Part shown: in pieces, positions 1-64,000 of the stretch
How positions within the stretch are numbered: the stretch's first letter is position 1
Layout: each line of letters starts with the position of its first letter
DNA from: a phage
Reading direction: 5' to 3' (one strand)
Sequence record: PZ534511.1
Length of the DNA: 64,000 bases
Made by a program: the position numbers and the translations under genes
Notes under the pieces: generated by a model
What the model was told of the DNA's origin: nothing
The model's database searches: none
What the model saw: the letters and a program-made list of their open reading frames with translations, nothing else

Positions 1-120
1 CAGCGTGGCGGTGAAGTCTTTCATTTCGTCACGTGGTGTTTTAGTGCAATACCAGATCTCAGGCTTGCCGATCTGTAAGTTGCGTAAAAATTCTGTTTTG
101 CCTGTTTTGTTAGTGATCAT
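1..120 (-). CDS. hypothetical protein (N-terminal part; gene continues beyond window start)
   Basis: Minus-strand ATG at 118-120 with GAGGT upstream; translation MITNKTGKTEFLRNLQIGKPEIWYCTKTPRDEMKDFTATL runs off the window edge. Confidence 0.3.
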   Translation of the reverse strand, partial: MITNKTGKTEFLRNLQIGKPEIWYCTKTPRDEMKDFTATL

Positions 121-324
121 TTGCCAACCTCACCCGATACCGTTGGAAGACAAGATCATATTAGACATGGTTGCAATCAGGCCAATACCCAGGGCAATAG
201 CTAGGATCACCGCATCAATTAATTTCTGTTTCATCTTGTTTTCCTCTTCTTGTTCCAGGTGGCGGACCATTCCACCGCCTTATGTATTATGCTTTGTAAG
301 ATGGTTGTTTGTTTTCAAACTATT

Positions 325-504
325 TTAACGATAATCATCGTACGCTTTATTAACCTGGCGAATATAACATTCAAAAGCCAGATCAATAGATTTATATTCA
401 CGGATATACTCACCATAGGAAACCACATACATTTCTATAGCTTCCTCATATGCGAGGAGAATAGAATCCAAGCCTACGATCTCAGTCTTTGCAATAATAG
501 CCAT
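325..504 (-). CDS. hypothetical small protein (~59 aa)
   Basis: Minus-strand ORF below the 60 aa track cutoff, found by manual translation (MAIIAKTEIVGLDSILLAYEEAIEMYVVSY...); co-directional with neighbours. Confidence 0.3.
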   Translation of the reverse strand: MAIIAKTEIVGLDSILLAYEEAIEMYVVSYGEYIREYKSIDLAFECYIRQVNKAYDDYR

Positions 505-689
505 GATTTTTATCCTCTTTGTGGTTGGTGGGGCTTGCCCCTTTGATTTATATACTACAGTCTTATATGGTCATGTCAACTATTTTCAAAAAATTTTTCT
601 GCTGTGATATTTTTCCCGGTAGGGTTCGCTACTTTCAAAATTCTATCATGCACCGGACGCCCAAAAGAATAAGCGCCGTACACAGTAAA

Positions 690-881
690 CTAATAATCGC
701 CGTCAGGTTGTACTATTACCGCCGCATAGGGTACGCCTTTTTCGTTATTGCTGACAAAATAGATCACGTTGCCATTAATAGCCTCGGTGCGTTTAATTTG
801 TTCCATCATGATGATTTGCCTCTCTTTATTTTCATAATTGGGGGCCTTTTCGGCCCCGCCAGGTTTATTTGTTGATAGCAT
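690..881 (-). CDS. hypothetical small protein (likely starts at internal ATGATG near 806)
   Basis: Track ORF; internal Met pair preceded by AGAGAGG RBS; the upstream part overlaps a GGGGCC..GGCCCC hairpin. Confidence 0.3.
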   Translation of the reverse strand: MLSTNKPGGAEKAPNYENKERQIIMMEQIKRTEAINGNVIYFVSNNEKGVPYAAVIVQPDGDY

Positions 882-1149
882 GCAGCGGGAAAGGTACGCC
901 AGGTTGATAGATAACTTTTACAACCTCATCAGGACAAAAGAAGTTGCAGAACTCACCGCAATAGGCCTCATCCTCTTTTAGCTCTTCATCGACATACTCA
1001 AAAAAGTAGTCGATGCTTGGATAATCCTGACCGGGATTATAGTCAACCATTGTCAGGACTAGTTCAAGATCGTTGCGTAGGATATGCATACCCGCTTTTA
1101 AGTATTTTGCTTCCATTTCTACTACATCGCCAACGGTAACAATAGCCAT
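865..1149 (-). CDS. hypothetical acidic early protein
   Basis: Track ORF 94 aa; RBS ATAGGAG upstream; promoter-like TTGCAT..GATAAT plus 5'-UTR hairpin upstream. Confidence 0.5.
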   Translation of the reverse strand: MAIVTVGDVVEMEAKYLKAGMHILRNDLELVLTMVDYNPGQDYPSIDYFFEYVDEELKEDEAYCGEFCNFFCPDEVVKVIYQPGVPFPLHAINK

Positions 1150-1374
1150 GGTTTTAACTCCTATCTATCCGGTTAATGATTGGGGGCCGCCCCCCTGACA
1201 CGTCCTATTATCCATATTGTAGGGCTTGATGCAAGTACTTCTTTAAAAATTTTTTAAGCGCCTTGGGGGCCGCTGTAGCGCCAAAATAATAAAGGCCATG
1301 CAACCGCATAGCCTTTATGTGATTATATCGCTGCAGGCCCTGCCATGGGCCTTATTTTGCATCATTTGCTGGAA

Positions 1375-1695
1375 TTATTCAGAGAAAACATCGTTCACAA
1401 TAGCGATCACAATGCCGCCCACCTTGTCACGGTCAACAATGCACAAATCACCATAGATCATGTGGTAGTCTGGATGATCTTTCACGGAATAGTCAATGAG
1501 TGTCTTCTTATCGTCCAGCTTTTTGACTTCCATGGTCATTGTAATGAATTGATCGTTAAATGCACTATTGCGGAAGATCATTACCTGGCCGCCTTGACAT
1601 CCAGTGATCTCAACTTCCACGCCGTCTACGATCTGACCATCAAAGAAATAAAGATTATTGGCGGGTATAAACATGATCATTGCTCCTTTTTGCAC
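1375..1695 (-). CDS. hypothetical protein
   Basis: Track ORF 106 aa; RBS AAAGGAG before ATG; preceded by a copy of the 45 bp promoter-hairpin repeat. Confidence 0.5.
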   Translation of the reverse strand: MQKGAMIMFIPANNLYFFDGQIVDGVEVEITGCQGGQVMIFRNSAFNDQFITMTMEVKKLDDKKTLIDYSVKDHPDYHMIYGDLCIVDRDKVGGIVIAIVNDVFSE

Positions 1696-1718
1696 TGATT
1701 ATTTTAACAGGGTTTAAA

Positions 1719-1763
1719 TTTACTTTATTGATGGTCCTGGAGTCAAGACCATCTAAAAATAAA
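1719..1763 (-). repeat. 45 bp intergenic promoter-hairpin repeat, copy 1 (GATGGTC..GACCATC variant)
   Basis: Near-identical to copies at 5426-5470 and 6059-6103; contains TTGACT -35-like element and TAAAYT -10-like element on the minus strand; stem carries a compensatory C>T / G>A change. Confidence 0.7.
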
Positions 1764-1765
1764 TT

Positions 1766-2035
1766 TTACAGGCCTACAATCTCTTTGATTCGTTTAACTG
1801 CTGCCTCAGCGCCTTGGGGGTAGAAATTATGATAACCAATCACGCGGGTAATACTGATCGCCACCTGATGATCTTCATAATACCCCTTGAATATTTCTTG
1901 ACCATCAACCAGCACAGCAATTTTTTCTTCTTTTTTGAAGTTAATAACGCGGATATTGTTGCTCATTTTGTTTCTCCTTTTGGAACTTTGTCTATGTGGT
2001 GGGGGAGTGTCTCCCCGTTGATTGTTATTATCCAT
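1766..2035 (-). CDS. hypothetical protein (probable start at internal Met near 1966, MSNNIRVINF...)
   Basis: Track ORF; internal ATG preceded by AAAAGGAGAAAC RBS; promoter TTGCAA-16-GATAAT and GGGGAG..CTCCCC UTR hairpin upstream. Confidence 0.5.
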   Translation of the reverse strand: MDNNNQRGDTPPPHRQSSKRRNKMSNNIRVINFKKEEKIAVLVDGQEIFKGYYEDHQVAISITRVIGYHNFYPQGAEAAVKRIKEIVGL

Positions 2036-2213
2036 ATTCTGGACCGGATTGCAACACCCCGGAAGAAAAATTTTTTGAAAAGTTAGGCCCCCAGGGATCG
2101 GGGGCCGTTATCAGGTGCGTACAGCGATAAAATACATCCCTACGCCTAACAATATTTCAAGGGCGATGATCTCCAGCCATACCATAACACGGCGCGCCTT
2201 ATCGGTGCGGGGC

Positions 2214-2396
2214 TTATCCTTGGGTGTCATCGTCTCCCCCTTTCCTCCTGTTAGTAGTGACGTGGTTTGCAATGGCCCCCAGGAGTATTATCACCACGCA
2301 CATTACAAGAAAAATTATCTCTGTCGTTGTTCGATCCATTGTTATAAAATTCCTTAAGATCAGGCCTGAAAATAAAGCTTTCATTATTGAATCCAT
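2214..2396 (-). CDS. hypothetical small membrane protein (probable start at internal Met near 2339)
   Basis: Track ORF; hydrophobic stretch IIFLVMCVVIILLGAIA; AAGGAA RBS before the internal ATG. Confidence 0.3.
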   Translation of the reverse strand: MDSIMKALFSGLILRNFITMDRTTTEIIFLVMCVVIILLGAIANHVTTNRRKGGDDDTQG

Positions 2397-2449
2397 CCCG
2401 CCAGGCGGCTGGCCTCAAATCTTCACTAAATGGATTAATTAACGTGGTA

Positions 2450-2854
2450 TTATTTAAACGGCTGGCCCACATATTTTCTATTCCTCTCAAATAAGCGATC
2501 CGCCTCAGTTAAACAAATCTCATGGGCGTGATCTCTGGTTTTAGCTTCATCGAAAACCTGTTGTGCAAGGCTGCAACGTAGGGAGACTGGAAGATCACTA
2601 TAATAGGCGTTGACAAACGTTTGAGCGTCGTACAGGTCTGAAAATACTTTACCCTTTCTATTATTCCCCTTGTCAACAATTGCAAGGATAACCAATACAA
2701 TAGTTGCAACCACCCCCAGGAAAATAGATATAATAAACCATAAAAAGGCGGATCTTCCCATCTTGCCAGCGATCCAGGCGTTAAACAAGGCAACCAATAC
2801 AGCCAAAATAATAAATTCCATTCTATGTACCTCTTTTACAGTTCTGATTAACAA
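2450..2854 (-). CDS. hypothetical membrane protein
   Basis: Track ORF; two predicted TM segments (FIILAVLVALFNAWIAG, FLWFIISIFLGVVATIVLVILAIV); probable start at MEFIIL. Confidence 0.5.
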   Translation of the reverse strand: MLIRTVKEVHRMEFIILAVLVALFNAWIAGKMGRSAFLWFIISIFLGVVATIVLVILAIVDKGNNRKGKVFSDLYDAQTFVNAYYSDLPVSLRCSLAQQVFDEAKTRDHAHEICLTEADRLFERNRKYVGQPFK

Positions 2855-2885
2855 TAAGGCGGCAAATATGCCGCCTGTTACCTGA

Positions 2886-3266
2886 TTAAAAATTATCGCC
2901 GTAAATCTTTCCGCTTTCTACCCATACCACCACGCGAGGCATACTATCCCACACGTCTTGTTTTAGATTGAGCGCGTGCAATTCTTCGGTGGTGCTCATA
3001 CCGGGCACGGGCTGATTGTATACTGCAAAACGACCACCCGCATAATCATAGGCTAGAGTTAAATCACACTGGATCATCTTTTTGATCATGGCATTAAGCA
3101 TGGCGTTAGCCGCATACTGATCACGTTTTAAAGGCAACTCTTTGATTAGTTTGCGATAGTTTTCGATATGGTCGCACACTGTTTCACGCGGAAGATCTTT
3201 CATATCCTCGCGAAAGGTAACCAGGTTAAACATAACGGTGTCAATAGCTTTAGTAGTGTTTTTCAT
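2886..3266 (-). CDS. hypothetical protein
   Basis: Track ORF 126 aa; RBS AGAGGAAAAC; promoter TTGCAA-16-TATATT at 3321-3348. Confidence 0.55.
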   Translation of the reverse strand: MKNTTKAIDTVMFNLVTFREDMKDLPRETVCDHIENYRKLIKELPLKRDQYAANAMLNAMIKKMIQCDLTLAYDYAGGRFAVYNQPVPGMSTTEELHALNLKQDVWDSMPRVVVWVESGKIYGDNF

Positions 3267-3320
3267 GATGTTTTCCTCTTTGTTTTGTGTGGGGGCAAAC
3301 GTCTTGCCCCCTTGAGTTTT

Positions 3321-3348
3321 AATATAGCAGGTTTTTAGGTTATTGCAA
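3321..3348 (-). promoter_or_regulatory. sigma70-like promoter (TTGCAA-16-TATATT) followed by GGGGGCAA..TTGCCCCC 5'-UTR hairpin
   Basis: Hexamers and spacing read directly on the minus strand upstream of the 2886..3266 gene. Confidence 0.5.
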
Positions 3349-3356
3349 CACTTTAT

Positions 3357-3980
3357 TTATGAAAAAGTCATCTCGCCATCTTCATCCACATCAAACCGCC
3401 AATCATTGGCCTCGATAAGGCCGATCAGGTTTTCGGTAGTGAATTGTTCAAGATAGGCCCCCTCCAGGTCTACGTAAACCTTGCGGGATAGCTCCCGTAC
3501 CGTCTCGGTGATCAGCTCTTCCAGGTCTTCCACTTTGTTTTCTTGTTTGGCGGTCAGATCTAGCCAGGTGGTATCAATGTATCCGCTTACAGTGTTTTCA
3601 TGGCTGTAATGGCTGTACTTGTCGCGTTCAACACTGGCTGATAACTCGCCATCGTGCATTGTGCCGAACAAGTGACGAATTGATCGGAACTTGGTCAGGG
3701 CCTTTACTTTACGCAAAAATTTTTCTAAATCCACGTTTTCAGCACTGATTGAAGCGCCGTCACCCTGGCACCAAAAGCCGGACCAATGTACTTCGGTATC
3801 TTCAAGGCCGTACTCTGGAAAGATATATTCTTTGTAGTGTTCAATTACACTTTCTGCAAAAAAGTCATCCCCGCTGTGTTCTTCTCTTTCGCGTACCATT
3901 TCAATGGCTTTTTCTTTTTGTTCGTCGGTCAGCACGTCGAAAGATAAATTGTAACCTGTGGTAATGTTAACGGTGGTCAT
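3357..3980 (-). CDS. hypothetical acidic early protein (207 aa)
   Basis: Track ORF; strong RBS AACAGGAGAAAATATC; highly acidic; preceded by promoter TTGACA-16-TATACT. Confidence 0.6.
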   Translation of the reverse strand: MTTVNITTGYNLSFDVLTDEQKEKAIEMVREREEHSGDDFFAESVIEHYKEYIFPEYGLEDTEVHWSGFWCQGDGASISAENVDLEKFLRKVKALTKFRSIRHLFGTMHDGELSASVERDKYSHYSHENTVSGYIDTTWLDLTAKQENKVEDLEELITETVRELSRKVYVDLEGAYLEQFTTENLIGLIEANDWRFDVDEDGEMTFS

Positions 3981-4036
3981 GATATTTTCTCCTGTTTTCT
4001 TTGTTAGTGGCGGGAAGTTTTCCCGTTTACGTGTTT

Positions 4037-4064
4037 AAGTATACTTATCAAGATTTACTTGTCA
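4037..4064 (-). promoter_or_regulatory. sigma70-like promoter (TTGACA-16-TATACT) with downstream GGCGGGAA..TTCCCG 5'-UTR hairpin (4010-4026)
   Basis: Read on the minus strand: TTGACAagtaaatcttgataagTATACT, then hairpin, then RBS and ATG of the 3357..3980 gene. Confidence 0.6.
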
Positions 4065-4315
4065 ACACTATTTTTTAAATTATTGTGGCGCAAAATGTTT
4101 AAAATCTCCTCAACGTCATCAACACGGCGGCAATTTTTAAACGCTACCAATTGCCCCATGATTTTAATCACTGGGCGGCCTTGCCAGTGCCCCTGGAGAA
4201 AGCGCGCCTTGACTTTATCGGTGGAACTATCACGCCACCAAATAGCCTTGTTGTTGCAGTAGTAAAAATTATTCAGGACAACATCAACTTTATCAAAATT
4301 TTTTAATTTACGCAT
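4055..4315 (-). CDS. hypothetical protein
   Basis: Track ORF 86 aa; co-directional early gene. Confidence 0.45.
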   Translation of the reverse strand: MRKLKNFDKVDVVLNNFYYCNNKAIWWRDSSTDKVKARFLQGHWQGRPVIKIMGQLVAFKNCRRVDDVEEILNILRHNNLKNSVDK

Positions 4316-4533
4316 GGCGTTTACTCCTTTCTCTCTTTGATGTGGTTAGTATAGCTAACCTGTTGACGATGTCAATGATATTTTTAACGCCATAAAACGG
4401 CCTTGGGCGATGTTTTCAGGTTAAAGGGGGCGATTGCATAGGTGGGGGCCTTTTTGGCGCTTACAGGGCCAACCAGGGGCGCTATTCGTAGGATAGAAAT
4501 AAAAAGCCCCGCACAATGGCGGGGCGTTGGTTG

Positions 4534-4755
4534 TTATTTGTCTTTATGGCGGTATCGTTCTGCCTGTCGTTCACGTTCCAAAAGTAGGCCGGGCAATTTA
4601 CGATCATAATGATTACGCCAGATCTTCCCAAACCTTTTTGGCTTATTCAGTTTATTGTTACGCTGGCGGCGTTCTGGCAGCTCTTCGGAATCATGAGGGC
4701 GCTTTACAATTTTCTCGAAATTAATTTTCATATATTCCCCCCTTGCTAACTTCAA
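4534..4755 (-). CDS. hypothetical small basic protein
   Basis: Track ORF; Arg/Lys-rich; probable start at MKINFEKIV. Confidence 0.4.
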   Translation of the reverse strand: MKLARGEYMKINFEKIVKRPHDSEELPERRQRNNKLNKPKRFGKIWRNHYDRKLPGLLLERERQAERYRHKDK

Positions 4756-5137
4756 TATTGGCCTGAATAGCCCGGATACGGCGCTTTATAACTTCCTGAT
4801 CTGTGTGATCGTATCCCCAAAAGTCTACAATTTTTGCGCCCCCAGCCTTTAGGCGGTATAGTGTTTCCTGCATTTTGTAAGCCGGGATCGGTCGCGGTGT
4901 TACCTGGTCGCCCTTCTCATTCTTGTACTTGATAATGTAGTCTTCATTGTCGTTGAATACCCAAAATGGGTATTCTGTGAGCGCGTTGCTCTCTTTTTCG
5001 TTTTTAGATTGGATCTTGTTTACAATTAAAGCCGTAGCAATAGCGCCAATAATAAAACTTGCCCCGCTGATCATGTACTTTCTCCTTTCATTGTGTTGAT
5101 AAACTGTCTTTATAGATGGCCCTGCTACCAGGACCAC
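4721..5137 (-). CDS. hypothetical membrane-anchored protein (probable start near 5074, MISGASF...)
   Basis: Track ORF; internal ATG preceded by AAAGGAGAAAG RBS; N-terminal TM helix FIIGAIATALIV. Confidence 0.5.
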   Translation of the reverse strand: MVLVAGPSIKTVYQHNERRKYMISGASFIIGAIATALIVNKIQSKNEKESNALTEYPFWVFNDNEDYIIKYKNEKGDQVTPRPIPAYKMQETLYRLKAGGAKIVDFWGYDHTDQEVIKRRIRAIQANIEVSKGGIYEN

Positions 5138-5149
5138 CGAAAAAACAGC

Positions 5150-5395
5150 TTATTTGACGATACCGACAAAACAGATCCCGCCTTCCCCTATATAGGCAAT
5201 ATCGGTAATTTTATAATTTGTCAAGATCCGCGTGTTCAGATCATTAATAAAATCGGTCATCGCGTTGGTGTAGTTGTCTTCCGTGTCTAAGGCATAATCC
5301 CAGGTGTAAACCTTTTTACGTCCGAAGCCTTTTACCATGATACGGGCGCTTTTGGTGTTGGTGGGCGCATAATATTTTGTGATTAGTGCTGCCAT
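5150..5395 (-). CDS. hypothetical protein
   Basis: Track ORF 81 aa; RBS AATGAGGAG; preceded by 45 bp repeat copy 2. Confidence 0.5.
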   Translation of the reverse strand: MAALITKYYAPTNTKSARIMVKGFGRKKVYTWDYALDTEDNYTNAMTDFINDLNTRILTNYKITDIAYIGEGGICFVGIVK

Positions 5396-5425
5396 GGTTT
5401 TAACTCCTCATTAGTTCAGTGTTAA

Positions 5426-5470
5426 CAGTGTAAAGTTTACTTTATTGATGGCCCTGGAGTCAAGGCCATC
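5426..5470 (-). repeat. 45 bp intergenic promoter-hairpin repeat, copy 2
   Basis: TTTACTTTATTGATGGCCCTGGAGTCAAGGCCATCTAAAAATAAA; identical to copy 3. Confidence 0.7.
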
Positions 5471-5482
5471 TAAAAATAAATT

Positions 5483-5824
5483 TTACTCGTTTTCTTCCAG
5501 CTCTGAAAGCTCTTCTTTCATTTCTTCCAGCTCTGTCTGCAATTCCTGGTATTCTTCATCGTCCTCAATATCCAGGCTGTCGATGTAGTCGCTAAATCCG
5601 CAGCGGTAAGCGATAGGATCTAACTCCTTGAGGATACGCGACGGAAGAAAAGAAATGTTTCCGATCATAATTTCGCCGTAGATCTCGTCTAACCATTCAT
5701 CATAGTTTTCGTCGTACTTGTCCTCGTCGATTTCAAAGTTATCGATCTTATTCTCAAGGTCTGCGATCTGTTTTTTCAGTTCAGCGATCTGCATAGCTTT
5801 TTCTGCGGCGGTCATAGTAGTCAT
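5483..5824 (-). CDS. hypothetical highly acidic coiled-coil early protein (113 aa)
   Basis: Track ORF; Asp/Glu very abundant (EELQTELEEMKEELSELEENE); driven by consensus promoter at 5875-5902. Confidence 0.55.
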   Translation of the reverse strand: MTTMTAAEKAMQIAELKKQIADLENKIDNFEIDEDKYDENYDEWLDEIYGEIMIGNISFLPSRILKELDPIAYRCGFSDYIDSLDIEDDEEYQELQTELEEMKEELSELEENE

Positions 5825-5874
5825 GGTGTTTTTCTCCTTTTGTGTATTCTGGGAAGTTTTCCCGTTTATGTGCT

Positions 5875-5902
5875 TATTATATCGATTTAAGTTAGCTTGT
5901 CA
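5875..5902 (-). promoter_or_regulatory. consensus sigma70-like promoter (TTGACA-16-TATAAT) followed by GGGAAGTTTTCCC 5'-UTR hairpin (5850-5863)
   Basis: Minus strand reads TTGACAagctaacttaaatcgaTATAAT; both hexamers perfect consensus. Confidence 0.65.
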
Positions 5903-6058
5903 ATTAAAAGTTTAAGAAAAATTTTGCGACACCGTTGGCGCTACCCATCAACATTTGCGCCAGGATGTACCCAATGATGCAAACGATAATAGTTACCTTT
6001 GTGTGCTGGCGTGTAGTACTCATCTTTAAGCCCCCCTTTCCGCTCAACTGTGGTTAGT

Positions 6059-6103
6059 TTACTTTATTGATGGCCCTGGAGTCAAGGCCATCTAAAAATA
6101 AAC
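6059..6103 (-). repeat. 45 bp intergenic promoter-hairpin repeat, copy 3
   Basis: Identical to copy 2. Confidence 0.7.
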
Positions 6104-6499
6104 TCAGTAAGTTTTCAGTACTTTCCCGTCCAACCTGTCTAACTGAATCTCAATAGCTGCAGAAAACCTATTGTAAACCACATCGCCCAGGGAGTCCAGC
6201 CAATCTATGACGTTATACACCTGCTCTTTATTCTTGCAAGTCCGGATCCGTTTCATTACGTAAGACGGATCAATATTAGCGCTCTCGTTGTTGTGGTCAT
6301 GCGCCTGGCCTGCTGCGCTAGTTATAGATTTTACAACCACCTGAAAGGGCTTTAAGGTGCCTTTTGCGTTCATCTCACGCGCTTTCGCGGCGCGGTTGTT
6401 GTATGTTACACAACGGTGGCAAATGTTGACCAAATGCATATCAATAATTTTTTCATCGTTTGCCAGTTCGTTCATGATGCGGCGTACGTTCTTATTCAT
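6104..6499 (-). CDS. hypothetical protein
   Basis: Track ORF 131 aa; RBS AAAGGAAAAAAGATC; promoter TTGACA-16-TAAACT at 6549-6576 with 5'-UTR hairpin 6523-6540. Confidence 0.55.
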   Translation of the reverse strand: MNKNVRRIMNELANDEKIIDMHLVNICHRCVTYNNRAAKAREMNAKGTLKPFQVVVKSITSAAGQAHDHNNESANIDPSYVMKRIRTCKNKEQVYNVIDWLDSLGDVVYNRFSAAIEIQLDRLDGKVLKTY

Positions 6500-6548
6500 G
6501 ATCTTTTTTCCTTTGTGTTGGCGGGAAACATTCCCGCCTTTTGTGTAT

Positions 6549-6576
6549 AGTTTACTTGAATTTTGCAGCGTGTCAA
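6549..6576 (-). promoter_or_regulatory. sigma70-like promoter (TTGACA-16-TAAACT) with GGCGGGAA..TTCCCGCC 5'-UTR hairpin
   Basis: Read on the minus strand upstream of the 6104..6499 gene. Confidence 0.55.
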
Positions 6577-6583
6577 TAATTTT

Positions 6584-6982
6584 TTATTCGTGGGCACATG
6601 TTACAATGTGTTTTTTATAGCCCAGGTGGTCAGCAAGTGCCGACAAAAACTCTTCTTCGTAGATCCAGCCGTCGGCAGTGATCCCCATAGCATTTAATGC
6701 GCCCTCAAGTGCTGCGTTAGCTTTATCGTAACCGTGACCGCTCGCCTTGCCGCCAGTATAACCGTACTTATTGTTCTTGTTGTCGTGAATCCAAAACACG
6801 CAGTAGTGAGTGTTCCCGCTGGCGGCGGCATAATACCGGATCTCAGCTACTTCGTGCAAATTATTGTCATCGTCCAGGCCCACCAGATTATAAGCCTTGT
6901 AAAATCCACGATCACGGCGGCAGTTCTTGACATCAGAAAAAGAAAAGTCCGCATTATCAAAATTAAAGGTAGTGGTTTTCAT
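6584..6982 (-). CDS. hypothetical protein
   Basis: Track ORF 132 aa; RBS AAGAGGATAAAATC. Confidence 0.55.
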   Translation of the reverse strand: MKTTTFNFDNADFSFSDVKNCRRDRGFYKAYNLVGLDDDNNLHEVAEIRYYAAASGNTHYCVFWIHDNKNNKYGYTGGKASGHGYDKANAALEGALNAMGITADGWIYEEEFLSALADHLGYKKHIVTCAHE

Positions 6983-7046
6983 GATTTTATCCTCTTAGTG
7001 TCTTTTGTGCTTTTAGTGTATTTGGTGTCGGACTATATGTCAATAC

Positions 7047-7322
7047 TTATTTTTTATTAAACCAGTGGTTGATCTGTCCTTTTGTCAGGGCGCAACGATC
7101 AAGCTGTTGCAGGGTATAGCTATGACCGCGACGAAATTTATAAAGGCCTTGCCCGTTGTTAATGGTTACATCCACCCGGCAAATCACTTGATTGGTGACC
7201 ACCTGGCGAGTGTTGCGACGTACTTTGATCCCGTATGCGTTCATAAATTTATCCTCTTTACTGGTTAGTGCGGTGTTGTTCACCTTGTAGGGTAATAATA
7301 CCATGATTAACCTTGTTGTCAA
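7047..7322 (-). CDS. hypothetical small basic protein (probable start near 7244, MNAYGIKVRR...)
   Basis: Track ORF; internal ATG preceded by AAAGAGGATAAATTT RBS; promoter-like TTGACA..TATTAC upstream. Confidence 0.45.
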   Translation of the reverse strand: MTTRLIMVLLPYKVNNTALTSKEDKFMNAYGIKVRRNTRQVVTNQVICRVDVTINNGQGLYKFRRGHSYTLQQLDRCALTKGQINHWFNKK

Positions 7323-7325
7323 CGA

Positions 7326-7571
7326 CTATTTTAAATTATTTTTATGATAGAATCCACCTGCCGCCCCCCGCCAGGTTAACCACCATTTTTTTTCGTACTC
7401 TTCTTTATGTTCCAACGCTCCCGCCATAACCTTTTCAACCAGGGCGATAGCTTCCGTATCATTAATCACTACATTTCCCAGGCGAGTAGCATTACCTTTC
7501 ATTTTTGTACCTCTTCTGTAGCTGTTTACTTTATAGTGCGGACCTGCCAGGCTGGCCCCGCCAGGTTGCAA
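7326..7571 (-). CDS. hypothetical small protein (probable start near 7502, MKGNATRLGN...)
   Basis: Track ORF; internal ATG preceded by AGAAGAGGTACAAAA RBS; the N-terminal extension overlaps GC-rich hairpin sequence. Confidence 0.4.
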   Translation of the reverse strand: MQPGGASLAGPHYKVNSYRRGTKMKGNATRLGNVVINDTEAIALVEKVMAGALEHKEEYEKKWWLTWRGAAGGFYHKNNLK

Positions 7572-7610
7572 CGGTTAGCGCATCAGGTTAGAAAAATTTT
7601 TTGAAAAGTG

Positions 7611-7639
7611 TTGACAGCGGCCCCGCCAGGCGGCATAAT
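7611..7639 (+). promoter_or_regulatory. plus-strand sigma70-like promoter (TTGACA-17-CATAAT)
   Basis: Near-consensus hexamers with 17 bp spacer; faces away from the minus-strand early genes into a noncoding region. Confidence 0.55.
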
Positions 7640-7645
7640 ATACCT

Positions 7646-7745
7646 ATCGAAAGGACGGCAGGCACCGGTGACGGGGGAGACAACCACCGGGGATGGGCGC
7701 TTCATAAAATGAGAACGGTTATCATTATCATTTAAAAATTTATGC
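7646..7745 (+). ncRNA. candidate small structured RNA, unit A (GC-rich stem-loop with GAGACAA loop motif, then AT-rich hairpin and U-rich tail)
   Basis: Lies just downstream of the 7611-7639 promoter; no ORF with RBS; shares GGGAGACAAYCACCGGG and GAGAAYNNTTATCATT motifs with unit B. Confidence 0.35.
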
Positions 7746-7789
7746 AAAAAATCCTTGCCTTCTTTGTCCTGTGTGATACTATAATAACA

Positions 7790-7880
7790 AGCCGGGGCAG
7801 CAGGGGCCGGGAGACAATCACCGGGCCTGCCCGTTATTCTGCAAACGAGAATAATTATCATTCAAAATTCTAAATAAGAA
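7790..7880 (+). ncRNA. candidate small structured RNA, unit B (paralogue of unit A)
   Basis: Preceded by TTGCCT..TATAAT promoter-like sequence (7755-7785, 19 bp spacer, weaker); stem GGGCAG..CTGCCC enclosing GGCCGGG/CCGGGCC with loop AGACAATCA. Confidence 0.3.
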
Positions 7881-7945
7881 TCCCTCGCATTTAATAAATT
7901 TAATTAGCATGCTAATTACCCTCCGTAACAATTTCCTATAAAACA

Positions 7946-8160
7946 GTGCCCCATAAAATATTCCCATATAGAAATTTTAAAAATCCATTTCTGAAAACGA
8001 AAAATAGATTTCGTCCCCAAAAATTTCAGGTCGAGATCCGGAACGATTTCCAGAAAATCCGATTCAGAAAACGAAAAACAGATCGAGTACTGAGAAATTT
8101 ATCGAGAAAAATTTTCAGAAAATCCAAGCCCTGGAATGAAAAGTAGATCGAGTACCTGGA
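7946..8160. repeat. AT-rich iteron-like direct repeats (GAAAACGAAAAAYAGAT, AGATCGAGTAC x2, CAGAAAATCC x2, AAATCCATTT)
   Basis: Short imperfect direct repeats read directly; the only large noncoding stretch in the window (about 7.87-8.46 kb). Confidence 0.5.
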
Positions 8161-8467
8161 AAGCTGCACCGCAACTTCAAGATAGTGGTTAGATTGTTAC
8201 CATAGAAGGTCAAGGGTAAGTGGAGGAAGTTCTAGTAGAGGGAGGTTAGCATGTGTGGGAAATCTATAATGGTGGTCTGGAATATGGTGCAAACGATAGG
8301 ATGAGCTATTCAGCTTGTCGCGCCTACTCTGAAAAATCCATTTTAGTTTTCGATCCATTTTCTGATTTTCTAAGAATTTTAAAATATCCAGCCCGGTGAA
8401 ATATCAAAAGGAGGAAATCCATTTTAGAAATCCCCCTTATACTTGATATGCCAGGAATTTTCAAGTA

Positions 8468-8797
8468 TCAGTTGTCTTTGTTTTTAGGTTTGTACATGCG
8501 CAGAGGTATGGTCTTTGTAACATTCCATTTCCTCAACCCTTCCCAGCTCCAGTTGTGGGCGTGGTATCCGGTTATGCATGCACTACTGGAGTGATCGTAA
8601 GCATAAGAGAACGCTAAGCGCACCAGGTGGGGCCAGTCCTTCCATGGTTGTGGACCGTAAGCTTTTCTCCAACACCGACACAAACTAAATGTCTCAAGAA
8701 TAGGAAGGATAACAAATCCATACACCGCCACCAGAATAGCCAGCGCAATGATTGTCAGGAATACATACCCTGCAGTTGAAATGATGATCTCTGTCAT
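8468..8797 (-). CDS. hypothetical membrane protein
   Basis: Track ORF 109 aa; N-terminal TM segment IIISTAGYVFLTIIALAILVAVYGFVILPIL. Confidence 0.5.
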   Translation of the reverse strand: MTEIIISTAGYVFLTIIALAILVAVYGFVILPILETFSLCRCWRKAYGPQPWKDWPHLVRLAFSYAYDHSSSACITGYHAHNWSWEGLRKWNVTKTIPLRMYKPKNKDN

Positions 8798-9057
8798 TTG
8801 TCCTCCCCTTTCTTACGAATATAGATGTGAGAGCCTGCCTGTATATAAATTTCTCGACCATCTTCTGCAAAGATATGAAATACACGATCACCTTCGTACT
8901 CGATACGAGATATTTTCATAATGGTCTTTCCACCTGGGATACGGATCTCGTCCCCCACAGCGATGTTCCATGCAGATTTAAGCTTAAACATCTGCACCTT
9001 CCTTTGGGAGCTCGAACTCTGGCATAGCCATATACGCCACAACAGGGTTGTAATCAA
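8794..9057 (-). CDS. hypothetical protein
   Basis: Track ORF; 4 nt overlap with the downstream gene suggests translational coupling. Confidence 0.4.
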   Translation of the reverse strand: MITTLLWRIWLCQSSSSQRKVQMFKLKSAWNIAVGDEIRIPGGKTIMKISRIEYEGDRVFHIFAEDGREIYIQAGSHIYIRKKGEDK

Positions 9058-9229
9058 AGTAGAAATGACCGTTAATTATCCCAGTTTTGTGAGCATAGTC
9101 ACCAGATCCTGCAAGAACAACCTCGCAAACTCCGAAATCAACCTTGCCATTCTCATCTGCCATGGCTACAATATACTTTCCTAGAGGCATGTTTTTAACG
9201 CCGTCTACAAATGTCCACCCTTTGTTCAT
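8984..9229 (-). CDS. hypothetical protein
   Basis: Track ORF 81 aa. Confidence 0.4.
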   Translation of the reverse strand: MNKGWTFVDGVKNMPLGKYIVAMADENGKVDFGVCEVVLAGSGDYAHKTGIINGHFYFDYNPVVAYMAMPEFELPKEGADV

Positions 9230-9250
9230 AACTTTATCTCCTGGACTTTC

Positions 9251-9583
9251 TTAAGGTAACCAGTAAACAATTTCGCCTTTCAGTTCCATGTCGTTACCGA
9301 CATAGATTTTCCAGCCATCCATTTTAGCCACTGCAGGAGTGAAGTCCGAAGAACCACTAACCTCTTTCCAAGTCCCGTAGTCAGGTTGCCAGATATAGAA
9401 TCCACCTTCCTTGTCCCATGCTCCATATACCACATCGAGCAGGTTGCCCATTGCAACAATAGTAGGCCGTGGGAATAATACATCTACAGATGCGCCACAA
9501 TTTCGGGTATCTTTTAAGTTGCAATCCCAAAAGATGTCTGCCAGTGTGGCGGCGATAGCTTTACGTCTTTCCAATGTTACCAT
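9251..9583 (-). CDS. hypothetical protein
   Basis: Track ORF 110 aa. Confidence 0.45.
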   Translation of the reverse strand: MVTLERRKAIAATLADIFWDCNLKDTRNCGASVDVLFPRPTIVAMGNLLDVVYGAWDKEGGFYIWQPDYGTWKEVSGSSDFTPAVAKMDGWKIYVGNDMELKGEIVYWLP

Positions 9584-9593
9584 GGCACGATAC

Positions 9594-9785
9594 TCACTTG
9601 TTGTTAATAAGTTCTAAAACTTTCTGTCTTACTTTGTCAAGGTCTGTGGATTCAAAAACTGCACGATATCCCCAACTTTGCCCATAGGAGTGACTGCAAT
9701 CCCCGTAGCACCATTGCTCAATTTGATAGTATTCAAGGAACGGGTGCTGTCTAACTATGATACCATCCCGGTTAAAAATTACCAT
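9594..9785 (-). CDS. hypothetical small protein
   Basis: Track ORF 63 aa. Confidence 0.35.
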   Translation of the reverse strand: MVIFNRDGIIVRQHPFLEYYQIEQWCYGDCSHSYGQSWGYRAVFESTDLDKVRQKVLELINNK

Positions 9786-9848
9786 AATACATCACCCTCT
9801 GTTAGTTTATGCGTATATTATACACTGCAGTTTTCAGATGTCAACCTC

Positions 9849-10100
9849 TTACAGATTGCTCCAGTACAATCGGCATTTACATTTTGGGCAATGAGGTTCT
9901 TTTATGTAGTAACCGTCAGTCTTTGGAACACTTTTTGGTGCAGTTTTAAGATTGTACCTGGTAAAACATCGGAAGCAGGTTACCTCTCCCACCTGTTGAT
10001 CGTTGATCCACTCACCGGAGTAAAGTTCTTTCTTGTTTCTCATAATTCTCTCCCAAATCCTCTGCAATCTTATACCAAAATCTCCAGCCAGAAAGCACAC
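9849..10100 (-). CDS. hypothetical zinc-ribbon protein
   Basis: Track ORF; paired Cys motifs CFRCF ... CPKCKC. Confidence 0.45.
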   Translation of the reverse strand: MCFLAGDFGIRLQRIWERIMRNKKELYSGEWINDQQVGEVTCFRCFTRYNLKTAPKSVPKTDGYYIKEPHCPKCKCRLYWSNL

Positions 10101-10294
10101 GGGAACACTTTGAGGATTGAATCTTTACTTGGCTCGGAAGTTCTTTTTCCGTATGGTAGGTAGAAATACCCTCCTGCAGATTCGAATATAGCTCCTTCGG
10201 TTGTATCTACCACAGCAAGAATTAAGATTTTAGTCTCCACAGTGCTCTCCTCTCTTAGTTGTCGTGGAAACTATATCACCTCAGAAGATGGTCG

Positions 10295-10834
10295 TCAACA
10301 CTTTTTGTACTCCACCACGACAATATCTATGTCGAAAGTGGCAAGGTTAATAACGTCCTCTACGTGTTCCAACTTCAAACCGCCTATGCCGCACCCGATC
10401 TTAGGGATGTAGAATGGTAAAGTCGATCCGCTGAATACTTCATTGACTAGCTCAAAGCCTTTCAGGATTGAGAAATACTCAGCATTAGGTCCTGGGTAGA
10501 ACTGGGTATATAGATTGATTCCGTAGACAATACCTATCGGAGATAAGTGCTCCCATCGGGAGAACGCACCCAGTTTACTTAGGCAACCGTATCTAGTCTC
10601 TTTGTCGGCTGACAGTGCTTGAGGAAACTCACGGGCAATCTGTTTTGCTATACCCTTGCCCATTGTGTGGAAGCAGTTACAACCGTGGATCAGGTGACCA
10701 GCACCACTCTTAAAAAGGGAGATTAAATCTCCCTCTACAGTATCAATAATCACGGTAAGCCAGCTCCTCTTCCGCAATTTCAAAAAACTCAGTCCAGCAC
10801 TGTGGCATATTGGAGTTACCGAAGTGGCTTTCAT
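10295..10834 (-). CDS. macro-domain protein (ADP-ribose binding/hydrolase fold); probable GTG start near 10747
   Basis: Motif GAGHLIHGCNCFHTMGKGIAKQIAREFP resembles the macro-domain N-terminal Gly-rich signature; AAGAGGAG RBS precedes an in-frame GTG that overlaps the upstream stop (GTGATTATTGA). Confidence 0.55.
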   Translation of the reverse strand: MKATSVTPICHSAGLSFLKLRKRSWLTVIIDTVEGDLISLFKSGAGHLIHGCNCFHTMGKGIAKQIAREFPQALSADKETRYGCLSKLGAFSRWEHLSPIGIVYGINLYTQFYPGPNAEYFSILKGFELVNEVFSGSTLPFYIPKIGCGIGGLKLEHVEDVINLATFDIDIVVVEYKKC

Positions 10835-11168
10835 AGTAAAGGTTCTTACCGCTAGGAAGGTAGAAATCTGTTACCTCATAAAATCCACAATCGTCGCACT
10901 CACCTTCTTCAAACTTGGCCTTAACCTTAATACCGAGGAAGGTGAAAAGTTTATGGACATCTTCAGTTTCGAACTCCCAGGGAATGTTGTTTTCCGCATC
11001 GGTGTAGAACTGGATCAGCAGACCATTGTCCAGTTTACCAAAATACTCTGTGAAGTAACTTCCTTCCCAGAAATCTTTATGACAAATAATATCCATGCGT
11101 TTGCCCATAATAATGGTGTGAGCGTTTTGGGCATCGTCACGAATCAGTTTTGGCATTTCATAGATCAT
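10743..11168 (-). CDS. hypothetical protein
   Basis: Track ORF 141 aa; stop overlaps the proposed macro-domain start. Confidence 0.5.
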   Translation of the reverse strand: MIYEMPKLIRDDAQNAHTIIMGKRMDIICHKDFWEGSYFTEYFGKLDNGLLIQFYTDAENNIPWEFETEDVHKLFTFLGIKVKAKFEEGECDDCGFYEVTDFYLPSGKNLYYESHFGNSNMPQCWTEFFEIAEEELAYRDY

Positions 11169-11236
11169 CTTAGTTCTCCGGGTTCAACAGGTGGTGGTGC
11201 TACAGGAAGATCATAAAACATGGCTATCACAGTCTC

Positions 11237-11434
11237 TTACACAGGAATTGCTTCAAATAGACCGTTATCTATACCGTCCTTCAGATAGAGATTATATTCT
11301 ATGTCGGTATCTGTATAAAGGGCAGCATCCAGCATTCTATCTGTGAGTCCATCCATCGGGTGGAGAAACCACCACCCACGCCAGTCAAAGTAACAGCCTG
11401 GTGCATCTTCTCTTACACGGATTCGATAAATCAT
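11237..11434 (-). CDS. hypothetical small protein
   Basis: Track ORF 65 aa. Confidence 0.35.
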   Translation of the reverse strand: MIYRIRVREDAPGCYFDWRGWWFLHPMDGLTDRMLDAALYTDTDIEYNLYLKDGIDNGLFEAIPV

Positions 11435-11530
11435 GGGCAGTGGCCTCCTGTTAGTTATACATCCCAGTTTTCTTCGTTCATCACGTCCTCCCGTTCTATG
11501 AAGTTATAATTACACACCTTTCAACTTGTG

Positions 11531-11947
11531 TCAACAGAAAACTTCAACAAATTCTTCCACAGTTTTAATGTCGTGGGAAAAAGGTTTACGGCTATAACGG
11601 GCAATAGCACTATCAACCACCGCCCGGTACTCCAAATCTTCAGAATATTTCATGAAGCATTGCAGCGTCTCTGGGCAGATAGCTAAATAGCTCCACCACC
11701 CCTCTTCAGATTGGTAGTCGAATCCCATACTCTCCAACCATGAAGCATATACGCCTGCACCTTCAAGCCAGTGAGTATTTTCATCCAGAAACTTGTTAAT
11801 AGACATGTGAGCTTCTAAGCATTTATCCAGCTCTTTTCCGTTAACCAGCCATGCACTGACTGTGGCGCATCCAAGGTCTACAGATTGAGTTGACAGGTTG
11901 TATTGGTCATAGTTCTCAGGTTTAACAATGATATCTTCTAATGTCAT
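11531..11947 (-). CDS. hypothetical protein
   Basis: Track ORF 138 aa; RBS AAGGAGATCTGAAAA. Confidence 0.5.
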   Translation of the reverse strand: MTLEDIIVKPENYDQYNLSTQSVDLGCATVSAWLVNGKELDKCLEAHMSINKFLDENTHWLEGAGVYASWLESMGFDYQSEEGWWSYLAICPETLQCFMKYSEDLEYRAVVDSAIARYSRKPFSHDIKTVEEFVEVFC

Positions 11948-11961
11948 TTTTCAGATCTCCT

Positions 11962-11995
11962 TATACAAAAATGCCCCACCATTTCGGGCAGGGCT
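11962..11995 (-). terminator. rho-independent terminator (minus strand)
   Basis: Minus-strand hairpin GCCCTGCCCGAAATGGTGGGGC followed by ATTTTTGTAT; G-U wobbles make the stem minus-strand specific. Confidence 0.55.
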
Positions 11996-12009
11996 ATGTT
12001 AACTAGATG

Positions 12010-12588
12010 TTAGAAGTATTCATAGAGGTATCCATCGGGAGCTGGAATTTTTTCATGAATGTAGTAACCAACATATATTCCGGTTTCTCTGCTGCAAGAG
12101 TTGTGGGATACCCACTCTTTAAGAACGTTGCCATTCATGTCCAACCTCCTTACATTTTTGCACCGTCTACCGCTGGTGCTTCTATGTAACAAAATATCCT
12201 CTGTCTGCTTGTCTTTATTTTCTCCCCAGGTCGTTAAACGGATATTATCAAAAGAGTACCCTTTGAAATCATCTATCCTGTCACAAGAAGGCTTTTTCCT
12301 TTTGTCGTATCCGCTGGCTACCCACTGATCATACAACTCTTTGTAACCGTTCAGGTATAGCCACTCCTTAAACTCTTTTTTGGTGTAAGTCGGAGGAGGG
12401 TGACCTCTTTGCTTGCTGTTGCACTTTTGAGTCTTGTACAACACACGTATTACACCTTTTTCTGAAGAGTCTTTAGCAAATTGGTCAGCCTCCCTGCTGG
12501 CCTTCTTACAGCACTCTTTGCACGTTGATTTGTTGCTGGTATAGAAGTCGGAGGCCTCCTTGTCCTCCCCACAACGTTTGCATTTCAT
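12010..12588 (-). CDS. putative homing-endonuclease-like protein (zinc finger plus degenerate HNH-like motif)
   Basis: N-terminal CKRCG..TCKECC; PSCDRIDDFKGYSFDNIRLTTWGEN resembles an HNH core with His replaced; free-standing between replication genes. Confidence 0.4.
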   Translation of the reverse strand: MKCKRCGEDKEASDFYTSNKSTCKECCKKASREADQFAKDSSEKGVIRVLYKTQKCNSKQRGHPPPTYTKKEFKEWLYLNGYKELYDQWVASGYDKRKKPSCDRIDDFKGYSFDNIRLTTWGENKDKQTEDILLHRSTSGRRCKNVRRLDMNGNVLKEWVSHNSCSRETGIYVGYYIHEKIPAPDGYLYEYF

Positions 12589-12596
12589 AACTGACC

Positions 12597-13823
12597 TTAG
12601 AAAGGGATCGAGTCATCGAACTCATACTGCGCCGGATTCTGATCCATCGGGTCATCTTCCTCATCATTTACAGGAGGAGCGTCTATAGTGTTTTGCTGTG
12701 GAGCAGCTTCCTGCTTGGCAGCTTGAGGTTCTTGATGGTCAGTGGACCCAGCACCGTTCTTGATCCAATCGTACAACGGCTCAGCCAGATTAGTCAAGAC
12801 ATCTTTTGCTTCTGCAGTAATTGCCGCTGCAAAATCCTCAACTTTCGTTTTCTTGTCAATACGGCGACAAGCGTTCAACACCGCATTACCGACACTGGCA
12901 CCTACTTCATCTTCGGTTCGGTTGGTGGCTTGAGCATACTCTTTCTTAAGCTCAATGGTGACTACGTGCAGTGTTTTAGCCACACCTAGTGGGTCGTCTA
13001 CCTTAAACCCGCGATCCAGGATGATTTGCAACGCGTTGATGCTATGTCCCGTCTCCACACCAATAGGGTCGTAAGAGGATTTACGCTTGCCACCAGAGCC
13101 TTGAGTGCCGTTCTCTGCCTTAGGGGGATAGGCTTTGAAACCACTGATAATGTTTCCGGTGTCTTTGTCAACAATGGCTGCAACACGACCACCTACCACC
13201 AGGTCTTTAAGCTGCTCATCAGTTACAACCATAGCACCTTCGCCAATCTTGTGGTCATTAACAGTAACCACGTTGCCAACAATCTGAGTCACATCGCCAT
13301 AGATGCGTAAAACGTCCTGATTGGCATTCTGCTGAGGTTTCTGCTTCTGGCCTTGTGATTGTGCACCTTGTTGCTGTTTTTGCTGCTGAGTCGCTGCTGG
13401 AGCCTCTCCTGCACCCAGCTTGACCATCTTAGCCAGTGAGCCTTTGTAATAGGTCTTACCGTTATGCTCGTTTGCCTTCAAAGGGATATTTACGATCCAT
13501 CCCGGCGTTACGGTTTCCCACTTGTCATCAATTTTAACAGAGACAGAGTCTTGATGACCAGGTTTAAGCAGCTTATCACCCATGCTGATCCAAACTTCTT
13601 CACCACCTTGAAGCAGGTTATCAGAGGAATCCAGTTCAGAAATCAGTAAAGAGATGGTGTGGCTGGATTCAATTTTCTTACCTTGCCACACAGTGGTTTT
13701 AATACCTGTTGTAGGATCAGCACCTTTGATAGGCTTGATGCTGACACGTTTAATCATGCCGTGAGCCAGTAAAACAGTTTCACGCGGATTCATCGGGTTA
13801 GCGAATTGTTGAATAACGCTCAT
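12597..13823 (-). CDS. single-stranded DNA-binding protein-like with acidic C-terminal tail
   Basis: C-terminus YEFDDSIPF matches the canonical SSB acidic tail ending in IPF; Gln-rich linker; location in the replication module. Confidence 0.6.
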   Translation of the reverse strand: MSVIQQFANPMNPRETVLLAHGMIKRVSIKPIKGADPTTGIKTTVWQGKKIESSHTISLLISELDSSDNLLQGGEEVWISMGDKLLKPGHQDSVSVKIDDKWETVTPGWIVNIPLKANEHNGKTYYKGSLAKMVKLGAGEAPAATQQQKQQQGAQSQGQKQKPQQNANQDVLRIYGDVTQIVGNVVTVNDHKIGEGAMVVTDEQLKDLVVGGRVAAIVDKDTGNIISGFKAYPPKAENGTQGSGGKRKSSYDPIGVETGHSINALQIILDRGFKVDDPLGVAKTLHVVTIELKKEYAQATNRTEDEVGASVGNAVLNACRRIDKKTKVEDFAAAITAEAKDVLTNLAEPLYDWIKNGAGSTDHQEPQAAKQEAAPQQNTIDAPPVNDEEDDPMDQNPAQYEFDDSIPF

Positions 13824-14188
13824 TATTTGTCTCCTTGTTCTTCGTTAGTGTTTGCCGTATGTGCAAACCCTGCTTGAATTAATTTGTCCTGAACTTGAGC
13901 CAACAGCCCCATTGCAAAACTTGTAGTCCCAGAGAGGGCCATTAGCATATCTCGTTGTTGAGCTACCCAACCTAAGGCATAGTCCAAACGACGATATTTT
14001 TCTTCTTCACGCAGAGCCTGAAATAATTGTTCAGCCTCCGGTTGTTGTGTGAGCTCCTGAAGTCTTCCCATGAAAGAAGAAAGCACTAGCAAAAGAGACA
14101 CTTGATCTTTACTTAACCCTAAGAAAAATTCTTGAGGTTGTTCTTGCTCGTTCATTGCAACCGACGTTTGATCGTTCATTTGTTCCAT
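13823..14188 (-). CDS. hypothetical protein
   Basis: Track ORF 121 aa; start overlaps the stop of the upstream gene. Confidence 0.45.
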   Translation of the reverse strand: MEQMNDQTSVAMNEQEQPQEFFLGLSKDQVSLLLVLSSFMGRLQELTQQPEAEQLFQALREEEKYRRLDYALGWVAQQRDMLMALSGTTSFAMGLLAQVQDKLIQAGFAHTANTNEEQGDK

Positions 14189-14271
14189 TATGGAATCTCC
14201 GATTTTATTTGAACAACATAGAAGGAGACACTATTTTAGCATCCCCTTCTGCAAATTACAATAGGTATTTG

Positions 14272-14517
14272 TTAGCCAATCACTTCAAAAGTTCCCCAAT
14301 TCCCGTCTAGCAGGCAGGTGATCGGATCCCCATCGTCGTCAAAGATTTCAAAGTTTTCAGCATCCAGGATGTGGTCCTCGAACACAATACTCTCGTCGCC
14401 ACCACCAGAAATAACAGCGTATTCCTTACCTTGAGTCAAGTTTTGACACCCTTTGCCACCAAAACCTACTTCCACACAACGTACTTTCTGTCCTGCGCGA
14501 GCAACTGCTTCAGCCAT
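14272..14517 (-). CDS. hypothetical protein
   Basis: Track ORF 81 aa; RBS AGGAGACCTTAAG. Confidence 0.45.
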   Translation of the reverse strand: MAEAVARAGQKVRCVEVGFGGKGCQNLTQGKEYAVISGGGDESIVFEDHILDAENFEIFDDDGDPITCLLDGNWGTFEVIG

Positions 14518-14534
14518 CTTAAGGTCTCCTGATA

Positions 14535-14855
14535 TTAATCGTCAAGTTCAAAATAGATTTTAACAGCTTCATCAAAGATTGGAATCCCGATGTTGTTGAT
14601 AAGCTGCCAAACTACCATATCTTTACCTGGGTCTGGGAGAATGTCAACCTTTCTCCATGCGCTGTATATCCAGTTTGGACCACCTTCTGCACTAACTGGC
14701 AGATTTTCACCAGCCTCCTGCAGATACTTATACAGCAAAAGATATTCTGGATACTCTAGAACACTGTCCTCTGTAGTATATAGCAGTTCACGGTATACTT
14801 TTAAAAACCCTGCTGGGGTGATGTTTTCAGTCTTCATTTGCTGCTTCTCCTGCAT
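14535..14855 (-). CDS. hypothetical protein
   Basis: Track ORF 106 aa. Confidence 0.45.
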   Translation of the reverse strand: MQEKQQMKTENITPAGFLKVYRELLYTTEDSVLEYPEYLLLYKYLQEAGENLPVSAEGGPNWIYSAWRKVDILPDPGKDMVVWQLINNIGIPIFDEAVKIYFELDD

Positions 14856-15219
14856 TCATCAGATCTGCCATAGCGTCACCCACGAAGAGAACAACCACAT
14901 CGTTGACAGCGTCAGCATCATCTTTATTGACGTTGCTGAATTTAGGACACACAGCAATGATCATATAGACACCGTTACCAACCTGAACTGTCCGTGTGGT
15001 GCACATCATGGCGGTATTTGTGCCTTCTTTGAAGGCGAAGCCTTGAAGACGCTCCTCTAAAGTGTTACCGGTAGATTTCAGAAGCGCCAGCTCGTCCAAG
15101 TCATAGATGATATCTCCGGAAGTTAGTGTTGCCTTGCCATCAGACACCATAATAACTCCATCAGCACCGTCAAGCTTAGAGGCTTCAAAGATATCAATAT
15201 CCCAAATATTTTTCATCAC
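14827..15219 (-). CDS. hypothetical protein
   Basis: Track ORF 130 aa. Confidence 0.45.
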   Translation of the reverse strand: MMKNIWDIDIFEASKLDGADGVIMVSDGKATLTSGDIIYDLDELALLKSTGNTLEERLQGFAFKEGTNTAMMCTTRTVQVGNGVYMIIAVCPKFSNVNKDDADAVNDVVVLFVGDAMADLMNAGEAANED

Positions 15220-15536
15220 GCTTCCTCGTCGTCTAAGGAGTTGAAGATTTCACCGAAGTATTCTAAGACTTCTAGCTCCCGTGTGGTGCAGAAAACACAG
15301 TCACCGTTGTCATCCTCGATAACGGCCTCTTTACCCAGCACATCTACTTCAAGTTTATCGTTCAACAGGACGGCCCCTGTGTAAACTTTGTCAGCTGTGC
15401 AGTCCCGAAAAGCGGAGTCCTTCTCCAGATAGTCTGGCTTAACCTTGGCTTTAATTCGTTGATATTGTTTGGTCATTGCTATGGTCTCCTTTTTCTTAGA
15501 TGGGGCCATTATATCTGGCCCCATCTTTCTTGTCAA
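15216..15536 (-). CDS. hypothetical protein, paralogue family A (FRDCT / DxxGDxVxCT motifs)
   Basis: Shares AF[RK]DCT and DD[NE]GD[CS]V[FW]CT motifs with the adjacent 15540..15794 gene. Confidence 0.5.
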   Translation of the reverse strand: MTRKMGPDIMAPSKKKETIAMTKQYQRIKAKVKPDYLEKDSAFRDCTADKVYTGAVLLNDKLEVDVLGKEAVIEDDNGDCVFCTTRELEVLEYFGEIFNSLDDEEA

Positions 15537-15539
15537 GTA

Positions 15540-15794
15540 TTAATGTTCAGGTTTTACAAAAACCACTTCGTTAACGGTGCACCAGACAGAATCTCCTTCA
15601 TCATCTTTAAAGGTAAGGCACTGGGCTGAGTTTTCCAGCTCATCAATCTCTTCTTGTGATAAAGGAGCCCCTTCTTCCAAAAGGGCTTTTACTAAAGGGT
15701 TCTCACAAAACTCTGCTTCATAAATAGCACCAAGCGTGCAATCTTTAAAAGCTCGGTCATTTGCAACGCATGCTGGTTTCAACATGATTTTCAT
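15540..15794 (-). CDS. hypothetical protein, paralogue family A
   Basis: See 15216..15536; tandem paralogue. Confidence 0.5.
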   Translation of the reverse strand: MKIMLKPACVANDRAFKDCTLGAIYEAEFCENPLVKALLEEGAPLSQEEIDELENSAQCLTFKDDEGDSVWCTVNEVVFVKPEH

Positions 15795-15870
15795 TTTAGC
15801 AGTCTCCTCAATTATTTAAAAATCAACTCTCTGTTTGTGTGAAGCATCTTATATCTAATCTTACTTCTTG

Positions 15871-16269
15871 TCAATGACTATTTTCAATCAGCCACACAGG
15901 GTCGAGGTAAATTTGTTGGCGTGTTGCCCAATGACAAACTTCATTGTACGTCTGAACCTCTTTGTCTGTCAATTCACGAATAGGCTCATCTATACCCTCA
16001 TTTTTGTGGTAATCCCATTCTGCGTCTATCTCCCACAGCCATGACTTGTTGTCACCACGCTTACGCACACAGAAGTCACCAGGGCGGCCTGCCAGTGCAT
16101 TTAAGAACTCGTTCTCCACTCGCTCCTGGAGAATACTGAGGAGCAAAACGTTGGAGCATGATCGTAAAATATGCTTCAGCTCACAGTCATCGATCTCAAC
16201 TTCGATACGTTGTTTGACTGTGTGGGTACCTTTTACTAACATTCTACCTCCTCTAAACGAACTCTGCAA
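15871..16269 (-). CDS. hypothetical protein
   Basis: Track ORF 132 aa. Confidence 0.45.
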   Translation of the reverse strand: MQSSFRGGRMLVKGTHTVKQRIEVEIDDCELKHILRSCSNVLLLSILQERVENEFLNALAGRPGDFCVRKRGDNKSWLWEIDAEWDYHKNEGIDEPIRELTDKEVQTYNEVCHWATRQQIYLDPVWLIENSH

Positions 16270-16447
16270 GGGTTGTGTTGTTCACTGCACCACAGTAAAT
16301 GGAGTATCCCAGCCCATTAGAGTGCAGAAACCACGGAGTGCCGAAATTATCTTTCACGTAGACATCGCCGTTGCTTGTAAAGGGCCAATATTCTTCACCA
16401 AGGGTGAAATACCTACTCATACCCTCAGCCAGATACTTTACTTTCAT
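16253..16447 (-). CDS. hypothetical protein, paralogue family B
   Basis: Shares the pattern W[FY][IL]xH..NG.Y.IY...L..FV with 16444..16671 and the C-terminus of 16668..17042. Confidence 0.45.
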   Translation of the reverse strand: MKVKYLAEGMSRYFTLGEEYWPFTSNGDVYVKDNFGTPWFLHSNGLGYSIYCGAVNNTTLAEFV

Positions 16448-16671
16448 AGGTCCTCTTCAACAGCTACAAACTTGGCAAGCAGGGTGGTTCCGTAGATATG
16501 ATACTCACCGTTTGCCAGATGGGAGATAAACCAGGCAATCCCTTCCTCGTCTTTAATCATCTTGTTTGCACGATCTTTATCGTAATAAACCTCGTAGGTC
16601 TTTCCTTCTTTAAAGAAGGACAGGTCTGTCATCTTTTCTTCTACAAAAGTAGCTTTAACCAAAGTTGTCAT
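16444..16671 (-). CDS. hypothetical protein, paralogue family B
   Basis: See 16253..16447. Confidence 0.45.
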   Translation of the reverse strand: MTTLVKATFVEEKMTDLSFFKEGKTYEVYYDKDRANKMIKDEEGIAWFISHLANGEYHIYGTTLLAKFVAVEEDL

Positions 16672-17042
16672 TGATCGGTCTCCTTCTTGTTAAGTCTGAA
16701 TACTGCAATAATAGCATTCCCAAGGTGCAGTGTCAAATCATTTCCAAGATACCACAACATTCCACGGTCATCTTTAATGAAAGGGTAACAATCTGGTGCC
16801 TTCCAGACATTGTACACTTTCCCAACCTGAAAGAAATCAGGCCCTGTTGGGATTTTGGTGCCAGGCCACACTTGAGATACCTGAACACACTCCACCTGCA
16901 TAATAACAGGAATAGTCATGGATGTAAATGTTTTTGTTGGTTCTACTACCATAAAAGTCTCCTCTTTGCTCAACAACACTTCCATGTGTTGATAGTTTAC
17001 ATTAGTGACAATCACCCCAATTACGACCACACAAGTATTCAC
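16668..17042 (-). CDS. hypothetical protein, paralogue family B
   Basis: C-terminal half matches family B; overlaps the end of DNA polymerase exon 2. Confidence 0.45.
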   Translation of the reverse strand: MNTCVVVIGVIVTNVNYQHMEVLLSKEETFMVVEPTKTFTSMTIPVIMQVECVQVSQVWPGTKIPTGPDFFQVGKVYNVWKAPDCYPFIKDDRGMLWYLGNDLTLHLGNAIIAVFRLNKKETDQ

Positions 17043-17355
17043 CTGTGATCTGGAACGGGACTCCCATCATTTTAGAAGCTTGCCAGAAGCAATGCACCAC
17101 CATTTCACCCACAGGGCTCCAGATAAGTTCAAGCTTTCCGTCATCGTTCAGGATAGGATCGTACACCGTGTTTCCGTCTCTGTCAACCACTTCGTTTCCG
17201 TCCTCATCCTTGCGTGCCTTTTTGTACTTATGACCGTCGAACACATGAAGTTTGGCTTCCTGCTCTGCCTTAAATGCTTCCAATTCTTCAATTGTGTCGA
17301 AGGTGTACACAGTCTTATACTTAGGCGTGTCAGGGACCTGAAGTTGGTACTCATC
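17002..17355 (-). CDS. DNA polymerase (family A), exon 2 (C-terminal part carrying the DE of motif C)
   Basis: Begins GAU GAG (DEYQLQV...), which joined to exon 1 ...YYH gives HDEYQLQV, matching T7 gp5 motif C VHDEIQV; C-terminus GRNWGDCH matches T7 gp5 GPNWAICH. Confidence 0.75.
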   Translation of the reverse strand, partial: DEYQLQVPDTPKYKTVYTFDTIEELEAFKAEQEAKLHVFDGHKYKKARKDEDGNEVVDRDGNTVYDPILNDDGKLELIWSPVGEMVVHCFWQASKMMGVPFQITGEYLCGRNWGDCH

Positions 17356-18198
17356 CATCTGTTCAGGTAGGTCGTTAAGCTACCCCGCACCATTACGTGC
17401 ATAGCCATACAGTTTCCTGTATGGATCGGACTACCTCACTGCCTTGGTAACAAGGCACCTCCCATTTCGACCGCACTTGCTGGCCTACTCTACTCGCTTC
17501 TTCACACCAACCTGTGTTGGAGCTATGCTTTCGATAGTCTCTGAACGTTACTACCAGGTGTAGTTTTTAGAGATATGTTTCCACTGTCTTCTTTGCTTTA
17601 TAGCCCTGACGGTCTCATAAGGATATCCAAGATCCCTAATCTCGCATTGTCGTAGACCACTCTGCAACAGTTCGCAAATCTCTATTACCTCATCTTCTGT
17701 CAGCACAGCGTTGGCATTATACTCACCAACTGGCCTTACTCTGAGGTCATTATCATAGGCGTGCTTGATATTTCCACCAGGGGTGGTCCATTCCAGGTTC
17801 CAGTATGCATTGTTGTACTTATTCCCATCCTTATGGTTCACCCATGTGAGCCTTTCAGGATCCGGGTTTGATACAAAGCATTCAGCAACCAGGTGGTGGA
17901 CACCTTTTGTGCACTGCTTCCCCTCGATTAGCATGGTTACGCAAAGGTAACCTCTACCATTATCAAAACAAAACATTGTTGTATGATCACGTTTCGATAA
18001 AGGTATTGTTCCATCATCAAACACGGTATACCCGTGATAATCAGCTGTTCTAGCCATTTTAACTACACCCCTTTAGTCTTCGCTGCGGATTAGCATATTG
18101 AGCTTTTACCATACTCAGGTGTAAAAGTCAACTTAGCTTTCCCGTCAATTAAAGAGGTTATTCGACATAGATCACTCTATGAAGCCACAATGTTATTT
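17356..18198 (-). mobile_element. group I self-splicing intron interrupting the DNA polymerase gene, with HNH homing endonuclease ORF in the P6 region
   Basis: Minus-strand RNA carries conserved elements P (AAUUGACGGGAAAG, 18137-18150), Q (AAUCCGCAGC, 18082-18091), R (GUUCAGAGACUA, 17535-17546), S (UAGUCC, 17428-17433), and a P9-like hairpin with GAAA loop (17406-17424); 5' exon ends in U, with GUGG available as guide sequence; intron ends in G. Confidence 0.75.
17551..18057 (-). CDS. HNH homing endonuclease (intron-encoded)
   Basis: Motif WVNHKDGNKYNNAYWNLEW (HNH core); C-terminal helix-turn-helix-like region; lies between intron elements Q and R. Confidence 0.8.
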   Translation of the reverse strand: MARTADYHGYTVFDDGTIPLSKRDHTTMFCFDNGRGYLCVTMLIEGKQCTKGVHHLVAECFVSNPDPERLTWVNHKDGNKYNNAYWNLEWTTPGGNIKHAYDNDLRVRPVGEYNANAVLTEDEVIEICELLQSGLRQCEIRDLGYPYETVRAIKQRRQWKHISKNYTW

Positions 18199-20622
18199 AT
18201 GGTAATAGATAATACGACGGACACCTTCATCGTACCACCCACGCTTCACCATTTGGTGGTGCATGAGTATCCCAACTAAGTCACACAGCGATGCACCACC
18301 ATTCTGTTGGTATGCATTAAGTAAAGAGTGTTTAGATCGGGTCCAGATAGCATGACCATCAAAAGAGTAGATAAACTTCTTACCCGTTGCTTCCCAGAAT
18401 TTCTCCAGATCCTCTTTACGCCCCTTAAGACCAGGGTTGGCATCCCAAAGTGCATCGATTACCCTTTGTCCCAACTCTGGAGAGATGTCCAGCATATCTG
18501 CAACTTTATCTTTTTGTGCCCCGTACATAACCCCATACGTGATAGGTTTACCGTCGTTACGAGACACCTCTCTGCCTGCTACTTTTGTATATGCCTCAGC
18601 ATTGTTTTGGTGTGCGTCCCCGTTACTTACAACATCATAATACAAGCCGTTGTCGAACTCAAAGGCACCCCAAGCCCCGATAAGCTGCTCTAAGTTGGAC
18701 CCGTCAATACCGATCTGAAAGTATCCAGGAGGAACACCCCACAGACTACGCATCTCTTTACCCATAACCACTTTAGGAGATGGTTTAGGCATGTTTGCAC
18801 AAATACTGTGTTTCTGTCGTGAAGTGTTTGTTAACCCAGAACTTTTAGCAGGAAGCTTATGGTCAATCTTCAAACGTGGGTGATTAAGAAGACCAGTATC
18901 AACCTTATCCTCCTTGATTGGATCAAGGACCGATCTGCGGTTTCGCAATGATAACCACAAGACGATATCTTTAGCCATCTCTCCGTTCAATTTTTCAAGA
19001 TTCGGGCATAGGTGTCCAAACGTATCTTTCAGTTGCGGAGAAGTAATAAGTGCCCTAGCTTTTCTACGTATTTTCCCGAATACTTCCTTTTTAATCCTTT
19101 CGGAGTTAGGAAAGCTTCGGAACTTGTGCACGGTTGTCTGGAACTTAGCATCAGTTTTGTTCCAGAAGTTGATAATCAGGTCACAATACTCTGACTCTAA
19201 AAGCTCGTCCATATATGCATATACTCGTGCATCAACATCTGCATCAGGTAGAGCTTTCTTCTTGCTGTCTTTAGTTACATCCTTAGTTCTCCACATTGTC
19301 GGAAGCCAACCAGCACTGATCAGGTATCGCTTAATGTCGTCCTGGTTGCTGATTTTCATAGGTATCTTGCAGTCCGGCATTCGCTTCTGCTGTAGATCAC
19401 TTATTGCCTGATCCATTAGCTCTTTAGGTAAAGGTTGTGGTGTGGAGGTGCCCTTAATATAGCCTCTCAAGAAATCAGCCATCTTATCGGGGTCTTTGCA
19501 GCCCATCTCTTCACACCATTTTATCCCTATCTTACTGACATCTCCTGTAGAGGTAAATGCTCGCTTAGGTGGGGCTTTGAACTCTAAAGCGCTCATGTCT
19601 ACAGGGTAGCCAAGCTTATCTTTTAACCATTTCCAGCCATTATTGGAAATTGTCCCATCTTGGTTGAACGGCTTTTCAGGGAATTTAGGCCGCTGAGATA
19701 TTGATAACTCTTTTAAAGGAAGTTGAGGTTCAACACGATCAGCGATCTCTTTCATCCACGCATCACAGCGGTCACGTAAAGCAATAGCCCCGTCTATGTC
19801 GAAATACACACCCTGACGGGCCTGCAGCTCCATCAGGAAGTGCTGCAGCATGCCTCGGCGTAATGCGTTCTTCCAGGTGATCTTCTTGAACCCTTTCGGC
19901 TTCTCTTTGGCAGGATCGTACATAAAGTTCTGCATGTCAGATTTGCCGTAGAATACACCTTTTGATTCCGCTACCAGCTCTTTCCAGAGCAGCTCCTGGA
20001 TGATAACGTCCTCGAATACACGATCCACATACTTCCACAACGGAAGATCGCGCCAGTCATCAATTTGAACTTTCTGGTTACCAAGGGCGTAGCCCCATGC
20101 CATAAGGCCGTGAGGACCAACAGGCTGCATTTTCTTAGTAACCGGGTTGAATACAGAGTCCGGACAACCTTTTGGTAAAGGGCGATCAGGCCACAAAATT
20201 CGACTCATCGCCAACGTATCAAACAGGTTAACCTGGTGGTCGTTGATAGTCCCCATGCATTTAGGATCACGGAACATATCAAAATGAATACCGGATAATC
20301 TTTCCATCAGCATAAAGTCATAACTGTAGCAGTTATGGCAGTTCAAAGCTGTTGGTGACCAGTCGGAATTGCCTGTAAGCCAACCTTCCAACTCCGAAAA
20401 ATCTGCTATGCGAACTTCAAAATCTTTATAAAGAGTTTTCTTTGCCAGAATGAAGTTCTTGGCCTTTTCTATATCCTCCTCGGAGTAGTGTGTGCGGTCA
20501 TTTAGAGGAAGGAACAGCATAAAACGGTTCTTATTCAGCTCTTTAAACAGACCGCAGTGATAATAAAGATCTGGGTCTTCCAAAAGCCCAGAGGCCTCCA
20601 GATCGAAGCACCAATTACTCAT
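18199..20622 (-). CDS. DNA polymerase (family A, T7 gp5-like), exon 1 with 3'-5' exonuclease and polymerase motifs A/B
   Basis: N-terminal FDLEASGL (Exo I, DxE); motif B RNDGKPITYGVMYGAQ; ORF stops 2 codons after ...YYH, before motif C, which is supplied by exon 2. Confidence 0.8.
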
Positions 20623-21353
20623 ACTGTCCCCTCCTGTTTCTTCTCAGCATTCTTTCTTGCAGCTATTGCATCGTCCCTATTCTTGAAATACCCAAGGCAT
20701 TTCCTTTTACCATCTACATAAATTCTGGCTACCCATCTTTCATGGGTTTTATCCCAATTCACCCCTGAGCAACCGCTGGTATTATTATACTGCACGGCTC
20801 TTCCACTCTTGTGCGAAAAACCATTATCTTCGAAGAACTTTCTTGCCCACTCTGCCTCTTCAAAAGTTCTGTACTGGCCTAGCCAGACCCTTTCCCCTAC
20901 AGAGTCTGTGCCTTGAGCTATCCATGCATCTCTTTCTTCAGAATAGTGCACCCCGACCCTGCCAGATTTGTTGTTGCTACGAGGTATCTTGCAACTTTTC
21001 TTTTTGTTATCTGTGGGCTCGAGTAGTTGCAAATTTTGAATACTGTTATCAGCCACACCACCTGTTTCCCTTATCTCCTTGATGTGGTCAACCTCATACC
21101 CTTCCGGTACAGGGCCGTTAAACATTTCCCAGATTATGACGTGGGCACCTTTAGTGCAATGCTTTCCTAGACTAACTACAGGCCTGCCATCAGCATCTTG
21201 CCCCTTGTCAGCTCTGGAGCCTGCTGAAGTTTTAACATATCCTACACCGCTACCTGCCAGAATGTCTATCTTCCAAAAAAGATTTTGACCGTCATACTCC
21301 AGTATCTCTGACCACAGGTGGTTGGCTACACAGTGGTCTCTGAACTCGTTCAT
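20619..21353 (-). CDS. HNH endonuclease with C-terminal AP2 DNA-binding domain (free-standing homing endonuclease)
   Basis: HNH core GYEVDHIKEI..NSIQNLQLL; C-terminal AP2-like segment VGVHYSEERDAWIAQ..WLGQYRTFEEAEWARKF; 4 nt overlap with the polymerase start. Confidence 0.75.
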   Translation of the reverse strand: MNEFRDHCVANHLWSEILEYDGQNLFWKIDILAGSGVGYVKTSAGSRADKGQDADGRPVVSLGKHCTKGAHVIIWEMFNGPVPEGYEVDHIKEIRETGGVADNSIQNLQLLEPTDNKKKSCKIPRSNNKSGRVGVHYSEERDAWIAQGTDSVGERVWLGQYRTFEEAEWARKFFEDNGFSHKSGRAVQYNNTSGCSGVNWDKTHERWVARIYVDGKRKCLGYFKNRDDAIAARKNAEKKQEGTV

Positions 21354-21411
21354 AAAGTGTTCTCCTTAAAGGGGAGGCGGTTGTACTACCCCTCCCACTC
21401 TTTGTTAAACA

Positions 21412-23490
21412 TTAAAAAGGTGTTTCATCATCTTCAAAACCGGGGACCGGATCAGAAGATGGATCATCGTACTGGAGGTCTTCCTGCGTGTCAACAGGCT
21501 TAATAGTAGGAGTTACAACCTTATCAGCTACAACCTTGCCCATAGGTGTTTCTACAACTGCATGCTCTTGGTCCTCAAACATGGCCTGAGGTCTCCAAAC
21601 AACCTCCCCACCTTCTCCGTCTGTAAACATCTGCATTTCTTTGTCCCAGTACCAATTACTGGCATCATGGAACTTACCTGTATGTGGGTCCATAACCAAA
21701 GTATCCGCAATACCCAATGTTTTTGCTGGACGGTTTTTAAGACCTACTAAACGGACACGACCACGAGAACGATCTACCATTTCTTCAGCCTCAACACCTA
21801 TGACTACCCAACTCAACTGTTCAAGCCCAGCCGATCCTCGCAAATTCTCTTTTCGCACAGGATACCAGAAAGGTAACGGGTTACCATCCTTGTCCTTAGG
21901 AGGCACAATCTCTGTACGTTTGAGGTGAGCGATCACTAGGATAAACACGTTAAACTGCTTACAAAACGCAGCCAGTTGGGTCATAGCCATGTCCAGCTCT
22001 TTTCGCTCATCCTTAACATTAAGCCCTGAAATTACCATGGACAGGTGATCCAGCACAATATAACGGCAATGGTACAGGCAAACCATTTGCTTAAGCTTGG
22101 TAATCAACTCGTCCACCGGAATAGATCCGAAATGTTTGAACACTTTGATTTTTCCAGCTTTTGCCCATGATTGGTGAATCTCTGCGTGTTCTTGATCAGT
22201 TAAAAACTGGCTAGGATCTTCAACAAACTCTTTAACATCAAACCCTAACTGGTTTGCATACAAGGAGTTAATTGCTTCCTCTGGGTCCTCCTCAAGATGA
22301 ATCATGCATAGACGATCATCCTCTTCGTAATCATCAGCCTTTGGACATGTCGGGTCCATTAGGTATCTTGCAATACAGTGTTCCAGTTTTTTAGCTACAG
22401 TTGTTTTACCGCCTCCTGATGGACCTGTAAGCATTACAAGTGTCCCTTTGTGCAAGCCTTTCAGCATTTTTTGCAGTTTTGGGAACTCTGCGCTGATATC
22501 TACCCCGTTGGAAGTCTTTTTCCGCAAAGATTCGATAGAGAAGTCTTCTAAATCCGACACAGCATCCGGCACATACTTAACAGGATGCCGGAACATGTTT
22601 ACAATATCTTCCAGCTTTTTAGCCTTCAGCATGTCACGGATATCTTTTACACCATCAGGGTCGTTTACCTCGCCAGGATATTCCACGTGGTAAACGTTAT
22701 CAGCCATCAAAAATGCTGCGATATTATGTGTGGCTTCAACACCTTTGATAACGTGTTTTTGCTTCTCTATCTCGTTAGCTGCATCGTTGTCCATTGCAAG
22801 GACCACTGTTCCGTAGCTACGGATAAATTTCTCATTGTTTGCAAAAGTATCTACTGCGTTTGCACATCCACAGTTAATTCCAACAAAAGGTAGGCAGGGT
22901 TTTCCTGCCAGATCACCACCGTTGATAACTGCGTCGATCCCGTCCTGGACCTCTTTAGCCCACTGCTTCACTTTTGCCGGGGCTTTAGCGTTGGTGAGAA
23001 TCCCTTTTACTTGTATCTGATATGCAGCCTGCCATGCTGCAATAACATCACCTTCTCCCTCACAAACGTTAATCTGCTTACGGTTGTTGGAAGATGCACA
23101 CAGCTTTTGACCAAACATCTGGGAGTTAGCCTTCACTATGCCTACTACAGACCAGTGCCCTTTCTGCTCTTTCGGCTTAGTCCAGTCACGCTTTTTGAAA
23201 CCGGACAGATTTCCGTAGCGGTCGTAATATGGGAAATATGTTGCAGTGACTGTCACACCATCTTCTTGGGACAATGCTGATCGCACACCAAAATATTGTG
23301 CAGCCATCAGACCGATATTTTGTTGTGGGACAGGGACAATTTTAGTATTTTCTAAAACAGTCTCTACAGTTTCAACCTCTTTTTCATCACGATAGTCTCG
23401 TTTCATACTACCCCCACTTTTGTATCTTGTTGCAACCGGGTTTGGCTCACCGAAACGGTTGTATGCAGATGCCATAAATTTACTTCCCAT
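21412..23490 (-). CDS. bifunctional DNA primase-helicase (T7 gp4-like: TOPRIM plus DnaB-family helicase)
   Basis: TOPRIM motifs CEGEGDVIA and MDNDAANE; Walker A GPSGGGKTT; Walker B IVLDHL; acidic C-terminal tail EDDETPF. Confidence 0.8.
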   Translation of the reverse strand: MGSKFMASAYNRFGEPNPVATRYKSGGSMKRDYRDEKEVETVETVLENTKIVPVPQQNIGLMAAQYFGVRSALSQEDGVTVTATYFPYYDRYGNLSGFKKRDWTKPKEQKGHWSVVGIVKANSQMFGQKLCASSNNRKQINVCEGEGDVIAAWQAAYQIQVKGILTNAKAPAKVKQWAKEVQDGIDAVINGGDLAGKPCLPFVGINCGCANAVDTFANNEKFIRSYGTVVLAMDNDAANEIEKQKHVIKGVEATHNIAAFLMADNVYHVEYPGEVNDPDGVKDIRDMLKAKKLEDIVNMFRHPVKYVPDAVSDLEDFSIESLRKKTSNGVDISAEFPKLQKMLKGLHKGTLVMLTGPSGGGKTTVAKKLEHCIARYLMDPTCPKADDYEEDDRLCMIHLEEDPEEAINSLYANQLGFDVKEFVEDPSQFLTDQEHAEIHQSWAKAGKIKVFKHFGSIPVDELITKLKQMVCLYHCRYIVLDHLSMVISGLNVKDERKELDMAMTQLAAFCKQFNVFILVIAHLKRTEIVPPKDKDGNPLPFWYPVRKENLRGSAGLEQLSWVVIGVEAEEMVDRSRGRVRLVGLKNRPAKTLGIADTLVMDPHTGKFHDASNWYWDKEMQMFTDGEGGEVVWRPQAMFEDQEHAVVETPMGKVVADKVVTPTIKPVDTQEDLQYDDPSSDPVPGFEDDETPF

Positions 23491-24274
23491 TAATTCTGCT
23501 CCTTACTACAGGCTCGTTTGCTAAGAATACGGCTTTTGCCCAGCCACGTGGTGTGAGGCTTCGAATCATCTTCGTTCTTGCACTCTTTCCACCCAGCTTG
23601 GCGTGTTGCATGGAATACCCGCTAACCACGTCAACTATTTGCGGGACAGGTTTTGTGGCTGGGATTATAAATCCATTACCTATCCAGCCGCAAGTTATTT
23701 TTGGATAGGCATCACGTGGAGCTATAAATTCAGGAAACCATGGATTTACATCATCTTCCGGTAAATACCCGCCATAATCCGAAGGGTGAAAACGGTAATC
23801 AGGTTTGCGCCACAGTGTGGACATAACACCTACAGGATTCTCTACATGCCACGGGCAATCGTAAATCTCTCCCAACTCTTCCGCAACCCGAGCATCCTTT
23901 ACAGCATTAATTTGGATCAGTGGGTCCTTAGCCAGCTTTTTCTTAAAGTGTGCAGCTCCTGATACCGCTAAATGCGTGCACGGAGGAAATGCAAGAATAA
24001 AGTCTGGAGCTGGATACATGCAAAAAGTTTCTTGAGGGAACCATGGGTCAATCCAATAATCCACATAGTGAATGTTAGGATGATCGGTTATCACCTCTGC
24101 ATAACTGCCGTGGTCAGCACCTTCTGCATTAAAGCACAGGCACAGGTACCCAGCTTTTGCCCAGTCAATAACTGCACCACCAGACCCGTCAAATAGACTC
24201 CACACAACACCTTTGTGGTAGTGTTCTTTGTAGATGAATTTCAATTTGCTGTCTCCTAATGCAAAAAGCCCCAC
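23480..24274 (-). CDS. C5-cytosine DNA methyltransferase-like protein
   Basis: Motif I SLFDGSGG, motif IV FPPCTHLAVSG (Pro-Cys), motif VI HVENPVG (ENV); small size (264 aa). Confidence 0.55.
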   Translation of the reverse strand: MGLFALGDSKLKFIYKEHYHKGVVWSLFDGSGGAVIDWAKAGYLCLCFNAEGADHGSYAEVITDHPNIHYVDYWIDPWFPQETFCMYPAPDFILAFPPCTHLAVSGAAHFKKKLAKDPLIQINAVKDARVAEELGEIYDCPWHVENPVGVMSTLWRKPDYRFHPSDYGGYLPEDDVNPWFPEFIAPRDAYPKITCGWIGNGFIIPATKPVPQIVDVVSGYSMQHAKLGGKSARTKMIRSLTPRGWAKAVFLANEPVVRSRINGK

Positions 24275-24290
24275 CCTTTCGGGCAGGGCC
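24260..24290 (-). terminator. rho-independent terminator (minus strand)
   Basis: Minus-strand hairpin GCCCTGCCCGAAAGGGTGGGGC followed by TTTTTGC. Confidence 0.5.
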
Positions 24291-24295
24291 TAGTG

Positions 24296-24778
24296 TTAAA
24301 CCCGGATACCTATTGTATACTCGGTGGATACCAATGTCAAATCTAAATTTAAAATTTCTTGCATCTCATAGTATGCGTCCAGGGTGAGATACATTTCCCC
24401 ATCCTTTTCTACATACTTGTCCAAGTGCTTGAGGCATTTCGGATAACTATCGAGTGCAGCTTTCAGACACTCAAATTCTGTGCTGTTGATGAATCCTTCC
24501 ATCTTGGCTACCCGTTCTGGAGTAACGATAGCACTGTAGTGAGATTTAGCTTCCTGGATGCAATGGGTCCAAGCATCAACTTTCTCTTCGAAAAGTCCGA
24601 AGAACTTCTTTTTAGTGAGCTTCAGATTCTTTAAGTGCTTAAGCACTCGGTTGCCGATCACAGCCACATCACGAAACTTAAGGATCACTTTGTCGATATC
24701 CTCGCGGCCTATTTTCACAAAGCAAGCCTCACACATTTCAGGAGCTGCGTAACCTACTTTCCACATAAAATCTGACAT
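24296..24778 (-). CDS. hypothetical protein
   Basis: Track ORF 160 aa; RBS AATAAGGAGATAG. Confidence 0.5.
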   Translation of the reverse strand: MSDFMWKVGYAAPEMCEACFVKIGREDIDKVILKFRDVAVIGNRVLKHLKNLKLTKKKFFGLFEEKVDAWTHCIQEAKSHYSAIVTPERVAKMEGFINSTEFECLKAALDSYPKCLKHLDKYVEKDGEMYLTLDAYYEMQEILNLDLTLVSTEYTIGIRV

Positions 24779-24790
24779 AACACTATCTCC

Positions 24791-25189
24791 TTATTCTTCC
24801 TGAAAAGCTATGATATCATATGAACTTGCAGATGATCCTGGTGAAGAATGACTCCAATCCAGGTCATCAGAGTAGTCAGCGTACTGTGCACCGCTACGTA
24901 GTTTGTATTTTACCCACTTACCTGGTGCAGGGTTTTCACCACCTTCCCATACTTCCCAGCCTTCTGGCAGGCCGTCCTGAGCATAGTCATCCACCTCACT
25001 AATGATCTTAGGGTTTGGCACCAAGATCCCCGCAGGCTCTTCCTTCCGGATAAGTGTCCACACAGCGTAGGTATCTGAGCAGGCGCATGATAGCAAAGTA
25101 TATCCACTATTCAGAACTTCTGCAAGCTCTTTTTCAGCATCTTCCAATTTAGTTAAGTGGTATTGGATAATCTTCACACCTGTAATCAT
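24791..25189 (-). CDS. hypothetical protein
   Basis: Track ORF 132 aa. Confidence 0.5.
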   Translation of the reverse strand: MITGVKIIQYHLTKLEDAEKELAEVLNSGYTLLSCACSDTYAVWTLIRKEEPAGILVPNPKIISEVDDYAQDGLPEGWEVWEGGENPAPGKWVKYKLRSGAQYADYSDDLDWSHSSPGSSASSYDIIAFQEE

Positions 25190-25533
25190 CAGAAACCTCC
25201 CACTTCTTCAGCAAATGCAGCTGCTGTCGTCGCTGCATCCAGATAGGACTCTAGTTCACGGGCTGCACGTTTGTAAATTGAGTGTCGCAAATCGTTTGGC
25301 AGTTGGTGGAAGTCCACCTCTTCACCGTTGTGGTAAACATGCACATCGGTAATTTGTCTAAATCCGTAATAGTCAACATCAGAATCACGGCACTCCGGGT
25401 CTGGCAACTGGACAACTGCCTGAGCTTCTACAGTAAACATATCGTCAAGTTCGAAATCGATTTCAAAAGTGTATGGTTTATAACGTTTCATCATTTGATT
25501 GTACTCTTTATTGATCAGACATATCTTTCGCAA
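25189..25533 (-). CDS. hypothetical protein
   Basis: Track ORF 114 aa. Confidence 0.45.
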   Translation of the reverse strand: MRKICLINKEYNQMMKRYKPYTFEIDFELDDMFTVEAQAVVQLPDPECRDSDVDYYGFRQITDVHVYHNGEEVDFHQLPNDLRHSIYKRAARELESYLDAATTAAAFAEEVGGF

Positions 25534-26833
25534 TTAAGGCCGGGGTAAGTTTGTAATAACGGAAGCCACCACCACCTTGCCAGTTTACAGACTTAGAAAT
25601 ACCACCTTGATCTTCGCCATCGATCACTTTTTCCAAGCGCGGAATAATATGGGTATGACAATGATCACCCAGTTCGATCAAGATCCAACGTCTTTTCATT
25701 TTGTGAGCTACAGCAGCAGTAGTTCCCGAACCACCGAATGAATCCAATACCAAATCGCCTTCTCGCGTACACATCTCGAAAATCCGCTTCAAAAGCGCTT
25801 CTGGTTTTTTACCATTTTTGAAACTAACGCCACCTTCATTTGCTATTCCATTCCAACTAATATCTGTCCAAACATCAGTTATTAGTTCCGCAGGCTGCAT
25901 CTCACCGTCAATTTCCAAAAGCCTGTTGGAGTAAAAGACCATTTGCCTACCATTTGCGATATAAAATCCTTCAACATCCTCATTTGGATGTACATAAACC
26001 TTATCCCTGTCTTTCTTTGACTTCTCGATAGTTTCTTTTCTCTTTATTTTAGCACCACCACCAATTGCAACAGATTGAAATACACGTTCTGCATTATCAA
26101 TTGCGAATTGTGCTAATTCATCATCGAATGTGTCAGGCAGTTTTTTCTTGGCTTCTTTTGCATCTTTATAGCCATTGGCCTTTGCAAACGCATCGGCAAT
26201 ACCACACCACGTCCAATTTTTATAATGGTCATCCGGGTTTAATAGGTATTTGTTATATCCTGTATCATACCCTTTAGGTATATAGATTTTGTTAAGCGGT
26301 TTCTGGTTGCGATCTTTTGCATATACAAGCAAAAAGTTTGCTGTGGAGAAAACTGTGGCTCCTGTTGCCTTAAATCCTGAAGGGGAATTTGTGGTCATCG
26401 AGATGGTATTTAACTGATTTGCACGACCAAAAATCTCGTCCATCAAAACTTTTAAATACGCCATTTCGCAACCATCTAAGTGAACGAATATTACCCCATC
26501 ATCACTCAGAAGATTACGAATTATTTCTAACCTATCCCTCATTAAGCCCAGCCAAATGGAATGCTCCAGGCTATCATCGTAGTGCTCAAAAGCCCTCCCG
26601 GTATTGAATGGTGGGTCTATGTAAACACACTTCACTTTGCATGCATACTCTTGCTCTAGCGCCTTCAATGCTAATAAGTTATCTCCAAAAATCAGTTTAT
26701 TATCAAAAATATCGTTTTCGGTCACCTTCTGGCTGTGGTAAGATTTGCTAGAATCTTCTAACAAAATGTGCGGCTCTAACTTTTTGCGCTCGTTTTTACC
26801 TATCCAGGTAAGTTCTAATTTGGTTTTACTCAT
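25508..26833 (-). CDS. DNA N6-adenine/N4-cytosine methyltransferase (beta-class amino-methyltransferase)
   Basis: Catalytic motif IV VYIDPPFNTG followed C-terminally by the AdoMet motif LVLDSFGGSGTT (beta-class order). Confidence 0.7.
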   Translation of the reverse strand: MSKTKLELTWIGKNERKKLEPHILLEDSSKSYHSQKVTENDIFDNKLIFGDNLLALKALEQEYACKVKCVYIDPPFNTGRAFEHYDDSLEHSIWLGLMRDRLEIIRNLLSDDGVIFVHLDGCEMAYLKVLMDEIFGRANQLNTISMTTNSPSGFKATGATVFSTANFLLVYAKDRNQKPLNKIYIPKGYDTGYNKYLLNPDDHYKNWTWCGIADAFAKANGYKDAKEAKKKLPDTFDDELAQFAIDNAERVFQSVAIGGGAKIKRKETIEKSKKDRDKVYVHPNEDVEGFYIANGRQMVFYSNRLLEIDGEMQPAELITDVWTDISWNGIANEGGVSFKNGKKPEALLKRIFEMCTREGDLVLDSFGGSGTTAAVAHKMKRRWILIELGDHCHTHIIPRLEKVIDGEDQGGISKSVNWQGGGGFRYYKLTPALIAKDMSDQ

Positions 26834-26894
26834 CGTTTGGTGCTCTCCTTAGTTTTTGTGGGGAGGAGTGCCTCCCCTTTATACTCACACCTTA

Positions 26895-27236
26895 CTACTC
26901 AAGGTCTTCAGAGTCAAGCTCAAAAAGAATCAAACTGTGCATGCCTGCAGAGAGATTAACACACCCTGCAACAATAAGGGTTTGATAGTAAGGTCCAGCA
27001 CCCTCAATGTCTTCGTTAAAATCTACAACAAGGTAGTCACCTTTGTTAAAGGTGTATTTGTCCGATGTAAACGCAAAACCTGCCCAGTCTCCTACTGCAG
27101 GATCTTTATCAGTCACCTTTGTTAGCAGTAGATCTTTTTCACGAGATCTTTTAGTAAAATCGTGAATCACAACATTCTTCTCTTCAGGAGTCGGATTGCC
27201 ACACACGTAGTTAACGATATTTCTCCACAAACTCAT
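26895..27236 (-). CDS. hypothetical protein
   Basis: Track ORF 113 aa; start overlaps the stop of the helicase gene. Confidence 0.45.
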   Translation of the reverse strand: MSLWRNIVNYVCGNPTPEEKNVVIHDFTKRSREKDLLLTKVTDKDPAVGDWAGFAFTSDKYTFNKGDYLVVDFNEDIEGAGPYYQTLIVAGCVNLSAGMHSLILFELDSEDLE

Positions 27237-28603
27237 ACGTCCCCCTCTTCTGCTCTGGTTTCAAAATCTTTCCTGACAATTTTGTCTAAGTCAGGGAATG
27301 TTGTATTGTAAAACTCTACGACTCGCGGGTCAACAATAATGTCAACTTCTCTTAGTGGACGCAACAAGTTTATTCCTTGTATTGTCTTAACCCGACTCAA
27401 AGCAACATACGTCATCCCAGGAGAGAAAGCTCCGTTCTTTCCAAGGTCCAGGTTGTAACAATCTAGCGTAAGTCCTTGACTTTTATGAGATGTTACGGCG
27501 TACCCAGATTTCAGAGGAAGTTGCTTGTATGACCCAATCACTACCCTCTCTATAAACTTCTCCATCTTCCTTTCTGCAATGTTGTATCTCTGAGAGGGCT
27601 TATACTCGTTATTCTCCCACAACCTCTGCTCTATGTCAACCTGTGTTCCATCTTCAAGCTCTACCACCACCGCCTTGTTCTTAAATTTAACAATTGTGGC
27701 ACGTGTTCCGTTAACATAATAAGGTACCTTGTGCGTCGGGTCAACATCGTTGGCGGTTATCATAACTTTCATGCCAATTTTCAACTTCATCTCCTGCTCA
27801 ACTGGCAGGGTGGAGGGAAACTTACCCTTCATTTCACCAGTGTATACCTTCTCTGGGGCGTTGATGGCATCATAGAACCTTCTGTTCACTTCCTCTGCTT
27901 GTTTGTTGGTGGCGCAAATTGTGAGAGCGTCTGTTGGTACACCGCCTTTGTAACAGCGAGCATTAAGTTCTGCTACAACCTCTTTTATGCGACGACCCTC
28001 ACGAACACAGTTGAGCATTGTGGCAAATCGAATAGACTCCTGTCGGAACTGATCTACTAAGGCTATGTTGTGGAGGTCAAGCTCTTTCCAAGATTCGGTA
28101 TAGCAACACAGGTCCGTATGGTAGAAGTTGAAGTAGGCTTCCTTCTCCATAGAAGAGACAACAGGAGGTGCCTGGTAAAAATCGCCAAACAATATGACCT
28201 GTATGCCTCCGAAAGGTTTGTCATTTTTTCGAAGGAAGCGGAGTTTCCTATCCATCTCTATAAACTTATCAGCACGGATCATAGAGATTTCATCGATAAT
28301 CAGGATGGTAAATGCCTTGCTTTTCAAAGGCTTTGCTGTTTTTGCCCTTATTGCGGTCCAGTCTGACTCCATGCTCACACCTGCTGCAAGATCGAAGGTT
28401 CGGTGTGCTGTTGCTCCATTAACGTTTAAAGCGGCTACCCCTGTCGGGGCAACCGTTATGCAAGAGTCTCCATACATTGACTGGATCATGTTGATGAGAT
28501 ACGTCTTCCCACAACCTGCAGGTCCTGAAACGAAGACATTCTCACCACTCATGATTGCAACGAGGGCAGCATCTGTGCCTACATCATACTGCCCTTTTTC
28601 CAT
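27233..28603 (-). CDS. Dda/PIF1/RecD-like superfamily 1 DNA helicase
   Basis: Walker A GPAGCGKTY near the N-terminus; Walker B-like IIDEISM; size and position typical of phage Dda-like helicases. Confidence 0.7.
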   Translation of the reverse strand: MEKGQYDVGTDAALVAIMSGENVFVSGPAGCGKTYLINMIQSMYGDSCITVAPTGVAALNVNGATAHRTFDLAAGVSMESDWTAIRAKTAKPLKSKAFTILIIDEISMIRADKFIEMDRKLRFLRKNDKPFGGIQVILFGDFYQAPPVVSSMEKEAYFNFYHTDLCCYTESWKELDLHNIALVDQFRQESIRFATMLNCVREGRRIKEVVAELNARCYKGGVPTDALTICATNKQAEEVNRRFYDAINAPEKVYTGEMKGKFPSTLPVEQEMKLKIGMKVMITANDVDPTHKVPYYVNGTRATIVKFKNKAVVVELEDGTQVDIEQRLWENNEYKPSQRYNIAERKMEKFIERVVIGSYKQLPLKSGYAVTSHKSQGLTLDCYNLDLGKNGAFSPGMTYVALSRVKTIQGINLLRPLREVDIIVDPRVVEFYNTTFPDLDKIVRKDFETRAEEGDV

Positions 28604-29808
28604 TACGCCTCCTCGTAAAGAATGTCGATAGTGTTACCGTCACGATCAACTACATATTCAATAGGGTCTCCATCTTTGCGTGCTTCCGGAGCTACCACAA
28701 TCTCATAGCGGCATGCACGGCACTTAGCGCTATTGTGTTGGTATGGCACACTAACCACATCTGCAGGGTCAACCATAACAGTCATTACAGTGCCGTAGCT
28801 CTTTGCATACTCTTTGCTGGCGCAGTGTAAGCCATAAGAGCACGCAGCTTCCGGATCATCCTCTACAAAGTTACGAGGCATGGATACAAAAGCCCCCTGG
28901 TATTGTGGAACTTTACCACTGTGCCAATCCACCCACTTGCTGCCGTTAAACTGAACCCCTTTGTAGCAAATGATTCGACCATCTTCTGCAATCTGGATAT
29001 CGTTGGCCTGCATAAAATCGTAGAGCATGTTTACAGATTTTGCAGAAGGATTGCGCAGCAGGCGAACGAGGAATTTCACATAGCGGTCATCCAGTGTTCC
29101 GTCTGCATAATCTTTCTCAATTTTCTTTGCAATGGTGGATCGCATCTCTACACCGTAGTAGTAGAGCTTACCATCTTTCATGACCAGGTTGTCTGCAAGT
29201 GTGGTGAACTCATTCTTGCGTTCCAGCCAGACAAGGATTTCACCAATTGCCTCATCATATTCCTGAACAGAGATATGGTCGAAGACTTTCTGGTAAACTT
29301 CCTCACTTTCGCTGCGGCGAATTTCAAAAATGCCTTCGTTGCAGGTGATCTGGAGGAGTTCCCCACAAATAACTACCAAAGGCTCAATACTTCGAGTCTG
29401 TTGCTGAGATACGCTGCTCACCACCTCCAGCACCGGATCTTTGACTTCTACTAAAGGTTCTTCTGACTTGATTGCTACCCCAGTGAACCCCACACCATGA
29501 ACAACACACAGTGGGTATACCACGCCCCAACGTTTAACGGACCCTTCGCCTAAATCTAAGATCATGGCGTACTTACCGTTATCTTCCAGACCGTATCGAA
29601 ATAAACGGGCCTCTTCGCGGGTTTCAAAATCCTCACGGGTGTAGCAGACGCTGTCACGGTCAGGATCGAACAACTCTGGGGCACCAACTGCCAGTGTCCA
29701 GGTTGTGTCGCCTTTCTCAATGGCACATGTGAAACCCTTCTTCTCAAGTTCTGCACGGCGGTCTCGTGCTTCTTTACGGGTTTTGAAATGTTCGTAGATG
29801 AAAATCAT
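28603..29808 (-). CDS. hypothetical protein (possible rIIB-like partner of the adjacent GHKL ATPase)
   Basis: Track ORF 401 aa immediately downstream of the rIIA-like gene; assignment by synteny only. Confidence 0.35.
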   Translation of the reverse strand: MIFIYEHFKTRKEARDRRAELEKKGFTCAIEKGDTTWTLAVGAPELFDPDRDSVCYTREDFETREEARLFRYGLEDNGKYAMILDLGEGSVKRWGVVYPLCVVHGVGFTGVAIKSEEPLVEVKDPVLEVVSSVSQQQTRSIEPLVVICGELLQITCNEGIFEIRRSESEEVYQKVFDHISVQEYDEAIGEILVWLERKNEFTTLADNLVMKDGKLYYYGVEMRSTIAKKIEKDYADGTLDDRYVKFLVRLLRNPSAKSVNMLYDFMQANDIQIAEDGRIICYKGVQFNGSKWVDWHSGKVPQYQGAFVSMPRNFVEDDPEAACSYGLHCASKEYAKSYGTVMTVMVDPADVVSVPYQHNSAKCRACRYEIVVAPEARKDGDPIEYVVDRDGNTIDILYEEA

Positions 29809-29818
29809 CTTGGTCTCC

Positions 29819-31801
29819 TTATTTGATGTTATTCTTTGTATCGATCAGTTCACGGTATTCAATCATAGCAGGAGTGTCCCAATATTTCAAGCCTACATGC
29901 TTCAAAAGTGGGTATTTCTTTTCCAATCTTGCAATATAGGCCTTCCCGCATTTAACTCGGTTGGCGATTAAGATTTTGGCACGATGATTTAGCTCACTGT
30001 GCTTCCACGCGGTGTTACCTTCCCACTTGTGGAAATGTGGCCGATAATTTCCAAAATCTTGCATGGGAATAATTTTCCCTAATTGTCTATACAGGCTGTC
30101 ATATGAAGTTTCATTTGCTGCGCGAGTCAGTAAGAATTTCCAAGCATCCTCTTTCAACAAATGTTCCACATTTTTCTCTGTAACATACTGGCAATCAGGA
30201 TCAGTCCAAAGCAGACGGGATTCTGATACCAGGTACAGGTCTTCCCCTTCAGGAATCTGGAGTGCCGCACGCACACGGTCATAATTTTGCTGGTAGATGT
30301 TACTCAGCTGTCCCAGCCAACAACTTCCACGTTGGATATCACCTTCATAAGGAATGCAGTGCTTAATCTTCTTGAACTCTGCCTTAGTAATACGTTCACG
30401 ACGGAAGTAACCATCCTTCTCAAGCTTTTTAACCCAATAACCTGGCTCGTAATGAGTTTTTGTTTCACCTTTCTTCGCAGGTCGGCGAGGGAGCTCTGAT
30501 AACAATTTGACAGTATCTGCAAAGAACGGATGGTGTGCCGCCTCTTTAAACTCTTTCACTAGATCCGTATTCCGGCAATAGAAAACGTTGCGTCCGGTGA
30601 TTTCGCTTAAATAGTTACACTTATTTCGGTTATATTTGCCATCTCCGTCGTTAAATACAAGGTATACACCTCGTAAGAACTCCGACTTTCCGTAACGAGC
30701 ATAGCCTATGCGGCCTTTATTTAAGCCTCCAGCGAAAATTTCACAATCGCCTAAGTCGCCAAGCCCTGTTTCTTCCCATCTGTCCCACATAAAATTCTTA
30801 CCGAAGATGTGCCCGAACACTCCACTGTTCTTCATCATCTCACGTGCTTCTGAGGATGTTTTTGCTGTCTCCAATTCCGCAACAACTTCTGCCCCACGAA
30901 GACGGATACCCTCTTTGACAAAAGCCTCCAGACGCTCTTGGAATCCACCATCGTCGTGCCCCTCTATGGTCCATTCGCGCCCAGGGTTAATATTGCAATC
31001 CCCGATAGGGATCTCTACACAGATTGCAGGGTAGTCTGTCAATGTTTCCAGAAACTTAGAGCGGTAAGGTTGGTGTCCCATCACCACACGGCTCTCATCA
31101 GAGCTGGTATAACCTTTCAGGATGGTCATTTTCCAACCATCCTTCTCGTAGTGATACTGCGCCTCAACCTTATCACCTTCCAGCATCTTACTGGTCATAG
31201 GGTCGGTAACGGTAAACGGAAACTTTGCATAGCGTAGGCATGACGCAATAGCAGTGCGATATTTCAGGACATGCTCTTTCTTAACATGGAACTGAACTTT
31301 TACCCCGTTGTGCTCTTCAGTCTTCCGCTCACGGATCTTGGTAACGTTTGGGATACCCTGATCCAAGAACAATAGATATGTGCTTTCAACACCATTGTGC
31401 ACACTGATAACATCGAAAGTGTCCACCATACTGAACGGAGCCTTTGAACCAACACCTTTATTACCTACCAGAGCGTTGCTGTTGCGCTTGGTTGACTCCC
31501 CGAGATTCATGAAAGTGTTGCGGACCATCTCTTCTGACATGCCCAATCCAACGTCCTGCACAAAGAAGTATGGTTCAAGGTCTGTAGGAGAGTGAATAAT
31601 GATCGGTACATCACCCCGTCCAGACTCAACATGGGAGTCCACGGCATTGAAGATTGGTTCACGGCAGCTTGCCAGCACCTTATCTTCGTAAATCCCTTTA
31701 ATGATTAGCCCAAAAGTCTCTTTGTTCAGAGAAATTGAGCCCCTGGTGACCTCCATATTCCCGGTTAGTACCGCTTTAGTTTCATTACTGTTTACAATCA
31801 T
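29819..31801 (-). CDS. GHKL/HATPase_c-domain protein, rIIA-like
   Basis: Bergerat-fold motifs NAVDSH (N box), QDVGLGMS (G1), GNKGVGSKAPF (G2) in the N-terminal third; 660 aa. Confidence 0.5.
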   Translation of the reverse strand: MIVNSNETKAVLTGNMEVTRGSISLNKETFGLIIKGIYEDKVLASCREPIFNAVDSHVESGRGDVPIIIHSPTDLEPYFFVQDVGLGMSEEMVRNTFMNLGESTKRNSNALVGNKGVGSKAPFSMVDTFDVISVHNGVESTYLLFLDQGIPNVTKIRERKTEEHNGVKVQFHVKKEHVLKYRTAIASCLRYAKFPFTVTDPMTSKMLEGDKVEAQYHYEKDGWKMTILKGYTSSDESRVVMGHQPYRSKFLETLTDYPAICVEIPIGDCNINPGREWTIEGHDDGGFQERLEAFVKEGIRLRGAEVVAELETAKTSSEAREMMKNSGVFGHIFGKNFMWDRWEETGLGDLGDCEIFAGGLNKGRIGYARYGKSEFLRGVYLVFNDGDGKYNRNKCNYLSEITGRNVFYCRNTDLVKEFKEAAHHPFFADTVKLLSELPRRPAKKGETKTHYEPGYWVKKLEKDGYFRRERITKAEFKKIKHCIPYEGDIQRGSCWLGQLSNIYQQNYDRVRAALQIPEGEDLYLVSESRLLWTDPDCQYVTEKNVEHLLKEDAWKFLLTRAANETSYDSLYRQLGKIIPMQDFGNYRPHFHKWEGNTAWKHSELNHRAKILIANRVKCGKAYIARLEKKYPLLKHVGLKYWDTPAMIEYRELIDTKNNIK

Positions 31802-32298
31802 TTATTGCGCTCCTTGTAGTAGATATGGCTCCCGAATTGAGCTGTCCTCTGCATCTTTTTTGCCCATTTCGGTCGTACTTTGGTTGTATGGTAGTGTGTT
31901 GCTCCACCTGTTATGTCCATAGCCATGTATGCAACATGGTTGTTATTATAGACCTTTAGAAGCATCTTTGCAAGACTTTTAGCGTGATCCCATGAATCTT
32001 TTTCTGTCACCTTAAAAGTTTTGCCGTGGTTTGTCCACGAAAACTGGTTAGGTTGGTAGACAATCTTTCTTATAGTGTCTGGGTATTTAGGGTGGGATTT
32101 CCTGTTTAGTGTGGCAAACCCAGATGCCAGCATACCCATCGTGCCATCTCCTCTAGCTTCCCTGTAGATATTGCATGCCAGAATGTTTTCCTTAGTATCT
32201 GATGGCTTGCAAGTATGATATACTTTTTGTTTTGGTGCTGCAACAACAGGCAGCGATAAAAGTGCGCTCAAAATAATAGCAAAGATCTTAATTTTCAC
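31798..32298 (-). CDS. SleB/CwlJ-family cell wall hydrolase with N-terminal signal peptide (candidate secreted endolysin)
   Basis: Signal-like N-terminus MKIKIFAIILSALLSLPVVAAP; motif NIYREARGDG..LNR typical of the SleB hydrolase family. Confidence 0.55.
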   Translation of the reverse strand: MKIKIFAIILSALLSLPVVAAPKQKVYHTCKPSDTKENILACNIYREARGDGTMGMLASGFATLNRKSHPKYPDTIRKIVYQPNQFSWTNHGKTFKVTEKDSWDHAKSLAKMLLKVYNNNHVAYMAMDITGGATHYHTTKVRPKWAKKMQRTAQFGSHIYYKERNK

Positions 32299-32330
32299 AA
32301 TGACTCCAAATAGAAAATCCCCGCCGAAGC
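32295..32330 (-). terminator. rho-independent terminator (minus strand)
   Basis: Minus-strand hairpin CCCCGCTTCGGCGGGG followed by ATTTTCTATTT. Confidence 0.55.
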
Positions 32331-32347
32331 GGGGGAGGTCTTAGAAA

Positions 32348-32776
32348 TTAATCGTAGTGTGCCAAAATCTCTCCATCGTTGCAAGTTCCCTCTACAAAGT
32401 TATGAAGATTCATGCACTCATCTTGATAGAAGAATTTACCGCTTTTCAGCCGTAGGCCAAACAACTCCGCATCTCCACGATGGCAAGCCTCTACAAGTTC
32501 ATAGATTTCATACGGCAACTCTCCGTCGTCATGGAAGAATCCAGCCTTATCGTTGACATAAATGAAGAAATAATCACTGCTATCGCAAGCGTCCAATATT
32601 TTAAACCAGACTTCATCTACATCTTTTTCTCGGATATCGATCACGCAAGTGGAGCTGCATTCGTACTCCTTCTCCGGCTCCTCGGTCAATACCACCAGGT
32701 AGTTTCCCCGCTTACCTACTTTAGCCATACAACCCCCCTTAAGCTTTAGCCAAAATGGCGCTAAACTCTTCACCAA
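32348..32776 (-). CDS. hypothetical protein
   Basis: Track ORF 142 aa. Confidence 0.45.
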   Translation of the reverse strand: MVKSLAPFWLKLKGGCMAKVGKRGNYLVVLTEEPEKEYECSSTCVIDIREKDVDEVWFKILDACDSSDYFFIYVNDKAGFFHDDGELPYEIYELVEACHRGDAELFGLRLKSGKFFYQDECMNLHNFVEGTCNDGEILAHYD

Positions 32777-33923
32777 ACTCTTTTACAATCTTCATCAGGT
32801 TTGGGTATGCTTTGATCAGCTGAGCAACAATCTTGTCACGCCCTTTACCGATAAGCAAGGCATTTCCTAAGGCATTAGGTTTCATCATCGCCATAAAGAC
32901 TGAGAATACAAAATCTCGGTTCTCGTCCTTGAAGTTTTCCCAAAGGAAATCGAGGAAGTTTGCCACGCAGCTGACAAGATCTTCGTCTGAGATACTTGCA
33001 TTTTCCATCATATTGCGAATAGCGATACAACCTTCAGATCCAAGAATCCACAAAATGTCTGGCTGCTTAGGACCTACGTATTCTTTGCAGCCACCTGCCA
33101 TAATCCGACCGATTTCCGGTAAATTACGTTTCTTGGTGTGGTAAGTCCAGATCTCTACCGCTGCAGTGTGACCAATAGCACCTTGTAGAAGAACACGGGC
33201 CATAGCGTCAGAAATAATACCGCTGTCAAAATCGTGCAAGATGTCAGATGCAGCAACCCAAGATCGTGGTGTGGCAAAAGATGGACAATTAATCTCAGCC
33301 ATAGCCTCATAATTATCAATAGCTGATGGAACTCTTTTCAGATACCCAATTACAGAGGAGTGAACCCCGTTGAGGAATGCGTAGTCCTCAATAAACACCT
33401 CTGCATTGCTTGTAACCTCTACAATGATAAAACGGTTAGCCAGAGGGGCTTCGAGCGCCGAAAGAACCGCACCATCTGTAGAACGGTTACCCGCAGCCAC
33501 AAAAACAGAACCTTTAGGGAATGCATAGGTGCCGCACTTGTGGTCAAGCATAATTTGCATTGCAACCTTTTGCAGGTAGTTATCTGCATGAGTGAGCTCA
33601 TCCAGAAAGATAATTCCGCTCCAGTCAGGATCCGCAGGCCAAAATTCTGGAATTGCAAACACTGTACGTGTAGTTCCATCCGCTTCTACAGGGATAGGTA
33701 GCCCAGATAAGTCGGCAGGATCTTTATCTGACAGTCGCACGTCAACAAGGTTGTCATCTCGCTCACCGAACATATTATCAGCGATCTGCTTCATCACCTG
33801 GCTTTTACCCACACCCATTGGTCCCAAAATTAGGACAGATCGGCTATGACGTTGGGCAAACTGAATAATAGCTGGCAACTCACGGACAGTGATTTGACCA
33901 CTTTCGAATACGTTTCTTGACAT
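32739..33923 (-). CDS. MoxR-like AAA+ ATPase
   Basis: Walker A ILGPMGVGKSQ; Walker B IIFLDELTHAD; size about 390 aa. Confidence 0.65.
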   Translation of the reverse strand: MSRNVFESGQITVRELPAIIQFAQRHSRSVLILGPMGVGKSQVMKQIADNMFGERDDNLVDVRLSDKDPADLSGLPIPVEADGTTRTVFAIPEFWPADPDWSGIIFLDELTHADNYLQKVAMQIMLDHKCGTYAFPKGSVFVAAGNRSTDGAVLSALEAPLANRFIIVEVTSNAEVFIEDYAFLNGVHSSVIGYLKRVPSAIDNYEAMAEINCPSFATPRSWVAASDILHDFDSGIISDAMARVLLQGAIGHTAAVEIWTYHTKKRNLPEIGRIMAGGCKEYVGPKQPDILWILGSEGCIAIRNMMENASISDEDLVSCVANFLDFLWENFKDENRDFVFSVFMAMMKPNALGNALLIGKGRDKIVAQLIKAYPNLMKIVKEFGEEFSAILAKA

Positions 33924-34192
33924 TAGTAAAAGTCCTCTACTTGTGTGTAAGTGTTTTCAAAGTTTTCCAAAACAGATATCACATCGAATCTGTCAATATC
34001 ATACGTGACTCTCCAGTTGTACGCAACCCTTTCTGCTGTTGCCTCTTCTGGCGCTAGTCGTCTGCTGGCATAAAAGAGTGTTGGAGTACACTTTCTTGCT
34101 TGCCCTCTAACTTTCCCATAATAATATCTGTGAATATCTTTGTCAAAATTTAACTCTTTTTCTGCACGAAGTTCATATTGCTGGTATAACAT
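33923..34192 (-). CDS. hypothetical protein
   Basis: Track ORF 89 aa. Confidence 0.4.
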   Translation of the reverse strand: MLYQQYELRAEKELNFDKDIHRYYYGKVRGQARKCTPTLFYASRRLAPEEATAERVAYNWRVTYDIDRFDVISVLENFENTYTQVEDFY

Positions 34193-34236
34193 CTCTACTA
34201 CTCCTTAAGCAGCATCCTTGCCGCCATTCCTGCCCA

Positions 34237-34617
34237 CTAAAATGCAGTCCGAATCCAGACAAGGTTCTTATCTGCCCAATCATAGAGGCAAGTCATTGCA
34301 CTATTGAATTGCTCACACGGAGGATAATCTTCTTCCATCTGGCGCATAGCAGAGCCTTGTGGGTAAAGCTCCCGTGCTGCAAACCACGCGTCGTAGTCAT
34401 CAACGGTGTCGAAGTAGTATACAACATCCTCTAACTCAGGATCGAACTTTGAACTATCAGGATCCAGTTGTTCAGGGAACTTGGAGCGTAACTTGCCAGC
34501 CACAATACTTGCCAACTCGCTAACATGCTTATTGTCCCACTCCACTAGCTTCCCGTCTTCAGTGATGCGTCCTAACCACTGATCATGAAGGTCAACTGTT
34601 GTCTTCCACTGAGCCAT
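34237..34617 (-). CDS. hypothetical protein
   Basis: Track ORF 126 aa. Confidence 0.45.
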   Translation of the reverse strand: MAQWKTTVDLHDQWLGRITEDGKLVEWDNKHVSELASIVAGKLRSKFPEQLDPDSSKFDPELEDVVYYFDTVDDYDAWFAARELYPQGSAMRQMEEDYPPCEQFNSAMTCLYDWADKNLVWIRTAF

Positions 34618-34619
34618 TA

Positions 34620-34877
34620 TCAGTCCACCTCTTCTTCTCGTTGTAGTTCAAGATACCCGTAGGTCTGGACATCTTGAAGGGTGTGGAACTCCCCCTCTGC
34701 CGCTAAGGCACGAACAACTTGGCACAAAACCTTATGAGGAACTTCATCCAAACCTAGATTCAGTGCAGGAAACACCTTATCTAAGTCAACAAAATAAACG
34801 AACTGTAGCTCACCAGCTTCAAAAGGTGTATCTTCAATAAACATCTTCTCGGCATTAGTCAAGATCTGCACTTTCAT
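34620..34877 (-). CDS. hypothetical protein
   Basis: Track ORF 85 aa. Confidence 0.4.
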   Translation of the reverse strand: MKVQILTNAEKMFIEDTPFEAGELQFVYFVDLDKVFPALNLGLDEVPHKVLCQVVRALAAEGEFHTLQDVQTYGYLELQREEEVD

Positions 34878-35254
34878 TATTCTACCTCCTCTTCTTTTTC
34901 TTCGGCATTAGTTTCATGGCTACCCCACTCGGGAGTTTCCACCTCGATAGTAAACTCACGCACTACACGGTAATTGCCCATGAAGCGCTCTACTTCGTCA
35001 AGGCTTATGGAGAGGCCATTGGCAACCAGGTCTGCAGCACCCTCTTCTACCAGGTAGTCCAGATTGGCTTCCAGAGCCTTAGGTTCAAACCCTGTCAATG
35101 CAATCAGATAACCTTCCCCTTCATCAGGGAGGACAATACAGCCCAATTGATTTTCTTTAAAAAGGCAGTGACCATCATTATTGATTGGGTGTTCATTGCA
35201 GTAAATAGCTGCACGATAAGTAACTTTAGACATCGGTAAGGTCTCCTTAGGCAA
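34877..35254 (-). CDS. hypothetical protein (probable start at MSKVTYRA, near 35233)
   Basis: Internal ATG preceded by AAGGAGACC RBS; its first codons lie within a 28 bp inverted repeat shared with 37072-37099. Confidence 0.45.
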   Translation of the reverse strand: MPKETLPMSKVTYRAAIYCNEHPINNDGHCLFKENQLGCIVLPDEGEGYLIALTGFEPKALEANLDYLVEEGAADLVANGLSISLDEVERFMGNYRVVREFTIEVETPEWGSHETNAEEKEEEVE

Positions 35255-35525
35255 TTGTCATTTTACATTCTTGAAATTTTAACACAAGACGGTGATTGTG
35301 TCTAGTGTCTAAAAAGATTTTTTCAACCATCAGGCACACGGTATAACCGTCCATCTTGTTGACAACAAAATCTCCAGGATGAGGGAGGATGTCTCCCGGA
35401 TTGGGGAAACATAGTCCACTCAGAAAGGCATCGTCAGTGGTGGACTTAATAGATTTCCACACACTGTCTGCCTGAACATGTTCACCGACGTAATATACAT
35501 TACCACATGCCTTCATCATAGTCAA
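35247..35525 (-). CDS. hypothetical protein
   Basis: Track ORF 92 aa. Confidence 0.4.
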   Translation of the reverse strand: MTMMKACGNVYYVGEHVQADSVWKSIKSTTDDAFLSGLCFPNPGDILPHPGDFVVNKMDGYTVCLMVEKIFLDTRHNHRLVLKFQECKMTIA

Positions 35526-36421
35526 ACCCTCGCATAAATTAAACTTGTATCAGTATACTTCTTTAATGGGTAAATATCCTGTCCATAGATGCAATCATTA
35601 AACACCTCATCTACCCAAAGGCTACACTTATATCCCATCATTTCTAAAACACCCATCTCTTCTTCGGTAAACTTATCACCGCTCTTGCAAGATGTCAATA
35701 CCTCATTCTGAACTCTTGCTACCTCGAAGCGGTTATTGGCAATATCGCTATTGGCGATCAAATACTCACCTAGAGGGTGTGCGGCATTAAAGATGCACAG
35801 CGGACGGCTGACGTAATAGTCTCCAGGTGTATAAAAATTGTTGAGGTCTTTCACTAGAACATTCTTATCAGTCACTTCATTTATAACATCATGCATATCG
35901 CACATCTTTATATGTTTGAGGATTCCATCCCCCATCACAAAATAAAAACTTGCTGAGACACTTTCGGCATAGATCTTACTAGATCCGTTGTAGTTGTATT
36001 TTACTCGGATGCTAACGGGGGTTTTTCCTGTCGCGTTAGCCATCATCCAAAGAAATGGCAGCTCATACTTCTCCTCTGAGGAAACAAAAGGTGAGGTAGC
36101 CAGAGATCGAAAACCTCCAGAGAAGTTGAAAGTTACAGAACCGCTCCGGCGGTATGATACCGCGTATTCTACTTTTATATCGACATACCCATTGGAATAG
36201 GTGTGTCCTTCATTATCTAAATATGTCCACTTATCAGACCCAGATACCAATCTACGCTCAATAACCTTCATCACTATAGGAATTAATGGGTTGGTACAAA
36301 CCGCTTTTGAAGTAGCTTTATCATCTAAAGCCTCGTAAATTGCAGAAAGGATGTCCCCAGCTGAAAGATTGGTTGTTATGTCCTGTTTCCACCGCGTACT
36401 AAAACTGTTAAGATTTGCCAT
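35522..36421 (-). CDS. hypothetical protein
   Basis: Track ORF 299 aa; RBS TAGGAGCAC; promoter TTGACT-17-TATAGT at 36452-36480. Confidence 0.5.
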   Translation of the reverse strand: MANLNSFSTRWKQDITTNLSAGDILSAIYEALDDKATSKAVCTNPLIPIVMKVIERRLVSGSDKWTYLDNEGHTYSNGYVDIKVEYAVSYRRSGSVTFNFSGGFRSLATSPFVSSEEKYELPFLWMMANATGKTPVSIRVKYNYNGSSKIYAESVSASFYFVMGDGILKHIKMCDMHDVINEVTDKNVLVKDLNNFYTPGDYYVSRPLCIFNAAHPLGEYLIANSDIANNRFEVARVQNEVLTSCKSGDKFTEEEMGVLEMMGYKCSLWVDEVFNDCIYGQDIYPLKKYTDTSLIYARV

Positions 36422-36451
36422 AAGTAAGTGCTCCTATGTTAGTTTTCTTTC

Positions 36452-36480
36452 GAATGGGTGCACTATATTGTGGAGTTAGA
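36452..36480 (-). promoter_or_regulatory. sigma70-like promoter (TTGACT-17-TATAGT), divergent partner of the 36504 promoter
   Basis: Read on the minus strand upstream of the 35522..36421 gene. Confidence 0.5.
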
Positions 36481-36497
36481 GTAAAGTCAACACGTTT

Positions 36498-37541
36498 TTG
36501 ATGTTGACATCTGTTGAGACAATTGATACGATTTCTTCACTTACAGAGCACGAGAGACGACTCATGAATCTTGAAAAATATTATACACCAGAAGAGTTAG
36601 AGCGCTTGCTCAAAAAATATAGACGCAAACAGAATAACGCACGGAAACGAGATATAGAGTTCGACCTGTCATGGGAAGAATACCTCCTATTTGGTAAAAA
36701 ACTTTTAGGAGATGGAGTATGCGACTATACCCTTATACCTTTTGACATGCACACAGATGAAAACGGGCTGGGGAATCCTTTCTACCCATCTCTGGAGCGG
36801 ATAGATGATGAAGGTCCTTATGCGGCTGATAACTGTTGTGTGGTGGGATTGAGATGCAACTCTCTAAAGGACTGTCTGGTAGATAAAAAGACTGCAGTCT
36901 TGATTAAAGACGAAACTGATCGAAAAATTGTCCAGCAGATGATGCTCCACCTGAGCGAAGAGCGTATGGAGAAATTGAAAGGTGATTATACTTTTGAAGA
37001 TTTCATCTTGCAATATGGAACGGAAGAGGATAAACTAGCACTCTTTGACGAAGAAGAGGAGGAAGATATGCTACCGATGTCTAAAGTTACTTATCGTGCA
37101 CCCAAGAAGCACATTTCCGACATTGTAAACGAGCCTATCACAGAAGAGATTGAAGAAATGACGCAACAGGTGCATGAAGAGGAAAAAGAGACTCAGGAGG
37201 TCGAAGAGGAGCTTACAGAAGAGGTTCCTGCACTACCTGATGATGTTGAGATTGCCAAAGCTTACACTTTCTATTGTCAAACGTTCTACGATGTAGGTAT
37301 GAAAGTTGATCTGTCATTCAGCCAATTTAAGAGTTCGTATATTCGCAAATGCTGTGCTTTAACTGGTGAACGTCTTGGAGCTGGACTTAAACCCCTGTTG
37401 GTGACCGACTGGAATAAAGGTTTCACTAAAGGAAACTTTATGGTAGTATCTCCAATTATGGAGAAAGCTATGACAGATCTTATGAAGACCACCCGCATGA
37501 CAATGACCGAGTTGGCAGGTATTTTCAAACACGTTAAATAA
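36498..37541 (+). CDS. protein with two tandem degenerate HNH/endonuclease VII-like domains (probable true start about 36564, MNLEKYY...)
   Basis: Internal duplication (DLSWEEY..GVCDYT.. and DLSFSQF..CCALTG..); CxxC..N..CN..K-like remnants; track start is TTG inside the promoter; contains internal MSKVTYRA start-like repeat. Confidence 0.4.
   Translation: MMLTSVETIDTISSLTEHERRLMNLEKYYTPEELERLLKKYRRKQNNARKRDIEFDLSWEEYLLFGKKLLGDGVCDYTLIPFDMHTDENGLGNPFYPSLERIDDEGPYAADNCCVVGLRCNSLKDCLVDKKTAVLIKDETDRKIVQQMMLHLSEERMEKLKGDYTFEDFILQYGTEEDKLALFDEEEEEDMLPMSKVTYRAPKKHISDIVNEPITEEIEEMTQQVHEEEKETQEVEEELTEEVPALPDDVEIAKAYTFYCQTFYDVGMKVDLSFSQFKSSYIRKCCALTGERLGAGLKPLLVTDWNKGFTKGNFMVVSPIMEKAMTDLMKTTRMTMTELAGIFKHVK
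36504..36532 (+). promoter_or_regulatory. sigma70-like promoter (TTGACA-17-TACGAT) driving the plus-strand island
   Basis: Hexamers read directly; overlaps the first codons of the over-extended track ORF. Confidence 0.5.
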
Positions 37542-37553
37542 TGACAGGGGCCA

Positions 37554-39035
37554 ATGGCCCCTTCTGGAGTTTTAATGGATAGCAGAAGTTCAGAAATCAT
37601 TGCCTCGCAGAAAGATGATGCCCTGAGAATGTTGCAGGCTGCACGTATGTATCTCCTTGAAAAGCTGCCGTTTTATGGCACACTACTGTCAGGGTTGCAG
37701 TTCGTAGAAAACCACACATGGTGCTCCACCATGGCAACCGACCATAAACGCATCTACTACAGCCCTGAGTTCATTATGGGGTTGGCGGATGAGCGTAAAA
37801 CCATTCTTAAAGCATCTCTGACTGACAAGCAGTTTGAGATGGCTGAGGTTTTCTATTCCCCAAAATCTGTGAAAGAGGTGGCCTTTCTTCTGTCACATGA
37901 GGTGGGGCATATTATCTGTGATCATCTGGTCCGTGGTAAAAGCTTTGAGCCGGAACTGTTCAATATTGCTTGTGATCACGTTATCAACACAGGTCTTGTG
38001 GTTGACTTTAGCAAGCCTCCTTGTGTTTTCTTCCCGAAGGGGAAAAGCACTGAGTTCGTAAAAGGTAAGCCTTTTGGCTTCTTAGCTAATTGCTACTGCG
38101 ACATGAGGTTTCATGGATGGATTGCTGAGAACGTCTATGCAGTTCTTGATAAACAAAGAGATCAGAATGGCGGTAAAAGTAAGAACGGTAAAGGTGAGAA
38201 CTCCCAAGGAGATAAACGACAAACCGATGATCACATGAGCGGGAACGGTGGCACTAGTGATGATCTTGGAAAGGCTATGGGGTATGATCAGCCGCAACCA
38301 GTAATCAGTCAATCTGACAAAGATCAGGCCATGCAGGACTCTGGTGACATGTTGGAAGCAGCAATGCAAGCTTCAGGAGGTCGTTGCCCCGAGGCGGTGC
38401 GCGAGTTTGTCAAAAACAGAGGCAAGCCTGTAATCAATTATATAGATATTATTAAGCAACGTATGTTATCTAAAAGAAAGGCTGAGTTAACCTACAGAAA
38501 ACCTGGTCGCCGATCTGGGTCTTTGACCACCACAATGCGAAAAGTTGGAGCTATAAACAAGAATCAACACGTTATTGTTCCTGGTCGTAATCCGGAAAAC
38601 ACTATAGATATTGTAGTGGCTTTAGACGTTTCTGGGTCGATCTCACAAAGAACTTTAAAGAAAATGTTCAATGAGATCACCGGGTTGTGCAATTTGTATA
38701 AAGAGTTTAAGGTTACTATGTTCTGTTGGTCAACGGAGGTTGGAGAGGTTAAAGTATACACTCGCGGTAACATCGATGAGATGATTAACTATGAGGTCCA
38801 CTCAACATGGGGCACAACAGCCGCCTGCGTGTTCGAGTATCTGGATGCTAACATACCGAATGCAAAAGATGTCATCGTCCTTACCGACCTCTACTTTGAG
38901 CATAACTTTGAACAAAAGGCTGTTGACAACAAGTGGAAAAAGTACGATACTTTATGGGTTCTCACCGAAGGGTATAATAAAAATTATATCCCGAGCTTTG
39001 GGAAAACTGTGGAATTAATCGAGTACGCTAAGTAA
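37554..39035 (+). CDS. VWA-domain protein with N-terminal HExxH metallopeptidase-like motif
   Basis: HEVGHIICDH motif near residue 115; MIDAS motif VALDVSGSIS in the C-terminal half. Confidence 0.6.
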   Translation: MAPSGVLMDSRSSEIIASQKDDALRMLQAARMYLLEKLPFYGTLLSGLQFVENHTWCSTMATDHKRIYYSPEFIMGLADERKTILKASLTDKQFEMAEVFYSPKSVKEVAFLLSHEVGHIICDHLVRGKSFEPELFNIACDHVINTGLVVDFSKPPCVFFPKGKSTEFVKGKPFGFLANCYCDMRFHGWIAENVYAVLDKQRDQNGGKSKNGKGENSQGDKRQTDDHMSGNGGTSDDLGKAMGYDQPQPVISQSDKDQAMQDSGDMLEAAMQASGGRCPEAVREFVKNRGKPVINYIDIIKQRMLSKRKAELTYRKPGRRSGSLTTTMRKVGAINKNQHVIVPGRNPENTIDIVVALDVSGSISQRTLKKMFNEITGLCNLYKEFKVTMFCWSTEVGEVKVYTRGNIDEMINYEVHSTWGTTAACVFEYLDANIPNAKDVIVLTDLYFEHNFEQKAVDNKWKKYDTLWVLTEGYNKNYIPSFGKTVELIEYAK

Positions 39036-39041
39036 GAGAGG

Positions 39042-39308
39042 ATGGTATTTATGGCAACAGAGGTAGTAATTAAAGCTGAACGCCCAGTTAAAAAAGCTAT
39101 CAACACGTTCCCTGTAGGAACCATTGTGAGCATGATTACAGAGTCAGGCCGTGTATCTACACTGCTAATCGTGAAATCTGCATGCTCATCTTGTGTGTGG
39201 GCATACGATCTTGACGAGAAAGAACTGAAAGATTTTGTTGGGGAGCTGAAAGCAACAGAGCTTGACGCTCGTATCGAAGTATTTGGTGAAACTATGAAGG
39301 AAGAGTAA
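39042..39308 (+). CDS. hypothetical protein
   Basis: Track ORF 88 aa; RBS AGAGAGGATGG. Confidence 0.45.
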   Translation: MVFMATEVVIKAERPVKKAINTFPVGTIVSMITESGRVSTLLIVKSACSSCVWAYDLDEKELKDFVGELKATELDARIEVFGETMKEE

Positions 39309-39571
39309 TGACTACAAAAATCACTATTGCAGAACCAAAAGCTAACACGCAACCTATCGAAAAGTTTAAATGCGGTGAGGTGGTAACATTCACACCGGAT
39401 AATGAAGATGCTAAGATTTTTGCCATGGTCACAGCCGAGTGGATGTGTGACAATACCACACAGGTGCTGCGTTTTGACACCTATCTTACAGATGAAATCA
39501 GGAACGACAAGATTGTGACTGGTGTGGATACTGAGATTATTTTCTACAAGAGCTTTTTAGAGGGTTTCTGA
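39308..39571 (+). CDS. hypothetical protein
   Basis: Track ORF 87 aa; start overlaps the upstream stop. Confidence 0.45.
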   Translation: MTTKITIAEPKANTQPIEKFKCGEVVTFTPDNEDAKIFAMVTAEWMCDNTTQVLRFDTYLTDEIRNDKIVTGVDTEIIFYKSFLEGF

Positions 39572-39572
39572 T

Positions 39573-39806
39573 ATGGCAAAAATTCGTAAATTATCCAGCA
39601 ATCAGGTTGTGAAAGACTTTGAATCTGGAGAGATTTTGTATGTTCGTGATGCAGATGATGAAGGTGAAGATCTTGTTATGCTGGTAGGGCACGCTGAAGA
39701 CGGATGCATACAGGCTGTTTTTCTTGAAACAGCTATGGTGCACTGGATAGAGCTGGACCTGAAAGCACGAAAACCTAAAGCAGAAATCCTGATTTACGAA
39801 GATTAA
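39573..39806 (+). CDS. hypothetical protein
   Basis: Track ORF 77 aa. Confidence 0.45.
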   Translation: MAKIRKLSSNQVVKDFESGEILYVRDADDEGEDLVMLVGHAEDGCIQAVFLETAMVHWIELDLKARKPKAEILIYED

Positions 39807-39822
39807 CAAAAAGGAGATAACC

Positions 39823-40272
39823 GTGTTGAGCAAACGTGAATGCGACAGCATTAGCCTGAATTCTTATAAGAAACAATGGTTTGGGGTGGAAGTTTGCCGA
39901 CTGCGGCTAGGATCCTACCTGAACTTCGTCTATTATGAGAGTGACAGTCGTATCGTTTCTTATGAAGTGTTCTACACTAAGAACACATTCGAACTGCGCC
40001 GTAAAGTAGATGGCGGGAGAACTACCGCTCAGAATAATTGGGAAACTATCCTACCTACAGATGTTATAGGAAGTCCCCTGAATGTATCTGAAGATGAAAA
40101 TCTTATGGTTCATGCTATGATGGGACTTGACAGCTTAGAGCTGGCAATCTATGATATGTCCATCGAAGCAGTTAAGCTGGACTACATCGAAAACACTTTA
40201 GAGGAAGGTATCAAGAAGTTTCTCAGTGAGAAATTAAAAGACCACTTTCATAAGGAGCTATACCTGTTATGA
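39823..40272 (+). CDS. hypothetical protein
   Basis: Track ORF 149 aa; RBS AAAGGAGATAACC. Confidence 0.5.
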   Translation: MLSKRECDSISLNSYKKQWFGVEVCRLRLGSYLNFVYYESDSRIVSYEVFYTKNTFELRRKVDGGRTTAQNNWETILPTDVIGSPLNVSEDENLMVHAMMGLDSLELAIYDMSIEAVKLDYIENTLEEGIKKFLSEKLKDHFHKELYLL

Positions 40273-40514
40273 AGACCCGTAAAGAACGTAACAAAATTTT
40301 ACCTGGAGCTCTAGAACACCTGATGAAGTGCAGATCTATTTGGCACTCTGCCAAGGAAGGGCAGAAGGTGGTTGTGGTTAGTGACAATACCAACCCGTTT
40401 GGAGATTATACCACTATGATGGCCCCGTATGTCCGTGATGGTGTTGTGGAAGTGGTCCCTTACAACGGTCTGCATGAACGGCACTTTGAAAGCACTTTGC
40501 TAGTGGAGCTATAG
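40269..40514 (+). CDS. hypothetical protein
   Basis: Track ORF 81 aa; 4 nt overlap. Confidence 0.45.
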   Translation: MKTRKERNKILPGALEHLMKCRSIWHSAKEGQKVVVVSDNTNPFGDYTTMMAPYVRDGVVEVVPYNGLHERHFESTLLVEL

Positions 40515-40516
40515 TC

Positions 40517-41083
40517 ATGGCGGTCAATGTGGCTTACAACACAGGAAAGCTTGACAGAGACATTGGGTGTCTTGTCCTTTCAGATACAGAAGAGTATTGG
40601 GGTTATGGGTTGCTGTCAGACCCACACCCGAGCAACCTTGTATCAACAGTGCTATACCGCTACGACCCTGTGCCAACGGTACACGACAAAGACATTCACG
40701 ACCTTCGGATCAAGTGTCTGGAAGATCTGCTGAACAATGGTTGCAACGATCTGCGGGTAGCCAAAGAGAAGCTTACAAACATTCACAAAGAGGAAGTGAT
40801 GAGCACCCTCAGTAAGAGATCAGTGCACAAAAAGATGATGCTGAACTTTGCAATGGGTATCTACATGGACGGGTATAAGGGAGGTGATCCGGTCCTCAAG
40901 CTTCGCTGCCCGACACTGTGGGAAAGAGTGGTTGACAGTAAGGACGGCACTGCCCTGCTCGAACTCCACACCGCAGGTTGGATTTGGCGGTATGTAGACG
41001 GATACCCTCTGTGGGCATGTGGACCTGGGGAATTTGTTGACAGACCTAGCGCGGTAGTGGACTTGCTATTACAGTTTGAATAA
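40517..41083 (+). CDS. hypothetical protein
   Basis: Track ORF 188 aa. Confidence 0.5.
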   Translation: MAVNVAYNTGKLDRDIGCLVLSDTEEYWGYGLLSDPHPSNLVSTVLYRYDPVPTVHDKDIHDLRIKCLEDLLNNGCNDLRVAKEKLTNIHKEEVMSTLSKRSVHKKMMLNFAMGIYMDGYKGGDPVLKLRCPTLWERVVDSKDGTALLELHTAGWIWRYVDGYPLWACGPGEFVDRPSAVVDLLLQFE

Positions 41084-41142
41084 AAGGTGAGTTATAAGGT
41101 ATTCATGCACCTACCAACAACAATACAACAGGAGAGACTGAG

Positions 41143-41418
41143 ATGACGAAAGAAGAGGCCGACGTATTAGATTTTGCACTAGAGGCTACGCAGGAGGCTT
41201 TGGTGTTAGCTTGGAAAATGAACCAGCGTGCTGCAGAATGCAACCGTCGCATCAATGAGATTCTGGGCATGTCTATGTATGATTTCACTATGCATGCCGG
41301 AGAGATTCCTGAACTAACTGCAGAGATGAATGATCTTGACAATAAAATTAATATCATTCTGAAGACAGCAGAAACAACCCACCAAACCGCCCGTAAATTT
41401 ATCAACGAGAAGGTGTGA
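41143..41418 (+). CDS. hypothetical protein
   Basis: Track ORF 91 aa; RBS CAGGAGAGACTGAG. Confidence 0.45.
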   Translation: MTKEEADVLDFALEATQEALVLAWKMNQRAAECNRRINEILGMSMYDFTMHAGEIPELTAEMNDLDNKINIILKTAETTHQTARKFINEKV

Positions 41419-41894
41419 ATATGGACTACAGCTACTGCGGGGAAGAAGTTCCTTTTAACTACAGTAATCTTACCACAAGCAATCCATACGAGACTCGCCA
41501 CGGCACACACATCATTGCCATCGACTTTGATGGAACGTTTAATGCGAGCCCTTTCATCTTCTCCCGCCTGATCAGGGATCTGAAGAAGGAGGGGTGGACA
41601 GTCTACCTTGTGACTTTCCGATTCATTACTCAAGACAATGTAGACATTGAGTATTGGCGCAAGGAGCTCGATGTTGGTGTGTTCTACACAGGCGGTGTGC
41701 AGAAGGCAGCCTACTTGGCGCAGTTTGATATCTACCCAGATATCTGGATTGATGATTCTCCGGCATGTATTCCGGCTAAGAATCAGTTAGAGTTTGCAAT
41801 GAAGGAGATTGAGTACAAGTCTGAGGCTAAGCGGAACGGATGGCCCTTTATTATTGAAGATTACCCAGATCCTGAACCGGAGAAAGAGCCATGA
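41415..41894 (+). CDS. HAD-superfamily phosphatase (candidate 5'-deoxynucleotidase)
   Basis: HAD motif I IAIDFDGTF and C-terminal acidic motif IWIDDSP. Confidence 0.5.
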   Translation: MNMDYSYCGEEVPFNYSNLTTSNPYETRHGTHIIAIDFDGTFNASPFIFSRLIRDLKKEGWTVYLVTFRFITQDNVDIEYWRKELDVGVFYTGGVQKAAYLAQFDIYPDIWIDDSPACIPAKNQLEFAMKEIEYKSEAKRNGWPFIIEDYPDPEPEKEP

Positions 41895-42091
41895 GGCGAA
41901 GATATCATTACCTGATGTGGAAGTTATATCATGGTGCTGCTAAAGCTTACCGCACCGTGTTTGGTAATGACAATCACTGCATTATGTTACACCTTACCGC
42001 CATTGAACATCACAATGAGTGGATTCGTGCAATCGTAATAGGTGACAAAGATTTTAAGTAAAGTATTGCTTTCTAGATGGAGACTGATTAA

Positions 42092-42472
42092 ATGTGCAAG
42101 TGTAAATCCTATAATTGGAAAGTGAAAGGTGCCAAGCATCAAAATGTTATCGTTGATGTGCCTAAAAAGCTCCGTGACGGCAAAAAACGTGTGTGCCTTG
42201 ATAAGTGCATGGCTAAGCCTATCATGAGTCTATGGGCGGCAGGATTGAAAACTCTAAACTGCTGCTGTGGTCATAACAAAGATGTTCCAAGTATCATTAT
42301 CCCAGAGGATGCAGACCCTAAAGCTTATGCCAAAATACTGACCCGCTACCCCAGCACCTTCCTGATCGGAAAATGGTGTCACGATGAACTTCAATGGTGG
42401 GTAGCATACGGTAGTATAGGTACTGCTTTTGGCTTCCCAGCTTTGTCAGAGCGCTACGTCAAAGCGTCATAA
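42092..42472 (+). CDS. hypothetical Cys-rich protein
   Basis: Track ORF 126 aa; CKCK..C..C..CCC cluster. Confidence 0.45.
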   Translation: MCKCKSYNWKVKGAKHQNVIVDVPKKLRDGKKRVCLDKCMAKPIMSLWAAGLKTLNCCCGHNKDVPSIIIPEDADPKAYAKILTRYPSTFLIGKWCHDELQWWVAYGSIGTAFGFPALSERYVKAS

Positions 42473-42577
42473 CCTATTTTAAGGCCTCAAACGAGGCCTG
42501 TGCCTTCATAAATTGCCCTACCCTGTGTGATTACCCTCCTGAACAAAATACCCCCCCAGAATCGCTTAAAATTAAAC

Positions 42578-42606
42578 TTGACACCAACACCAGATCTATG
42601 TATGAT
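42578..42606 (+). promoter_or_regulatory. sigma70-like promoter (TTGACA-17-TATGAT)
   Basis: Hexamers read directly; overlaps the first ATG of the track ORF, so the gene probably starts at the RBS-supported Met near 42637. Confidence 0.5.
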
Positions 42607-43044
42607 TATCTCACCAACCGAACAGAGGAGATCGTCATGGATAATCTTGCGGATGTAAATGTCGAAATTGTTAAACTAAAGTTCTTAGGCTTTCGAGACC
42701 CTTATTCTTTAACAGCTATACTAATGGACACTCACTTCACACCAGGTAAAGAGTACACTGCCTTCCGTTATATTTGCGGAGATCACGAATCAGCTTATAG
42801 TGTGAATACAAACCTCGGTGAGGGATATTTCATCAGAGATATCGCAGATCACTTGTGGGGTATGTGGGAGTTGGTGGAGGAAGAGAATAAATCCCTTCCT
42901 AAAGAGATTTGGGTGCACACCTTCCACACAGGTAAGTTTGGAGGTACGGAACATAAATCTATCCACTATGATGAAGAAAGTGCCATTAAACAACAAGCTG
43001 TGCTTGGTGGATCTGTAGAAAAATTTGTTAAATGCGAGGACTGA
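42598..43044 (+). CDS. hypothetical protein (probable start about 42637, MDNLADV...)
   Basis: Internal ATG preceded by AGAGGAGATCGTC RBS. Confidence 0.5.
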   Translation: MYDYLTNRTEEIVMDNLADVNVEIVKLKFLGFRDPYSLTAILMDTHFTPGKEYTAFRYICGDHESAYSVNTNLGEGYFIRDIADHLWGMWELVEEENKSLPKEIWVHTFHTGKFGGTEHKSIHYDEESAIKQQAVLGGSVEKFVKCED

Positions 43045-43047
43045 GAA

Positions 43048-43248
43048 ATGGCTGATTTTTGCAAAGATTGTTCTGAAGAGTTGTTTGGTCGTGACTGCGG
43101 AGATCTGAAAGGACTGATCACAGAGGACCAGTGGAAGGAAGGTTATGCGGCCCCTGTTATCTGTGAAGGCTGTGGTTACACCTATGTCGATCATGAAGGT
43201 AAGCGTGTCCAGCCGTCTGAAGATGGGTCGTGTTGGGAATATTACTAA
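43048..43248 (+). CDS. hypothetical zinc-ribbon protein
   Basis: CKDC ... CEGCG motifs; RBS upstream. Confidence 0.45.
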   Translation: MADFCKDCSEELFGRDCGDLKGLITEDQWKEGYAAPVICEGCGYTYVDHEGKRVQPSEDGSCWEYY

Positions 43249-43253
43249 TTATA

Positions 43254-43287
43254 AAAAGAAAGGGGCCGTCTGGCCCCTTTTTATTTG
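43254..43287. terminator. bidirectional rho-independent terminator between convergent gene blocks
   Basis: AAAAGAAAGGGGCCGTCTGGCCCCTTTTTATTT: perfect GGGGCC/GGCCCC stem flanked by an A-run and a T-run. Confidence 0.7.
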
Positions 43288-43294
43288 CCTCCTG

Positions 43295-46200
43295 TTAACT
43301 AGGGAAGTTTGTATAAGCTTCGAGATGGTATTGCTGGTTACCAGGTAGCATAACACCTATGCTTGCAACACCTAATGTTCTACCACCAGGGTTCCACTGA
43401 AACTTAAATCCAATCCAACCCGAGCTTCTGGCTGCATCAATGTTGTCACTGTACCCAAAAGTGGCTAGACCATCAACACCTGCTCCGAAAAGCAGTTGTA
43501 TCTGGTTCCTTGGTAGGCCAATAATTTCAGGTATGTAAGCACCAAAAAATGTAGGGTTGGTGGTTGTGGTCGGATTGTTCATGACCGGACCGGTAAAGAC
43601 CCTCATATTGGACGTTCCTGCAGGTCTAGGGTAAGCCCCGTCAAGAGGATTTCCTTCCCAAATAAACCACTGAGGTGCCATCTGTCTGACAGTAAACGAT
43701 GTTGAAGACGTTTTGCGGCCTGCATCATCTCTAACTACAAACTTTATGGTGACATTCCCAGTAGCTTTAAATGTTACCAGCCCTGTGGTGGCATCCACTG
43801 TTGCAATGTTGGTATTACTACTTTCCCAAGTCTTTCTAATCCCGGATACGTTGGAAGGGGTGATAGAAGGTTCCTGCATCTGCAGTTTACCGCCCACAAT
43901 CCCTATGCCGTTGCCCGGATTATACAGCACACCGACCTCGTCTATAATGTTCCCTGCTTTGAGACTATACTTCCTTGAGAAGTTGTAAGTTCCGTTATAA
44001 GTGTGTGTCCCTGAGAATGTGACATCTGCCTTCCCGTAAGAGATGCAAACCAACGCATACTTCCTGTCAGGCAACGTTTCTCCAGTCTCTGGGTGAGTTT
44101 TACCTACCTGGAACACACTCGGGTCAGTAGAGTCGTGACTATCACTAACGGAGCTTGGACCGCCCATCAACTGTGACAAACAATTCCTTACCCATGTCCA
44201 GTTATTATCGCTGGAGAAGTCCACAGTCAAATCAAACACAACCCACTCATTTGGCTTCCACACAGGTGTTGCAATGGACTTGCCTACACCGCCTCCTTGG
44301 AGTGTTGCCGACTGTTCGGTGATCAGTGCCGCATAGGCCAGAGTTCCTAAACTCAGAGTCTGGCTTGCTGTCCTCACTACCTTAGAATCAGCATCTGTGA
44401 AGTTGTTGATGATTTGGAATGTGCCATAAGTGTTTTTACAGGTAATTCTGGCGTTCAGCGTGTCAATCTTCCTCACATCTGCCATAGCAGTGTTAGACAC
44501 AGAGAAGTCAGAAGCTTTAGCTGAGTTTGCCGCAACAGCAGGATCAACGTTAAGAGTTGCGTTGAACTGACAGGCAGGGGTAACCAGCAGCTTGTTATCA
44601 CCTATTTGCTTCCATGAAATACTTTGGACAGGTAGATTCCATTTAATACCTGAGAAAACTTTAGCAACCCTTGGCCCCAAAGCTCCAGTCCTGTTGTCTT
44701 TACAGCACATAGACATGGTGATCGTTGACGGAGTTGCCTGACCGAACAATTCCTGTGCTTTTGCAGAGGACATGGTGTAGAAATTGTCCTTAACAAACTC
44801 ATCAGCGGCTAAAGATCCATCAGCCCTCCACCACTGGACCTGATACCCTGTTTTATCCCAGCCTCCAACCTGCTTCAAGTCCTCCCAAGAGATTTCCAGA
44901 TCCCCCGTGGTAGGGTTGATTGCAGCAGTTCCTGGTGTACCGGATGACCACAATGGGATATCAAACCACGCAGGTTTAACAGATTGCACTGCATTAGGAC
45001 CTATTGCAGCAGCAAGTTGTTGACCCATCAGCACGCGAGCATCTTTCACCAGGCCCCATTCTATCATAGACCCAGAGTAACCTTCTTTCTTGTAGGCAGA
45101 GGATCCGTTCAAATGGATGAGCCTGCTGCAGTCGAAGCCATACGCTCCACCACCGTTAGGATCTGCAAAGTTGGTTATGATTCTATCCCTAATATTTTTC
45201 CATGCCCTACCTCCAATCTCGTAGTCATGGTCATAACATCTTTGCAACGTTGTCCAGCAAATGATTGCCATTCTTCTGCCGCCTGTGAACCCGAAAGCGC
45301 CGTCATTCAGCTCTTTCCACAGGTAACAGTTGGTTGTCCACATAGCCCTGTGGATATTGAACCAGTTTATAGATTTGGCTGAGTTGTTCCACTGAGTCCC
45401 AGGTAATTCAGGCCACACTGCATTGACTAGCATGTCCTCTGTACCGGCATCTATTAAGAAGCCTCTTACCTTCTTGCCCATACCTACCCTGTCTTTAGCA
45501 ATCCAATTGCCAAACAGTCTCAGTTTTGGACCATAAACAACATCCTCTGGGTGCTCAAAAGAGACATACTTTAAGTAGATTGTTGGGTCACCGTAGGTGC
45601 CATCACAAACACTTTTGTGCATGTTTTCGCCAAGGTCTAGACGAAGCCCCGTCACTACTTTAGACGTGTCGGTGAATTTGTCTGTTAAGTCAAATTCATA
45701 CCACCACCACCCACCACCTAGCATAAATTTCTTGCATCGCACAGCGTCTGTGTCAGATATTCTCTTATCCCCTGCAAAAGGTGAATCAGCAAACTGATAG
45801 TGCAGAGCAGTCTCAAATAGGTGGGTGGAAGTTCCGTTCTCTGCAAGAACTTGCTTACCTATCAGATCGCACTTAATGATCATCACAACACGCTTGTATC
45901 CGTTTGTTACCGGAACTTGCATAGATATGGATGTTCCATCCATGTTCGATCTTAGATCACTCATGATGATATAGGGGTCGACAGCGTTGCCTAAAGTTTC
46001 AGGCCCTGGAATTATCTTGTATTTCTTGACCTGGCCCATAAATCTGTCACTGGCGTAAGTTGCAGCCTCAAAACAAGAGCCACCACCAGGTAATTCTCCA
46101 GGTCCCCAGAAAAATGCCCCATAGCAGTTATAGAACCACTTATTAGGGTCGTATTTGTTCTTGAAGGTCTGGACCTCGTTGGCCTGTTTTGTCAAGAAAA

Positions 46201-48922
46201 CCTGCGTGTCTGTGAAGATTGCAGGGTTTACTCTCGCCTGTCTTGGAGGGTAACCTGTAGTTTGGTTAAACCACAAATTACAAGAGTAATCCCTCATATA
46301 GTCATAATCAGAGTATTTGTTTACATCTTCGTTCCAACACATGTTTAGGTTGGTACCGCCCATGCATACAATATATTCTGCGACATACTTATCACTTCTG
46401 GTAGGAATACCTATGAACCATCTGTTAACAGGCTCATCCCAAGCTGTGCGCTCATCTTTAACGCAGATAGCAATCCAGTCATGTGTTCCTGTTTTCTTGC
46501 ACACATCTCGCTTCATACCATAGTAGAACTCTTTAGTATTCGGCTCAGGTGCATTTATCAGGTAACTCCATGCCTGATTTGCATAAGTTCCATTGGTGCG
46601 TGGATCATGATCAAAGGCATACATGATGATCCTTTCCCCACCAAGATGTTCGCCAAGAGTAACTTTGACATTCACATCGCCGTAACCATTGCGAACAACA
46701 TCCATATTATCAATAGAGATACCTCTGGGCGTGTAGGCAATTTTCAGCGAGTTATCTTCACTAGTGCCGCCAAGTGTAATCCCTATGTTGTTTGTTGTCC
46801 CGTCGACATATCTTACTGTAGCTTCCCAGCGTATTCCGAAATACCCTGCATCATGGCTGACAATTTTCAGTGTACGAGCTCCTGGGTGAGGTTTTCCAGG
46901 ATCAGGCCAAGGGTCTGGGTGTTCGTGAACAGTCAACGACGTTCCGTTCTGCTCATTAACCTGCAACATTTTACCACCCTTGCCATTAGGATTGAACTCC
47001 CACAAGGCTTGTGTTTTCACAATATTGTCATACGTGGCGCGTCTTTGATCGTAGATCTCTTGGGTCACATCATAAGTGACTGATCCAGCATCCATTCTGT
47101 GGAGTCTGACCATATACGATGTATCCCCTTCTACTGCAGGCTGGGTCCCATTCAGCCCAAAGTATACAGTATCATTAACATGGAACTGTTTGTTTCTACC
47201 GACAGTATGCCATTTACCATCAGACGGGTACGCAGGAACTATGGTGTTCCAGTTCAAAGTCCTTGTCGTATGGGTTCTGCCTGTGCCATGCTTGTCATGA
47301 TAGGTTATTTTTACAGAGTACAGGCCACGTCTGTTAACATTTCTGTTATACTGGGTGACAACAACTTCATTGGCCCCTCCGTGGTTCCAGTTGGTGGAGA
47401 ATTGGTAATTTGCATCTGTAACAACCGTGCCTGCAGCATTTACCAGTTCAATCTTGTCAATAATGAACGTAGCCCCCTCTGGCTGAGGCTTCAATTTCAT
47501 CTTGACCGTGTCACCAATGTAAATATTGCTAACGCTGCTAACACCGTTAACGTCGAAAATATCCTCAACACCCCAACTGTCTACCGGGACATTTTTATAC
47601 CAATTCTCCGGAATCTCTGTGAACCCTTGGCTGTTAAGTCTGCCGCCAAAGAGGTTATTAGATCCTGTAAAACTTCCCCTTGGGATACCTGACCACCAAA
47701 GTTTACCATTAACAACAGTAAAGGTACCTAAGAAACCTTCTCTGTGGATGCCTTGGAAATAAACACTCTCTGTCCAGCTGACTGGCAGGCGTTGCTCAAC
47801 ATATTTAGCTGTAGCAAGAGCTTGATAGTGGATAAAATCGGCCCTAGGACTATTGTTTGCAGATTGTGCACCAATATCATTACATAAGTTGCGAGAGAAC
47901 CCACGATACTGCTTAGTGCCATTATTGAAGAAAATGCCACTTGTGCCGTACCCACGAGCCATCATTACCTCATGGGTGTAGGTGATATTCAGTTCCCGCC
48001 ATGTATCATCTCCCCAAATGTTTTGACCATAAAATACGTTAACAAGCTGCTGGTCATCGGGTCTATGCATCCTCTGTGTAGCAATTACTGCCCCGTTAGG
48101 ACCACACATAAACCCTTTCCACTCCTCATCTGCAGGAATGCCCCTCAAATCGTTACGAGTAATCTGCACAGGAGGCCAAACAAGGTCGTTTCTACTGTTA
48201 TTTCTCAGAAAGTCGTAACCTGCAATCCAGAATCCGTTAGGACCACCAAAAATAACCGAGTTGTCATGAACTTCACAATTAATTCTTGGATTTTTCCAAG
48301 GACCTGTCTCTGGACTTTCAGATGTTTCACCGATCTTAACTGGAGTAGCGTGTTGACTTTTGTCAACATGAAGAGAGCCGTAAGTATTATTGCCAGAGCC
48401 GTACAGGTGAAGCATACCATCAGCCTCTGGTGCAGCAATTACCCACACGGTATTGTTTACGCCACCCATTACTTCAACAAGTCTCTCAGGATGGGTGTCC
48501 AAATGCAACCCTGTTACGATCTGTTCCGGCAAAGGTGTCCACTCTCTGACACAAACATCGTTTCCACCTGCTGCCTCCGATCCGATAAGACCAGCTGTGC
48601 AACCAATATAGAAAAATTTATTATCGAATGTGCGGATTACAAATGCACGGTCAGCTCTCCAAACATGGTCTACGTTCCAAGCTGCCTCATTAGGATAGTT
48701 TATTGTATCAAGATCTCCAGTCCGACACTCTCCGAACCTATTATAGCCAGTAATATTAAGCTGACCATCATCAAAAAGTATAGCTAAGCTATTTACATAG
48801 GATACTGTGTTGCTTGTACCATCACTGTTGTCTATTGGGTATGACAGAACAGCAAGTTCCTTAATTCCACCCCTCTTATCGAGGAAATGACGACCAAGTT
48901 TTAGCAAAGGGATTGGAAGCAT
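43295..48922 (-). CDS. giant tail fibre / host-specificity adhesin (1875 aa) with Ig-like (Big_2-type) domains
   Basis: Single uninterrupted ORF; Ig-like segment NIATVDATTGLVTFKATGNVTIKFVVRDDAGRKTSSTSFTV; Gly/Asn/Thr/Trp-rich beta-rich composition; last gene of the tail module. Confidence 0.6.
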   Translation of the reverse strand: MLPIPLLKLGRHFLDKRGGIKELAVLSYPIDNSDGTSNTVSYVNSLAILFDDGQLNITGYNRFGECRTGDLDTINYPNEAAWNVDHVWRADRAFVIRTFDNKFFYIGCTAGLIGSEAAGGNDVCVREWTPLPEQIVTGLHLDTHPERLVEVMGGVNNTVWVIAAPEADGMLHLYGSGNNTYGSLHVDKSQHATPVKIGETSESPETGPWKNPRINCEVHDNSVIFGGPNGFWIAGYDFLRNNSRNDLVWPPVQITRNDLRGIPADEEWKGFMCGPNGAVIATQRMHRPDDQQLVNVFYGQNIWGDDTWRELNITYTHEVMMARGYGTSGIFFNNGTKQYRGFSRNLCNDIGAQSANNSPRADFIHYQALATAKYVEQRLPVSWTESVYFQGIHREGFLGTFTVVNGKLWWSGIPRGSFTGSNNLFGGRLNSQGFTEIPENWYKNVPVDSWGVEDIFDVNGVSSVSNIYIGDTVKMKLKPQPEGATFIIDKIELVNAAGTVVTDANYQFSTNWNHGGANEVVVTQYNRNVNRRGLYSVKITYHDKHGTGRTHTTRTLNWNTIVPAYPSDGKWHTVGRNKQFHVNDTVYFGLNGTQPAVEGDTSYMVRLHRMDAGSVTYDVTQEIYDQRRATYDNIVKTQALWEFNPNGKGGKMLQVNEQNGTSLTVHEHPDPWPDPGKPHPGARTLKIVSHDAGYFGIRWEATVRYVDGTTNNIGITLGGTSEDNSLKIAYTPRGISIDNMDVVRNGYGDVNVKVTLGEHLGGERIIMYAFDHDPRTNGTYANQAWSYLINAPEPNTKEFYYGMKRDVCKKTGTHDWIAICVKDERTAWDEPVNRWFIGIPTRSDKYVAEYIVCMGGTNLNMCWNEDVNKYSDYDYMRDYSCNLWFNQTTGYPPRQARVNPAIFTDTQVFLTKQANEVQTFKNKYDPNKWFYNCYGAFFWGPGELPGGGSCFEAATYASDRFMGQVKKYKIIPGPETLGNAVDPYIIMSDLRSNMDGTSISMQVPVTNGYKRVVMIIKCDLIGKQVLAENGTSTHLFETALHYQFADSPFAGDKRISDTDAVRCKKFMLGGGWWWYEFDLTDKFTDTSKVVTGLRLDLGENMHKSVCDGTYGDPTIYLKYVSFEHPEDVVYGPKLRLFGNWIAKDRVGMGKKVRGFLIDAGTEDMLVNAVWPELPGTQWNNSAKSINWFNIHRAMWTTNCYLWKELNDGAFGFTGGRRMAIICWTTLQRCYDHDYEIGGRAWKNIRDRIITNFADPNGGGAYGFDCSRLIHLNGSSAYKKEGYSGSMIEWGLVKDARVLMGQQLAAAIGPNAVQSVKPAWFDIPLWSSGTPGTAAINPTTGDLEISWEDLKQVGGWDKTGYQVQWWRADGSLAADEFVKDNFYTMSSAKAQELFGQATPSTITMSMCCKDNRTGALGPRVAKVFSGIKWNLPVQSISWKQIGDNKLLVTPACQFNATLNVDPAVAANSAKASDFSVSNTAMADVRKIDTLNARITCKNTYGTFQIINNFTDADSKVVRTASQTLSLGTLAYAALITEQSATLQGGGVGKSIATPVWKPNEWVVFDLTVDFSSDNNWTWVRNCLSQLMGGPSSVSDSHDSTDPSVFQVGKTHPETGETLPDRKYALVCISYGKADVTFSGTHTYNGTYNFSRKYSLKAGNIIDEVGVLYNPGNGIGIVGGKLQMQEPSITPSNVSGIRKTWESSNTNIATVDATTGLVTFKATGNVTIKFVVRDDAGRKTSSTSFTVRQMAPQWFIWEGNPLDGAYPRPAGTSNMRVFTGPVMNNPTTTTNPTFFGAYIPEIIGLPRNQIQLLFGAGVDGLATFGYSDNIDAARSSGWIGFKFQWNPGGRTLGVASIGVMLPGNQQYHLEAYTNFPS

Positions 48923-48932
48923 TGTGTTCTCC

Positions 48933-48964
48933 AGATAAGAAAACCGCCCCGTCAGGAGCGGTTA
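48933..48964 (-). terminator. rho-independent terminator or attenuator (minus strand)
   Basis: Minus-strand hairpin AACCGCTCCTGACGGGGCGGTT followed by TTTCTTATCT. Confidence 0.45.
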
Positions 48965-48972
48965 GATATATA

Positions 48973-50718
48973 TTAACGTTGTGCAATTACTACGTCTACG
49001 ATATCACCAACACCACAATATGTTAATTGCAGCAAGGTAACACTATTAGCCTTGTTATTAATAACAGGCGTTGCCGACAGGATAGCATACTTATCGTGCA
49101 AAGTCACGTTGTGACCTACAGCATCCTGAATGACATAGATAACCGCAGTGAATGGATAAGGTTTATCTTCCGCTGATGTACCAGGCCATTGTCCTATTGT
49201 AAAATCCCCTTTCGCGTGGACAACATACATACTGGCCTGCCCGTTAGGTGTCCATGTCCCACTGGACGCGTCAACCTCCTCTAAATCAAAATCTACCTTT
49301 CCTGCGTGGAAAGTAGGGGCAGTAATGGTTTTACCCGCCTCAATTTCTTGAGAGGTGGTTATCTTGCCACTGGAGTTAATGCCATTACAAACAAAGTTGA
49401 CATTAGAGAAGTCTGGCAGCCACCCAGTCACTGTGCCGGATATTTCAAGGTTGTGAAGGTAGGTGGTGCCCGTCCCTGCTGCGTTTAAACTAACATCTCC
49501 ATTTACCTGCAAGTTTCTGGTAACGTTGCAGTTTTCAGAGTTTGCAGTTGTTGCAGTTAAAGTAGTGGTTGTCAGCTCGGTAATTACACCTTTGTTGGCT
49601 GTAAGCCCTTCCCCTTCAAAAGTTGCACGCTCATTGACTCTTAGGGTATTCAGAGCTATGTTTTGGATAGAGGCTGTACCTCGAATAACTACAGATCCGC
49701 CAACTTCTAAATCACCATTTATTAATGCGTCCCCCGTGCTTTCAATATAGCTAGGGTAAATCATGGTGCCATCGACAGAGTAGGTTATCCCTGTAACAGT
49801 GCCTGTCACCTCAAGGTTCTTAACCCTGGTGGTTCCATCTACCTGCAATGTCGGTTCGGTTGCTGCCTTCATGGCATTACCACGAATGTACACGTAGTCA
49901 AAAAAGTTATTACCTAGACCATCAAAATGCACATCGTTATTATTAGCCACTGGTTTCCCAGAAGTTATAGTGTCAGCTATAACCCTGTGGGTGGACACTT
50001 CATGAGGTTGCAGCTCTGTGCTTCTCCAGTCTGCATGCTTAGGATCACTCCACGCAAAAGTAAGTGTAGAAGTATTTGCCGTGAGGATTAGGTTCCTGAA
50101 GCGTGCAGTAGAATCTGCTCCATTAACAGGCCCATGTAAGGTGAGTGTGCCACCAACTATAGTGTTAGCAAGTTCTGTAAGACCTTTTACCACCAAAGAT
50201 CCTACAGTAACTTTCATTCCCTCCATGGCTTCAAATATGCTATCCACATAGTCAACAACAAACTCTGTGTTTGCTATAGACTCGGATTTGTCGTCCATTG
50301 GAGGCGTAGGTACTCGCGGGTCACCTTCGAACCTCGGACTGTTAAGTTTTGCGTAGTATTTTGCCATTACTGCAGAATCGGTATATAATCTCCAGTTTGG
50401 AGATTGTGAAGGATCTGCTGGCATTCTAACCGGGTTAGATTTTGATGCTGCGGGAGCGTACCACCACTGAGGGCCTGTGTCCCCTTTAAACTCGTACAGC
50501 TGGTTAAAAACTGTTGTGGATGCACCATACGCCCAAGGGATCGGTGGCGTTTTAAAATAAAGGGTGTCAAGCATGGCTTTTCGTACCGTAGGGATGGTGG
50601 TCCCATCCTCTACGACAACTTCATCCACAGCGTTACCGTTGACAATCAGGTGCAAACGTTCAGAATCAACAATTACTTGATCTACCGCCTGCTCAAAGCT
50701 TGTCATGTCTTGCGCCAT
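48973..50718 (-). CDS. tail fibre / tailspike protein (581 aa)
   Basis: Thr/Gly/Asn-rich repetitive beta-strand composition; position in the tail module. Confidence 0.5.
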   Translation of the reverse strand: MAQDMTSFEQAVDQVIVDSERLHLIVNGNAVDEVVVEDGTTIPTVRKAMLDTLYFKTPPIPWAYGASTTVFNQLYEFKGDTGPQWWYAPAASKSNPVRMPADPSQSPNWRLYTDSAVMAKYYAKLNSPRFEGDPRVPTPPMDDKSESIANTEFVVDYVDSIFEAMEGMKVTVGSLVVKGLTELANTIVGGTLTLHGPVNGADSTARFRNLILTANTSTLTFAWSDPKHADWRSTELQPHEVSTHRVIADTITSGKPVANNNDVHFDGLGNNFFDYVYIRGNAMKAATEPTLQVDGTTRVKNLEVTGTVTGITYSVDGTMIYPSYIESTGDALINGDLEVGGSVVIRGTASIQNIALNTLRVNERATFEGEGLTANKGVITELTTTTLTATTANSENCNVTRNLQVNGDVSLNAAGTGTTYLHNLEISGTVTGWLPDFSNVNFVCNGINSSGKITTSQEIEAGKTITAPTFHAGKVDFDLEEVDASSGTWTPNGQASMYVVHAKGDFTIGQWPGTSAEDKPYPFTAVIYVIQDAVGHNVTLHDKYAILSATPVINNKANSVTLLQLTYCGVGDIVDVVIAQR

Positions 50719-50727
50719 GATTTCTCC

Positions 50728-50994
50728 TTAAGCTTTTTGCTCTTCGTTTTTAACGTGGTCAGGGTGCTGGCAACCCCACCGGAGCGAGATGAATTTGCTA
50801 ATAAGCTGGGGGCAAGCTACTGAAGGCGCGTATATCCACGCATACCATTCAGGAAGCGTATCATTATACCCCATATGAATAAACACCCCAGTCATCACCG
50901 CCATGCCTATGTTCGACCATAGCTTAGATTGGGACACTTTCGTAGGGTCATCAGATGCCGCAACCAGTCCCCATAAAAACTGAGTTAGTTTCAT
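50728..50994 (-). CDS. hypothetical small membrane protein
   Basis: Predicted TM segment WSNIGMAVMTGVFIHMGY; sits between fibre genes. Confidence 0.4.
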   Translation of the reverse strand: MKLTQFLWGLVAASDDPTKVSQSKLWSNIGMAVMTGVFIHMGYNDTLPEWYAWIYAPSVACPQLISKFISLRWGCQHPDHVKNEEQKA

Positions 50995-51005
50995 TTACCC
51001 TCTTT

Positions 51006-52052
51006 TTAAGCATAAGATATAGTGATCCATTGACCATTTACAAGTTTTTGGATAGCACCTGTCCAGTAATCACCTTGATAAGGGTGTTTATAAGCGTAGT
51101 TACCAGAGCACATCACATGTCCAGGGTAGACTCTTGACTCTCTGTAGGTGGTTTTAAAACGGTTTGCTATCCTTACATCATCAACCCCTCTGCTAGGCAT
51201 AGGGATAGTAAGGTTACCGCTACTGTCTGCGCCGTTACCATTTACCCTGCGGACCACGTTTCTTCCACCAACTGTTGCATATTGGCCCCTGACGGTTTCA
51301 TCGTTACAATCAACTCTTCCACCTATTTGAGCGCTTCCGCAGGATTGTTGTCCATTAACAGTGGCTCTTGGTATCGTGACCGCATTGGCATTTGCAGAGG
51401 AACTTTTTGCATCGTTGCATTCAAGATTTCCTTGGATAGCCAGTCTTGCACGGTTGGCAGTTATAGCATTGAGCTTCATAGCTGAAAACACAGGCTGCCC
51501 ACCAGAAGGTTGAAATCTCCAACGGAACCCATCTATTTGGTGAGAAGGATCATCAAGGTCTGTGCCGTCAGCACCACCGATGTTGTCCATAATCCAGAAA
51601 TCCATCGTCGTCTTGTCTGGAGTTATGGTGGTATATATTGCCGCACTGTCTGTTGACGCAGATGCAAACTCGATTCTTTGAAGACCTAAAGTTTGAGTCT
51701 GAGTCATTATGTCTCCAGACTTGTCAACATATAGATCGTCCATTTCTTCAGGTGAGTATACATTGAGAACTTGACGTGCAGCAGCTTTGTCTGGAACGTC
51801 TGCTAGATTATTAGTGACCCTTAAGAATCTATTATCCCATCCTGGGACAACATCTTCTGTTAAATGCTTCAACCACGCAGAAAGCATGTGAAGTTCAAAG
51901 TTAACAACTTCACATGCCATTCTTTGTGTCATATCCCAACCTTTCAATCTCTCTTCTTTTTTTGGTTGAGATTTATTCAACTCTCCCGTATTTTCAAGCA
52001 CAACATCCTGATTGGCCCAAATATCAAGAGGGATAACTGGTTTAGTCATCAC
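51006..52052 (-). CDS. tail fibre protein, paralogue 2 (348 aa)
   Basis: N-terminus (PLDIWANQDVVL..KGWDMTQ) and C-terminus (QKLVNGQWITISYA) conserved with 53064..54104; 30 bp identical DNA at the 3' ends (51011-51040 vs 53069-53098). Confidence 0.6.
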   Translation of the reverse strand: MMTKPVIPLDIWANQDVVLENTGELNKSQPKKEERLKGWDMTQRMACEVVNFELHMLSAWLKHLTEDVVPGWDNRFLRVTNNLADVPDKAAARQVLNVYSPEEMDDLYVDKSGDIMTQTQTLGLQRIEFASASTDSAAIYTTITPDKTTMDFWIMDNIGGADGTDLDDPSHQIDGFRWRFQPSGGQPVFSAMKLNAITANRARLAIQGNLECNDAKSSSANANAVTIPRATVNGQQSCGSAQIGGRVDCNDETVRGQYATVGGRNVVRRVNGNGADSSGNLTIPMPSRGVDDVRIANRFKTTYRESRVYPGHVMCSGNYAYKHPYQGDYWTGAIQKLVNGQWITISYA

Positions 52053-52138
52053 GTTCTCCTGAGAAAATTCCTTAGGACTATTTTAACACTTTAGAGAACA
52101 AAATGCAAGAACGGAGTCCTTTCCGTTCTGACCTTTGT

Positions 52139-52453
52139 TTACCTTTTACTATGCTCTACGAGCATGTGCAAAATCTTTTGTACATCAGCTCGGATGCCGG
52201 AGACATCTGTCCTGACATCCTGCTTAAGGTCGTTAATATCGGCCTCTAGCTTGCTTAACCGAGTCTCGATAACGGAATCAAGTCTATCTTTTGTAACCAT
52301 ACTGTTTTTCACTAAGATGAGGTCTTTCTCCAGCTCATCCAACCTCTTGGAAATGCCTTTCCATTTGGTGTGCCACTGGTTGAAAGCCCATACACAGATC
52401 GGGACAACGGTACCCATGCAGATACCGTACAATGCCGCCAAATCCAACTCCAC
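52139..52453 (-). CDS. hypothetical membrane-anchored coiled-coil protein
   Basis: N-terminal TM LAALYGICMGTVVPICVWAF followed by heptad-like region. Confidence 0.4.
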   Translation of the reverse strand: MELDLAALYGICMGTVVPICVWAFNQWHTKWKGISKRLDELEKDLILVKNSMVTKDRLDSVIETRLSKLEADINDLKQDVRTDVSGIRADVQKILHMLVEHSKR

Positions 52454-52464
52454 AACACCTCCTC

Positions 52465-53049
52465 TTAGAGGGTAGGTCGCTCCGGGAAGAAAATGTCAGG
52501 GGCTTTAGATGTATCTATTTCAAGAAGTTTTACCCTGTACATTTTCAAATCTCTGATGTTACGTTTCTGGTCATCAGTAAGATCATATTCAAGGTCAATC
52601 ATGTCTTGATAGGCACCAATTCTAGCAGTAGCCCAAGCAAGTTCTGTCTCTATGACACCCTCTGCCTGTTGAACAAAGAATTCATTGTCTGTGACAAATT
52701 CATCACCAACTAAACGCAAAGCGTCGTGGTGAAGCATAATGTTTTCTGGTACCTCTTCTTTTTTGGCGATAACCACACGAAGACCTGGAGCAGGCCATAA
52801 GGCATCAGGTTCTTCTGTAGATGTCTTAAGAATTCCCTTCTCGTCAACAAGTAGGAAGATACACCCTGGATTTTCTTGTCGTAATGTTCGTGACTGCACA
52901 TACCAATCACCATCATCATTACGTAAAAAATACCCAGTGTATGCGGTGTAATCCTCGACCTCTTGAGGGGTCAGCTCCTTGGTTTCCTTGTTGGAGTAGT
53001 ATTCGCCAGATCCCGGTTGGTAAAGTTTAAACTCTTGAAGTATTTTCAT
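52465..53049 (-). CDS. putative tail fibre assembly/chaperone protein
   Basis: Immediately downstream of a fibre gene; size about 190 aa; assignment mainly by synteny. Confidence 0.35.
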   Translation of the reverse strand: MKILQEFKLYQPGSGEYYSNKETKELTPQEVEDYTAYTGYFLRNDDGDWYVQSRTLRQENPGCIFLLVDEKGILKTSTEEPDALWPAPGLRVVIAKKEEVPENIMLHHDALRLVGDEFVTDNEFFVQQAEGVIETELAWATARIGAYQDMIDLEYDLTDDQKRNIRDLKMYRVKLLEIDTSKAPDIFFPERPTL

Positions 53050-53063
53050 GCTAGTCCTCCGAT

Positions 53064-54104
53064 CTATGCATAATTAACAGTGATCCATTGACCATTTACA
53101 AGTTTTTGTAAAGGTCCTGCCCAGTAGGTTGAACCACGCATCTCTTTTTTGTCACCGAAATGCCAGCCTGTGACAACGTAGCCGTTGCGGATTGGAGATT
53201 CAGAAACGCCGTCCACAAGTCTTGCACCGATTCTGATGTCTTGCACACCTGTCTGCGGGATAGTGATCGTTACATCACCGTTACCGTTAGCCGTCACTCC
53301 ATTCACGGAGCGCACCACATTTCTGTTACCGACAACACAGTGCTGGCTTCTTACAACCATACTGTCACAACTTGCACCACCATTAACATATACTGACCCA
53401 GCCGTCAACTGACTAGCCACATTACAGTTGGTGAATGTTGCTGTATTGCTGATAGTAAGGTTATTGCACCTCATGTTATCGACAACTTCAACATTGCCTA
53501 CCACTTTCAACAGCGCACGATTAGCCGTGATCGCGTTAAGGTACATCAAAGTGAACTCTGGATTAATATCCGGCTGAGTTGGCTGGAATCTCCAACGAAA
53601 CGCATCTACTGTAGATGTACCACCATCATCAAACGACCCGGTATTATCACTTAACCCAAAGTCGAGAGTTGTCTTATCTGGGCCAATAGTTGTCTCTATC
53701 CAAGCCTTATCTGTCTCGGCAGCTTTAAAGTTGATACGTTGCAACCCCAAGGGGCCTGTCATTGTATCACCTGTAACTTTTACATACCTGGCGTCTGCCT
53801 CTTCCTTAGTGATAATCCCAAGGTTTCTACGGGCAACAGGGATGTTCAAAAGATCGCTCAAGTTATTATCACGTACCAGATAACGGCCTTCTTGAGCGGG
53901 GATCTGCTCGTCAGCAATGTATTTTGCCCAAGTTCCGAGCATATTGAAAATATAGTTAAGTTCTTCACAGGATGGCTTTTGACCAAGATCCCAACCTTTT
54001 CTCCACAAATCATCAATCGGGCGTAGCCTGTTCTGTCTGTGGGTGTTAGGCAGAACCTGATCCTCCTCTGCCCAAATCTCTAATGGAAAACTAGGTTTTG
54101 ACAT
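53064..54104 (-). CDS. tail fibre protein, paralogue 1 (346 aa)
   Basis: See 51006..52052; conserved termini, divergent central region. Confidence 0.6.
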   Translation of the reverse strand: MSKPSFPLEIWAEEDQVLPNTHRQNRLRPIDDLWRKGWDLGQKPSCEELNYIFNMLGTWAKYIADEQIPAQEGRYLVRDNNLSDLLNIPVARRNLGIITKEEADARYVKVTGDTMTGPLGLQRINFKAAETDKAWIETTIGPDKTTLDFGLSDNTGSFDDGGTSTVDAFRWRFQPTQPDINPEFTLMYLNAITANRALLKVVGNVEVVDNMRCNNLTISNTATFTNCNVASQLTAGSVYVNGGASCDSMVVRSQHCVVGNRNVVRSVNGVTANGNGDVTITIPQTGVQDIRIGARLVDGVSESPIRNGYVVTGWHFGDKKEMRGSTYWAGPLQKLVNGQWITVNYA

Positions 54105-54116
54105 TTTATCTCCTGA

Positions 54117-56189
54117 TTATGAGAAGTCTGGAGGGACAACATCTTCTACATACCCTTTCAGAGCAACCTGCCCCATATGAAGCACGGTAGAATCTCTGGC
54201 TGTAACAGTGATGCTGTCAGACATTACTTGCGGGTATGCCCACACATACTGTTTTACCTCAGGGTATCTATACTCTATGGTTGCCATGTTTCCGCAGATA
54301 CATCTCCATAAAAATTCTTGGTAATTCCTGGTTGGGTCGTAGCCATATACCGGAGCAAGCTCTTTACTAGGAACGAACCCTGCAAGGTATTGTATTTCAG
54401 ACGGTTGCCAACCTAACTTAACGATAGGTATGTTTACAGACTCTTTTGCCTTTTCAATACCTCCCTGCATCACCCAATCGTAGCACTCGGTGCAGAAGAA
54501 ATCAAGAGCACCTGCTTCTTTTTTATATTGGTCAGCAAGGTTCAGCTTTTGCGTAAGCTCTGTTTCCATAATGGTTGGGAAAAACAGCAGAGCTGTCATC
54601 TGAGCTGATGCAGCGTGTGCCTTTATTGCCTTTGAAATGGCCGCAATACGAGCGCCAAGCTTACCACGACAAAATGCTACATACTTGTCGTAAACACCGC
54701 CAGTTTTAGGATCGTCAATAGTCCCAATATCTAATGCATACTCACCTGTCTCATCATAAAACGCCTGCTTTGTAGGGTAATCATAAATACAAGGTCTACG
54801 AGTATCGGTATTGTACCACCACCACGGTTCACCAACCTGCATAATCACTGGCAGGTTGTTTCTCATAGCGGCTGATGCAAAATTCTTAAATACTGCAGTA
54901 AGGAAATTCATACCCTCTTCAATGGTTGGAGACAGGAGGTAGCTACAGGGTGTATACCCTGTTTTAGCGTAGTTATCGTTCCAGTCTCTTTGGGTCCATT
55001 CCAACGGGCAGGCATCGCTGAAAAGCTCAAAACTTACAGATTGCATAACGTCGAAGTTATGTCGTTTGGCATTGTACATAAAATCATCATGCCATTTATA
55101 AGCTGCAGCGTTTAGCGCCCCTGTTCTGTTTATAGACCATTGGGTTCCTGACCATGTGTAGTCATAATAATGACTCATACCAACATAATGGTTTATGGTT
55201 CCGGTATAGCCCAGACGCTTGATATTGTTCAACACCCTTAAAGGAGATACGTTCCACATATCGTCATATGCGGTGCAGATCCCAACGTCGTGCTCTTTAA
55301 CCTGAATATTGTTAAGTTGCATCATTTTCCAGCCTGTGTCTGGCTGGAGCAGATCTAGGCGCAACTCACACTCTACATTTTCCGTTCTCGGGTCTGTGCT
55401 ATTACTTACCCAGTCTTTAGGCATAAGCGGTATTAAAATCCTTCTCACCTGTCGAGGATCAACACCCATCATGTTGTTGTTCTGATCCATCCCGACGCAG
55501 TCCTCGAAATCAATATGAATCTCTGCAACATTCTTATCCTCTGAGATGCTGACAGCATATTGAGCTAAAGGAACATAGATGATTGTGCCATCAACAAGGT
55601 CTACAGTCATAATCATCTTTTCAGGGGTGGAGAAGTTGCTGGCATTGGTTATTGACATTCTGAACCAAAGCTTGGTGTTTCTCATCTCATAGTGATCATC
55701 AAACCCAATACCGAAATGGTCATACTTGTCAACTGTTTCCCAAATGCACCCAGCCATACCTCCATATGTTCTTGACACTAAACGGTTAATACAACAGTTG
55801 TTATCTGCAACAATACAGGTACTTTCAGTCTGCTGAGTAGTTGTAACCCAATACCTTGGGTGAAACATTCTCTCCTCAACAGTATCCCAAGATATCCTGT
55901 CAAGATTCTCATCTGAAACTATTGTACATTTCGCCCTTTGTGTTCCAATCATCACCCCTTGAGATTTTGATGAAAACTCCATAAAGAAGCTTCTTGGCAA
56001 CCTGTTGGGTAATTTGTCAACAATTTCCACTGGGATCTCAATACTGGTTGCCCCAATTGGGATAGTTACATCACCCTCAACATGATTATAATCCCTACCA
56101 GGAACGGCAGTATCCTGAACTGTGCGGTAATGAAACCGTGCAGCCATTGTAGAGTAATCACGGTAAGGTTTAAAAATAGCTGTTGCCAT
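54117..56189 (-). CDS. tail/baseplate-associated structural protein (690 aa)
   Basis: Large ORF in the tail module; Trp/Tyr-rich; function not assignable by eye. Confidence 0.45.
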   Translation of the reverse strand: MATAIFKPYRDYSTMAARFHYRTVQDTAVPGRDYNHVEGDVTIPIGATSIEIPVEIVDKLPNRLPRSFFMEFSSKSQGVMIGTQRAKCTIVSDENLDRISWDTVEERMFHPRYWVTTTQQTESTCIVADNNCCINRLVSRTYGGMAGCIWETVDKYDHFGIGFDDHYEMRNTKLWFRMSITNASNFSTPEKMIMTVDLVDGTIIYVPLAQYAVSISEDKNVAEIHIDFEDCVGMDQNNNMMGVDPRQVRRILIPLMPKDWVSNSTDPRTENVECELRLDLLQPDTGWKMMQLNNIQVKEHDVGICTAYDDMWNVSPLRVLNNIKRLGYTGTINHYVGMSHYYDYTWSGTQWSINRTGALNAAAYKWHDDFMYNAKRHNFDVMQSVSFELFSDACPLEWTQRDWNDNYAKTGYTPCSYLLSPTIEEGMNFLTAVFKNFASAAMRNNLPVIMQVGEPWWWYNTDTRRPCIYDYPTKQAFYDETGEYALDIGTIDDPKTGGVYDKYVAFCRGKLGARIAAISKAIKAHAASAQMTALLFFPTIMETELTQKLNLADQYKKEAGALDFFCTECYDWVMQGGIEKAKESVNIPIVKLGWQPSEIQYLAGFVPSKELAPVYGYDPTRNYQEFLWRCICGNMATIEYRYPEVKQYVWAYPQVMSDSITVTARDSTVLHMGQVALKGYVEDVVPPDFS

Positions 56190-56875
56190 TAACCCTCCTG
56201 TCTAGTTGCGTTTACTGTAATACTTTCACAATAAATGGTTGTGGTGTCCCAATCAGGTCTTACGTCAGGAACATACAGCAAAGTAGCCAGCCCACCAACT
56301 CCGAATTGGTTTTCTTCCCACACTGATCCGAAGCCAAGAGCTGTAGAGTCCCCTTCAAAACCAAAAGCTTGCCCTTGCGATTCTGTAAGACGCAAATGAC
56401 AAGGTAATGGTAGCATATCTAAGATCTGATCGATAGACTGCAATATGTCAAAGCAAGTTTTTCTAATATTTATGTCAAACCTGAAGTTGTCTCCTTTCCA
56501 CGTATCGAAATTGTCTCTTCCGAACAATTGTCGCAAGGTGGAGATGACATCTTCGCGAGTCCCGCCCCTTGATGCTGCGGCCTGCTGAATAATTAGTGTG
56601 GCACGAAAATCAGCATCTGAAAGTCCATTCCTAAGAATACCAAGTTGATTACCAACTTCGTCAAGGTATCTTCCGCTGGCATTGTTAAGCAATCTTCCTT
56701 CAGCCAAACCTACCAGCATCTTATCAACATCCTCCAACCTTTTAAGGTATACGGTTAAGAATGTGACTAAATTAACCTTCTCAGCCAGAAAATCTCCAGG
56801 CAGGTAGTCAAGACCTCCCTGAACAAAATCTGGCAGAGTGTGGATGTGGTTAACATCCGACTTAATCTCTGCCAT
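56189..56875 (-). CDS. tail/baseplate-associated protein (228 aa)
   Basis: Track ORF; start overlaps the upstream stop. Confidence 0.45.
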   Translation of the reverse strand: MAEIKSDVNHIHTLPDFVQGGLDYLPGDFLAEKVNLVTFLTVYLKRLEDVDKMLVGLAEGRLLNNASGRYLDEVGNQLGILRNGLSDADFRATLIIQQAAASRGGTREDVISTLRQLFGRDNFDTWKGDNFRFDINIRKTCFDILQSIDQILDMLPLPCHLRLTESQGQAFGFEGDSTALGFGSVWEENQFGVGGLATLLYVPDVRPDWDTTTIYCESITVNATRQEG

Positions 56876-56886
56876 ATCTCGCCGCC

Positions 56887-58377
56887 TTAAATAGTTTGTT
56901 GGAAAGTTATATTACTTTCGTCGAGGTCAAACACCTCGGTCATGTTCGCAACAATATCGTTTGTAGTGTAAGCTTCATCAGAAGCTCCTACGGATTTAAC
57001 TTGAATTACCAGCCTATTAAATCTGCCTATTGACACAGCAGCAGATGCAGCACCTACCAATTGGATATTATACAACGTATCTGCAACATCCAGTCCGTTA
57101 ACAACCTGCAAAAGAGCCTCTATAATGGCATCTTTTTCGGTTGTAGAAAGCGCAGCACCGGAGTAGGTAATTCTTACATCTAGGCGGTAGGTGTTTGCCT
57201 TGGAGTAATAAATTCTTTCAGTTTGACCGTCAGATGTAGTGACATCGTAGAAAATATTACCATAAGTCCTGTTCGTACAGGCTATAGTTTGGTAAAGTGC
57301 TTGGCAAATGTCTTCCGTTGCACCACCAAACACAACCACTTGGAACTTGTAAGGGGGTATACCTTTAGCATCAGTTTTATCGGTGTTATTGGAGAACACT
57401 CTCACTTTCTCAACACCTTTCACCTCGCTTACAGCGCTAAGGATTGCAGGACGGGTAGCCTTAGATGTTAACTGTTTTGTGCTGGAAGCTCTTAAGCGAT
57501 ACTCTGAGTCTTTCTCAACATCCCTGCCCTCATTGAATCTTTCTCGGTTGGTAAGCTTGATAAATCCACTGGGAGTAGGTGACATTGTTGTCACGGTTTC
57601 TGCCTCTCTTGACAACTCACCCGCCTCGTTAGCGATAACATCCAGTGTGATAGTTCTTTCCCCTACAATCGGGGATACTCTGAAATCTACTCTACTATTA
57701 AGTCCAACTTGATCAAGATTCGAATTGTACCCTATCCACAACGTTCCTGTCAACATATCTATCTGAATCAAATCGTCGTTCAACAGGGTTGTATTATCGA
57801 CAATGAACTGCTTAATCTCTCCGTAAAAGCTTGGCAGATCAGAAGAGTCCAGAGACTTATCTGTTAAAACCAGACTTTTTGTTTTGATACTTCCATCTGT
57901 CTGGTTGGTAATTTGAAAGTTGTATTTACCAATCCTTAGGTCTGGGGCATTTATTCTGTGAGCAATAAGATTCCCTGCTACTTGCACATCGTTGCTAAGA
58001 ACAAAGTTGCCACTGTCCAGCGTATAAGTTTTGGAATCATAAATCATATTGTACGGCACAGTTGTGTTGATTGTCAACTGGCAGGTACCTGATGATTTAG
58101 AACGGCCTCTTCGGTAAATACCTTGTCTTCCAAGAAGCTCATCTAGGTAAATACCTTCTGCCCCATACAGCGTCTGTGATGCGTATACAGATGCTGCCAT
58201 AAGAATAAGTTGATACTCTCGCTCGTTGAAGATAGTGGTCAGCTTATCTGCAACGGAGTTACTCTGTACGTTGAAGTTTTCGCCAAAAGCACGGATCAGG
58301 CTTTGCTTAGTTTCAACGATTAGGTCATTTAGGGTTGGTATAACGAAACCAGCCTCTGTCAATCCATACTTAGCCAC
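56887..58377 (-). CDS. putative baseplate/tail-tip protein (496 aa)
   Basis: Immediately downstream of the gpJ-like gene; structural-protein composition. Confidence 0.45.
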   Translation of the reverse strand: MAKYGLTEAGFVIPTLNDLIVETKQSLIRAFGENFNVQSNSVADKLTTIFNEREYQLILMAASVYASQTLYGAEGIYLDELLGRQGIYRRGRSKSSGTCQLTINTTVPYNMIYDSKTYTLDSGNFVLSNDVQVAGNLIAHRINAPDLRIGKYNFQITNQTDGSIKTKSLVLTDKSLDSSDLPSFYGEIKQFIVDNTTLLNDDLIQIDMLTGTLWIGYNSNLDQVGLNSRVDFRVSPIVGERTITLDVIANEAGELSREAETVTTMSPTPSGFIKLTNRERFNEGRDVEKDSEYRLRASSTKQLTSKATRPAILSAVSEVKGVEKVRVFSNNTDKTDAKGIPPYKFQVVVFGGATEDICQALYQTIACTNRTYGNIFYDVTTSDGQTERIYYSKANTYRLDVRITYSGAALSTTEKDAIIEALLQVVNGLDVADTLYNIQLVGAASAAVSIGRFNRLVIQVKSVGASDEAYTTNDIVANMTEVFDLDESNITFQQTI

Positions 58378-58444
58378 GTCACTCCTCCGGTATGAAAATC
58401 TCTACAAGGTATTTTACCAAATTTTGTAACAATAGTCAATCTGA

Positions 58445-58476
58445 GCATAAAAATAAACCCCGCCGAAGCGGGGCTT
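58445..58476 (-). terminator. rho-independent terminator (minus strand) after the gpJ-like gene
   Basis: Minus-strand hairpin GCCCCGCTTCGGCGGGGT (UUCG loop) followed by TTATTTTTAT. Confidence 0.65.
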
Positions 58477-58482
58477 TAAAGG

Positions 58483-61400
58483 TTAGTCGTGAGACTCGTT
58501 CCAAGGTCCCTGGAAGCTAGAGTTTGAACGACTTACTATCACAGTAGGACAGGATATTGTAACACCTGTTATAGCTGAGGTGGACCAGCGTGTGTAAATT
58601 TCAACAATAATGTCTATGGTCTGTTCACCCAGCCCTGTTATCCCGACTGCACACATACCATCGTTGTCGTTACCATACTTCTTGCCAGCGAGCAACTGGT
58701 GCCCCGCTATCCACACATTCAACTGGGAGCCTCCTAGAGTTCCGTTAAGCTTAAAGAAGAATGTTACGTTCTTACCTTGTCCTTGAACGTTATCCACGTA
58801 TCTCCATCTCCAACGGCAAACCTGCTGCTGAGAGTTGTATACTGGAGGACAGTCACCGTAGGTCTTGTGTGCAACTATTGCACCTTCGAACTGGTTAGCA
58901 CGAATAACAGAAGCCTCTACACGCCCACGGAAGGTACCTCCGGTTGCATCTATGGTGCCCCTAAAGCTACCGTTATTGGCATAAACATCCCCACGGAAGG
59001 TACCACTGGTGGCGTTAACTGCCCCTGTGAAGTTACCAGAACTGGCGTTGATGTTGCCTTTCACCCATACATCCATAAATTGGGCGTGCCCGTTCTTGTT
59101 AATATACCAACCGTATTTATGGTACCCGTTGCCATCGTAGTTGTTTGACGAAATTTCTTGTGCGATCTTGGCAGAAGAGATCGTGCCATTCTCTATAAAA
59201 GCGTCTTTCAAGAACGCTTGGTTGTTCTTGATTGCGAAAGCAAGGGTTGCTGTTCCATTTCCGGGGTTGTATACCGCAAAGTTGTTTGCACTAACCATGA
59301 AGTAGGATTGAACTTGGCCCCCAGACCCTTCCATCCCCAACTGGATACCTGCAACATATTTATTCCCTGCGGAGTCTACCTGTATTTTTGTGCCCCATTG
59401 AGCATTTACTTTACCCTCTAAGTCGGTTACAGCCTTAGATGTTGTAGCTACTGCAGCCCTAAGCTCAGATACATCCCCAACATCATTGATGATCTCCTGC
59501 TTAGCGACAGCAAGTTCTTGACGAATAGCTGACGCTGTGCCGTTGATAAGGTCCACAGTGGCTTTGTTGGTATCGGAAATTGTAGCATCCAGCGCTGTTT
59601 TTGTGGAGGTCAGTTTTCCATCCAAAGCATCAATCGCTTGCTTGTTGGTAGAGATCTCCCCACGTGCAGAAGTTATTTGCTCTGACAGTGCAGATGTTTT
59701 CTGATTCAACAAGTCAGTGGTGGCCTTGTTGGTATTGGCAATCAAGGTGTTGAGGTCAGTTTTTGCGGTAGTTATCTTGCCGTCAAGGGTGGTATAGTTT
59801 TTAGATACCGTCGCGTTTGTCTGACTAATCTTTTGATCCAGAGTTTCAGATGTCCTGTTCAAAAGATCTACAGTGGCTTGGTTAGTGCTCAAGATGCTTG
59901 CGTCAAGTTCTGTTCTCTGAGTATTGATCTTACCATCCAGAGTTTTATCTCCGGCTAAATACCCGCTCTCAACTCCCCCTATCTGCTCTACCAGCTCACC
60001 TTTGGCGGCAACCAATTTCTCATCTAAAGCCTCTGTCTTTTTGTTCAGAAGATCAGTAGTTGCTTTATTGGTTGTCTCGATTAGAGATGCCAGTCTGCCA
60101 CTTTCAGTGTTCAGATCGTTGGTGAATTTGTTCTGTGCAGCAACAAGTTTCCTATCCAGCGCTGTAATGTTACCATTGACATCTTCAAACTTCTGAGTTG
60201 TTTCTGTAACTACCGCACCTATTCTGTCCCCAAGTTGCTGGAACGCTTCATCTACCCTACCATCCATGTACCTGTTAAGTTCTGTGACACGATTTTCAAC
60301 CTCTTCAATAGAGGAATCCAAAGTGCTCATCAACTCTTTATAAGTTTCTGTCTTTTTGAATTCAGCATCTATCTGAGGCATCAAATCCTCAATAGAGGTG
60401 TAGCAGCGTGCAGCGCATTCTACAAACTGAGAACTACCAAAAGCGTTTGTGGTTCGAATATACCAATAATAAACCTTATCGTTCTGCAGACCTTCAGATG
60501 TCCAAGTTGAACCAACACCCATACGGGTGGCGTTTGAAGTAACGGTTGCATCACTGGTGTCTGGCAACCTTGTCATACCGGATGTCCAAAAGTCATACTG
60601 GGTGCTAACACTTGCTAAATCCCTACTATGCGGAATCAAGGTGATAGCAAAGTATCCTTGCTTAACCTCTACAGAAACCGGAGCTTCAGGTGCCTGAATG
60701 TTAAACTCACAATACGCTTCTGGAGATACACCACCTTTATAAGATGTTGCAACCACGGTTGCTGTGTATGACCCTTTGGTCAAACCTTCTACTCTGACAA
60801 ACTGCTCAACTGTCTGTGCTGTCCAAACAATCTCTCCGTTCTTTCTTACCTGCACAATATTTTGAGCGTAAGTCCCAACGTTGTCCCAAGCCAAAACACC
60901 GTGAGTTACTTCCCCAGCTTGGAGAACGGAGTATCTGAAGTTTTGCGGTTGAGCTACACCAGATGGAGATATCGGAATATCTACATTGCCAGAATCCGGA
61001 AGTTGCCCTGTGGCATCATTCCACTCTTTAGCATCTTGACGAAGTTTTACCTTGACACCACCCTTTTTGGTAAACTCCCATTCAAGAACCCTCATTTCTT
61101 GGCCCACTATACCTATACTTGGAAGGTTCATTGTAACGTAACGACCAGGTTTAAATTTAAAACCTCGCATATTGCAGGTGACTTCAATAATCCTGCCAGC
61201 TCTCGCGCGTCTTAAGAAGATTGCAGAAACACGCTGAGCTTGATAAGGGCTGGTAACAAAGCGATAGTCTATATCGATTATCTTTCTTTCTCCATCCTTC
61301 TCTATCCACTCTGGGACAAACACTGATGGAAAATCTGTTTCAGAATACCCTTTGGTCGGACTAGTGAATCTGCCGGTTATTGTGTTGGATCTTTTGTCAA

Positions 61401-62322
61401 ATGAGGCTTCCGGGTAGATCTTGACCTCACCACAGACACAATCCTCACTCAGTGTCATTGTTGCCGGGCCATAGTATGCACCAACCAGCAAACCATACTT
61501 ACCAGCTACATAGCTGAGATCTGCGCCACAAGCTTTCAGCATTTCTGCCATAATACTTGCTGGGGCCTCATCCATATCGAACTCGCCATTAATTGTGTAA
61601 CGACGCTCGCTGGTTCCGTCTGCGTTTCTTACAGCCTCGTCGCATATGTTGGCAGCCTCCTTGAAGGACTCCCAGTTGATGGTTTCGTCAGGACATTTAA
61701 GGTACGTTCTTAAATAGTCCAGAATCACCAAGGCAGCGTTATTGGTATACACCTCTTTACTAGTGCGAGGATCATAGCATTTTTTACCAACCTTGACGAG
61801 TGTGACGTTTGGCAACCCAAAAGGAAACTTGTTAGGGTCAAACCTAAAGCTGACCCGTAGCCAACTGATCCCTCTACCTATCATGTCCGGTGACCACGAT
61901 GGGCAGTGTGTGCCCATGAAAGGATCAGAGGTTTTTCTATCGTTATGTAGCTCCCACGATACCAAATCCCCATACGAAGAAATAGGATTACCGTCGATAA
62001 GTATATCTTCTATACCTTCCAGAGGGTGATTGGCAAGAACAATAGCACAATGAAGGGTTCTGTCCCTGTCCTGCTCCAAAAACGCAAGCAATCCAGATGT
62101 ACGTGTCTTCCCATACACTACAGAGCAAGGTGCAGCAGAAGATCTGAGAAGCTTTTGTCTATCTTGCTGACTTCTGTAAGATTTGTTTCCCTCGAAAATC
62201 TTATCCAGAGTTCTGGTGGTAACAGTGTTCAGGCTGTCAGCCAGAGCTGCCTTGGATGCGTTCCAGTCATAACTTGAAGATCTTGCAGAAGCAACGATGT
62301 TATCAATCATTGCAATTGGCAT
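58483..62322 (-). CDS. central tail fibre / tip attachment protein, lambda gpJ-like, with coiled-coil repeat insertion
   Basis: Segments KQGYFAITLIPH..YYWYIRTTNAFGSSQFVE and KIQVDSAGNKYVAGIQLGMEGSGG..FMVSANNFAVYNP align with lambda gpJ regions ([64 protein letters not shown]); repeated TDLLN[KQ]KT..L[DS][EQ]K units. Confidence 0.7.
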   Translation of the reverse strand: MPIAMIDNIVASARSSSYDWNASKAALADSLNTVTTRTLDKIFEGNKSYRSQQDRQKLLRSSAAPCSVVYGKTRTSGLLAFLEQDRDRTLHCAIVLANHPLEGIEDILIDGNPISSYGDLVSWELHNDRKTSDPFMGTHCPSWSPDMIGRGISWLRVSFRFDPNKFPFGLPNVTLVKVGKKCYDPRTSKEVYTNNAALVILDYLRTYLKCPDETINWESFKEAANICDEAVRNADGTSERRYTINGEFDMDEAPASIMAEMLKACGADLSYVAGKYGLLVGAYYGPATMTLSEDCVCGEVKIYPEASFDKRSNTITGRFTSPTKGYSETDFPSVFVPEWIEKDGERKIIDIDYRFVTSPYQAQRVSAIFLRRARAGRIIEVTCNMRGFKFKPGRYVTMNLPSIGIVGQEMRVLEWEFTKKGGVKVKLRQDAKEWNDATGQLPDSGNVDIPISPSGVAQPQNFRYSVLQAGEVTHGVLAWDNVGTYAQNIVQVRKNGEIVWTAQTVEQFVRVEGLTKGSYTATVVATSYKGGVSPEAYCEFNIQAPEAPVSVEVKQGYFAITLIPHSRDLASVSTQYDFWTSGMTRLPDTSDATVTSNATRMGVGSTWTSEGLQNDKVYYWYIRTTNAFGSSQFVECAARCYTSIEDLMPQIDAEFKKTETYKELMSTLDSSIEEVENRVTELNRYMDGRVDEAFQQLGDRIGAVVTETTQKFEDVNGNITALDRKLVAAQNKFTNDLNTESGRLASLIETTNKATTDLLNKKTEALDEKLVAAKGELVEQIGGVESGYLAGDKTLDGKINTQRTELDASILSTNQATVDLLNRTSETLDQKISQTNATVSKNYTTLDGKITTAKTDLNTLIANTNKATTDLLNQKTSALSEQITSARGEISTNKQAIDALDGKLTSTKTALDATISDTNKATVDLINGTASAIRQELAVAKQEIINDVGDVSELRAAVATTSKAVTDLEGKVNAQWGTKIQVDSAGNKYVAGIQLGMEGSGGQVQSYFMVSANNFAVYNPGNGTATLAFAIKNNQAFLKDAFIENGTISSAKIAQEISSNNYDGNGYHKYGWYINKNGHAQFMDVWVKGNINASSGNFTGAVNATSGTFRGDVYANNGSFRGTIDATGGTFRGRVEASVIRANQFEGAIVAHKTYGDCPPVYNSQQQVCRWRWRYVDNVQGQGKNVTFFFKLNGTLGGSQLNVWIAGHQLLAGKKYGNDNDGMCAVGITGLGEQTIDIIVEIYTRWSTSAITGVTISCPTVIVSRSNSSFQGPWNESHD
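59450..60300 (-). repeat. tandem imperfect DNA repeats encoding coiled-coil heptad units inside the gpJ-like gene
   Basis: Recurring units such as GGTCCACAGTGGCTTTGTTGGTATCGG, GTCAGTGGTGGCCTTGTTGGTATTGG, ATCTACAGTGGCTTGGTTAGTGCTC, ATCAGTAGTTGCTTTATTGGTTGTC. Confidence 0.6.
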
Positions 62323-62759
62323 TAATACCTCCAGACATCAACAACGATAGAATCTTTCATGTCGAACATAAAGACCCCTTTATCACCTTTAGCCCAAATC
62401 TGGTTGTTCCAGAACACACCAGCGGTGAGCCCGTTCAGACCTTCGAAAATGACAATATCTCCACGCTGAGCCTGTTTAGGAGTATCCAGCCGAGTCATAA
62501 AGAGATCAAAAATAGTAGGCAGGTGTGTGGTTTTGAAACGAAGCATGCACCATCTTTTGCTTTCCAACTCTGTTTTATACGTTCCTTCAAAGTTAGAAAG
62601 AAAATCTGTTCCGTATTGGGCATCAACACACTTAGCCGCAAAGGTGCAACAATCGTGGAATCCCCATTCAAAAGGTATGGTGGCCTCTTCGTCAAACACT
62701 TTCCACAATCTTTCTTGCCAATCCACTAAACGAGGATGTGTGCTCATTAAACCTCCCAA
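62322..62759 (-). CDS. tail assembly protein, NlpC/P60-like (lambda gpK-like)
   Basis: Cys-containing motif FEWGFHDCCTFAAKCV immediately upstream of the gpJ-like gene, as in lambdoid tail-tip gene order. Confidence 0.45.
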   Translation of the reverse strand: MGGLMSTHPRLVDWQERLWKVFDEEATIPFEWGFHDCCTFAAKCVDAQYGTDFLSNFEGTYKTELESKRWCMLRFKTTHLPTIFDLFMTRLDTPKQAQRGDIVIFEGLNGLTAGVFWNNQIWAKGDKGVFMFDMKDSIVVDVWRY

Positions 62760-63313
62760 ATGATCGGGCGGCTCGCCACCTGATCCACATATTTAAAAAA
62801 TCTGTCGTTATCGTTTCTTGAGCTGTGGCTTTCCTCCGTGTACCGATAAGGAAAACCTCTTAACCAGCTGTTGAAGATGGAGGAGATGGATATGGACAAA
62901 GCACTATTCTCGCCTGTCTGAATAGCCATATCTGTTATAAGGCCGTCAAACAAGCCATTAGTTGTAACAGGCAGACCATTCTCCATAGCGGTAATGTACA
63001 ACGTGGCACGACAACCAGAATACTCCGTCTTCAGCAGATCACCCACATACTTAGGATCAAACCCGTTCAATGTCGCTACCACAGATCCGAAGTTGGTGGC
63101 ATCTTTCTCAGACACAGCAGTTAACGTTGCTGATCCACCTATCCCTATAAAATGTTGCCCCTCAATTACTACAACACCAGTGCCTGAGCACACCCTGACA
63201 GTTCCTGTCGGTAGCTCCAGCTTTGCAGCAATTAAGATCTCAACACCATCAAGCTCCAGCTTTTCAAGAAATAAATTATCTAATGGCGCTCTGATCATCT
63301 TAGAAATCCTCAA
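62747..63313 (-). CDS. minor tail protein (lambda gpL-like by position)
   Basis: Synteny upstream of K-like and J-like genes; 188 aa. Confidence 0.4.
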   Translation of the reverse strand: MRISKMIRAPLDNLFLEKLELDGVEILIAAKLELPTGTVRVCSGTGVVVIEGQHFIGIGGSATLTAVSEKDATNFGSVVATLNGFDPKYVGDLLKTEYSGCRATLYITAMENGLPVTTNGLFDGLITDMAIQTGENSALSISISSIFNSWLRGFPYRYTEESHSSRNDNDRFFKYVDQVASRPIIWEV

Positions 63314-63890
63314 AGAAGTTGATAACTATATTATCACCTTTTTGCATAGCATCGACTTTTTGCTTAATTTTATAAATATCTCTGATATGAAACCTACCCT
63401 TCGGAGATTGAGTTATTATCTTCATGGTGTCCCCTGCGGCAATAGGCTTTCTAAGTCTTGGAGATATGCCTATAACAGCAGACCCAACACCATCACTACG
63501 CACTGGAGCTGTTACCACTTTCAATTCATCATTGACAGATATTTTATCCCCAGCTCTAGCTATGTCTCTGTTTGGCTCCCATCCGACCGTCTTCAAAAAA
63601 TCGTCGTTACCAGTAGGCCCAAGGGCGATTGGCTCATTAGTTGTTACTGAGTGACCGTAAGTTTTAATAAGAAAGATGTTTCCATCTTTATACACCTGAT
63701 CAACAAAGCTCTTAAGCTCTAGCAACTGTGACTCGCTGATATTGGAGACCGTCAAAGTGCCTTTCCAGTTAGGTGTGGCATAGGTTACTTTTTGCGTTTT
63801 ACCTGTAAATGGACTTTTAAACGTAACAATATCTGCCAGCAGCTCCAATCTAATATCTGGAAGATATCTAGGCCTTTCCCATAAAAACAT
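63300..63890 (-). CDS. minor tail protein (lambda gpM-like or distal tail protein, by position)
   Basis: Synteny; 196 aa; overlapping starts and stops suggest translational coupling. Confidence 0.4.
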   Translation of the reverse strand: MFLWERPRYLPDIRLELLADIVTFKSPFTGKTQKVTYATPNWKGTLTVSNISESQLLELKSFVDQVYKDGNIFLIKTYGHSVTTNEPIALGPTGNDDFLKTVGWEPNRDIARAGDKISVNDELKVVTAPVRSDGVGSAVIGISPRLRKPIAAGDTMKIITQSPKGRFHIRDIYKIKQKVDAMQKGDNIVINFFEDF

Positions 63891-63949
63891 TGTGCCTCCG
63901 GGTTAAACAATCATGATAGCTATTTTACCAGATTTTAAGTTAATACGCA

Positions 63950-63983
63950 ATACAAACAAAAAGCCCCCGCCGAAGCGAGGGCA
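63950..63983 (-). terminator. rho-independent terminator (minus strand) upstream of the minor tail gene block
   Basis: Minus-strand hairpin GCCCTCGCTTCGGCGGGGGC followed by TTTTTGTTTGT. Confidence 0.6.
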
Positions 63984-64000
63984 AAACAGTTACTTCAGTT

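Follow-up and report, generated by a model that had tools for sequence, protein, structure and literature searches.

We found that two replication proteins of an rV5-like (Vequintavirus) E. coli phage, a putative SSB and a T7 gp4-like primase-helicase, end in short acidic tails closing with Pro-Phe, and that both tails are real, non-random and conserved short linear motifs. Considering the two proteins jointly, we think it fairly probable that they carry acidic x-Pro-Phe-COOH docking motifs which tether them in the replisome. Such a tail device is mechanistically plausible and would be a modest variant of the known T7-style logic.

The phage and its replication genes

The window (the whole stretch of DNA analysed, 64,000 nucleotides) showed 96% nucleotide identity to Vequintavirus phages. 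The following replication features were located:

12597 to 13823, minus strand: SSB-like protein gene, 408 aa (ORF; phrog_4477, E = 1e-172)
17002 to 17355, minus strand: polymerase exon 2, 117 aa, starting DEYQLQV and ending ...NWGDCH (phrog_8888 positions 185-295)
18199 to 20622, minus strand: polymerase exon 1, 808 aa (phrog_17; BLASTP against T7 gp5)
18370 to 18396, minus strand: polymerase loop WEATGKKFI (Lys at aa 747-748), placed by the alignment at K587/K589/R590/R591, the front basic patch of T7 gp5
21412 to 23490, minus strand: gp4-like primase-helicase gene, 692 aa (phrog_239, E = 6e-160; Pfam; BLASTP against T7 gp4)

A T7-like family A polymerase, proposed in the first-pass annotation, was recognized from the comparison with T7 gp5: BLASTP aligned the palm and fingers (E = 5e-19) and the exonuclease region (E = 1e-5), and the protein ends ...NWGDCH, against ...NWAICH in T7. 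Its gene sits between the helicase and SSB-like genes, both on the minus strand, and is split by a group I intron; the joined CDS is annotated in the relative MZ501111, an uninterrupted homolog reads RRLIYYHDEYQLQV across the junction, and splicing restores the HDE of polymerase motif C. A thumb insert is present where T7 has its thioredoxin-binding domain, and could not be aligned. The polymerase loop is kept as WE[AL]TGK[KR][FY]I in four relatives, and two of the four basic residues of the T7 front patch are retained (GKKF).

The order helicase, polymerase, SSB-like protein (at the operon end) was found in GAP31, phiTE and Klebsiella phage Iguana, the three relatives whose examined stretch extends to the helicase. 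Phapecoctavirus EP57 has the order polymerase, SSB-like protein, and a gp4-like helicase was not found there within 14 kb. The phage's own enzymes comprise polymerase, primase-helicase, a PIF1-like helicase, ligase and exonucleases.

The primase-helicase had also been called from the letters, and BLASTP agreed, giving 25% identity to T7 gp4 over 408 aa (E = 2e-21, T7 residues 174-540). The helicase domain matched Pfam DnaB_C (E = 1.9e-13) and AAA_25 (E = 1.9e-15) at aa 331-589, and phrog_239 ('DNA primase/helicase') spans aa 33-677. The protein has a TOPRIM RNA-polymerase (primase) domain by its motifs: the gp4 alignment spans the DxD (LAMDNDAAN vs LMFDMDEAG), and a CEGEGD motif lies upstream. 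The N-terminal Cys4 zinc-binding domain is absent, there being no Cys in the first ~130 residues.

The two C-terminal tails

Reading the DNA directly, we found the two C-termini as they had first been reported (...YEFDDSIPF for the SSB-like protein and ...FEDDETPF for the primase-helicase). The SSB-like ORF (12597-13823, minus strand) ends ...NPAQYEFDDSIPF and the primase-helicase ORF (21412-23490, minus strand) ends ...DPVPGFEDDETPF (...GFEDDETPF), each followed by TAA. The tail features are:

12600 to 12623, minus strand: SSB-Ct-type tip EFDDSIPF, aa 401-408 (TAA next, at 12597-12599)
21415 to 21438, minus strand: helicase tip FEDDETPF, aa 685-692 (TAA next, at 21412-21414)
21439 to 21675, minus strand: helicase C-terminal extension, aa 606-684 (the T7 gp4 alignment ends at residue 605)

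No third acidic-PF end was present in the window among 86 greedily chosen non-overlapping ORFs of at least 60 aa, a set that takes in some wrong-strand ORFs. In the 96%-identical relative WalterGehring (genome rebuilt, 140.6 kb; 960 ORFs of at least 40 aa), the SSB-like protein and the helicase were the only two real genes with such an end. With the amino-acid composition of the WalterGehring proteome, 0.013 proteins ending in PF with at least three acidic residues among the six preceding ones are expected, and the chance of two or more is about 8e-5 for one genome. Each motif is just 6-8 residues long, and still a coincidental resemblance between the two tails can practically be dismissed, for besides this low probability the tips are kept in hundreds of homologs, and their conservation in both families already refutes it.

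Of 120 primase-helicase homologs, with identities as low as 42%, 111 have the PF end and two more have PF followed by an add-on. For the 408-aa family the corresponding numbers were 110 of 147 representatives (mutual identity at most 50%) and four more; several representatives end in IPF plus one further residue, 12 close with PW or DF after an acidic run, and the remaining non-PF members are mostly apparent truncated fragments. In the alignments the linkers ahead of both tips vary, and the tips themselves are kept. For the helicase, a C-terminal alignment of 19 homologs showed that the helicase-proximal part of the extension is conserved (G[KQ]F.DAS.W, ...GE[VI]), and that a largely variable linker with a second conserved motif, (L)ETPxGK(V/I), comes after it.

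The consensus tip of the SSB-like family is DFDDDIPF. Helicase homologs end in DFDDDTPF, DFDNDTPF, DLDSDSPF, EDEDCPF or DDEPF, following the family pattern D-x-D-[STEC]-P-F, and 109 of 111 carry S, T, E or C at -3. The classes are thus [STEC]PF for the helicase and [ILV]PF for the SSB-like protein, and judged by these residues the helicase tip is a version related to, yet systematically distinct from, the SSB-like tip. Because the -3 residue differs by class, the two tails may lack a common receptor site. We saw no clear co-variation of the two tails across genomes, some genome pairings having been inferred.

The first-pass annotation had described the tails as T7-style. Short acidic tails ending in Phe are indeed conserved, but the type is not that of T7: gp2.5 ends ...ADEDGDF and gp4 ends ...SNDTDF, neither with a Pro, against Pro-Phe here, and T7-type tails were rejected. 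By their residues, both tails are best assigned to the bacterial SSB-Ct type (E. coli DFDDDIPF). EFDDSIPF matches this tip at six of eight positions, and many SSB-like homologs finish in exactly EPPMDFDDDIPF, a 12 of 12 match to the end of E. coli SSB, whose C-terminus is NEPPMDFDDDIPF (PDB 1EQQ). When the family profile was run against PDB sequences (hmmsearch), the top match was E. coli SSB, in the tail only (E = 0.037), and the sole tblastn match of E. coli SSB on the window was 12600-12752 (linker plus tip, E = 0.019). Since the tail almost copies the host SSB tip, the phage would have a T7-style tethering device written in the motif of the host and not in that of T7.

In many relatives, rV5 included, a conserved 15-aa add-on follows the tip Phe, with the pattern A-P-I-G-L-Q-Y-x4-I-Y-x-L. 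SSB-like proteins, helicases and also canonical SSBs of phages can bear it: GAP31 has the same add-on after the PF of both its SSB-like protein and its helicase, the canonical SSB of Escherichia phage BUCT618 reads ...DDIPF and then A-x-I-G-L-Q-Y-G-K-S-R-I-Y-A-L, and further matches are to annotated Vibrio phage SSBs and to phiEB49 gp26. The same optional add-on on the GAP31 pair and on the BUCT618 SSB argues that the two tails are treated as one kind of module. The add-on leaves the Phe carboxylate not free and so fits poorly with classical SSB-Ct docking or T7 F232-type docking; it might mask the terminal Phe, either as a new regulatory cap or as a second docking motif.

Candidate receptors of the tails

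We infer the receptor for each tail and the effect of binding as follows. Each protein would carry, on a flexible linker, a short linear motif for docking that consists of acidic residues and x-Pro-Phe-COOH. Much as in T7, these tips would anchor the helicase hexamer and the SSB on ssDNA to their replisome partners, in a pocket beside a basic surface. The phage polymerase, with two Lys/Arg kept at the T7 front-patch position, would be the first candidate receptor; other phage enzymes acting on ssDNA are probably partners too. The outcome would be that polymerases are held at the fork and helped to displace SSB. In T7 the tails bind basic patches on the polymerase (PMC8472574; PMC12339929), and both the gp2.5 tail and a DTDF peptide that mimics gp4 bind at the front patch (PMC12339929). 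By analogy, the tails here may dock on the phage polymerase, and the loop WEATGKKFI is proposed, on that analogy, as a candidate docking site. SSB-interacting proteins of the host, or other enzymes of the phage, are no less plausible as receptors.

The acidic tip of E. coli SSB recruits interacting proteins and the terminal IPF is needed for it (PMC10143822; PMC10018359; PMC7145534). The phage SSB tip is indistinguishable from that of the host, and therefore would also be able to plug into host SSB-interacting proteins. We hold it possible, if rather doubtful, that engaging these proteins is the main function of the tips, with no receptor role for the phage polymerase. The targets would be the chi subunit of the clamp loader, DnaG, PriA, RecQ, ExoI, RNase HI, Ung and others, borrowed for phage replication or lured off the host SSB. 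The close match to SSB-Ct, in many family members complete, speaks for this, as does the Pro-Phe end, a bacterial signature missing from the T7 tails. Crystal structures of ExoI and RecO show the terminal IPF bound (PMC10143822), and at least 17 host partners are described as reading the SSB-Ct motif. In addition, the gene of one relative shares 92% identity over its last 39 nt with E. coli plasmid ssb genes at their 3' ends, and a motif captured from bacterial ssb genes would fit this. On the other side, the phage has its own replication enzymes, so the need for host partners is not obvious; the helicase tips are without the Ile/Leu/Val of SSB-Ct at -3; and the add-on variants bury the terminal carboxylate. 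Engagement of host partners and replisome tethering are compatible, and neither excludes the other.

The tails are strongly acidic and stand on disordered linkers, and might mainly be autoregulatory, each tip folding onto the DNA-binding surface of its own protein (the OB fold or the helicase surface) and competing with ssDNA, so that affinity and cooperativity are tuned with no specific partner. Such behavior is known for the tails of T7 gp2.5 and E. coli SSB (PMC12339929; PMC9917605; PMC5928155), but in known systems it coexists with partner binding. Moreover, charge competition leaves the near-invariant Pro-Phe, the aromatic residue at -7, both kept in hundreds of sequences, and the class-specific -3 residue unexplained, and we consider autoregulation unlikely as the main role compared with replisome tethering.

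The SSB-like protein and comparison with known systems

The 408-aa protein is labelled 'hypothetical protein' in the relatives MZ501111 and LR699804, and its homologs were found in 305 phage records. Ahead of the tip the protein was divided as follows:

13407 to 13823, minus strand: predicted N-terminal OB-fold domain, aa 1-139, putative ssDNA-binding core
13317 to 13406, minus strand: Gln-rich disordered linker, aa 140-169 (pLDDT 25-32; variable in the alignment)
13119 to 13316, minus strand: predicted second small barrel, aa 170-235
12759 to 13067, minus strand: predicted four-helix bundle, aa 253-355 (pLDDT 81-95; invariant or near-invariant columns)
12624 to 12758, minus strand: Pro/Gln/acid-rich disordered linker, aa 356-400 (low pLDDT; variable P/Q/E-rich sequence)

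Bacterial SSB and PriB come nearest to the predicted OB fold, and Foldseek gave weak matches to phage ssDNA-binding domains. The second barrel has a predicted OB-like order (strand-strand-strand-short helix-strand-strand) and is missing from the short (~280 aa) family members. The four-helix bundle is the best-conserved part of the family (GVETGH...VGNAVLNAC), and the remotest homologs match chiefly this bundle and the tail. The C-terminal linker, with pLDDT below 50 at aa 359-402, aligns with the E. coli SSB linker plus tip (tblastn, hmmsearch). Outside the tail we found no sequence similarity to any SSB family, and no Pfam match, SSB PF00436 included. The family alignment gave an hhalign probability of 0.3% against T7 gp2.5, and tblastn of gp2.5 on the window returned nothing below E = 1. 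No other SSB is annotated among the 236 features of the relative, and none was detectable by tblastn. We read the protein as a putative, previously unnamed phage SSB that would bind ssDNA.

Alternatively, the protein may be an accessory factor (recombination mediator, annealing protein or helicase loader) instead of the replicative SSB, with an OB fold and a helical domain as in RecO and an SSB-Ct tip recruiting it to the same receptors. In favor of this, conservation in the family is highest in the helical bundle and not in the OB fold, and the sequence is unlike SSB families. However, known mediators bind SSB-Ct and do not bear it, the genome would then be without any SSB, and the linker plus tip architecture is an SSB hallmark; we thus regard an accessory factor as improbable and keep the putative SSB.

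Extending this, we tentatively suggest, as a wider reading that may well not hold, that an SSB family not yet described serves the Vequintavirinae and large myoviruses related to them (~130-160 kb) and combines an SSB-type OB fold, a new conserved four-helix bundle and an exact copy of the host SSB-Ct, that their helicase has a derived SSB-Ct, and that the whole replisome is wired through the SSB-Ct 'language' of the host. The phrog_4477 family comprises at least 250 clusters at 50% identity. If this is true, the helicase itself could compete for or recruit host SSB partners.

Compared with bacterial SSB, the SSB-like protein has a near-identical tip, a Pro/Gln-rich disordered linker ahead of it and a predicted SSB-type N-terminal OB fold, and differs in the extra OB-like barrel and the conserved four-helix bundle. 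Unlike in bacterial SSB-Ct systems, the motif is also on the replicative helicase; in the literature searched we found no description of an SSB-Ct-type motif on a replicative helicase, and we know of no other case. The SSBs of BUCT618 type have a C-terminal module identical to the add-on variants of the SSB-like family, but their OB domain is classical and PF00436-like, and the phage of the window has no add-on, TAA coming directly after IPF.

With the T7 replisome the phage shares the same protein trio (gp4-like helicase, gp5-like polymerase and putative SSB), an SSB-like protein and a helicase whose flexible linkers both lead to an acidic end with Phe as the last residue, and a conserved basic pair where T7 gp5 has its front patch. 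It differs in the tips (...GDF and ...TDF in T7, ...[ILV]PF and ...[STEC]PF here), in an SSB-like protein without sequence kinship to gp2.5, in a helicase that lacks the Cys4 zinc-binding domain and has a C-terminal extension of 87 aa against 26 aa in T7, and in a polymerase of 925 aa with a group I intron.

The acidic domain of T4 gp32 is grouped with phage SSB C-terminal recruiters. The SSB tail of phage HK620, NDYPPF, recruits the phage partner Sak4, and is similar to the tails here in being an acidic, aromatic-ended phage SSB tail that loads phage enzymes onto SSB-coated ssDNA (PMC5928155). Both HK620 SSB/Sak4 and T4 gp32 have other partners, and in the phage described here the helicase bears a matching tail too.

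Two acidic tails ending in PF

The SSB-like protein (408 aa) and the gp4-like primase-helicase (692 aa) were found to end in tails of the same kind. The open reading frame (ORF) of the former (12597-13823) ends in ...DQNPAQYEFDDSIPF with TAA immediately after, and that of the latter (21412-23490) ends in ...SSDPVPGFEDDETPF, then TAA; the tip peptides of the two proteins are NPAQYEFDDSIPF and PVPGFEDDETPF. No other ORF in the window had an acidic ...PF end (greedy non-overlapping set, 86 ORFs of at least 60 aa). For a whole-genome tail scan, the genome of the relative WalterGehring (140.6 kb) was reassembled from fetched pieces, and of its 960 ORFs with 40 aa or more, these two were the only real genes with an acidic ...PF end. 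Given the proteome composition of WalterGehring, 0.013 proteins ending in PF with at least three acidic residues in the preceding six would be expected, and the probability of two or more is about 8e-5. Therefore, the first-pass annotation was correct in assigning acidic Phe-terminated tails to both proteins, and the tails are not due to chance.

An origin of one tail from the other by duplication or gene conversion was rejected because their coding DNA differs (gagttcgatgactcgatccctttc vs ggttttgaagatgatgaaacaccttttt); the likeness is at the level of the protein motif. Through comparison of tip co-variation, we found DWDD..PF on both proteins of phiTE and DFD..PF on both proteins of GAP31, while other inferred pairs, such as WDWDESIPF or DFEDVPF with EDEDCPF, did not track each other.

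The interval 12597-23490 showed 96% nucleotide identity over its full length with Vequintavirus (rV5-like) E. coli phages, including WalterGehring (MZ501111) and FFH2. All genes discussed here lie on the minus strand, and the mobile elements of the region are as follows.

12010-12588, minus strand: free-standing EndoVII-like homing endonuclease gene, starting 9 nt past the stop codon of the SSB-like gene
17356-18198, minus strand: group I intron of 843 nt in the DNA polymerase gene, splitting motif C (...IIYYH / DEYQLQV...)
17551-18057, minus strand: HNH endonuclease ORF inside the polymerase intron
20619-21353, minus strand: free-standing HNH-AP2 homing endonuclease gene, directly downstream of the primase-helicase and a terminator-like hairpin

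Annotated relatives share the gene order: Dcm-like methyltransferase, DNA primase/helicase, (homing endonuclease), DNA polymerase with intron-borne endonuclease, about 15 small hypothetical genes, the 408-aa "hypothetical protein" and (homing endonuclease). The HNH-AP2 gene is absent from many relatives. In all three relatives with the helicase within the fetched stretch (GAP31, phiTE and Klebsiella phage Iguana), helicase, polymerase and SSB-like genes follow in this order, the SSB-like gene being the last of the operon. Phapecoctavirus EP57 has the polymerase to SSB-like order only, and no gp4-like helicase was found there within 14 kb. Sixteen records titled 'Campylobacter phage' (MG0656xx) matched the window phage at about 96% identity from end to end of the interval, probably through mislabelling or contamination of the assemblies.

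Class and conservation of the tips

In T7 (NC_001604), gp2.5 ends in ...EEADEDGDF and gp4 in ...DWSNDTDF, with no Pro in either tail, whereas E. coli SSB (PDB 1EQQ/4MZ9) ends in ...SNEPPMDFDDDIPF. Two papers (PMC5872125, PMC10143822) describe the E. coli SSB octapeptide DFDDDIPF as the SSB C-terminal (SSB-Ct) interaction motif, the function of which needs the terminal IPF. EFDDSIPF of the window SSB-like protein matched this motif at 6/8 positions, FEDDETPF of the window helicase at 4/8, and DFDDDTPF of relatives at 7/8. When the profile of the 408-aa family was compared with all PDB sequences, the best match was E. coli SSB, solely via residues 153-178 (E 0.037), and tblastn of E. coli SSB against the window gave a sole match at 12600-12752 (E 0.019). 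Judged by sequence, these matches and the lack of Pro in the T7 tails place the tails in the bacterial SSB-Ct class and not in the T7 class, which is our main correction to the first-pass annotation, where tails of T7 type had been implied.

In EP57, the short-form SSB-like gene is closely preceded by a 92-aa ORF (12863-13141 of the fetched sequence L014) with the C-terminus ...EEDDIPW. The final 39 nt of that SSB-like gene (around L014:14394-14483) share 92% identity with the 3' termini of ssb genes on E. coli plasmids, a hint that the tip-coding segment may have been exchanged.

The 408-aa protein had 56 word-indexed homologs, down to 30% identity, and 252 clusters reached E <=0.001 in a profile search of 1.84 billion representatives. 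Among 147 new representatives, 110 ended in PF and four in PF followed by a 15-aa add-on; several ended in IPF plus one extra residue, twelve had an acidic run plus PW or DF, and the rest mostly look like truncated fragments. The last eight residues have the family consensus DFDDDIPF, and the exact end EPPMDFDDDIPF occurs in many members. For the primase-helicase, a PF end was found in 111 of the 120 homologs listed and PF with the add-on in two (to 42% identity, including Vibrio phages), typical ends being DFDDDTPF, DFDNDTPF, DLDSDSPF, EDEDCPF and DDEPF. The linker preceding the tip is variable in both families. A conserved tip on a variable linker is the sequence hallmark of a short linear motif that is under selection. 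The third residue from the C-terminal end (-3) is I/L/V in 147/154 SSB-like tails; it is S/T/E/C in 109/111 helicase tails and I/L/V in none of them. This [ILV]PF vs [STEC]PF split suggests that the two tails may have different affinities or different sites.

The add-on, with the consensus A-P-[IV]-G-L-Q-Y-x4-[IV]-[YH]-x-[LI], follows the Phe of ...PF in many relatives and is absent from the window phage. It was found in rV5 ORF214 (423 aa; fetched sequence L003) and in a cluster of 533 member sequences represented by homolog P0001, on both the SSB-like protein and the primase-helicase of GAP31 (GAP31_233 and GAP31_257; fetched sequence L012), and on the canonical OB-fold SSB of the unrelated phage BUCT618. 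In other fetched sequences, the add-on sites are L011:1-84, L010:10001-11230 and L004:1066-1590, and similar matches were found under annotated SSBs of Vibrio phages and phiEB49 gp26. This distribution argues that the two kinds of tail are treated as one module.

Often, not always, a downstream endonuclease gene begins within the add-on coding DNA; in rV5, the EndoVII-like endonuclease gene downstream of the SSB-like gene overlaps it. That the add-on exists merely because a homing-endonuclease start overlaps it was rejected as the sole explanation, since no endonuclease accompanies it in BUCT618 and GAP31_233. In a comparison of rV5 with BUCT618, codons have switched (Ser AGT to TCG, Leu TTG to CTA) with the add-on peptide preserved, whereas the overlapping frame is not conserved, which indicates selection on the peptide. 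The add-on would mask the terminal Phe, and this complicates models needing a free Phe carboxylate. A literature search for the add-on sequence found no paper mentioning it.

The SSB-like protein, the helicase and the polymerase

The 408-aa protein is labelled "hypothetical protein" in almost all of the 305 phage records carrying a homolog, and SSB in a few. It matched only phrog_4477 ("unknown function") in PHROGs, and Pfam gave no meaningful domain in the family (24 + 10 members). The AlphaFold2 model, built with a 24-sequence alignment, predicted the following parts.

aa 1-139: all-beta N-domain, well predicted
aa 140-169: Gln-rich disordered linker
aa 170-235: small five-strand barrel with OB-like strand order
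aa 253-355 (12759-13067, minus strand): four-helix bundle, GVETGH...VGNAVLNAC, the most conserved part of the family
aa 359 to C-terminus: disordered tail, pLDDT <50 at aa 359-402 and 406-408

No relative of the four-helix bundle was detectable by sequence; the bundle may serve in oligomerisation or partner binding. Foldseek against viral models gave weak matches only, to "phage ssDNA-binding domain", DUF2815 and SSB entries, and hhalign of the family against gp2.5 was negative. No SSB is annotated in WalterGehring (236 features), tblastn with E. coli SSB, a phage canonical SSB and gp2.5 revealed no other SSB candidate, and a literature search found no paper naming an SSB in rV5-like phages.

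Homology of the primase-helicase to T7 gp4 (25% identity, E 2e-21) begins at the TOPRIM DxD region and runs through the whole helicase core, and the TOPRIM motifs CEGEGD and AMDNDAAN are present. There is no Cys in its first ~130 residues (23100-23490, minus strand), so it has no N-terminal Cys4 zinc-binding domain, which in the T7 primase serves template recognition. Past the gp4-alignable region, it carries an 87-aa C-terminal extension, the helicase-proximal part of which is conserved in the family. In the variable linker, about 40 residues before the tip, the family has another conserved motif, (L)ETPxGK(V/I) (21520-21560, minus strand; aa ~645-655). Many homologs (P0062-P0064, P0104-P0151) are 975-1025 aa long, with an insert of ~320 aa after the Walker region; it had no Pfam match and may be an intein or other mobile insert.

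The T7-like family A polymerase claimed alongside the two proteins was borne out: the polymerase is gp5-like in the palm/fingers (E 5e-19) and exonuclease region (1e-5), and ends in ...NWGDCH vs T7 ...NWAICH. The front basic patch of T7 gp5 (K587, K589, R590, R591) binds acidic tails (PMC12339929, PMC8472574). In the alignment, GKKF of the window polymerase stands opposite this patch, and K[KR] is kept there in four relatives, compatible with a related candidate docking site. The polymerase intron matched Rfam RF00028 over full length, below the gathering score (29.4 bits, E 2.8e-4), and the polymerase of a relative without the intron reads RRLIYYHDEYQLQV across the junction.

Proposed role and comparison with known systems

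We propose that the helicase and the SSB-like protein each have, at the end of a flexible linker, a docking peptide of SSB-Ct type. By analogy with the T7 system, the phage polymerase is probably the anchor to which these peptides tether the hexameric helicase and the SSB bound to ssDNA. In T7, deletion of the gp4 tail cut processivity threefold, and the C-terminal Phe of gp2.5 is essential (PMC8472574, PMC9917605, PMC12339929). The peptides probably also reach other ssDNA-acting phage enzymes, namely the PIF1-like helicase (27233-28603), exonucleases and ligase, the latter two being annotated elsewhere in a relative's genome. Phage HK620 offers a case in which Sak4, a phage protein, is recruited by a hexapeptide of an SSB (PMC5928155). 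Since the SSB tip is indistinguishable from that of the host, engagement of host SSB-interacting proteins is just as plausible, and compatible with docking on phage partners.

The bacterial motif in a phage thus raises the question whether the tips are for internal replisome use only, or also tap or jam the host SSB interactome. SSB-Ct pockets have been pursued as antibacterial targets, and natural SSB-Ct variants are therefore of practical interest; the two motif classes and the optional add-on provide simple handles for peptide-binding and tail-swap work. A putative SSB function would be given to a widespread "hypothetical" family in therapeutic and biocontrol phages of E. coli, Klebsiella, Salmonella and Cronobacter. 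That SSBs and the T7 helicase have acidic C-terminal tails is textbook knowledge. Apparently new are phrog_4477 as a putative SSB family with unusual architecture, and the SSB-Ct-like tip on a replicative primase-helicase, with its class-specific -3 residue, plus the add-on.

The closest system in function is the T7 gp2.5/gp4/gp5 tail network, and by this analogy the T7 strategy, in which polymerase, helicase and SSB are tethered via acidic aromatic-ended tails, would extend to unrelated large myoviruses. The similarity that defines the gp2.5 family was tested for and was not found, so the phage system does not belong to that family. In motif, the closest is the bacterial SSB-Ct hub: the 408-aa protein shares with bacterial SSBs the tip and the linker, and its putative DNA-binding core may resemble theirs at fold level only.

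Follow-up and report, generated by a model that had tools for sequence, protein, structure and literature searches.

Organization of the locus

The window analyzed here is the whole stretch of 64,000 nucleotides of phage DNA (PZ534511.1), and its source is an rV5-like coliphage (Vequintavirus). On the minus strand the gene for a family A DNA polymerase is interrupted by 843 nt within the coding sequence of catalytic motif C, and the interrupting segment contains a reading frame for an HNH protein. We consider it very probable that this segment is a group I intron of subgroup IA2, carrying a homing endonuclease gene and spliced from the polymerase pre-mRNA. The components, all on the minus strand, are as follows.

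20622..18199, minus: exon 1 of the DNA polymerase (family A), from the list of open reading frames; 808 codons, ending ...IIYYH, with CAU at 18201..18199
18198..17356, minus: group I intron (predicted IA2 type), 843 nt; 5′ end AAAUAACAUUGUGG, 3′ end ...CAGAUG, terminal G at 17356; borders from intron-less alleles, with RF00028 and covariation
18202..18185, minus: P1; exon CCAU and intron AA (18202..18197) with the internal guide UUGUGG (18190..18185)
18181..18166, minus: P2 hairpin, CAUAGA-GUGA-UCUAUG with a GNRA loop; compensatory changes in 6/6 pairs
18157..18084, minus: P3 5′ strand (18157..18152) and the P4–P5–P5a/b domain, from the Rfam alignment; three compensatory pairs in P3
18148..18141, minus: UUGACGGG, part of the P element AAUUGACGGGAAAG, with a bulged A
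about 18091..18082, minus: Q element AAUCCGCAGC; UCCGCA at 18089..18084
18083..18063, minus: 5′ strands of P6 (GCG) and P6a (ACUA), and GGUGUAG; duplex with 17563..17545
18057..17551, minus: putative homing endonuclease gene of the HNH type, I-HmuI-like, 168 aa, in the P6a loop between Q and R
17563..17545, minus: 3′ strands of P6b (CUACACC), P6a (UAGU, which holds the HNH stop codon UAG) and P6 (CGU)
17546..17535, minus: R element GUUCAGAGACUA; J6/7 and the P7 5′ strand GACUA
17534..17469, minus: P7.1 (extended hairpin), GUA linker and P7.2 (GGCC...GGUC), between P7 and the P3 3′ strand
17463..17458, minus: P3 3′ strand, GGGAGG
17456..17441, minus: P8 hairpin, GCCUUG-UUAC-CAAGGC; 5/6 pairs compensatory
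17433..17428, minus: S element UAGUCC, after J8/7; P7 3′ strand UAGUC at 17433..17429
17424..17405, minus: P9 hairpin, CCAUACAG-GAAA-CUGUAUGG
17424..17357, minus: P9, P9.1, P9.2 and the 3′ tail leading to the terminal G; compensatory pairs four in P9, two in P9.1, three in P9.2
17355..17002, minus: exon 2 of the DNA polymerase, 117 codons and a stop; starts GAU GAG (Asp-Glu of motif C, DEYQ...), ends GRNWGDCH

The exon junction

Exon 1 gives a Pfam DNA_pol_A match. A preliminary description of this DNA had the polymerase reading frame stopping two codons beyond ...YYH, before the HDE of motif C, and a downstream frame running from GAU GAG to GRNWGDCH. The list of open reading frames agrees: the frame 20622..18193 has the C-terminus ...IIYYH-K-stop (CAU|AAA UAA), and the frame that holds exon 2 (17358..17002) opens with AUG|GAU GAG and closes with GRNWGDCH. 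The last 59 residues of exon 1 are 100% identical to the polymerase of the intron-less phage slur16. Joining the two exons gives a protein of 925 aa, which is the same length as the product of the uninterrupted slur16 gene.

The predicted join is ...UAC CAU|GAU GAG.... Intron-less Vequintavirus genomes encode the spliced 176-aa peptide in a single piece of 528 nt, with identities of 98–100% (slur16, Pr121LW, rV5_ev156, typing phage 4 and others) and 176/176 at best. The DNA of the intron-less alleles aligns with the joined exons without a gap at TACCAT|GAC, so that the ligated junction proposed in the preliminary description is exact. The alignment of the predicted spliced protein with T7 DNA polymerase (gp5) runs straight through the junction (iyyHDEyql vs awvHDEiqv, T7 residues 653–655), which bears out the earlier expectation that splicing would recreate Y-H-D-E-Y-Q-L-Q-V, matching T7 V-H-D-E-I-Q-V. 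The insertion point lies between T7 His653 and Asp654, inside the catalytic HDE of motif C. We take T7 residues 653–655 to be equivalent to E. coli Pol I 881–883, and the insertion thus to be at Pol I position 881 (His881|Asp882). Exon 2 alone matched no T7 chain when compared with the PDB; the verified part of the T7 comparison is the HDE alignment, and the likeness of the exon-2 C-terminus to that of T7 (GPNWAICH) put forward in the preliminary description is a putative one. The predicted spliced polymerase would have a mass of ~105 kDa and contain the junction-spanning peptide ...IIYYHDEYQLQVPDTPK.

The chance that the insert is an intein, or some other element acting at the level of protein, is vanishingly small. 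Two relatives, JEP1 and Mangalyan, do bear an in-frame intein-like insert of ~323 aa, located elsewhere in the same polymerase gene. The insert studied here, however, is out of frame with the polymerase, which meets a stop two codons after the histidine; the HNH reading frame has a start codon of its own, and the RNA fold described below accounts for the whole insert. The reading frame by itself refutes an intein.

The fold of the intron RNA

The preliminary description had identified the P, Q, R and S elements in the order required of a group I intron, a P9-like hairpin with a GAAA loop, a 5′ exon ending in U with GUGG as guide, and a terminal G. All of these are present on the minus strand. 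The guide UUGUGG pairs with CCAU of the exon and AA of the intron to form P1, yielding a U-G pair at the 5′ splice site, and the P1 loop contains the in-frame stop codon UAA (18195..18193). A candidate P10 of 4 bp could form between CAUU (18192..18189) and the start of exon 2, GAUG. This pairing is not conserved in SPA01. We considered that GAU might be needed as the first codon of exon 2 for P10 to form, and rejected this, since SPA01 has GAC and the intron is present, while Pr121LW and ev156 have GAU and the intron is absent. From this pattern GAU is a haplotype marker and not a requirement.

A search with a group I covariance model had been proposed as a check. Rfam RF00028 matches the window copy with 29.4 bits and E = 2.4e-5 in a local search, or 0.0015 over the whole 64-kb window. 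The RNA match is far beyond chance, but the score is below the Rfam gathering threshold for this family, which is 50 bits, and scanning the whole window at the gathering threshold gave 0 matches. The low score probably arises because a cassette of 533 nt with the HNH gene lies in P6a, and the model mis-aligns R. The P6a insertion would explain the lack of a match at gathering, and on that account we do not take it as evidence against an intron. The covariance-model alignment places P1–P6, S and P9, and R falls after the reading frame. Introns at the same site that lack the reading frame exceed the threshold, with scores of 64.7 (rV5), 75.6 (HMD-6), 73.7 (JEP1), 91.2 (TH18) and 77.3 bits (Vibrio K470), and the same-site intron of CR9 scores 56.7 bits with its reading frame retained. 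The core of HMD-6 is 92.9% identical to that of the window. RF00028 was the sole RNA family found when the 64 kb were scanned at E ≤ 0.05, with no further intron, and a tRNA scan was negative.

Covariation was examined by applying a hand-drawn P1–P9.2 structure to 14 diverse introns from the same site. Paired positions occupied 98.8% of the cells, compared with 34–41% in controls in which the partner strand was slid. Compensatory changes on both sides were found in 28 of 56 pairs, and none of 500 shuffles reached as high a number. The helices with such support across the 14 introns are P2, P3, P6, P7, P7.2, P8, P9, P9.1 and P9.2. The changes in P6 occur in phiA009, SPA01 and phiTE. The 5′ strand of P7 pairs with 17433..17429, and here one pair changes from U-A to C-G in rV5, GEC_vB_MG and SPA01. 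P1 is near-invariant (5/6 pairs constant) and consistent with the structure; neither it nor proximal P4 gains support from covariation, since both lack variation. An unconstrained minimum free energy fold regains P2, P3, P5a/b, P6/P6a, P8 and P9. The assignment to group I in the preliminary description is thus upheld by the aligned core, by the same-site alleles passing the gathering threshold and by the covariation.

Subgroup IA2 is distinguished by P7.1 and P7.2 lying between the P7 5′ and P3 3′ strands and joined by GUA (PMC3428280). The helix order in the window, P7, P7.1, GUA, P7.2 and the P3 3′ strand, corresponds to this arrangement, and the predicted structure places the intron in IA2. 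P7.1 (17534..17494) was drawn by eye and is unscored; it is followed by GUA(GA)GUA and P7.2 (17485..17469), which has two compensatory pairs among the 14 introns. The pattern is plain in the short forms of rV5 and CR9, that of rV5 being UUCC-GAAA-GGAA GUA GACC...GGUC.

These data bear on a different reading, in which the insert is a dead intron or an endonuclease cassette in a gene that is split without splicing. The products would be exon 1 plus a lysine, and an exon-2 product from the AUG at position 17358, and the two polymerase polypeptides would assemble after translation. Such genes exist; NrdA of the Aeromonas phage Aeh1 is split by mobE. In GenBank records the HNH gene is flanked by two coding sequences, each annotated as DNA polymerase; an AUG (17358..17356) is positioned immediately 5′ of GAU GAG; and HNH insertion without splicing has been described in Aeh1 and in a different gene of CB7 (PMC7344957). 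Yet the AUG comprises the last three bases of the intron and is unconserved, relatives having UUG or GUG in its place. It lacks a preceding Shine-Dalgarno sequence, and the bases immediately 5′ of it are engaged in P9.2. The break would part the histidine from Asp-Glu within one catalytic motif, the 28 compensatory pairs are indicative of strong structural selection on the ribozyme core that a dead insert would not keep, and the same-site intron of CB7 splices (PMC7344957). With an unconserved AUG that lacks a Shine-Dalgarno sequence and with structure so strongly conserved, we rejected a split gene as very improbable.

The HNH gene and its predicted pairing within P6a

The HNH reading frame is in P6a, between Q and R as the preliminary description had it. 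It has its own start codon and is intact, with no frameshifts. The protein matches phrog_59 with E = 1.5e-36. Its best solved relative is I-HmuI (PDB 1U3E, E = 3e-5), with the histidine and two asparagines of the HNH (ββα-metal) motif aligned, NHKDGNKYNNAYWNLEW...GGN corresponding to DHKDGNKDNNLSTNLRW...KIN in I-HmuI. The match to Pfam HNH_3 is weak (E = 0.0028, below the cut-off). An asparagine precedes the catalytic histidine, at the position of Asp74 of I-HmuI, which is a metal ligand in that enzyme. The protein is 98% identical in FV3 and 72% identical in Av-05, and the surrounding intron cores have diverged to ~80–85%. Retention of the reading frame while the cores diverged points to purifying selection.

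The sequence GGUGUAG on the 5′ side of P6a shares bases with AAGGGG, the Shine-Dalgarno-like sequence of the HNH gene, and the ribosome-binding site is predicted to pair with the 3′ end of the same gene, comprising its last codons and stop. The duplex between 18083..18063 and 17563..17545 has a calculated stability of −17.7 kcal/mol (z = −3.8), with compensatory changes relative to Av-05. Pairing of the ribosome-binding site with the end of the gene recurs in seven of nine versions of the intron that have the reading frame, despite their differing sequences (z −3.5 to −7), and is weak in GEC_vB_MG and Csp-D17 (28-nt windows). A scan of the intron for promoters and terminators revealed no promoter 5′ of the HNH gene, nor any terminator, which fits co-transcription with the polymerase.

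Distribution among related phages

The full intron is present in 33 of ~111 related records, and many others have an intron without the reading frame or no intron. Presence and absence are polymorphic among near-identical genomes. Alleles that have lost the reading frame and kept the ribozyme occur in rV5, HMD-6, JEP1, TH18 and K470, and the cores of introns with and without it can be nearly identical (98.4% for FV3 and HMD-6, 96.3% for Av-05 and TH18). Exon 2 of FFH2 is a chimera of the two flank haplotypes, a pattern suggestive of a recent homing event in which the co-conversion tract was very short.

Such losses raise the question of whether the HNH gene is a decaying passenger in a genuine, splicing intron that persists by vertical descent and recombination only. 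The replacement of the I-HmuI aspartate preceding the catalytic histidine and the weak Pfam match are also in keeping with this. Opposed to it are an uninterrupted frame of 168 aa conserved at the levels given above, retention of the catalytic histidine and both asparagines, and the chimeric flank of FFH2. We regard a passenger gene as unlikely, and favor an intron with a homing endonuclease under selection.

A pattern scan of IMG/VR with the exon and the intron start returned only seven loci. A second pattern, from the S/P9 region, was too narrow; it retrieved two loci unrelated to this one, each with another group I intron, and these were dropped. One of them has its intron in a non-polymerase gene of an unrelated phage.

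Proposed mechanism

We propose that transcription of the single family A polymerase gene yields one pre-mRNA including the 843-nt intron, whose RNA would fold into the usual core of P1–P9.2 with P7.1 and P7.2. Free guanosine would be bound and the RNA cut 3′ of the U of ...UACCAU, and the exon end would then be joined to GAUGAG beyond the terminal G. Ligation would restore Tyr-His-Asp-Glu, and return the aspartate and glutamate of motif C to the same polypeptide of 925 aa. On unspliced RNA ribosomes would halt two codons into the intron. Splicing should be needed for a working polymerase, because the unspliced product would lack motif C.

The most likely target of the HNH protein is the polymerase gene of a co-infecting relative that lacks the intron; a nick or cut made close to the YHDE codons would be repaired by copying the intron into that allele (homing). 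With the ribosome-binding site predicted to pair with the last codons and stop of the endonuclease gene, complete folding of the ribozyme should prevent the endonuclease from being translated. Translation of the endonuclease and folding of the ribozyme should exclude each other, and the P6a pairing may in this way have a regulatory role.

We suggest tentatively, as possible rather than probable, a wider reading that combines one wide-ranging intron lineage, a separable endonuclease cassette and a possible benefit to the phage. The lineage would be specialized on ...UAC CAU|GA(U/C) GA... (Tyr-His|Asp-Glu) of family A polymerases, and would have moved among four or more groups of phages: Vequintavirinae (four genera), Pseudomonas Pakpunavirus, Aeromonas Plateaulakevirus and Vibrio phages of ~140 kb. 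The T7-like phages PhiI and W31 may also belong. Gain, loss and exchange of the endonuclease cassette would take place separately from the ribozyme. Every stage of the homing cycle appears to be represented among the more than 100 sequenced Vequintavirus genomes, and the endonuclease might act as a weapon against co-infecting relatives that lack the intron. I-HmuI and I-HmuII provide a precedent in SPO1 and SP82, and the intron endonuclease of PhiPA3 is another (PMC11620839). If this is correct, the element gives a selective benefit and is not purely selfish.

Implications for annotation

The element is of a familiar kind, already reported at the same site, and changes nothing in what is known of group I introns. 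At least 30 GenBank/RefSeq Vequintavirus records list the polymerase as two separate coding sequences, together with the HNH gene. In rV5, the type phage, an intron of 276 nt without a reading frame is unannotated and the polymerase is reported as a truncated protein of 775 aa; the small hypothetical reading frames downstream are really the intron and exon 2. Recognizing the intron gives the correct 925-aa polymerase, which matters for phylogenies and pangenomes that use the polymerase as a marker. Near-identical genomes carry intron-less alleles, introns without the reading frame and introns bearing the endonuclease, and in some relatives the polymerase gene or its immediate surroundings further contain a second intron, an intein-like insert and a free-standing HNH gene. 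The gene thus offers a ready natural setting in which to follow the homing cycle and the competition of co-infecting therapeutic coliphages.

Comparison with known systems

In the T4 td intron with I-TevI, RNA structure limits the translation of the intron endonuclease. Like the intron in the window, as assigned here, td is an IA2 phage intron in a gene of DNA metabolism, with its endonuclease gene in a peripheral loop, a ribosome-binding site occluded by RNA pairing (predicted in our case) and an exon-1 stop near the 5′ splice site. It differs in having a GIY-YIG and not an HNH endonuclease, and in its host gene.

SPO1, SP82 and Bastille also have group I introns in family A polymerase genes, encoding nicking endonucleases with an N-terminal HNH domain (I-HmuI, I-HmuII and I-BasI). 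I-HmuI is the best match of solved structure to the HNH protein here, and phrog_59 is the family named for the endonucleases of Bastillevirinae polymerase introns (PMC11878797). However, these introns are at Pol I site 674, in the fingers, as opposed to 881 (PMC3428280), the hosts are Gram-positive, and protein identity is low, detectable over only ~65 residues.

The introns of the T7-like phages PhiI and W31 (AY769989, AY769990) are reported to lie at Pol I site 881, to be of class IA2 and to have the reading frame in P6a (PMC3428280). As described, they share with our intron a family A polymerase host at the corresponding site (Pol I 881; T7 653|654 here), the IA2 arrangement of P7.1, GUA and P7.2, an HNH gene in P6a, and a ribosome-binding site that is likewise thought to limit endonuclease expression. 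This likeness is one of described site, subgroup and reading frame position; no T7-like genome was among the blastn matches to the window intron. Their phages are T7-like podoviruses, in contrast to the 135–140 kb myovirus (Vequintavirus) here.

The introns of CB7 and phiTE (Pectobacterium phages, Certrevirus) belong to the same subfamily, Vequintavirinae, and have the identical site, YYH|DEY. They differ in encoding another, shorter HNH protein of 127 aa (39% identity over 57 columns), in a rearranged P5 region and a length of 687 nt, and in having a further intron, nearer the 5′ end of the gene, that has no counterpart in the window. They share the 5′ end AA(A/G)UAACAUUGUGGCUU with the window intron and resemble it closely in the half from P7 to P9.2. 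Splicing of the same-site CB7 intron, which holds CB7_50, was demonstrated by RT-PCR and cDNA sequencing (PMC7344957).

The polymerase gene and its insert

Escherichia phage phiWec189 is 99.7% identical to the window region, and around 30 further rV5-like myoviruses (genus Vequintavirus, genomes of 135–140 kb) are 94–99% identical to it. More than 12 records labelled 'Campylobacter phage' (host C. jejuni; MG065635, MG065644, MG065690 and others) match at 95–99.6%; these look like rV5-like coliphages, and the host label is questionable. The split polymerase gene and its intron lie on the minus strand.

Features of the split polymerase gene in the window
20622..18193, minus: family A DNA polymerase ORF (Pfam DNA_pol_A), ending ...IIYYH-K-stop
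18198..17356, minus: group I intron, exactly 843 nt
18057..17551, minus: HNH ORF, 168 aa, between both polymerase ORFs
17358..17002, minus: second polymerase ORF, M-DEYQLQVP...GRNWGDCH

A peptide made by joining the final 59 exon 1 codons to all 117 of exon 2 was used to search phage genomes. This search found the peptide in slur16, Pr121LW, A12a, rV5_ev156, O157 typing phage 4 and ECP26, each time as one uninterrupted 528-nt piece and at 98–100% identity; slur16 DNA reads ...TATTACCAT/GACGAATAT..., gapless at the predicted junction. The joined exons comprise 925 codons, the length of the slur16 polymerase gene. Since insert-free relatives encode the joined peptide in one piece, and slur16 matches the joined exons without a gap and at the same length, the borders of the intron are exact. 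The alignment of the spliced protein with T7 DNA polymerase is unbroken over the junction (iyyHDEyql against awvHDEiqv, T7 653–655), and the insert therefore divides the motif C His from Asp-Glu. The preliminary description had split the polymerase at this motif, and was correct in both observation and interpretation. The frame of exon 1 ends at the second intron codon, which is UAA, or UGA in phiA009; in TH18 alone the stop lies further downstream. A reading of the insert as an intein is ruled out by the reading frame.

Covariation and fold

Introns at the same site (all ...YH/DE...) were gathered from 15 phages, covering Vequintavirus, Avunavirus, Certrevirus and Seunavirus (Vequintavirinae) together with Aeromonas phiA009, Pseudomonas SPA01 and Vibrio K470. 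Fourteen were aligned after the variable P6a/ORF segment had been cut out and an artificial GAAA linker substituted; Csp-D17 was omitted as a near-duplicate of GEC_vB_MG. Helices P1, P2, P3, proximal P4, P6, P7, P7.2, P8, P9, P9.1 and P9.2 were drawn from the window sequence. Standard pairs are found in 98.8% of cells, compared with 34–41% in a control where the 3' partners were slid by 1–3 columns. Half of the pairs (28 of 56) have changed on both sides, and none of 500 shuffles gave pair values as high as those observed. All six pairs of P2 vary with retention of its GNRA loop, and P8, P9 and P9.2 likewise have many compensatory changes. P1 and proximal P4 are invariant in the aligned introns, and are thus uninformative for or against. 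Column-wise scoring was impracticable for distal P4, which has a bulged A or U in some sequences and none in others; by eye its pairing is retained (CGGG/UCCG versus CUGG/UCAG). With the ORF deleted, the intron folds by unconstrained minimum free energy into a structure that includes P2, P3, P5a/b, P6/P6a, P8 and P9. Coordinates assigned to each helix put every element of the preliminary description at its stated position: the four strings P, Q, R and S, the P9 hairpin with its GAAA loop, the guide sequence and the G that ends the intron.

It is unlikely that the polymerase is instead made as separate proteins with no splicing. An AUG does precede exon 2, but it consists of the final three intron bases and is UUG or GUG in relatives; it has no Shine-Dalgarno sequence, and the bases immediately before it are taken up by P9.2 pairing. 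Moreover, a non-functional insert would not retain 28 compensatory pairs.

No Rfam family matched the window at gathering score (50 bits for RF00028, the group I model). A local search aligned RF00028 to 18208..17406 (29.4 bits, E = 2.4e-5); over the whole window E = 0.0015, and this is the sole RNA family match there. The alignment places P1–P6, S and P9, but R is misassigned to GUUAAAAUGGCUA, where the ORF begins, 500 nt short of the true R. The score is low because of this misplacement. As a natural control, ORF-less forms of the intron at the same site in several relatives clear the threshold easily (rV5 64.7, HMD-6 75.6, JEP1 73.7, TH18 91.2 and Vibrio phage K470 77.3 bits), and the CR9 intron, with its ORF present, scores 56.7 bits. 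The HMD-6 and window cores are 92.9% identical. The helix order P7, P7.1, GUA, P7.2, P3' is the IA2 arrangement, following the definition set out in PMC3428280.

The endonuclease and P6a

The best solved relative of the 168-aa protein is I-HmuI (1U3E, E = 3e-5), the nicking enzyme encoded by the polymerase intron of SPO1. The two proteins align at the catalytic His and at two Asn, and the Asp preceding the His is Asn here. That the enzyme is now inactive seems rather improbable. Homologues 46–98% identical occupy the same place in every ORF-bearing version except those of phiTE and CB7, which hold a different, shorter HNH protein. The HNH ORF noted at the outset within the intron is confirmed by a match to phrog_59 'HNH endonuclease' (E = 1.5e-36), the PHROG of the Bastillevirinae polymerase-intron endonucleases as described in PMC11878797. 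We conclude that the insert is a genuine group I intron of subgroup IA2, that it encodes an HNH homing endonuclease of the I-HmuI kind, and that it lies between His and Asp of motif C.

In every ORF-bearing version the stretch directly 3' of Q holds Shine-Dalgarno-like purines, and in GEC_vB_MG the AUG too, and it pairs with the 3' end of the ORF, its stop codon and the codons just before. The window duplex, ACUA...GGGGUGUAGU with ACUACACCUGGUAGU, has a predicted energy of -17.7 kcal/mol. Such duplexes surpass shuffled or other ORF segments in seven of nine cases (z of -3.5 to -7), and in Av-05 synonymous changes of UAC ACC to UAU ACU have their counterpart ahead of the AUG, where GUG has become GUA. 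From the analogy of T4 td and I-TevI, we infer that P6a may have a double role, closing the ribozyme domain and masking the ribosome-binding site, whereby ribozyme folding and endonuclease translation would be mutually exclusive. A scan of the intron found no promoter-like site before the ORF and no terminator.

Mobility

Of about 111 related records, 33 contain 80% or more of the intron (843 nt). In others the intron lacks the ORF and measures 276 nt (rV5 type) or 328 nt (HMD-6 type), and dozens of records are intron-less. ORF-bearing and ORF-less cores are 98.4% identical for FV3 and HMD-6, and 96.3% for Av-05 and TH18, the sole difference being a 533-nt cassette versus a 19–20-nt hairpin between the borders GAAG and AACG. 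Because near-identical cores differ in this way only, the histories of cassette and ribozyme are separable. The exon-2 flanks form two synonymous haplotypes. FFH2, with the intron present, has its first exon-2 codon from one and the remainder from the other, the pattern expected if the co-conversion tract was very short.

Other mobile elements lie in or beside polymerase genes of this group.

Further elements (L numbers are our labels for related records and IMG/VR contigs)
Window 20619..21353, minus: free-standing HNH + AP2-domain endonuclease gene, 244 aa (Pfam HNH_3 5e-12, AP2; phrog_99 1e-51)
TH18 (L004) and Av-05 (L005) 914..1117; GEC_vB_MG (L008) 476..1117; phiTE (L013) 895..1565: second intron, RF00028 47.5–63.8 bits
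L029 875..1116 and 3348..3585; L028 5927..6159: unrelated group I introns

The HNH + AP2 gene lies between the primase/helicase and polymerase genes, its stop overlapping the polymerase start (ATGA). It is present in just 10 of the 118 related phage records, which makes it a second homing-type element beside this gene, polymorphic independently of the intron. The second group I intron, with its own HNH gene, lies ~340 nt upstream in the polymerase gene of several relatives and is absent from the window. JEP1 (L009 1..1183), Mangalyan and VB-EcoM-WM (+969 nt) have an in-frame insertion of ~323 aa in exon 1, at window ~18590 (...GDAHQ/NNAEAY), where the window has none. It ends ...VAVCGN/C, contains two LAGLIDADG-like blocks (LLIAIHDDGHL, FIASLSNWDGW) and resembles an intein that encodes a homing endonuclease. 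A pattern scan of IMG/VR gave the unrelated viral contigs L028 and L029, whose group I introns score strongly (80.8–90.8 bits). The one at L029 875..1116 interrupts a gene other than the polymerase in a phage of low GC content; these introns have only the core S/P9 motif in common with the window intron.

Comparison with known systems

The type phage rV5 itself (DQ832317, L002) carries the unannotated 276-nt version at 1501..1776. Its GenBank record has a truncated polymerase, and hypothetical ORFs 227, 226 and 225 span what are the intron and exon 2; its genome paper mentions introns in the terminase gene only and gives the polymerase as 775 aa (PMC3606486). No description of a Vequintavirus polymerase intron was found in the literature searched. 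The intron is a poorly annotated, newly recognised case of an already known element type, and the value of the finding is modest, being mainly an annotation correction and a natural system for the homing cycle. The CB7 intron holding CB7_50 occupies the identical YYH/DEY site in a phage of the same subfamily, and is reported to splice from RT-PCR with cDNA sequencing (PMC7344957). The introns of the T7-like phages PhiI and W31 (Bonocora & Shub 2004), as summarized in PMC3428280, are IA2 introns at Pol I site 881 with an HNH ORF in P6a; by that published description, they share both site and architecture with the window intron.

Follow-up and report, generated by a model that had tools for sequence, protein, structure and literature searches.

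DNA methylation in rV5-like phages has been described for Bas51, for which nanopore sequencing gave 1,405 6mA calls at GATC, 509 at GTAC and 576 at other sites; for a bas51_0176 mutant the numbers were 35, 511 and 349, respectively (PMC12548924). Since the Bas51 genome contains 703 GATC and 258 GTAC sites, both motifs are methylated to about 100% on both strands. The Bas51 6mA data establish that methyltransferases (MTases) encoded by this type of virus modify virion DNA, and bas51_0176, an orphan GATC MTase of 177 aa, methylates it to completion (PMC12548924). GATC methylation is assigned to that gene, and none of the three classes of 6mA call to the 441-aa enzyme treated below. As only 6mA was called, these data are silent on cytosine, and no cytosine-modification data for rV5-like phages were found in the published literature.

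[quoted passage not shown] Cytosine-C5 MTases of the PF00145 type, such as M.HhaI, M.HaeIII and the catalytic domains of DNMT3A/B, are 300 aa or more in length. A Pro-Pro-Cys element is present in ordinary C5-MTases, e.g. M.HaeIII and DNMT1. To our knowledge, the carboxymethyltransferase CmoX is the sole precedent for the transfer of a modified base group by such a protein. CmoX (Synechococcus phage S-B43, PDB 8yf3; 372 aa) matches PF00145, adjoins CmoA and CmoY, and is defined by an SPPC motif and by Arg350, which replaces Asn304 of HhaI (PMC12783734); in the alignment made here these two residues were likewise paired.

The window analysed here, i.e. the whole stretch of 64,000 nucleotides (sequence record PZ534511.1), is matched at 97-98% nucleotide identity by Vequintavirus genomes, the rV5-like type of E. 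coli myovirus. The first-pass annotation had placed two DNA MTases of different chemistry within 23480-26833 (3.4 kb), and a C5-like ORF and a 441-aa amino-MTase ORF were indeed found at these limits, both on the minus strand. The features of the region are:

23480..24244, minus strand: compact gene for a C5-cytosine-MTase-like protein, 254 aa from TTG 24244, ortholog of bas51_0074
24266..24291, minus strand: terminator-like GC-rich hairpin with a trailing T-run (11-pair stem, 7 GC pairs; consensus match only)
24296..24778, minus strand: small ORF of 160 aa, phrog_12900, between the two MTase genes
24312..24340, minus strand: candidate sigma-70-like promoter, TTGACA-17 nt-TACAAT (11 of 12 positions matched), lying immediately upstream of the hairpin
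24791..25189, minus strand: small ORF of 132 aa, phrog_11995, between the two MTase genes
25189..25491, minus strand: small ORF of 100 aa from ATG 25491, phrog_4240, between the two MTase genes
25508..26833, minus strand: predicted beta-class amino-MTase of 441 aa, Type III Mod-like, ortholog of bas51_0070
25499..26846, minus strand: DNA homologous (blastn) to the 5'-terminal 1.35 kb of a mod gene from the E. coli chromosome

Both MTase genes are annotated in more than 100 near-identical Vequintavirus genomes; they are already-annotated DNA methyltransferases of a well-known rV5-type phage, and the case is an ordinary one. Neither gene is a chance ORF, as phrog matches were obtained for the C5-like protein (phrog_757, 6.9e-87) and the 441-aa protein (phrog_67, 4.2e-61), and both are under strong purifying selection (dN/dS against Bas51 of 0.029 and 0.075, respectively). 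They lie within the replication module, with the primase/helicase on one side and a Dda/PIF1-like helicase on the other. Phages of this type possess four MTase genes in total, two of them coding for adenine MTases outside the window, one of which is a proven GATC enzyme. Both proteins resemble bas51_0176 in being nuclease-less; that enzyme, however, belongs to another protein family, lies outside the window and has proven activity, whereas here the activity of both proteins is predicted from the genes.

The C5-like protein corresponds to bas51_0074, annotated as a 'Dcm-like C5 cytosine methyltransferase'. The mechanical ORF (23480-24274, 264 aa) begins at GTG 24274, which is situated inside the GC-rich hairpin, whereas TTG 24244 is preceded by a good Shine-Dalgarno sequence, AGGAGA, and is the start used in the deposited genomes. 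The protein thus starts at TTG 24244 and has 254 aa; residues are numbered below as in the 264-aa ORF. Of the three motifs from which the C5 assignment had been made, FDGSGG (residues 28-33) and PPC (97-99) are present, but the literal ENV is absent: motif VI reads V-E-N-P-V, with ENP at 145-147. FDGSGG (from F28), Pro-Cys and E145-N146-P147 represent C5-MTase motifs I, IV and VI, and all three are conserved family-wide; P98-C99 occurs unchanged in 27 of 27 sequences and in at least 90% of a set of 67. The family consists of proteins of 210-260 aa from about 1,465 phage records (3,537 homologues of the C5-like protein were found), and the short length is common to all of it. In lambdoid prophages, members occur in the nin region adjoining a Dam-type MTase.

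The comparison of the family with a CmoX/HhaI profile by hhalign gave 85% probability (E = 6e-6) across motifs I-IV, and the predicted structure of the protein matches the three-dimensional fold of C5-MTases; significant alignment to these enzymes is confined to the N-terminal half. The protein falls below the Pfam model, with no PF00145 match at E ≤ 0.01, and only one of 67 family members was matched (E = 0.0067). The NCBIfam search gave no match to it, and profile searches against PDB sequences gave no significant one (DNMT3B, E about 0.16; M.HaeIII, 0.37-0.71). Compared with PF00145 enzymes, the family is shorter, carries an insertion of about 30 residues between strands 6 and 7, and is without a recognisable QxRxR motif VIII or canonical motifs IX and X. 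The place equivalent to motif VIII is occupied by a conserved YGG...PRDAYxKxT, and for the C-terminal helix-loop-helix (I237-RSLTPR-243) the alignment with motif X reaches only E = 0.3. About 32 residues lie between strand 7 and the C-terminal helices, where the recognition domain normally sits. On the strength of the modelled fold and the motifs, the protein is assigned to a phage-borne minimal family of predicted C5-cytosine-MTase fold with a very small recognition region. With its SAM loop FDGSGG, catalytic Pro-Cys and Glu-Asn-Pro it would most likely produce 5-methylcytosine at a short motif.

The 441-aa protein had been described as a DPPF-type amino-methyltransferase, and this description was borne out. 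DPPF occupies residues 73-76 and F-G-G-S-G-T-T residues 366-372; motif IV therefore precedes motif I, as in the beta class, and DPPF together with FGGSG (366-370) is invariant in 30 homologues. Pfam PF01555 (N6_N4_Mtase) matches residues 67-393 with E = 8e-42. The PADLOC MTase_III profile gave 1.9e-202, being covered only to position 443 of 575, and the protein was found to resemble Type III Mods specifically, over other beta-class enzymes. From these comparisons it is a predicted N6-adenine-type beta-class enzyme derived from a Type III-like Mod subunit. The claim of different chemistry stands as well, an N6/N4 amino-MTase of the beta class and the Type III Mod kind being found beside a protein that is C5-like by predicted fold and motifs. 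The gene occurs at 90% identity or more in 87 phage records, and a second phage lineage carries a version of 444 aa, 84% identical, at a different locus.

The E. coli protein P0393 (WP_024226319; 567 aa) is identical to the phage protein at 418 of 438 aa (95%). The recognition domain is nearly unchanged, with three differences in residues 176 to 330. At the DNA level, blastn of the mod segment against the E. coli locus L014:9987-11349 showed 93.3% nucleotide identity over 1,363 columns. The homology sets in 14 nt before the E. coli start codon, or 13 nt before the phage ATG at 26833, and runs out 9 nt beyond the stop codon of the phage gene. In the phage, a deletion of 11 nt compared with E. 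coli has shifted the frame into a TAA; the host protein runs about 126 residues further. The dN/dS of the phage copy against the E. coli gene is 0.088. Full-length homologues of 570-600 aa with 58-75% identity occur across phyla, which indicates that the long Mod form is ancestral. Judged from these alignments, the 441-aa gene represents a shortened copy of the methylase gene from a Type III-like restriction module of E. coli.

In E. coli, the gene for P0393 immediately precedes one for a 910-aa protein with a PADLOC REase_III match (8.8e-191), and the module belongs to a selC-integrated defence island of some strains; 29 of 5,426 complete E. coli genomes match the phage copy at 80-95%. The island also contains a DrmD-like SNF2 helicase, AbiD, and an AIPR protein beside a ResIII helicase-nuclease, and P. 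aeruginosa and Aeribacillus likewise pair an MTase with ResIII, together with an SNF2 helicase. MADS, an eight-gene operon with mandatory MAD6-8, a Type I-like methylase, a specificity subunit, a kinase and a bipartite target (bioRxiv 10.1101/2023.03.30.534895), was considered as the source and rejected: only a MAD1-type HTH model matches the island (82 bits, cut-off 80), the other proteins matching DrmD, AbiD, AbiU/AIPR, MTase_III and REase_III.

Type III Mods of known structure (EcoP15I, PDB 4zcf; H. pylori, 6k0w; Mbo45V, 7dsu) and P0393 comprise 567-644 aa, as against 441 in the phage protein. The latter ends at approximately EcoP15I residue 520, before the CTD, a position placed by a weak stretch of alignment and the predicted fold; this fold is a confident, complete MTase fold that terminates directly after the last strand. 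By the PADLOC profile and the comparison with P0393 and EcoP15I, the Res-docking CTD is absent. The host protein has a restriction subunit of the Type III sort as its partner, whereas the phage copy stands alone: its neighbours are small ORFs and the Dda/PIF1-like helicase, the phage has no res gene, and tblastn of the E. coli island proteins revealed no res-like sequence elsewhere in the window.

The phage Mod copy keeps the N-terminal region, the full MTase domain and the target-recognition domain, and stops in the linker before the CTD. Like a lone Mod2 dimer, it may methylate the recognition sites of the host system in replicating phage DNA without assembling with Res, so that the progeny would be pre-protected against the Type III-like system whichever host produced them. 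Together with the two other adenine MTases, both genes would provide a set of site-specific marks, each defeating particular nucleases. The likeliest role of both MTases is protection against particular cognate systems; a shortened host-methylase copy and a widespread compact family point to ordinary, narrow rather than broad protection. The comparisons establish family membership, fold, the origin of the Mod copy, its truncation point and the selection on both genes; the catalytic activity, target sequences and anti-restriction benefit of both proteins are inferred. In this picture, two orphan MTases of an rV5-like phage probably set site-specific marks against particular nucleases and do not confer general restriction immunity.

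Instead of methylating for protection, the truncated Mod might act mainly as a decoy that pairs with the host Mod or occupies its sites and so poisons the Type III complex. EcoP15I dimerises via the NTD and MTase domain and contacts Res via the ModA CTD (PMC4490356); the phage protein, 95% identical to the host subunit, keeps the dimer surfaces and is without the Res-docking domain. Such a decoy would work with or without methylation. This role is, however, a purely deductive proposal, the catalytic motifs under purifying selection would be needless for a mere decoy, and the N-terminal region of the phage protein's subfamily is shorter than that of EcoP15I, so that the dimer geometry may differ. 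A decoy role, dominant-negative towards the host Type III complex, is considered unlikely, while being more likely, and less radical, than a non-methyl C5 transferase.

That the MTases serve the biology of the phage itself, in transcription timing, replication, packaging or the manipulation of host DNA, and not restriction evasion, would agree with the position of the genes between the primase/helicase and the Dda/PIF1-like helicase, with the toxicity to cells of the phage GATC MTase when expressed alone (PMC12548924), and with the prophage nin location of C5-like family members. The Mod copy is nevertheless near-identical to a restriction subunit, including its recognition domain, so that mimicry of the system's mark is the simplest explanation, and no regulatory phenotype has been reported; this alternative is regarded as quite improbable.

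The earlier expectation that dual methylation would give broad protection against host restriction fared poorly. Two chemistries within 3.4 kb, four MTase genes in the genome type and the full methylation of GATC and GTAC in Bas51 virions would speak for it. Against it, in the BASEL collection Vequintavirinae were 'exceptionally susceptible' to all tested restriction-modification (RM) systems, without effective protection in the laboratory (PMC8594841), and any benefit must therefore be confined to systems outside that panel. Moreover, sequence-specific MTases shield their own motifs only, and the Mod copy fits one rare host system, present in 29 of the 5,426 E. coli genomes. Joint broad protection is thus very unlikely.

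Equally doubtful is the notion that the 441-aa gene is a decaying, truncated and inactive pseudogene of a captured host gene. The truncation did arise through the 11-nt deletion and frameshift, the homology ends at the stop codon and the C-terminal residues of the host protein are missing, but the dN/dS of 0.075-0.088, the intact DPPF and FxGxG, and the complete MTase fold predicted confidently to the last strand argue for a maintained protein, as do the same open length in 87 phage genomes with a protein divergence of up to about 7% and the version in the second lineage.

The suggestion that the C5-like protein, being unusually short, transfers a larger group to cytosine C5 in a CmoX-like manner, e.g. 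carboxymethyl from carboxy-SAM, is extremely improbable: shortness is family-wide, the motif is FPPC with a nearly invariant F96 in place of SPPC, the position of Arg350 is taken by an invariant Ser239 after Arg238 (in the best alignment, which is non-significant at E = 0.3), DNMT3B and DNMT3A score equally well or better, tblastn with SpCmoA and SpCmoY detected no homologue at E ≤ 1 either in the window or in the complete Bas51 genome, and neither gene was found adjoining family members in prophages. It is no less far-fetched to regard the compact family as minimal cytosine-C5 transferases with another donor, such as host carboxy-SAM, or with little sequence specificity; if true, this would add a cytosine modification hitherto undescribed for enterobacterial phages. 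The host E. coli makes carboxy-SAM with its own CmoA and could in principle supply the cofactor.

As regards the flanks of the C5-like gene, the terminator-like hairpin sits between the upstream 160-aa ORF and the gene start. Nine promoter-like sites were counted in the region, as against 7.5 expected from shuffled sequence, which is not above chance, and the match at 24312..24340 is therefore only a lead. The 100-aa ORF at 25189..25491 showed, in addition, a weak match (4e-5) to phrog_1573, annotated as 'DNA methyltransferase'.

Many E. coli myoviruses of the rV5 type (genus Vequintavirus) are 97-98% identical to the 4.3-kb stretch around both methyltransferase genes; 118 database records matched this stretch, 86 of them with a query coverage of at least 80%. 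The whole window aligned, in reverse orientation, with positions 26,925-91,723 of Bas51 (phage WalterGehring), the annotated relative taken as reference. The two reading frames proposed in the first-pass annotation were confirmed by an ORF check, and the motifs FDGSGG, PPC and DPPF assigned to them are all present; the one given as ENV reads E-N-P, within V-E-N-P-V. A methyltransferase annotation is attached to both genes in over 100 deposited genomes of rV5-like phages. In Bas51 they are labelled 'Dcm-like C5 cytosine methyltransferase' (bas51_0074) and 'putative N6 adenine methyltransferase' (bas51_0070), the counterpart of the latter being named 'type III restriction-modification system methylation subunit' in other records. 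Two annotated orphan methyltransferase genes in a well-sampled phage genus are a real but ordinary and already known feature. The finding as it stands is routine, with some practical value in the tie of one enzyme to a host system and in the short family to which the other belongs.

Both genes are part of the replication module, on the minus strand throughout, in the order primase/helicase, C5-like gene, three small ORFs, 441-aa methyltransferase, one small ORF, Dda/PIF1-like helicase, rIIB and rIIA. The features concerned are:

23480-24244, minus strand, compact C5-cytosine-methyltransferase-like gene (C5-like gene)
25189-25491, minus strand, 100-aa ORF of its own family, phrog_4240, with a weak match to phrog_1573 ('DNA methyltransferase', 4e-5)
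25508-26833, minus strand, beta-class amino-methyltransferase gene (441-aa gene)

An HNH-AP2 homing endonuclease gene at 20619-21353, also on the minus strand, separates the DNA polymerase gene from the primase/helicase gene, and the polymerase CDS of Bas51 is annotated as a join around another homing endonuclease gene, corresponding to window 17551-18057 (region 17551-21353, minus strand). Many unannotated records entered as 'Campylobacter phage' with C. jejuni as host (MG065647-MG065682) share about 97% identity with the E. coli rV5-like phages, and their host label looks doubtful.

The 441-aa protein matched Pfam PF01555 (8e-42), and its best sequence matches among solved structures were the Mod of H. 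pylori, EcoP15I Mod and Mbo45V, all of them Type III Mod subunits; an AlphaFold model built with 30 homologues had a pLDDT of 81.2. The database search gave as its nearest non-phage relative P0393, an E. coli chromosomal Mod-like protein of 567 residues, with 418 of 438 positions identical (95%, residues 1-438). Since P0393 runs about 126 residues beyond the end of the phage protein, the strong match to the PADLOC Type III methyltransferase model PDLC03636 (1.9e-202) was partial, covering only profile positions 2-443 of 575. The DNA of window 26846-25499 showed 93.3% identity to the first 1.35 kb of the P0393 gene, the homology extending from 14 nt before the start codon of the E. coli gene to 9 nt past the phage stop; relative to the E. 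coli gene, an 11-nt deletion in the phage gene shifts the frame into a TAA codon. The adenine enzyme was thus identified as a copy, devoid of the Res-docking domain, of one particular Type III-like Mod of E. coli.

Genes of the P0393 type were carried by 29 of 5,426 complete E. coli genomes (about 0.5%); strain SMN152SH1 (NZ_CP024618, 4847352-4856514) is one source of the methylase-Res pair. Among phages, copies with at least 90% identity to the 441-aa protein were restricted to Vequintavirus (87 records), the next-best matches falling below 60%. Because the full-length homologues (570-600 aa, 58-75% identity) span several phyla, the long, Res-paired form is taken as ancestral and the phage form as a derived capture. 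A metagenomic phage contig (L020, 6001-7335) encodes an 84%-identical truncated Mod of 444 aa at another locus, between PhoH and ClpP; this contig also carries NrdD and Dam genes and represents a second phage lineage with a truncated Mod. Truncated versions of about 440 aa, with 60-70% identity, occur in non-phage contexts too (e.g. contig L018).

The domains of EcoP15I Mod comprise an NTD (14-60), the MTase domain (62-262 and 390-516), a TRD (263-384) and a CTD (539-644); the Mods dimerise via the NTD and MTase domain, Mod2 by itself is an active methylase, and extensive contacts with Res are made by the CTD of ModA (PMC4490356). In a weak but collinear alignment the 441-aa protein ends at about EcoP15I residue 520, and in its predicted model the last beta-strand (423-431) is followed by a disordered tail only, so the phage protein retains the catalytic and recognition parts and is without the Res-docking domain. 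The 100-aa ORF directly downstream did not resemble the C-terminal domain of the host Mod that the phage protein lacks. Only three substitutions separate phage and host proteins over residues 176-330, and the two therefore likely share a target sequence. The dN/dS values, 0.088 against E. coli and 0.075 against Bas51, argue that the 441-aa gene is not decaying.

In E. coli the methylase belongs to a selC-integrated island with the order MAD1-type HTH, DrmD-like SNF2 helicase, AbiD, AIPR/AbiU-like protein, methylase and a 910-aa ResIII; the last lies directly after the methylase and matched the PADLOC Type III restriction enzyme model with 8.8e-191. In spite of the RefSeq name 'MAD1' of the HTH protein, the island is not a MADS system. 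The SNF2/methylase/ResIII trio was also found in P. aeruginosa and in the firmicute Aeribacillus. It is kept across phyla (L014/L021 in E. coli, L022 in P. aeruginosa and L023 in Aeribacillus) with methylase identities of 58-75%, while the cargo between the SNF2 and methylase genes varies, consisting of AbiD and AIPR, of a TrlF-family ATPase and AIPR, or of nothing.

We infer that the 441-aa protein marks the sites of the host system on phage DNA with no recruitment of the nuclease; a decoy or dominant-negative role is also possible. The 441-aa enzyme can be tied to one host system, the selC-island Type III-like module, and this gives a directly testable anti-restriction hypothesis; the phage also offers a clean natural example of a defence enzyme reduced to its methylating part, with the nuclease-recruiting part lost. 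The broad protection attributed earlier to the two methylases is too general, as such marks are site-specific and shield only from nucleases reading those sites.

The phage type has four methyltransferase genes, bas51_0070, bas51_0074 and the following two, both outside the window:

Bas51 108091-108624, bas51_0176, 177-aa adenine methyltransferase
Bas51 124069-124887, bas51_0200, 272-aa adenine methyltransferase with an NPPF motif

Pfam and PDB sequence searches with bas51_0200 were without match. According to PMC12548924, GATC methylation and the triggering of two retrons are due to a Bas51 'N6 adenine methyltransferase'; a literature search on rV5-like phages for methylomes or restriction digests led to this retron study only. 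The 441-aa protein is rejected as the retron-triggering enzyme, since the residues of the published mutations D69G, D79G and T83P (PMC12548924) fit bas51_0176 only, which they mark out as the GATC methylase and retron trigger of that study.

Published 6mA calls in Bas51 (PMC12548924) and sites counted here
GATC: wild type 1,405; T83P mutant 35; Bas51 sites 703
GTAC: wild type 509; T83P mutant 511; Bas51 sites 258
Other: wild type 576; T83P mutant 349; site count not applicable

The GATC and GTAC sites of Bas51 are essentially fully methylated on both strands, and the nearly equal GTAC calls in wild type and T83P mutant make this mark independent of the GATC enzyme. No GTAC methylase is known in E. 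coli K-12, and the GTAC mark must therefore be made by a further enzyme of the phage. Methylation of both strands of a palindromic 4-mer would be atypical for Type III Mods, and for this reason we lean towards bas51_0200, rather than the 441-aa protein, as its source. The 'other' class has about the size expected of an asymmetric 5-mer (about 275 occurrences in 140 kb, two strands), to which it may correspond. In the window and Bas51 genome sequences, GTAC (observed/expected 0.59) and CTAG (0.55-0.57) were under-represented and GATC (0.98-0.99) was not; the site statistics gave about 0.65-0.86 for CCWGG. Such under-representation is suggestive at most and identifies no target. These phages have a broad host range and are candidates for therapy and biocontrol; with the targets of all four methylases in hand, it would be easier to predict the restriction systems that limit them.

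The C5-like protein gave no match in Pfam, NCBIfam or PADLOC searches and matched phrog_757 with 6.9e-87. Its family counts 3,537 homologues in the database (1,009 representatives at 50% clustering) and was detected by tblastn in 1,465 of 50,697 phage records, roughly 3%, mostly phages of Escherichia, Klebsiella, Salmonella and Shigella, many with genomes of about 45-50 kb. Lambdoid prophages carry the gene in their nin region, where a Dam-type methylase gene lies two genes upstream of it. Almost all members are 210-260 aa long. The conserved columns include the SAM loop, A-F-P-P-C-T-D-L-A-V-S-G, E-N-P-V, W-R-K-P-D, Y-G-G, P-R-D-A-Y-x-K-x-T and K-L-G-G-K-S-x-R-T-K-x-I-R-S-L-T-P-R-G. The protein lacks a QxRxR motif, and sequence-profile routes gave no reliable alignment past motif VI. 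Compared to the usual C5-methyltransferases, its strands 6 and 7 are separated by an insertion of about 30 residues, and the usual place of the recognition domain holds about 32 residues only. It thus resembles a C5-methyltransferase in predicted fold and catalytic motifs, yet fails the C5-methyltransferase sequence model. Its dN/dS against Bas51 was 0.029. No curated profile or biochemical characterisation of the short family was found. The shortness noted at first pass is real (254 aa), but it is a trait of a large uncharacterised phage family with the C5-methyltransferase fold.

The accompanying proposal of a modified-base transferase has one documented precedent, CmoX of Synechococcus phage S-B43, a DNA cytosine C5-carboxymethyltransferase which transfers a carboxymethyl group from carboxy-SAM made by the neighbouring CmoA and is defined by SPPC and by Arg350 replacing Asn304 of M.HhaI (PMC12783734). 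The Arg350/Asn304 correspondence was confirmed using the S-B43 locus. The C5-like family has FPPC instead of SPPC; in the best alignment, which was non-significant (E = 0.3), the position of Arg350 is occupied by the invariant Ser239, preceded by Arg238 (numbering of the 264-aa ORF); and tblastn revealed no CmoA or CmoY homologues in the window or the whole Bas51 genome. A CmoX-type enzyme is unlikely on these grounds, and the modified-base reading is not supported.

The GTG start of the 264-aa ORF falls within a GC-rich hairpin, TTG 24244 follows a strong Shine-Dalgarno sequence (AGGAGA), and the deposited genomes start at that TTG; the C5-like protein is therefore taken to be 254 aa long. 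Upstream of this start, two elements were found by pattern match only:

24340-24312, minus strand, sigma-70-like promoter match (11 of 12 positions)
24291-24266, minus strand, terminator-like GC-rich hairpin with a T-run

Across 24266-24340 (minus strand) the promoter match thus comes first, then the hairpin and T-run, directly followed by the ribosome-binding site and TTG of the C5-like gene. A promoter match with an immediate terminator-like stem is an odd arrangement, and it could reflect separate or attenuated expression of the C5-like gene.
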